DNA from: Oscillospiraceae bacterium
GTDB lineage: Bacteria; Bacillota; Clostridia; Oscillospirales; Ruminococcaceae
DNA: 12,127 nt
Assembly: GCA_022511485.1 (NCBI GenBank)
Contig: JAFLUJ010000066.1
Span: 1-12,127, forward strand
Reading direction: 5' to 3'
Both the position numbers and the translations under genes were made by a program. The notes beneath the pieces are model-generated. The model was not told the origin of the DNA and ran no database searches. It was given only the letters and a program-made list of their open reading frames with translations. Positions 1-12,127 of this stretch are shown here, piece after piece. The first letter of the stretch is position 1, and every line of letters starts with the position of its first letter.

Positions 1-1
1 G

Positions 2-895
2 GTATATATTTATGATGAAAAGGAAGAAAAGTTTGTTAAGTATAAAAATACATCATCTACATCATGTAAGGTGACAGGTCTTACTAAAAATAAAAAATAC
101 TATTTCAAGATCGCGACACTTACTCAAAGCGGAAGCAAAGTCACTGAGCATGAGTCTACAAAAAAATTGTCTGTAACAACAAAAGCAAAAGCAAAATCAA
201 GCAATTTACCGGCTGCTCCGTCGGCAGATTATACCGGATTTGCTACAAGCGGAGGCAAAAAGTATTATTATGAGAATGGAAAAAATGTTCAGGGCTTTAA
301 AAAAATCGGTTCAGACTATTATTTTTTTACTGAAAATGGCATGTTAAGCGGCTGGCTTAAGCATTATGGTCTTTATTATTATTTTGATAAAGAAGGAAAA
401 ATGGCGAAGGATGTTACATTATCATTCAGTGGTACAAAATATGAGTTCGATTCAGATGGTTCTGTTGTATGGTATACAGATACAAAAGAACCTACAGCAA
501 AATACACCGTTAAAGGTGATGAACTCAAAATTTCTATATTTACATCTTCTGAAACAGATACTGATGCGATATTAGCCATGATGCTTGTAAAAAATAATGG
601 AGATAAACCAATTACAATTTTTCCTGCTGCAAAATTAGTTGATAATAAATACTCAAGTTTTGACAGGGTACTTGGATTATTGAACAGTGATTTGAAATAT
701 GATGGAAAAGAGCAGACTATAAAAGCAAATTCGTATGATTATGTTACTTTTAAGTGTACTCCTGATTCCACATGGTATGATAAAAAAACGCGGATCATTT
801 TCCTTCTCAAATATGATAACACAACATATGAAGTAACTACAAGTAGTTATTACGGAACATATTATAAGGAAGCACATTTTAACTTTGATGATTAA
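2..895 (+). CDS. Cell-surface protein, 5'-truncated by the window edge: Fn3-like segment, then cell-wall-binding (choline-binding-type) repeats, then an uncharacterised beta-rich C-terminal domain
   Basis: Frame 2 is open from base 2 (VYIYDEKEEKFVKYKNTSSTSCKVTGLTKNKKYYFKIATLT reads like the last strands of an Fn3 domain). The GTG at 71 in the ORF track is therefore not the true start. Aromatic/Gly repeats (GKKYYYENGKNVQGF, GSDYYFFTENGMLSGW, GLYYYFDKEGKMAKD, GTKYEFDSDGSVV) are typical of clostridial cell-wall-binding repeats. Stop TAA is at 893-895, with a terminator at 1054-1096. Confidence 0.75.
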   Translation, partial: VYIYDEKEEKFVKYKNTSSTSCKVTGLTKNKKYYFKIATLTQSGSKVTEHESTKKLSVTTKAKAKSSNLPAAPSADYTGFATSGGKKYYYENGKNVQGFKKIGSDYYFFTENGMLSGWLKHYGLYYYFDKEGKMAKDVTLSFSGTKYEFDSDGSVVWYTDTKEPTAKYTVKGDELKISIFTSSETDTDAILAMMLVKNNGDKPITIFPAAKLVDNKYSSFDRVLGLLNSDLKYDGKEQTIKANSYDYVTFKCTPDSTWYDKKTRIIFLLKYDNTTYEVTTSSYYGTYYKEAHFNFDD

Positions 896-1053
896 AATTT
901 TGAAAAAATAGGGAAAAACCGCTTGTATTTGAGAGCTTTACACATTCTCAGGCGGTACATGACATTGAAGCTAATGGGTATTGATTTTGCTGCTGTACTG
1001 TAAAATTAAGCAATGATAAAATATGTAAGTGCAATTAAATTATATTTTCAAAT

Positions 1054-1096
1054 GGCAGGAATTTACTGTTTGACGGTAAAAATCCTGCCTTTTTTT
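1054..1096 (+). terminator. Rho-independent terminator of the surface-protein gene
   Basis: GGCAGGA (1054-1060) pairs with TCCTGCC (1083-1089). An inner TTTAC/GTAAA stem spans 1062-1066/1076-1080. A run of seven T follows directly (1090-1096). Confidence 0.75.
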
Positions 1097-1122
1097 GTTT
1101 GCTTGTCCTTACCTATGCATAC

Positions 1123-1151
1123 TTGACAAATTATGCACATAAGAGTATAAT
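1123..1151 (+). promoter_or_regulatory. SigA-type promoter of feoAB (exact consensus)
   Basis: TTGACA (1123-1128), a 17-nt spacer and TATAAT (1146-1151). The spacer contains the inverted repeat TTATG-CA-CATAA (1131-1142). The predicted TSS near 1158 means the ORF-track start at 1099 cannot be used. Confidence 0.7.
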
Positions 1152-1215
1152 AAAGTTAACGGAAACTAACTTATCGAAAGGAGAAGTGTCCTCGTCAGAG
1201 GGCATGGTTGTTTTT

Positions 1216-1461
1216 ATGACTTTGAATCAGCTTAAAACAGGTCAGTATGCTGTTATAACCGATGTTGGCGGCACAGGCGCTCTGCGCTGCCGTCTGCTTG
1301 ATATGGGACTTATCCCTAAAACTAAGGTCATGGTGAGGAAGGTTGCTCCTATGGGAGACCCTATCGAGCTGTTCCTGAGAGGATATGAGCTTACCATCCG
1401 TCTGGAGGACGCCGAAAAGATCACAGTCTCTCCCATTAAACAGGAGGTGGCTGCGGTATGA
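1216..1461 (+). CDS. feoA: Ferrous iron transport protein A (FeoA, SH3-like small protein)
   Basis: MTLNQLKTGQYAVITDVGG...LLDMGLIPKTKVMVRKVAPMGDPIELFLRGYELTIRLEDAEKI is a typical FeoA sequence. Its stop overlaps the feoB start in ATGA (1458-1461). Start choice is uncertain. The ATG at 1216 gives the family-typical N-terminus, the ATG at 1204 is an in-frame alternative, and the GTG at 1186 lies only 2 nt after the AAAGGAG Shine-Dalgarno. The ORF-track start at 1099 lies upstream of the promoter. Confidence 0.85.
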   Translation: MTLNQLKTGQYAVITDVGGTGALRCRLLDMGLIPKTKVMVRKVAPMGDPIELFLRGYELTIRLEDAEKITVSPIKQEVAAV

Positions 1462-3464
1462 TACTCGCATTAGCCGGAAATCAGAACTGCGGCAAGACTA
1501 CGCTTTTTAACCAGCTTACCGGCTCAAATCAGCACGTGGGAAATTTTCCCGGAGTGACTGTTGACAGAAAATCCGGCGAGATACGCGGGCACAAGGACTG
1601 CGAGGTCGTTGACCTTCCCGGTATTTACTCCATACGTCCCTACACAAACGAGGAGCGTGTAACAAGAGATTTTCTCATTGACGAAAAGCCGGACGCTATT
1701 ATAAATATCGCTGACGCAGCTAATATCGAGCGGAATCTCTATCTCACCCTGCAAATGCTGGAAATGAACATTCCCATGGTGCTTGCGCTCAATATGATGG
1801 ACGAGGTCCGGAACAACGGAGGCTCTATTGACGTCATGGAGCTTTCAAACCGGCTTGGGATACCGGTCCTCCCCATAAGTGCGGTAAAAAATGAGGGTAT
1901 TGACGAGCTTGTGGACGCTGTCATAGAATGTGCGCGGAAAAAGAAAAAGCCCCGGAAGCAGGATTTCTGCCACGGAGCTGTACATAGATGCATACACGCA
2001 GTTTCCCACATGATCGAGGATCACGCTCTGATTGCGGAAATTTCTCCCCGTTTTGCCGCCACAAAGCTTGTGGAGAACGATCCTGACATTAACCAGAAGC
2101 TGGGTCTTAACGAAAATGAGCTGGAAATGATTGAGCACAGCGTTTCTGAAATGGAAAAGGAGCTTGACATGGACAGAAACGCCGCTCTTGCGGATATGCG
2201 CTATACCTTTATTGAGGAGGTCTGCTCCGGGACGGTGGTCAAGTGCCGGGAAAGCAAGGAGCACATCAGAAGCGTAAGGATAGACAGCGTACTTACAAAC
2301 AAGTATCTTGCTATACCGCTGTTCCTTTGCATGATGCTGCTGGTTTTCTGGATAACCTTCGGTTCTGTAGGAGTATGGCTCAGCGATCTTTTTTCCGCTT
2401 TTATCGACTTTGTCACAGAGGGTATAGACAAGGCTCTGACGCTGTACGGGATAAATCCGGTGGTGCATAGTCTTATTATAGACGGTATATTTGCGGGAGT
2501 GGGAAGCGTCCTTGGATTCCTCCCGACTATCGTTACGCTCTTTTTCTGCCTGTCAATTCTGGAGGACAGCGGCTATATGGCGCGTGTCGCTTTTGTTATG
2601 GATAAGCTGCTCCGTAAGATCGGTCTTTCGGGACGTTCCTTTGTGCCTATGCTTATCGGATTCGGCTGCAGTGTTCCCGCTATTATGGCGACCAGAACGC
2701 TTTCCTCTGAACGGGACAGGAGAATGACCATTTTCCTCACTCCGTACATGAGCTGCAGTGCAAAGCTTCCTATTTACGCAGTTTTTACAGCAGCGTTCTT
2801 TCCGAAGCATAAGGCGCTGGTCATGATGGCTCTGTACGTTTCCGGAATGCTTGTGGGAATAGTCTGCGGACTTATCATGAACAAGACCAAGTTCAAGGGA
2901 AATCCCGTCCCATTTGTTATGGAGCTTCCTAATTACCGTTTTCCATCGGCAAAGAGTGTCGGACTTTTAATGTGGGACAAAGCCAAGGATTTCCTTGAAA
3001 GAGCCTTCACGGTAATATTCTTTGCTACAATTATAATCTGGTTTTTACAGAACTTCGACGCGCACCTTAATGTAACGTCCGACAGCTCAAACAGTCTGCT
3101 TGCAATGCTGGGAATGGTCATAGCTCCGCTGTTTGCACCGCTTGGATTCGGAGACTGGCGTGCAGCTACCGCCCTTATCACAGGCTTTACTGCCAAGGAA
3201 GCAGTGGTGTCAACTCTTGCGGTACTGACCGGTTCAAGCGTATCCGATCTGGAAACAGTTCTTTCCGGAATGTTTTCTCCGCTCACTGCTGCAAGCTTTC
3301 TGGCGTTTACACTTCTGTACACTCCCTGTGTTGCTGCAATTGCGGCAGTCAAGAGGGAAATGAACAGCAGTTGGTCTGCTCTTGTTATGGTATTTGTTCA
3401 ATGCGCCGTGGCGTGGGTGGTTTCCTTTGCTGTATTTCATGTGGGAAGCTTCATCGTGGGATAG
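1458..3464 (+). CDS. feoB: Ferrous iron transporter FeoB (N-terminal G-domain plus polytopic permease)
   Basis: G1 motif GNQNCGKTTLFNQLTG, DLPGIYS (G3) and NMMD (G4) are followed by a long hydrophobic permease with the conserved gate-like segments (SILEDSGYMARVAFVMD, GFGCSVPAIMATRTL). GGAGG (1443-1447) lies 10 nt upstream of the ATG at 1458. The gene is translationally coupled to feoA. Confidence 0.95.
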   Translation: MILALAGNQNCGKTTLFNQLTGSNQHVGNFPGVTVDRKSGEIRGHKDCEVVDLPGIYSIRPYTNEERVTRDFLIDEKPDAIINIADAANIERNLYLTLQMLEMNIPMVLALNMMDEVRNNGGSIDVMELSNRLGIPVLPISAVKNEGIDELVDAVIECARKKKKPRKQDFCHGAVHRCIHAVSHMIEDHALIAEISPRFAATKLVENDPDINQKLGLNENELEMIEHSVSEMEKELDMDRNAALADMRYTFIEEVCSGTVVKCRESKEHIRSVRIDSVLTNKYLAIPLFLCMMLLVFWITFGSVGVWLSDLFSAFIDFVTEGIDKALTLYGINPVVHSLIIDGIFAGVGSVLGFLPTIVTLFFCLSILEDSGYMARVAFVMDKLLRKIGLSGRSFVPMLIGFGCSVPAIMATRTLSSERDRRMTIFLTPYMSCSAKLPIYAVFTAAFFPKHKALVMMALYVSGMLVGIVCGLIMNKTKFKGNPVPFVMELPNYRFPSAKSVGLLMWDKAKDFLERAFTVIFFATIIIWFLQNFDAHLNVTSDSSNSLLAMLGMVIAPLFAPLGFGDWRAATALITGFTAKEAVVSTLAVLTGSSVSDLETVLSGMFSPLTAASFLAFTLLYTPCVAAIAAVKREMNSSWSALVMVFVQCAVAWVVSFAVFHVGSFIVG

Positions 3465-3510
3465 ATAGGTTTTGACGGGTGAGCAGCTTCCCAAATGTCA
3501 TAATATGGTA

Positions 3511-3747
3511 TTATTTGTTAGAGAAAATATTGAAATCCATAAGCTTTTGTTTTGAAAATACGGCGGCAAGAGCCATGGGAGCAAGTACTAAGGCTGCTGA
3601 AACGCCTCCGGATACTGCTGCTGCAATGAATATAAGCATAATTACTCCTGCCAGCTTCTGAGGAATGAGGCTGGCTTTTTTTCTGCGGACGGTCATGGTA
3701 ATTTTTTTTGCCTCCGGCATAAGAATTTTTGCATTTGAACCTGTCAT
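3511..3747 (-). CDS. Small (78 aa) membrane protein of unknown function, predicted SOS-regulated
   Basis: MTGSNAKILMPEAKKITMTVRRKKASLIPQKLAGVIMLIFIAAAVSGGVSAALVLAPMALAAVFSKQKLMDFNIFSNK has a basic N-terminus, a ~33-residue hydrophobic core and a short polar tail. The ATG at 3747 is preceded by AAAGGAA (3762-3756) with 8-nt spacing. The ORF-track start at 3819 lies inside the promoter spacer and cannot be transcribed. A dedicated consensus promoter lies 60 nt upstream. I recognise no family, and the coding call rests on the RBS, the promoter and hydrophobicity only. Confidence 0.6.
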   Translation of the reverse strand: MTGSNAKILMPEAKKITMTVRRKKASLIPQKLAGVIMLIFIAAAVSGGVSAALVLAPMALAAVFSKQKLMDFNIFSNK

Positions 3748-3787
3748 TTTGATCGTTCCTTTCTTTTCTTCGGAGACACATATGTTC

Positions 3788-3801
3788 CGAACGAGTGTTC
3801 T
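3788..3801 (-). promoter_or_regulatory. LexA (Cheo/SOS) box 2, covering the predicted transcription start
   Basis: The plus strand reads CGAAC-GAGT-GTTCT, with a full GAAC-N4-GTTC core. It lies 6 nt downstream of the -10 hexamer. Degenerate extra sites flank the pair: ACAC-ATAT-GTTC at 3776-3787 and GAAA-ATTT-GTTCG at 3846-3858. Confidence 0.6.
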
Positions 3802-3807
3802 TTTTAT

Positions 3808-3836
3808 ATTATAGAACAATCGTTCTGGTTTGTCAA
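3808..3836 (-). promoter_or_regulatory. SigA-type promoter (exact consensus) of the small membrane protein gene
   Basis: On the minus strand: TTGACA (3836-3831), a 17-nt spacer and TATAAT (3813-3808). The predicted TSS is near 3801-3800, giving a ~53-nt leader. Confidence 0.75.
3813..3826 (-). promoter_or_regulatory. LexA (Cheo/SOS) box 1, inside the promoter spacer and touching the -10
   Basis: The plus strand reads AGAAC-AATC-GTTCT. This matches the Firmicute LexA/DinR consensus CGAAC-N4-GTTCG in the full GAAC-N4-GTTC core and extends it as a 5+5 inverted repeat. Confidence 0.6.
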
Positions 3837-3871
3837 GAGATTTTGGAAAATTTGTTCGCTAAAATTTGCAC

Positions 3872-3901
3872 AAAAAATCCTCAGATATTTTCTGAGGATT
3901 T
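3872..3901 (-). terminator. Rho-independent terminator (minus-strand orientation) insulating the SOS promoter from upstream transcription
   Basis: A 10-bp stem pairs 3875-3884 with 3892-3901 (AAATCCTCAG/CTGAGGATTT) around a 7-nt loop. On the minus strand the T tract is TTTTTTG (3877-3871); its first three T (3877-3875) complete the stem and TTTG follows. On the plus strand the stem is followed only by ATATATT. Confidence 0.65.
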
Positions 3902-3957
3902 ATATATTATGTATATAAAATCAATGGTTTATATAATTACATTAAAATATTATACTA

Positions 3958-4145
3958 TTTCCCTTTTTAAATATATGGGCTTTGCCCATATATTTAAAAA
4001 GCGCCGTATTGAATACGGCGCAGCGGCGTAGCCGCTGGGAAAGCCGTTCAATACTAATCCAGTCAAAACCAACGGTTTTGACTGCCGCCTGTAAAGGCGG
4101 CTTTACCAATAGACTATGTCTATTGGTAAATTAGGGATTAGTATT
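3958..4145. other. Array of six contiguous perfect hairpins forming two tandem four-way junctions (structured RNA or DNA-level palindromic element, strand undetermined)
   Basis: Domain A has a closing stem 3958-3963/4037-4042 (6 bp). It encloses hairpins 3964-4000 (17 bp, loop TTT), 4001-4021 (9 bp, loop TGA) and 4022-4036 (6 bp, loop GTA), with zero junction nucleotides. A 7-nt linker GCCGTTC follows. Domain B has a closing stem 4050-4060/4135-4145 (11 bp). It encloses hairpins 4061-4083 (10 bp, loop AAC), 4084-4101 (7 bp, loop GTAA) and 4102-4130 (13 bp, loop TAT), followed by 4 unpaired nt TTAG. All 79 pairs are Watson-Crick, with no mismatch or G-T. The confidence refers to the existence of the structure-forming sequence, not to any function. 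Confidence 0.8.
3996..4021 (-). terminator. Probable rho-independent terminator of the Na/Pi transporter transcript (hairpin 2 of the array plus T run)
   Basis: On the minus strand, GCGCCGTAT-TCA-ATACGGCGC (4021-4001, a 9-bp GC-rich stem) is followed immediately by TTTTTAAAT (4000-3992). Confidence 0.55.
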
Positions 4146-5943
4146 ACAAGCTGTATTTTGTCATGTATTGCTCTGTAAGATTAAGATATTCCTCATCACT
4201 GCTTTCGTGCTGTGCCTTGATGTATTCGTGACGGCTGACAAAATCTCTCTTTTTCTGAGCTCCTATGACGTATACCGCAACATTTGAACAGTGGTCGGAA
4301 ATTCTTTCCAGATTTATAAGCAGGTCAAGGAAATTAACTCCGCTTTCAATTATACACTCGCCGTTTTTCAGACGTTCAATATGTCTTGCTTTCAGAGTTT
4401 CGTTGAGATAGTCCACAGTTTCTTCAAGAGGCTCTATCTTTGTGGCGATCTCCACACTGTTGTTTTTAGCTGCCTCCACAGCCATGCTGATGATCTCCTG
4501 GACTGCATCGGAAATAACTCCAAGCTCGTGCAGAGCGCTTTCGGAGAAAACTACGTCCTCCAGACCATGAATTTTTTCCGCGTCCTCTATAAGATTCATT
4601 GCATAGTCTCCGATACGTTCAAACTCGGAGGTCAGATGCAGAAGCTCGGTGACGCGGCGGTTTTCGTAATCGGTCAGACCACATTCCGTAAGCTTTACAA
4701 GATATGCGTTGAGCCTGTCCTCCATGCGGTCGATGGATGTCTCGTTATCCCTGAGCTTACTGACGATCTTGTCGCTGTAGTATTCATCAACAAACAGCTT
4801 GCGCATTTCCTTAAAGTTCTTAAGGGCAAGCTTTCCCATTGTTACAACTGTATTATTTGCCTGCTGTATTGCAAGGGCAGGGGATTTCAGCAGACGGTCG
4901 TCAAGAGTGTCAACAACGATCTCTCCGCCGTCCTCATCGTCCGCCGCTTTATCACGGATCGTAAGGCAGGCAAGCTTTTCAAGGAGTTTTGTAAATGGCA
5001 GGAACAGGAGAGTTACCGTTACATTAAAGAACGTGTGGAAGTTGGCAATTCCGCCCATGTCAATGGTATTTTCCCAGAAGGGGAAGCCGATAGTTGCCTT
5101 TATTGTATACACAACTGCAAGGAACAGCACAGTACCTATGACATTGAAATAAAGGTGAACTGCCGCCGCACGCTTGGCGTTTTTGGACGCTCCCACAGCG
5201 GAAATTATGGATGTAACACAAGTACCTATGTTTTGTCCCATGATTATTGGAAACGCCGCGGAATTTTTCAGTGCACCGCTTTGTGAGATCGCTTGCAGGA
5301 TACCAACAGAAGCCGCGGAGCTTTGAAGTATGGCTGTGACTATAGCTCCTGCAATAACTCCAAGGATAGGATTTGAAAGAGCCGCGAAAAGATCCTGAAA
5401 CTGCTGTAATTCAGAAAGTGGTTTAACGGAATCGCTCATGGAAAGCATACCGGTAAAAAGGATGCCCAGTCCGATAAAGGTCTCACCCAGACTTTTTTTT
5501 ACATCGCTTTTTGAGAGCATATAGATAAGCAGACCGATGATAGAAATTATGGGTGCGAGATATTTGGTATTAAGGAGCTGTAAAATTATGTTTGTATCAG
5601 CGCTGCTTTCCAAGCCAGCAAGACGGAGTATCTGTCCTGTGACGGTAGAACCGATATTAGCACCCATAATTACGCCGATAGCCGAGGAAAGCTTTAATAT
5701 GCCGGAGTTTACCATTCCGACGATGATTACTGTAGTTGCGCCGGAGCTTTGTATAGCGGCTGTGACTACCGCTCCCAGAAAGACGCTTTTGAAAATGTTG
5801 CTTGTAAGACCGGAAAGGATCTTTTCCATCTTACCTCCGGAAACCTTTTCAAGTCCCTTTCCCAGCATTGTTTTTCCGTACATGAACAATGCAATGCCGC
5901 CGAATGCCTGGATCGCTATCAAAAAAATATCGGTACCGGTCAT
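4144..5943 (-). CDS. Na+/phosphate cotransporter family protein with C-terminal PhoU-like domain (NptA/YjbB-like)
   Basis: The N-terminal half is polytopic, with duplicated Na/Pi-cotransporter motifs (GAVVTAAIQSSGATTVIIVGM and GAIVTAILQSSAASVGIL). The C-terminal half is helical, with two PhoU-type motifs (FERIGDYAMNLIED and LERISDHCSNVAVY). I chose the start at ATG 5943 (MTGTDIFLIAIQAFGG). It is preceded by AAAGGAGA with ~6-nt spacing, and the 15 extra basic residues in the ORF track lack an RBS. Stop TAA is at 4146-4144. Confidence 0.9.
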   Translation of the reverse strand: MTGTDIFLIAIQAFGGIALFMYGKTMLGKGLEKVSGGKMEKILSGLTSNIFKSVFLGAVVTAAIQSSGATTVIIVGMVNSGILKLSSAIGVIMGANIGSTVTGQILRLAGLESSADTNIILQLLNTKYLAPIISIIGLLIYMLSKSDVKKSLGETFIGLGILFTGMLSMSDSVKPLSELQQFQDLFAALSNPILGVIAGAIVTAILQSSAASVGILQAISQSGALKNSAAFPIIMGQNIGTCVTSIISAVGASKNAKRAAAVHLYFNVIGTVLFLAVVYTIKATIGFPFWENTIDMGGIANFHTFFNVTVTLLFLPFTKLLEKLACLTIRDKAADDEDGGEIVVDTLDDRLLKSPALAIQQANNTVVTMGKLALKNFKEMRKLFVDEYYSDKIVSKLRDNETSIDRMEDRLNAYLVKLTECGLTDYENRRVTELLHLTSEFERIGDYAMNLIEDAEKIHGLEDVVFSESALHELGVISDAVQEIISMAVEAAKNNSVEIATKIEPLEETVDYLNETLKARHIERLKNGECIIESGVNFLDLLINLERISDHCSNVAVYVIGAQKKRDFVSRHEYIKAQHESSDEEYLNLTEQYMTKYSL

Positions 5944-6018
5944 ATTTTTTCTCCTTTTAACTTTTCTGCGGGACTCTCCGCACTTCACCTTTTACATTTT
6001 ACTTCTTACTACGTCTTA

Positions 6019-6027
6019 ATTATAGCA
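6019..6027 (-). promoter_or_regulatory. Candidate extended -10 promoter (TGcTATAAT) for the Na/Pi transporter gene
   Basis: The minus strand reads TGCTATAAT. The -35 region is poor (CTTTTA at 17 nt). This would give a ~65-nt leader. Nothing supports it beyond the motif. Confidence 0.35.
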
Positions 6028-6179
6028 TATAGAAAAATTAATAAAAGTAGTTTTTATGACAAATATTATTTTCTCGGTTTTATACAAACTTTTTGAAGTA
6101 TCCTGTAAAAAAATTATATACTTTCCTCTATTTCAAAAATCAGAGTGTAAATCATAATTTAGCGTCTTTTGCAAAATCC

Positions 6180-6208
6180 TTGACATCAGGGGAATAATAT
6201 ACTATAAT
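6180..6208 (+). promoter_or_regulatory. SigA-type promoter (exact consensus) of the CPBP protease gene
   Basis: TTGACA (6180-6185), a 17-nt spacer and TATAAT (6203-6208). The ORF-track ATG at 6210 lies just 2 nt after the -10 hexamer, at or before the predicted TSS (leaderless at best, and without an RBS), so it is unlikely to be the start. Confidence 0.7.
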
Positions 6209-6254
6209 AATGTTAATATTTGTGAATAAACCCTCAGAAATGAAAGGAATTAAT

Positions 6255-7307
6255 ATGGAACAAATTAATAATATAACCCAGGTATCAGTCGTTCCGGACA
6301 GCGAAGAACGCAGACAGATACGTAAGCAGTATAATCGCACTGCATTGATCATGTTAATAAATATCCTGTTTTTCAATGTGGTCGCATTGATCGTTTCACG
6401 CTTTATTTTTGCATATTACGGCGGAGGCTTTGAAAGAGAAGCGCTTATCAGGGGAAAAGAGATCTTTTATAAGAATGAGTTTGTCTCCACTTTATTTTCC
6501 TGTCTTATACCGATAGTTAGCGAGGTAACAGTTATAATATTTGGAACAAAGCTTCTTAATCTGAATCTTAAGTCTCTTGTTACACGTGACGGTTACAGCG
6601 GCGGGACGGTCATGAAGCTGATAACTCTCATTATAGGAACTCAGACTGCCGGTTCAATAATCATCGTTTTAATTGGCTTTGTTCTTGAAAAGTTCGGACT
6701 GTCAGGAGAAACTGTGGACATTTCAGCAACTACATCATTCGGTGCAAATGCTTTTCTGTGTTTCTATGTATGCCTGCTTGGACCGGTGCTTGAAGAGCTC
6801 TTATACCGTGGAGTTCTGCTCCAGTCTATGCGAAAATACAACGAAAGATTTGCTATATTCCTCTCCGCTGCTGTATTCGGACTTATGCATCAGAATTATC
6901 AGCAGTGTATACCGGCGTTTATTTCCGGTGTTGCTCTTGCTGTTGTTACGATAAAGTATAATTCTATTGTTCCTTCCATATTTGCCCATATTGTTGCCAA
7001 TACTTCAAATATGCTTTTTGGATATATGTTACAGTATGCTGATCCTGACTACTATACCGGAACTATTCCGGACACATTGCCTCAGGGGGGAGCGCTGGCA
7101 GTAGTTATTGTCAACGCCATTTTCCATTATGGATTTCTCATCGCCGCTCTCATTGTCGGGATAGTGGCTATTGTTAAGGGAAACAACATGACTGTGCCAA
7201 CTCCGGCGGGAAAAGCAAGAAGCAGGGTATTTTTCTCCTGCGTTCTCTGGTGGATAGTTCTGGCAGCATATGTGTACTTTTGCTTTATAGAGCCATTTAT
7301 GAAATAA
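6255..7307 (+). CDS. CPBP family intramembrane glutamic endopeptidase (CAAX protease / Abi family)
   Basis: All three signature motifs are present in the expected order within hydrophobic helices: EELLYRG (EExxxR), FGLMH (FxxxH) and HIVAN (HxxxN). I chose the start at ATG 6255 (MEQINN), 7 nt after AAAGGAA (6243-6249). Confidence 0.85.
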   Translation: MEQINNITQVSVVPDSEERRQIRKQYNRTALIMLINILFFNVVALIVSRFIFAYYGGGFEREALIRGKEIFYKNEFVSTLFSCLIPIVSEVTVIIFGTKLLNLNLKSLVTRDGYSGGTVMKLITLIIGTQTAGSIIIVLIGFVLEKFGLSGETVDISATTSFGANAFLCFYVCLLGPVLEELLYRGVLLQSMRKYNERFAIFLSAAVFGLMHQNYQQCIPAFISGVALAVVTIKYNSIVPSIFAHIVANTSNMLFGYMLQYADPDYYTGTIPDTLPQGGALAVVIVNAIFHYGFLIAALIVGIVAIVKGNNMTVPTPAGKARSRVFFSCVLWWIVLAAYVYFCFIEPFMK

Positions 7308-7393
7308 TGGGACTCATCCATACTATCTATGCCGCCCCCTTGATATGGGGGCTAAGCATACATAATGATTTGCTGTTGCTGACGGTGGGGGAG

Positions 7394-7430
7394 AATATGC
7401 CCGCGGGGGATTCCCCGCTTTGTGCATATT
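7394..7430 (+). terminator. Rho-independent terminator of the CPBP gene
   Basis: The inner stem GCGGGG/CCCCGC (7403-7408/7413-7418) is followed by TTTGT. The outer stem AATATGC/GCATATT spans 7394-7400/7424-7430, and T-rich sequence follows (7445-7470). A second hairpin without a T run precedes it at 7328-7360 (TATGC..GCCCCC-7nt-GGGGGC..GCATA). Confidence 0.7.
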
Positions 7431-7476
7431 GCTGTTAAAAGTTCCATTTTTTATCCCTTTTTTATTTTGTTGTCTA

Positions 7477-7506
7477 TTGACGAAAAAATATCAGTAATGC
7501 TATAAT
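7477..7506 (+). promoter_or_regulatory. SigA-type promoter with extended -10 for the MBOAT gene
   Basis: TTGACG (7477-7482), an 18-nt spacer ending in TGC, then TATAAT (7501-7506). A T-rich UP-like tract lies upstream. Confidence 0.65.
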
Positions 7507-7554
7507 TAAAGTATAATATAATTTAAAATTCTGGTAAGGGGCATAAGTGACAAA

Positions 7555-9150
7555 ATGATATTCGCCGATCTGTTTTTCTTATATTTGTTTCTGCCTGCGG
7601 TCATAGCAGCTTATGCCCTGGCAAGATGCGGGGATGCTTTCCTGAATTCTGTGCGCAGCAAGACAGGCTCCGGAAAGCTCATATCCGAAAGCCCAGTTAT
7701 AAACGTGGTCTTGATGATATATCTGCTGATCTTTTATCTCAGGGGGGAGTTTATTTACGCCTCCCTTATGCTGTTGCTTATATTATTGTGCTCCTTTGGT
7801 GCGGCGGATAACGAAAATCCCTTTTCAAACTCAGTTCTGATAATCTTTTCACTGATCTTTTATGCCTGGGGAGAGCCTTTTTATGTGGCGCTTATGCTTC
7901 TGAGCGTAGCAGTGAATTATATTATAGGTCTTCTTATAGATCGCGGAGGAAGAAAATCCAAGGCTGCTCTTGCTGTTGGTGTGACGCTTAATGCTGCAAT
8001 AATATGTGTATTCAAATATTCCGGATTTATTGCGGAAACATTAAATTCCCTTGGACTTGCAGTTCCTGTTCCGGATATAACTCCTCCCATAGGGATAAGC
8101 TTCTATACCTTCCAGTCCATATCATACCTTGCGGACGTCTACTACGGAAAGGTGTCGGGTCAGCGCAGCATGGCGGGGCTTCTTATGTACATTGCAATGT
8201 TTCCTCAGCTTATTGCAGGACCTATCGTCCGTTATACATCTATTTCGGAAGAGATCGAATCCCGAAGTATTTCCCTGAAGGATATTTCGGAAGGCTCATT
8301 CCGTTTCCTGATAGGACTTGGTAAAAAGGTTATTCTTGCCAATCAGCTTTCGGTGGTCTCATCCCGGTTTCTTGACGGGGATCTTGGCGCAGTCTCGGTA
8401 GCGGGAGCGTGGCTTGGAATAATCGCGTTCACTTTCCAGATATACTTTGACTTTTCCGGATATTCGGATATGGCGATCGGTCTGGGTCGGTGCTTCGGCT
8501 TCCACTTTGATGAAAACTTCAATTATCCTTATATAAGTCAGACGATAACGGATTTCTGGCGCAGATGGCACATTTCGATGGGATCATTTTTCAGGGACTA
8601 CGTTTATATCCCATTGGGAGGAAATCGTAAACATCAGCCTCTCAACCTGCTGATAGTGTGGTTTCTTACGGGTCTATGGCATGGCGCAAGCTGGAACTTT
8701 GTTCTGTGGGGGCTTTACTTCGGAGTGATAATCGTCATTGAAAAATACACTATTGTAAAGGTACAGAATAAGATACCAAGGGTACTGCTTCATATTTACA
8801 GTATTTTCCTCATTGTTTTTGGCTGGGTGATCTTCTATTTTGAGGATTTCGGCAGACTGGGACAATTTATCAAGGTGATCTTCGGGGCAGGAGGAAACAG
8901 GCTGTGGGATATTATTACCGGAAGCGAGCTTGCCGGAAATGCGTATCTGCTTGTTATCTCGCTGATATGCTGCTTTCCTCTGGCACACCTTGTCAAGGAC
9001 GGGTATAAGGAGTCCATGAAGAAAAAGAATGCCGTTTCCGCAGTGATACTGACAGCAGGAAAAACTGTTTGTGCTTTTGTAATACTGGCAGCGAGCACGC
9101 TTCTTCTTATAGGGAACACGAACAATCCATTTTTATATTACAGATTCTGA
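7555..9150 (+). CDS. MBOAT family O-acyltransferase (AlgI/DltB/PatA-like)
   Basis: Family hallmarks are present: N-terminal SLIFYAWGEPFY...NY, central FYTFQSISYLADVY, FWRRWHISMGSFFRDYVYIPLGGNR, and the catalytic-His segment LTGLWHGASWNFVLWG. The RBS is weak (AAGGGG, 13 nt upstream). No partner gene (DltACD, SGNH/DHHW type) is adjacent. Confidence 0.9.
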   Translation: MIFADLFFLYLFLPAVIAAYALARCGDAFLNSVRSKTGSGKLISESPVINVVLMIYLLIFYLRGEFIYASLMLLLILLCSFGAADNENPFSNSVLIIFSLIFYAWGEPFYVALMLLSVAVNYIIGLLIDRGGRKSKAALAVGVTLNAAIICVFKYSGFIAETLNSLGLAVPVPDITPPIGISFYTFQSISYLADVYYGKVSGQRSMAGLLMYIAMFPQLIAGPIVRYTSISEEIESRSISLKDISEGSFRFLIGLGKKVILANQLSVVSSRFLDGDLGAVSVAGAWLGIIAFTFQIYFDFSGYSDMAIGLGRCFGFHFDENFNYPYISQTITDFWRRWHISMGSFFRDYVYIPLGGNRKHQPLNLLIVWFLTGLWHGASWNFVLWGLYFGVIIVIEKYTIVKVQNKIPRVLLHIYSIFLIVFGWVIFYFEDFGRLGQFIKVIFGAGGNRLWDIITGSELAGNAYLLVISLICCFPLAHLVKDGYKESMKKKNAVSAVILTAGKTVCAFVILAASTLLLIGNTNNPFLYYRF

Positions 9151-9158
9151 AAAACACA

Positions 9159-9190
9159 ACAGCCGCACAGGGATTTTCCTGCGCGGCTGT
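9159..9190 (+). terminator. Probable terminator after the MBOAT gene (hairpin without a clean U tract)
   Basis: ACAGCCGCACAGG (9159-9171) pairs with CCTGCGCGGCTGT (9178-9190) with one A/C mismatch, around a 6-nt loop. The downstream sequence AATTATCTATT is only weakly T-rich. Confidence 0.5.
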
Positions 9191-9220
9191 AATTATCTAT
9201 TATGATTTACATTACCACAC

Positions 9221-9244
9221 AAACATTTCAATATTGTAATGTTT
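9221..9244. promoter_or_regulatory. 24-bp near-perfect palindrome upstream of the ABC transporter promoter (candidate regulator binding site)
   Basis: AAACATT-T-CAATATTG-T-AATGTTT is self-complementary at 11 of 12 pair positions (22 of 24 nt), with one T/T mismatch pair. It ends 15 nt upstream of the candidate -35. Confidence 0.4.
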
Positions 9245-9259
9245 TTTCACATTAAAAAC

Positions 9260-9288
9260 AGGACATAAAAAAATAACCGTAGTATAAT
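9260..9288 (+). promoter_or_regulatory. Candidate promoter of the ABC transporter operon (good -10, weak -35)
   Basis: AGGACA (9260-9265), a 17-nt spacer and TATAAT (9283-9288). The weak -35 fits activator dependence, which is typical of Bce-type operons. Confidence 0.4.
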
Positions 9289-9312
9289 CAAATTAAAACA
9301 GGAGGAATCAAA

Positions 9313-10077
9313 ATGGAATTACTAAGAATACAGCAAATCGAAAAATACTACGGAAATAAATCAAGCCTTACCAAAGCAATTGACGATATTTCCTTTACAG
9401 TGGACGAGGGAGAATTTGTTGCTATAATGGGAGCTTCCGGAAGCGGAAAGACTACCCTCCTCAACTGCATTTCCACAATTGACAGGGTAACATCGGGACA
9501 CATCTACCTTGAAAAAACGGATATTACCTCCCTGAAAGGAAAAGAGCTGAATCAGTTCCGCCGGGAAAAATTAGGCTTTATCTTTCAGGATTTCAGCCTG
9601 CTGGATACCCTCACCGCCTACGAAAACATTTCTCTCGCCCTGTCAATACAAAGACTTCCCGCCAAAAAGATCGACGAGGCAGTAAAGAGGGTAGCAAAGC
9701 AGCTTGATATTGAGGACGTCCTCCAGAAATATCCCTACCAGATGTCCGGAGGTCAAAAGCAGAGGGTTGCTTCCGCAAGAGCCATCGTCACCGGTCCGAA
9801 GATTATTCTCGCAGACGAGCCTACCGGAGCGCTGGATTCAAAGTCTGCCAAATTGCTTCTTGAACAGCTGAACCGTCTTAACCGTGACCATAACGCTACG
9901 ATAATGATGGTAACTCACGATTCATTTACCGCAAGCTATGCAGGACGTGTCCTGTTCATAAAGGACGGCAGGGTGTTCAATGAGATACGCAAGGGCTCGG
10001 ACAGCCGCAAGCAGTTTTTCAACAAGATCATTGATGTCGTTACTCTTTTAGGGGGTGATGTAAGCGATGCTCTTTAA
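9313..10077 (+). CDS. ABC transporter ATP-binding protein, MacB/BceA-like subfamily
   Basis: Walker A GASGSGKTTLLN, Q-loop FQDF, signature MSGGQKQRVASARA, Walker B ILADEPTGALD and H-loop MMVTHD. GGAGG (9301-9305) lies 7 nt upstream of the ATG. Confidence 0.93.
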   Translation: MELLRIQQIEKYYGNKSSLTKAIDDISFTVDEGEFVAIMGASGSGKTTLLNCISTIDRVTSGHIYLEKTDITSLKGKELNQFRREKLGFIFQDFSLLDTLTAYENISLALSIQRLPAKKIDEAVKRVAKQLDIEDVLQKYPYQMSGGQKQRVASARAIVTGPKIILADEPTGALDSKSAKLLLEQLNRLNRDHNATIMMVTHDSFTASYAGRVLFIKDGRVFNEIRKGSDSRKQFFNKIIDVVTLLGGDVSDAL

Positions 10078-12127
10078 AATTTCCGTCAACAATATAAGAA
10101 AAAGCCTCCGGGACTATGCCATTTATTTTTTTACACTGATAATCGGTGTCTCTATCTTCTATGTGTTCAATGCCATCAACACACAGACCGCCTTTCTTGC
10201 AGTATCACAAAATACCAGACAGCTCATGGAGCTTCTTAACACTCTGCTTTCTGGGGTAAGCGTCTTTGTCTCCATAGTGCTGGGACTTCTGATAGTCTTT
10301 GCCAGCCGCTTTCTTATGAAGAGGAGGAACAAGGAGTTCGCCCTGTACCTTATTCTTGGTATGGGTAAGGGAAAGATCTCCGCAATACTGCTTGTTGAGA
10401 CCCTTATCATCGGAACAGGCTCTCTTATCGCAGGACTTTTTGCCGGTATAGGAATTTCCCAGCTTATGAGCGCTCTGGTAGCAAATCTTTTTGAAGCGGA
10501 CATGACCGATTACAGATTTACCATCTCCGTGGAATCCATCATCAAGACCATAATTTATTTCGGGATAATGTATGTGGTGGTGATGATCTTCAACAGCATA
10601 ATGATAGGCAGATGCAAGCTTATCGACCTTATGCAGTCTGGAAAGAAGTCCGAAAAGATGAAGCTGAAAAATCCTCTGTTATGCACCGTGATTTTTATAA
10701 TTGCAGCCATCGGACTTGGCTATGCTTACTATCGTGTCGCATACAACAACGCCAGCATGAACAACAAGCTGATAATTTCAATGATAATCCTTGGTTCTGT
10801 GACCACCTTCCTGATCTTCTGGTCGGTGTCAGGACTTCTGCTGCATATCGTCACATCTGCAAAAAGAGTGTATTTCAGAAGCCTTAACTGCTTCACTTTC
10901 AGGCAGATAAGCAGCAAGATAAACACCACTGTCATGTCGGTAACCGTCATTAATCTGATGCTCTTTGTGACAATATGCACCCTGTCATCGGCGTTTTCTG
11001 TCAGAAATTCCATGAATGCCAATCTGAACGAGCTTTGTCCCGCAGACGCTATGTTTTATCTCCATATATACTCTGATACCGAGGTTTCCGACGATATTCC
11101 TGAAAATGTTATAGGCGCATATGAAAAATACGGTTTGGACGTGACCGAGTATTTTTCCGAATATGTCAGTCTGGACGTATATATTACAAAGGAGCTTACA
11201 TTTTCCAGCTTCTGCGGTGACAAACGTGATGAAATAGAAGGTCGTTTCCCCAATCTGATGTTTGACGGAATGGAGGATATTGTAAGGCTCAGCGATTACA
11301 ACAGGCTTATGGCTCTATACGGCAGAGATCAGCTTCAACTGGAAGACGATGAATTTATTCTGGTCTGTGACTTCCAGTCGATCAGGGATATACGTGACTA
11401 CATTCTCGCAGACGGCAGGGATATAACCATCTCAGGACATACTCTGAGACCAAAATACAGCGAATGTCAGGACGGATTTATTGAAATTTCCGCCCAGAAA
11501 ATGAACTTAGGAATATTTATCGTCCCCGACAGCACGGTAGACAGCATAGTTCCCCTCCGAAACTACTTTATCGGCAACTACGGTGTATCATCTAAAGAGG
11601 GCAAAGAAAACGCTGAACAAGACGTATTAAAAACACACTCCCGCTTTAAAAGTGAAAAATCCGCTGACGAATCAGGCTCCGAATTTTATCTGTCCCTGAA
11701 CACAAGGATAGACATTGCAGATGCAACCATAGGTCTGGGTGCAATGGCAGCGCTTCTGGGACTTTACATCGGAGTGGTCTTCCTCATTTCCTGCGGAGCA
11801 ATACTTGCATTAAAGGAGCTTTCCGAATGTGCGGACAGCGTCCAGAGATACGCCATACTCCGTAAGATCGGCACAGAGGAAAGGGACATTTCCCGCTCAC
11901 TTTTCCGTCAGATGGGGATATTCTTTCTGCTTCCCCTGCTGCTTGCCTGTGTACATTCAATATTCGGCATGAAATTCGCAATGCTTATCCTTGAAATATT
12001 CGGAACTGAAAAGCTGACGGAGTCCATCATTTTCACAGCAGTTATGGTTGCGATCATCTATGGAGGATATTTCCTGATCACATATTTCTGCGGAAAAAGT
12101 ATTATCAGAGACAAAGCTGAGCCTTGA
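10067..12127 (+). CDS. FtsX-like ABC permease, BceB-type (10-TM architecture with a large extracytoplasmic domain)
   Basis: The 686-aa protein has the two FtsX-like 4-helix modules (approx. aa 20-190 and 560-680) and extra helices. A ~230-aa hydrophilic domain (approx. aa 310-545) lies between them, as in BceB/VraG/PsdB permeases. The ATG at 10067 overlaps the ATPase stop by 11 nt and is preceded by GGGGGTGA. Stop TGA falls at the last base of the window. Confidence 0.88.
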   Translation: MLFKISVNNIRKSLRDYAIYFFTLIIGVSIFYVFNAINTQTAFLAVSQNTRQLMELLNTLLSGVSVFVSIVLGLLIVFASRFLMKRRNKEFALYLILGMGKGKISAILLVETLIIGTGSLIAGLFAGIGISQLMSALVANLFEADMTDYRFTISVESIIKTIIYFGIMYVVVMIFNSIMIGRCKLIDLMQSGKKSEKMKLKNPLLCTVIFIIAAIGLGYAYYRVAYNNASMNNKLIISMIILGSVTTFLIFWSVSGLLLHIVTSAKRVYFRSLNCFTFRQISSKINTTVMSVTVINLMLFVTICTLSSAFSVRNSMNANLNELCPADAMFYLHIYSDTEVSDDIPENVIGAYEKYGLDVTEYFSEYVSLDVYITKELTFSSFCGDKRDEIEGRFPNLMFDGMEDIVRLSDYNRLMALYGRDQLQLEDDEFILVCDFQSIRDIRDYILADGRDITISGHTLRPKYSECQDGFIEISAQKMNLGIFIVPDSTVDSIVPLRNYFIGNYGVSSKEGKENAEQDVLKTHSRFKSEKSADESGSEFYLSLNTRIDIADATIGLGAMAALLGLYIGVVFLISCGAILALKELSECADSVQRYAILRKIGTEERDISRSLFRQMGIFFLLPLLLACVHSIFGMKFAMLILEIFGTEKLTESIIFTAVMVAIIYGGYFLITYFCGKSIIRDKAEP

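Follow-up and report, generated by a model that had tools for sequence, protein, structure and literature searches.

The locus lies in a window of 12,127 nucleotides (the whole stretch of DNA that was analysed) from an Oscillospiraceae bacterium (GCA_022511485.1 JAFLUJ010000066.1:1-12127), and consists of a small monocistronic gene together with its promoter, an array of LexA-type boxes and a terminator upstream. The gene is convergent with feoB, as the earlier note had stated and the locus annotation confirms, its upstream neighbour is a Na/Pi cotransporter gene, and a hairpin array is located about 140 nt away within the same intergenic gap. The positions of the features are listed in Table 1. 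Those that the earlier note had given were all correct when examined by consensus scan and motif count, including the perfect promoter and the two exact boxes.

Table 1. Features of the small-gene locus, numbered from the first letter of the window.
Feature	Position	Strand	Remarks
Intrinsic terminator of the upstream Na/Pi cotransporter gene	3872..3901	-	hairpin and T-run
TTTTTTGTGCAAATTTT element, 5' of box 0	3861..3877	-	conserved
Box 0, LexA-type, one mismatch, centre about -50	3846..3857		minus GAAC AAAT TTTC, plus GAAAATTTGTTC
-35 hexamer TTGACA	3831..3836	-	consensus scan
Box 1, exact GAAC-N4-GTTC	3814..3825		in the 17-nt spacer, fused to the -10 (GTTCTATAAT)
-10 hexamer TATAAT	3808..3813	-	consensus scan
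Box 2, exact GAAC-N4-GTTC	3789..3800		across the predicted transcription start (about 3801)
Box 3, degenerate GAAC ATAT GTGT	3776..3787		abutting box 2
Shine-Dalgarno (SD) GAAAGGAA	3756..3763	-	8 nt before the ATG
CDS, 78 aa	3511..3747	-	ATG 3747, stop 3513-3511

The minus-strand promoter, TTGACA-17-TATAAT (3836-3808), scored 12/12 in the consensus scan. Read on the same strand, boxes 0, 1, 2 and 3 are CGAACAAATTTTCC (core 3857-3846), AGAACGATTGTTCT (core 3825-3814), AGAACACTCGTTCG (core 3800-3789) and GAACATATGTGT (3787-3776), respectively. Their centres fall at about -50, -18, +7 and +20, and given the centre-to-centre spacings of 32, 25 and 13 bp, the array extends from about -57 to +26. 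The exact GAAC-N4-GTTC core occurred twice in the 12-kb window, both times in the small-gene promoter; the expectation from shuffled sequences was 0.19 per window, and a count of two was reached in 1 of 200 shuffles. The host assembly (2.7 Mb, 363 contigs, 44% GC) contained 23 exact cores, and two relaxed boxes no more than 45 bp apart were found nowhere across the 2.7-Mb genome except in this promoter, the chance of any such pair in the genome being, as a rough estimate, about 0.008. The 5' UTR of the small gene is unstructured (fold z=+0.43). Judged by its hairpin and position, the upstream terminator insulates the gene against read-through, and in its regulatory logic the motif layout is that of a standard, if extreme, Gram-positive SOS promoter.

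We then compared the promoter across 32 orthologous loci, corresponding to 23 distinct sequences, in an alignment anchored on the promoter. Note that all genomes compared were MAGs. The consensus of the 32 loci was cGAACAAAtTTTc-N8-TTGACAAA-N3-GAAC-N3-TGTTCTATAAT-ATAAATCAGAACAAACGTGCAGAACAwwTGTrC. Box 0 read CGAACAAAWTTTYC in 23 of the 23 distinct promoters, the -35 hexamer was at least 90% invariant, and the -10 hexamer was conserved too. Box 2 was GAACAAACGTGC in most orthologues and box 3 was conserved as GAACAWWTGTRC, the right half of both being GTGC or GTAC in most cases, not GTTC, and the number of boxes reached six in some orthologues. Boxes 0 and 3, which the earlier note had listed as degenerate sites, thus turned out to be real conserved elements, as both were kept in the 23 distinct promoters. 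The SD core GAAAGGA was present in all orthologues.

The array and the gene were found to travel together. Specifically, 27 genus genomes, all but one of the 28 with the gene, had AAC-N4-GTTCTATAAT 70-110 nt 5' of the protein match, and the 28th (L043) had GTTTTATAAT in its place; the reversed pattern, which served as the control for this count, was nearly absent. Homologues with 26-30% identity, from two other genera (G197, G043 and G025) and from metagenome contigs, also kept TTGACA-17-TATAAT, the spacer box and, on either side of it, one or two further boxes. The earlier note had suggested examining whether relatives retain both the ORF and the boxes, and they did so in 28 of 28 gene-bearing genus genomes, in three genera and in 23 distinct promoters. 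When the window was compared with one relative (L004), the regulatory stretch was identical at 88 of 101 positions and the flank just upstream at 15 of 36, with a coding dS of about 0.95. The upstream terminator was kept in L004 and in a further relative, L005, with compensatory changes in the stem (CCTCAG/CTGAGG vs CCCCGG/CCGGGG), and comparable terminators were present directly 5' of the promoter in most other orthologous loci. Since the gene context of the orthologues was otherwise variable, the conserved unit is an insulated cassette of promoter and ORF.

The product of the small gene, MTGSNAKILMPEAKKITMTVRRKKASLIPQKLAGVIMLIFIAAAVSGGVSAALVLAPMALAAVFSKQKLMDFNIFSNK, is composed of a basic N-terminal part of 31 aa, an Ala/Gly-rich hydrophobic hairpin of 33 aa and the C-terminal motif FSKQKLMDFNIF. 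Pairwise dN/dS of the ORF was 0.06-0.28, and, judged by this purifying selection and by the conserved start codon and SD, the 78-aa ORF is a real gene. In the alignments, whose members span 78-114 aa, a conserved start MT(T/G)SNA(K/R) was followed by a variable basic stretch, after which Q-K-L-x-G began an Ala/Gly-rich hydrophobic block of 33-35 residues with a central GG(E/D). The alignments also showed an invariant Pro and, as the best-conserved segment, P-x-A-L-A-A-V-F-S-K-E/Q-K-L-L/M-D-F-x-I-F. Net charge across the protein family ranged from +3 to +8 in the N-terminal part and from 0 to +6 in the C-terminal tail. AlphaFold2 run on the alignment gave helices at 28-44 and 49-64, with VSGG between them and a predicted length of 16-17 residues each, at a modest mean pLDDT of 63. 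The basic flanks and the two predicted helices, taken with the positive-inside rule, suggest that the product sits in the membrane as a hairpin of two helices, its basic ends both facing the cytoplasm. A reading of the C-terminus as a clamp-binding motif was tried and rejected, as the Q was found in the closest relatives only.

A word-indexed search for homologues returned 7 clusters, and an exhaustive search of 1.84 billion representatives returned only 21, none of the clusters found bearing a name in any source. The earlier note had proposed profile searches and a transmembrane prediction for the protein. For the former, searches of Pfam, NCBIfam, PHROG, PADLOC and PDB with the protein and 25 aligned members gave nothing meaningful and assigned no family; for the latter, AlphaFold2 provided the two helices described above. 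The earlier view of the product, a small membrane protein from an undescribed family, therefore stands as regards the absence of a family match and the hydrophobic two-helix layout, the membrane location being predicted. Pfam was likewise negative for a LysM domain in the protein and in any of the 25 members, in line with the earlier note.

Of the 32 genomes in the window's genus, 28 carried the small gene (15 of the 16 that are of high quality), and it was present in two further genera of the Oscillospiraceae as well. With a first, narrower profile, it was detected in 7 of 201 genomes of the taxonomic family. Rabbit, deer and other guts yielded 16 species-level MAGs with the gene, which bear the labels Oscillospiraceae, Clostridia or Ruminococcus sp.

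We next considered which repressor occupies the boxes. The host encodes one LexA (C123:13376-13954; LexA_DNA_bind 1.6e-11, Peptidase_S24 3.9e-34), on a contig other than that of the small gene, so that the gene is not beside lexA, as had been noted before. The host recA gene, on contig C97, carries AGAATAAATGTTCG immediately 3' of its -10 hexamer; this box was kept genus-wide as AGAAAAAATGTTCG while the surrounding spacer varied, and the small gene has this variant, GAAAATTTGTTCG, as its box 0. Across the genus, lexA is located immediately 3' of murC and is apparently cotranscribed with it (G000 C123:11952-13954; L060-L072). No box was found ahead of lexA or murC in the window's own genome (G000) and 12 other genus loci with a parsable lexA, nor was one found at uvrBA, and no Y-family polymerase (Pol IV/V) gene was found in the host. 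The comparison with the host's own SOS promoters, which the earlier note had put forward, was thus positive for recA and negative for lexA and uvrBA, and the assignment of the motif to LexA consequently rests on recA, on prophage promoters and on other Firmicutes. Of 121 high-quality genomes in the taxonomic family, only 85 gave a match to the LexA_DNA_bind domain, and GAACATATGTGC was present upstream of one lexA gene (L099). As for other Firmicutes, clostridial LexA binds GAAC-N4-GTT[C/T] in vitro, as examined by SPR in C. difficile (PMC4234289), DAP-seq with C. thermocellum LexA recovers the same motif (PMC8457756), and sites of this kind from gut metagenomes are bound by the LexA of B. subtilis (PMC3998124). 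Taken together, these results make it very likely that the repressor at the small-gene array is LexA.

A genome-wide scan by PWM and regex gave few credible intergenic sites besides the small-gene promoter and recA, the remaining ones being the promoter of a NUDIX gene and prophage-like regions. Note that the PWM was built partly from these sites, and its scores were therefore not taken as independent evidence. As far as these sites show, the genus has a very small chromosomal LexA regulon, comprising recA, the small gene and a few others. At the NUDIX hydrolase gene (G000 C123:10740-10830), the arrangement TATAAT-ATAAAAAAAGAACATTTGTTGT has the same layout of -10 and box 2 as the small gene, and the NUDIX gene may likewise belong to this regulon.

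Elsewhere in the genus, promoters with AAC-N4-GTTCTATAAT belong to genes of mobile elements (L073, L075, L076, L080, L082 and L083; also L074, L078, L079 and L081), namely phage transcriptional regulators (phrog_36, E=3.5e-22), a GmrSD_N/DUF262 gene pair with a palindromic divergent promoter, and small phage-like ORFs. The exact boxes in these promoters are spaced by 33 and 26 bp; one is at about -50, a second occupies the spacer, where it is fused to TATAAT, and the third is at +7. By this arrangement, they match the expectation for SOS-inducible prophage modules, and the -50/spacer/+7 design looks like a reusable SOS promoter cassette. A second promoter of the small-gene type was observed in one orthologous locus (L044 620-1145, identical to L015; G233:C4), 705 bp 5' of the small gene's own promoter. 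It has the GTGCA element, box 0, TTGACA, box 1 and TATAAT, is devoid of boxes 2 and 3, and drives a 128-aa protein of the Glyoxalase/bleomycin-resistance superfamily; the flanks are repeated (AAATTAAACGTCTTG), which hints at duplication within the locus. Two sites in the window's own genome, C315:4074 and C178:9856, have strong LexA-type boxes (CGAACATCTGTTCG and AAAACATTTGTTCT) ahead of a common repeat, CTTACATATGAAAAGAATTTTTGATAAC; the former adjoins a Phage_Gp15 gene, and both sites are probably control regions of a prophage or ICE.

The promoter and the gene are kept together in nearly every relative, and the small gene is therefore very probably an undescribed damage-induced membrane effector. 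The explanation that we consider probable as a whole is that of a tightly LexA-repressed, monocistronic gene for an SOS membrane effector, induced late and in a switch-like manner. In the undamaged cell, LexA dimers would sit on the four operators over the consensus sigma-A promoter and exclude RNA polymerase, and the upstream terminator would block read-through, so that the two together would keep basal expression minimal. Upon severe DNA damage, RecA-stimulated self-cleavage of LexA would empty the array. As high-affinity or multiple operators are induced last (a principle summarised in PMC4234289), the multi-operator array should delay release until LexA is deeply depleted, and induction should accordingly be late and switch-like. 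The freed consensus promoter, the strong SD and the unstructured 5' UTR would then give a burst of the 78-aa protein at maximal rate. The protein would insert as the two-helix hairpin with its basic ends in the cytoplasm, and would act via the conserved second helix and the C-terminal FSK(E/Q)KL(L/M)DFxIF motif.

The known SOS effectors SulA, YneA, SosA, ChiZ, DivS, SidA and TisB were found lineage by lineage and are unrelated in sequence. To our knowledge, no SOS-induced small membrane effector has been described for Oscillospiraceae, and our searches found no such description. Oscillospiraceae are abundant, poorly cultured gut anaerobes, and the small family provides a concrete, testable candidate for an SOS effector in them; its regulatory signature is unusually clear, and its short invariant motif can be targeted by mutation. 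The tiny LexA regulon and the reuse of the three- or four-box design for prophage control also bear on the effects of DNA-damaging drugs and diets in gut communities.

Among the described systems, YneA of Bacillus subtilis and the clostridial LysM-containing YneA-like proteins (e.g., Clo1313_1450, PMC8457756) are likewise small membrane proteins that serve as lineage-specific SOS effectors. The yneA genes have several LexA boxes (GAAC-N4-GTTC) and are strongly induced by damage, and the small gene shares the box array. However, the small protein is devoid of a LysM domain and of detectable sequence similarity to YneA, its gene is not divergent from lexA, and its predicted two-helix hairpin leaves next to nothing exposed outside the cell, whereas YneA has one TM helix and an extracellular domain. 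SosA of Staphylococcus aureus (PMC6851548) and SidA and DidA of Caulobacter (PMC4211646) belong to a similar size class (29-77 aa) and are membrane-anchored, damage-induced, mutually unrelated in sequence, and active on the late divisome. In contrast to the small protein, whose conserved ends are predicted to be cytoplasmic, SosA is encoded adjacent to lexA and acts through a C-terminal segment outside the cell; SidA and DidA have a single TM, whereas two helices are predicted here. TisB and DinQ, the LexA-controlled type I toxins of E. coli, are LexA-repressed small hydrophobic proteins that are harmful if uncontrolled. They are, however, single helices of 27-29 aa that have antisense RNA partners and whose primary transcripts are structured and translationally inactive, whereas the small gene encodes proteins of 78-114 aa with two predicted helices and has a strong SD, an unstructured 5' UTR and no conserved antisense partner. 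By these comparisons of sequence and layout, the small gene is in none of the YneA, SosA, ChiZ, DivS, SidA/DidA, TisB and DinQ families. As for the promoter, several LexA sites per strong promoter are also found in colicin operons, at recN and in the B. subtilis lexA/yneA region (three boxes), and such multi-operator promoters should give tight repression and late induction. The small gene differs from those in having four sites (up to six in orthologues), an exact consensus promoter and an array that is invariant across genera.

The regulatory part of the explanation has one competitor, in which a repressor different from LexA occupies the boxes, such as a prophage CI-like S24 protein or another dimer that recognises GAAC/GTKC, and the gene is not an SOS gene proper. 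The box-free lexA and uvrBA genes of the genus, the sharing of the promoter design with prophage and mobile-element genes, a second S24 protein on contig C314, and the many boxes that end in GTGC or GTAC are all consistent with such a repressor. Nevertheless, 28 genomes and three genera retain the array irrespective of the prophages that they carry, recA has its box throughout the genus, the lexA gene in L099 has GAACATATGTGC upstream, and the core equals the experimentally established LexA motif of Firmicutes and clostridia (PMC4234289, PMC8457756), so that we regard a non-LexA repressor as improbable. The earlier note had also raised the possibility that the hairpin array and the small gene belong together as one module, and their short separation within one intergenic gap would fit a mobile or functional unit of this kind. 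This did not hold up: L004 and L005 have the same order of transporter, terminator, promoter and small gene, with about 80 nt where the window has the array of 188-191 nt, and other species carry the small gene in unrelated contexts without the array. A common module is accordingly extremely improbable.

The effector action is the weakest step of the explanation. With LexA as the repressor, we tentatively propose that the protein is an inhibitor at a checkpoint of division or envelope synthesis, analogous and not homologous to YneA, SosA and SidA. That Gram-positives have linked SOS to division control more than once in evolution is already held in the literature (PMC3998124 and references there). 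Depolarisation of the membrane or formation of a pore is unlikely, and the remaining probability falls to other roles. In the toxin alternative, the regulation would be the same and the product would be a depolarising or pore-forming toxin, acting in TisB/DinQ-like persistence or pinholin-like lysis and release, in place of a division inhibitor. A heavily repressed maximal promoter suits a harmful product, and one family member gave a weak match to a PADLOC '2TM effector' (E=0.043). The protein also resembles class II holins and pinholins in its two helices, its ends, which are both probably inside, its charged tail and its core rich in Ala, Gly and Ser (small-xxx-small). This layout (two TM, N-in/C-in, charged C-terminus) fits by prediction only, with helices of 16-17 residues, and Ala/Gly-rich helices are as compatible with an oligomerising pore as with a divisome binder. 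On the other hand, the small gene is near-core and single-copy in the genus, and neither an endolysin or lysis cassette nearby nor a holin match in Pfam or PHROG was found. No relatives of the small protein were detected among 2.9 million viral contigs (IMG/VR) and 50,697 phage genomes (INPHARED), which makes a phage holin unlikely, and the neighbours are housekeeping transporter genes. A type I toxin of the TisB/DinQ kind was rejected because of the length of 78 aa, the two predicted helices, the unstructured 5' UTR and an antisense hairpin that is not conserved. Translation of tisB and dinQ is throttled, unlike what the strong SD implies for the small gene. We therefore give a toxin little preference, and rate it as an unlikely reading of the product.

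The checkpoint inhibitor is favoured over a depolarising toxin by the near-core status of the gene, the lack of viral relatives and of a lysis cassette, and the lack of any small YneA-like LysM gene in the host genome. Furthermore, the invariant residues in the second helix and the short, strictly conserved amphipathic motif of the soluble C-terminus suggest a specific partner rather than unspecific membrane damage. Among the lexA loci of other genera in the taxonomic family, 28 were parsed, and none had a YneA-like divergent neighbour; since most of the family has neither the small gene nor such a lexA-adjacent gene, no complementary distribution backs the division role. In its most specific form, which we put forward as somewhat doubtful, the checkpoint proposal would have a hairpin with essentially no extracellular part as the SOS checkpoint effector of this lineage, with a mode of action distinct from that of YneA and SosA, under a thresholded four-operator LexA switch on a portable promoter. 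Division or envelope synthesis would then be arrested from within the membrane or from its cytoplasmic face via P-x-A-L-A-A-V-F-S-K-E-K-L-L-D-F-x-I-F, and the portable promoter would also serve prophage induction and would have been copied onto other genes, e.g., the glyoxalase/bleomycin-resistance-like gene.

Several further observations were made at these loci. Inside the small ORF, on the plus strand, the window has a terminator-like hairpin followed by T7 (3650-3683), which was present in close relatives only and absent from distant orthologues; it could stop convergent read-through from feoB or end a short antisense transcript, for which a weak promoter-like site at 3530-3559 is a candidate origin. 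A TTTGTGCAAAA element (minus-strand TTTTTTGTGCAAATTTT, 3861-3877), which is not a full LexA box, is shared by the small-gene promoters and the LexA-boxed prophage promoters of the genus, and lies further upstream in the latter. In the loci of the most distant homologues (L054-L056 and L114 (G197:C91), about 28% identity), the small gene is divergent from a WYL-domain regulator (HTH_11-WYL-WCX). There, the small gene is followed by an overlapping 71-aa ORF without a family match, and two GAATATATGTTC boxes lie within the intergenic region shared with the WYL regulator. WYL-domain regulators are a class tied elsewhere to the control of DNA damage responses and defence.

Follow-up and report, generated by a model that had tools for sequence, protein, structure and literature searches.

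A probable low-copy, MITE-like mobile DNA element of gut and anaerobe Clostridia with an interior conserved as structure rather than sequence

The hairpins of IS200/IS605-derived elements and of REP/BIME repeats act as single-stranded DNA. Elements of the REP and IS200 type carry one imperfect hairpin per end or take the form of 20–40-nt palindromes tagged with GTAG/CGTC (PMC3733652), and MITEs are defined by small size, lack of coding capacity, terminal repeats, direct repeats, AT-rich targets and filled and empty orthologous sites (PMC3184786, PMC10969869). We analysed a hairpin block at positions 3958–4145 of a 12,127-nt stretch of DNA (the whole of this stretch is called the window) that is carried by contig k141_465020 (MEGAHIT, 17.5 kb) of ENA assembly ERZ27293306, where the block sequence is identical; the matching MAG in NCBI is labelled Oscillospiraceae bacterium. 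The block is probably a non-autonomous MITE-type mobile DNA element, the interior of which is under constraint, or is homogenised, at the level of DNA palindromes and not of RNA, and our verdict on its family is that it is low-copy, new and MITE-like, with an interior conserved as structure rather than sequence.

On the minus strand, the locus reads as a Na/Pi-PhoU transporter gene, the block, a 48-nt AT-rich spacer, an intrinsic terminator, a promoter and a 78-aa gene. The features are as follows, with element boundaries as predicted from the family comparison below (L numbers designate the loci and contigs compared; R1 to R3 are the covariance models described with the searches).

3511–3836, minus strand: downstream unit, comprising a sigma-70 promoter and a conserved small membrane-protein gene.
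3875–3901, minus strand: the transporter gene's own intrinsic terminator, an 11-bp stem with T6, its position conserved in orthologs.
3902–3949, minus strand: ancestral AT-rich spacer from stop codon to terminator, host DNA outside the element, colinear with the L009 and L012 spacers once the element is removed.
3950–3952: left direct-repeat copy (TTA on the plus strand, TAA on the minus strand), taken as a target-site duplication; TAA...TAA flanks four of four members in B-to-A orientation.
3953–4143: probable mobile element itself, 191 nt (domains A and B, the linker that joins them and a terminal repeat on either side), from the four-member comparison and its absence from orthologous loci.
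3953–3978, plus strand: left terminal inverted repeat, core TACTATTTCCCT, continuing into the 5′ arm of hairpin 1 and aligning with the reverse complement of 4118–4143 (shuffle p = 0.0035).
3958–4042: domain A, with a 6-bp closing stem (TTTCCC/GGGAAA) and hairpins of 17, 9 and 6 bp with 3-nt loops, from folds; model R2 finds the domain in L045, L048 and L027.
4043–4049, plus strand: unpaired linker GCCGTTC, the same in four of four members.
4050–4145: domain B, with closing stem AATACTAATCC/GGATTAGTATT, whose outer 2 bp come from the duplicated TTA, and hairpins of 10, 7 and 13 bp; from folds, with R1 finding L027, L045 and L048, and R3 scoring 94 bits.
4118–4143, minus strand: right terminal inverted repeat, core TACTAATCCCT.
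4144–4146, minus strand: right direct-repeat copy, which is the transporter TAA stop codon.
4144–5943, minus strand: Na/Pi cotransporter-PhoU gene (Pfam PF02690 and PF01895; 599-aa gene call on the source contig), its stop codon being the insertion site.

Folding of 3940–4160 as RNA gave −106.7 kcal/mol on the plus strand (shuffle mean about −50; z −13.3) and −108.1 kcal/mol on the minus strand (shuffle mean about −48; z −12.9), and folding of 3860–4160 with DNA parameters gave a z of −15.6. An earlier note, made from the window sequence alone, had described six perfect back-to-back hairpins in two tandem junctions at 3958–4145; these were reproduced by folding both strands against shuffles, as two tandem modules that each consist of a closing stem round three abutting hairpins, with the same architecture on both strands. 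The count of 79 pairs, all Watson-Crick and free of bulges, wobbles and mismatches (domain A 6+17+9+6; domain B 11+10+7+13), was likewise confirmed. Perfect hairpins with stems of 7 bp or longer all fall within 3875–4130 in the 12-kb window surveyed, and the six hairpin modules showed no recurrence elsewhere in the window or in the loci; GTAG/CGTC tags were absent from the hairpin feet. Open frames across the element had no homolog among 5.8e9 proteins (six-frame translation search, E ≤ 10). No family in Rfam 15 reached its gathering score (the best, Arrc11, gave 28.5 bits against 52). Two candidate sites were rejected, namely a dif/Xer site at 3899–3925, where only the XerD-like half matches, and a circovirus-like nonamer (TAGTATTAC, 4139–4147), half of which is host flank and which is not conserved in L027.

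The block had also been said to abut and overlap the transporter stop codon. The overlap stands, the pairs at the outer edge of the domain B closing stem including bases of the TAA stop (4146–4144), but the extent does not: judged from the family, the element would run from 3953 to 4143, flanked by TTA at 3950–3952 and 4144–4146, in which case the outermost 2 bp of the 11-bp stem use the duplicated target, that is, the stop codon. The transporter gene retains its stop, and the element sits between this stop codon and the native terminator with a second TAA on its far side. Because the native terminator lies beyond it, the element is almost certainly transcribed within the transporter 3′UTR, where it is probably a tolerated passenger that at most adds stable 3′ structure. 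Downstream of the transporter terminator, a consensus sigma-70 promoter (TTGACA-17-TATAAT, 3836–3808, minus strand) precedes the conserved 78-aa small membrane-protein gene (3747–3511, minus strand).

The block is absent in five of five orthologous loci (L003, L005, L007, L009 and L012; transporters 87–93% identical at the amino acid level), in which the order is stop codon, spacer of ~50 nt, terminator, promoter and small gene. The window sequence minus the element and minus one TAA (GTAATATTTTAATGTAATTA...) is colinear with and equal in length to the L009 and L012 spacers, and the tail at 3902–3949 is therefore host spacer and the stop codon was duplicated by the insertion. The predicted junction of a precise-excision allele is CTTGTAATATTTTAATG. 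Empty sites are known for two of the four member loci, the window locus and the L027 locus, giving filled and empty sites of the kind found for MITEs at both; the L027 site is empty in the syntenic L029 (flanks 87–89% identical) and in six more contigs of the same species group (L082–L087). These comparisons count against a specific functional RNA of this locus, as related loci with the same flanking genes lack the block, and they lend no support to the suggestion that it is a structured 3′UTR or small RNA of the transporter mRNA; the other members, moreover, lie beside other genes. A Logan contig from a third run (L008, transporter about 100% identical in amino acids) is without the element and without a further ~36 nt of spacer, and diverges past the terminator; we read it as a probable secondary deletion allele. 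It had been considered as an empty site for an insert of ~235 nt including the AT-rich tail, which was dropped, as the family boundaries make the tail host spacer.

Both block ends are present, with single-base differences, in two independent Logan contigs (L002 and L011, run SRR27406866), and in L002 the right terminal repeat has the variant TATTAATCC. These contigs break inside the block, at 30 nt past position 4141 and at the border of hairpins 1 and 2, and low coverage or a SNP explains the breaks equally well. An assembly or sequencing artefact is barely conceivable: assemblers can create or break palindromes, and both Logan contigs do break within this one, but the block is interior to a 17.5-kb contig, its ends were seen independently in another run with SNPs, and homologs exist in three unrelated assemblies. 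The MEGAHIT contig (k=141) runs unbroken through the element, which argues against near-identical copies at similar coverage in the sample.

Relatives were sought with single-sequence covariance models built from the window copy, one for the stop-proximal module (R1, domain B) and one for domain A (R2). Among 29 orthologous transporter loci from GTDB genomes, all of them MAGs of herbivore- or animal-gut Clostridia, R1 matched L027:14008–14095 (50 bits, E 1e-11), and L027:13926–14095 on its plus strand shares the plan of 3958–4145 on the plus strand of the window: a 6-bp closing stem round three hairpins, GCCGTTC, and an 11-bp closing stem, here starting ATACT and ending AGTAT, round three hairpins. 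The stem sequences of the two are mostly wholly different, and all are perfect. Scanning of JGI metagenome contigs with the conserved-base pattern GCGGCNNNGCCGC-N6-10-GCCGTTC-N0-1-ATACT returned four matches, of which the covariance models accept L045 and L048 and reject L046 and L047 as chance. A third model (R3), built from L027, L045 and L048 only, recovers the window copy with 94 bits (E 1e-23) and adds no fifth member from 567 kb of related loci. No match was obtained for an exact 79-nt stretch in genome contigs, for hairpins 6, 4 and 1 in viral contigs, or for the 21-nt right end in JGI metagenome contigs. Matches in viral contigs to GCCGTTCAWWMYK..GCCGCC..GGCGGC (four, by chance, all rejected by the covariance models) and to GCCGTTCAATACTNAT (33, none of which fits) were discarded. 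Blastn of the block against plasmid and phage collections gave nothing similar, and neither these collections nor the viral contigs contained an autonomous element with matching ends. The family on record comprises four members, each in a different gene context and none a second copy within one genome. No described Clostridial MITE with these features was found in the literature, and the family is, as far as these sequences allow it to be judged, apparently small, divergent and previously unrecognised, from gut and anaerobe Clostridia.

The members and their flanks, the latter given on the strand that runs from module B to module A, are:

Window, 3953–4143: CTTG-TAA-[TACTAATCCC...GGGAAATAGTA]-TAA-TATTTT.
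L045, 670–858, reverse complement: TTT-TAA-[TACTCATCTC...GAGAAATAGTA]-TAA-AAAATT.
L048, 972–1159: TCTA-TAA-[TACTGATTTT...AAAAATAGTG]-TAA-TC.
L027, 13921–14095: CATA-TAA-[TATACTGCCCGC...AGAGCCTATTA]-TAA-TTAC.

With lengths of 175–191 nt (n = 4) and no coding capacity, they lie within the range of MITEs (under about 300 bp). Common to all four are the two domains, each with a closing stem and three hairpins, the linker GCCGTTC and the TAA/TTA flanking repeat, and the ends of all four form imperfect terminal inverted repeats (TACTAWT..). Terminal repeats comparable to those of MITEs are found in the window (26-nt ends against shuffles, p = 0.0035), L045 (p <0.0005) and L048 (p = 0.02), and are weak and not significant in L027 (p = 0.19). 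The end similarity of L045 spans ~40 nt because its hairpins 1 and 6 are near-identical. TAA flanks both ends in four of four members, as for a MITE target duplication, though a TAA target beside an element-borne TAA end looks identical, and so short a repeat (3 nt), taken alone, says little where the DNA is AT-rich. The gene contexts are unrelated to that of the transporter: L027 follows a cardiolipin-synthase-like gene and precedes an AI-2E transporter gene, L045 separates a mannose-1-phosphate guanylyltransferase-like gene from the terminator of that gene, and 17 nt lie between L048 and the ribosome-binding site of the ParB-like gene that it precedes. In every member, module B is on the side that local transcription comes from.

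Such a distribution makes it very improbable that the block arose in place, by template-switch or fold-back replication errors that perfected quasi-palindromes of the ancestral spacer without any mobility: three homologous elements with the same eight helices, linker and ends lie at unrelated loci. MAFFT does set hairpin 6 opposite quasi-palindromic spacer in L003 and L009 (p 0.04–0.07), a similarity that is not significant, and the domain B closing stem does reach into the stop codon, but a tail (3902–3949) that is itself the real ancestral spacer explains the similarity better. MAFFT alignments of the domains were structurally incoherent, and comparisons based on the covariance models and on individual stems were used instead.

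Pairwise identity among the members is 48–69%, and all eight helices are present in each. Of the pairs predicted across the four members, 287 of 288 are Watson-Crick and one is G-T, and stem by stem any two members differ by 20–48 pairs changed on both sides and by 0–1 changed on one side. In the covariance-model alignment of module B (L027, L045 and L048, with the window excluded), pairing extends to 97.5% of cells and both sides have changed in 26 of 41 pairs; none of 500 shuffles reached this, and slid partners were 35–45% paired. The pair counts rest on predicted or model-fitted pairs, so that mismatches become loops, which favours structure; real mismatches are present in the L045 closing stem (one) and in L048 (two or three). 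A bias of this kind falls far short of explaining the effect. Conservation of hairpin number, order and approximate lengths, together with that of GCCGTTC, suggests that the element has a real function. Structured RNAs normally carry several percent G-U. The single G-T in 288 pairs therefore argues against selection on one transcript and fits a constraint that is symmetric for both DNA strands.

This bears on a further explanation, by which the element would be a mobile structured-RNA module, either a 3′UTR stabiliser or insulator or a small RNA with its own promoter, with selection acting on the transcript. The fold is indeed very stable, and the element is always intergenic and co-directional; in three cases it comes after a stop codon and ahead of the next signal, which makes its transcription very probable. 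We nonetheless consider an RNA module quite unlikely, given the lone G-T and the practically complete lack of one-sided changes (0–1 per member pair), an architecture without internal loops or junction nucleotides for a binding pocket, and the lack of any Rfam match. The loops, too, are not conserved. The GTAA loop, on which the earlier note had based a plus-strand non-coding RNA, is replaced by TTC, CGATA and ATT at the equivalent positions, and that reading is not supported. Its promoter fares no better: a −10-like TATACT/TACACT does stand ahead of domain A in three of the four members, but the box is accounted for by the junction of direct repeat and terminal repeat (duplicated TTA joined to TACTAT), and the −35 lies in ancestral host spacer. 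The proposed internal minus-strand terminator (hairpin 4001–4021 and T5) qualifies as such in the window, as the only hairpin that does; it is not conserved, with a T-run in L048 only (4 T) and none in L045 or L027, and the block thus differs from intrinsic terminators, which have a conserved GC-rich hairpin and a U-run. The remaining reading of the earlier note, a nested-palindrome MITE/REP-like element acting at the DNA level, is supported as essentially right by the sequence comparisons, through unrelated contexts, terminal repeats, a 3-nt duplication, empty sites and Watson-Crick-only pairing, whereas the many near-identical copies that it envisaged were not found, the members being few and divergent.

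For the MITE-type element that we favour, the proposed course of events is insertion at the transporter TAA stop, leaving TAA on both sides, and mobilisation by a transposase that another locus would supply in trans. Going by the 3-nt TTA/TAA repeat, our guess at the class of this transposase would be an IS5/PIF-Harbinger-like DDE enzyme. IS5/PIF-Harbinger DDE transposases make a 3-bp TTA/TAA target duplication, and IS3 and IS30 types likewise produce 3-bp duplications. Conservation of the interior fold is not accounted for by a plain DDE cut-and-paste model. The hairpins are probably kept at the DNA level, by either of two routes: copies unable to fold as single-stranded or cruciform DNA would fail to propagate, or template-switch repair inside each palindrome would transfer changes from one arm to the other, intra-palindrome template switching being a known mechanism of quasi-palindrome correction. 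Either route would yield two-sided changes without G-T intermediates.

A bolder possibility, which we put forward tentatively and hold to be rather doubtful, is that the family is a new kind of structure-specified mobile element, whose twin three-hairpin (four-way-junction) fold, as single-stranded or extruded DNA, would together with GCCGTTC be the feature by which an as yet undescribed enzyme recognises and moves it. If so, the stems may drift in sequence while remaining perfect palindromes, as a transposon counterpart of integron attC sites, and were the fold the recognition signal for a transposase or recombinase, it would amount to a new recognition logic for small mobile elements. We think it unlikely that the block is a relic of a single-strand HUH/Y1 transposon of IS200/IS605-like type, moved as folded single-stranded DNA to a position 3′ of ..TAA without a true duplication, its hairpins being enzyme recognition structures. 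Conserved structure without conserved sequence and Watson-Crick-only pairing are as for DNA sites that are recognised folded and single-stranded, a TAA target with an element-borne TAA end explains the apparent duplication equally well, and the co-directionality of the B end with adjacent genes in four of four members would fit strand-specific insertion. Yet three of the four members have inverted-repeat ends, which IS200/IS605 elements characteristically lack, and six hairpins in two junction modules far exceed one subterminal hairpin per end. Nor is there a Y1 transposase gene on the 17.5-kb source contig (window proteins were Pfam-scanned; the other genes are recorded as Peptidase_M78, HTH and fn3 only).

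Taken as a MITE-type passenger, the element is ordinary in kind, as a small intergenic mobile element, and unusual in its architecture and mode of conservation. It shows that a 'designed-looking' RNA-like structure past a gene may be a mobile DNA passenger rather than a regulatory RNA of that gene, a point relevant to the annotation of 3′UTRs and small RNAs in uncultured gut Clostridia. Insertion at TAA that regenerates the stop would be a neat route to harmlessness. The family also offers a clean natural case of nucleic-acid structure conserved without sequence and practically without G-T (1/288), and such structure-only conservation speaks for a constraint, or a homogenisation of palindromes, at the level of the DNA.

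Among known systems, the closest are the bacterial MITEs (Nezha, Chunjie, Correia, RUP and QMITE; PMC3184786, PMC10969869), which the element resembles in its small size (about 175–190 bp), lack of coding capacity, terminal repeats, short direct repeat, AT-rich intergenic insertion, filled and empty orthologous sites and very stable predicted secondary structure. Bacterial MITEs usually form one long hairpin through their terminal repeats and have similar copies within a genome, whereas the element described here folds as two three-hairpin junctions independent of end-to-end pairing, and two-sided changes preserve its fold between members that are about 50% identical. With IS5/PIF-Harbinger and Tourist-type MITEs it shares the 3-nt TTA/TAA repeat at both ends and the preference for AT-rich targets, but its ends are without sequence similarity to any IS5-type end that could be compared. 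IS200/IS605 palindrome-associated elements and REP/BIME with RAYT are alike as non-coding mobile DNA in which hairpins, and not primary sequence, are conserved. The element differs from the former in its inverted-repeat ends, its six perfect hairpins and the lack of a Y1 gene on the source contig, and from REP/BIME, which are high-copy palindromes of 20–40 nt, in being untagged and in having hairpin modules that do not recur in the window or the loci. A related genome (L026) does contain true GTAG-type REPs, of a quite different appearance. Integron attC sites share with the element a folded single-strand structure that is conserved while the sequence is free, but an attC site consists of one imperfect hairpin, has extrahelical bases and R/L boxes, and is accompanied by cassettes and an integrase, none of which is present here.

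In the Logan contig L008 (run SRR27406838; positions 1900-1971), the transporter gene is near-identical to that of the window, while the element is absent together with ~36 nt more of the spacer, the junction TTGTAATA|TACATAAT lying between ATA repeats. This contig also departs from the window sequence right after the terminator hairpin. The allele reflects either a graph artefact or a deletion or rearrangement associated with the palindromes. Two Logan contigs (k=31) from run SRR27406866 both end inside the block, the middle of which is unassembled there, with L002 ending 33 nt past the stop codon and L011 starting at the first base of hairpin 1. These breaks could stem from a drop in coverage over strong hairpins, from strain variants or from other copies. 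The contigs of this run differ from the window by two SNPs, one at 4141 in the terminal repeat and one in the spacer adjoining the left repeat.

Empty sites for the insertion carried by L027, another family member, were present at two loci (L029:13970-13990 and L082:7975-7995) and read AATTA-TTA-TTA-TATG, with two tandem TTA copies versus the one predicted. The tandem TTA could be an excision footprint in which both repeat copies were kept, or merely AT-rich sequence.

Directly downstream of the transporter lies a small gene, conserved at this position in those close relatives that were compared (L003/L004, L005/L006, L007, L009 and L014):

Window 3511-3836, minus strand: small gene unit with promoter, encoding a predicted membrane protein of 78-81 aa

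Its promoter is a perfect TTGACA-17-TATAAT, and Pfam gave no match for the protein. Elsewhere in the window, the trpB ncRNA motif scored below its threshold at 9151-9249 on the minus strand (30.8 bits versus 59). This match covers a hairpin and U-run between the MBOAT and ABC transporter genes and is most likely just a terminator. Beyond the window and ~4-5 kb away from the element, the source contig (L001:12243-13800) carries genes of the Peptidase_M78 (ImmA/IrrE-like) and HTH repressor-like types. This combination is typical of prophages and mobile elements, and no link between these genes and the hairpin element was seen.

A second family of back-to-back, GC-rich hairpins, unrelated to that of the window, was observed in related Clostridia MAGs:

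L014:3720-3945: at least 8 hairpins, z -11
L016:9340-9620, L021:14520-14713, L026:17270-17533, L017:11951-11988 and L006:1-41: further copies

Members share 70-82% identity with compensatory changes and, in contrast to the window family, contain G-U pairs; Rfam returned no match. Several copies are located at contig ends, a behaviour of repeats. The family could represent either an RNA not yet described or a further mobile array of hairpins.

GTAG-tagged REP-like palindromes (TGTAGGGGCGGA...TCCGCCCCTACA) were also observed at L026:11800-12065 as well as in L022 and L035, recurring within and between these genomes. At L026 they lie immediately 3' of the orthologous transporter stop, the same position as that of the window's hairpin element.
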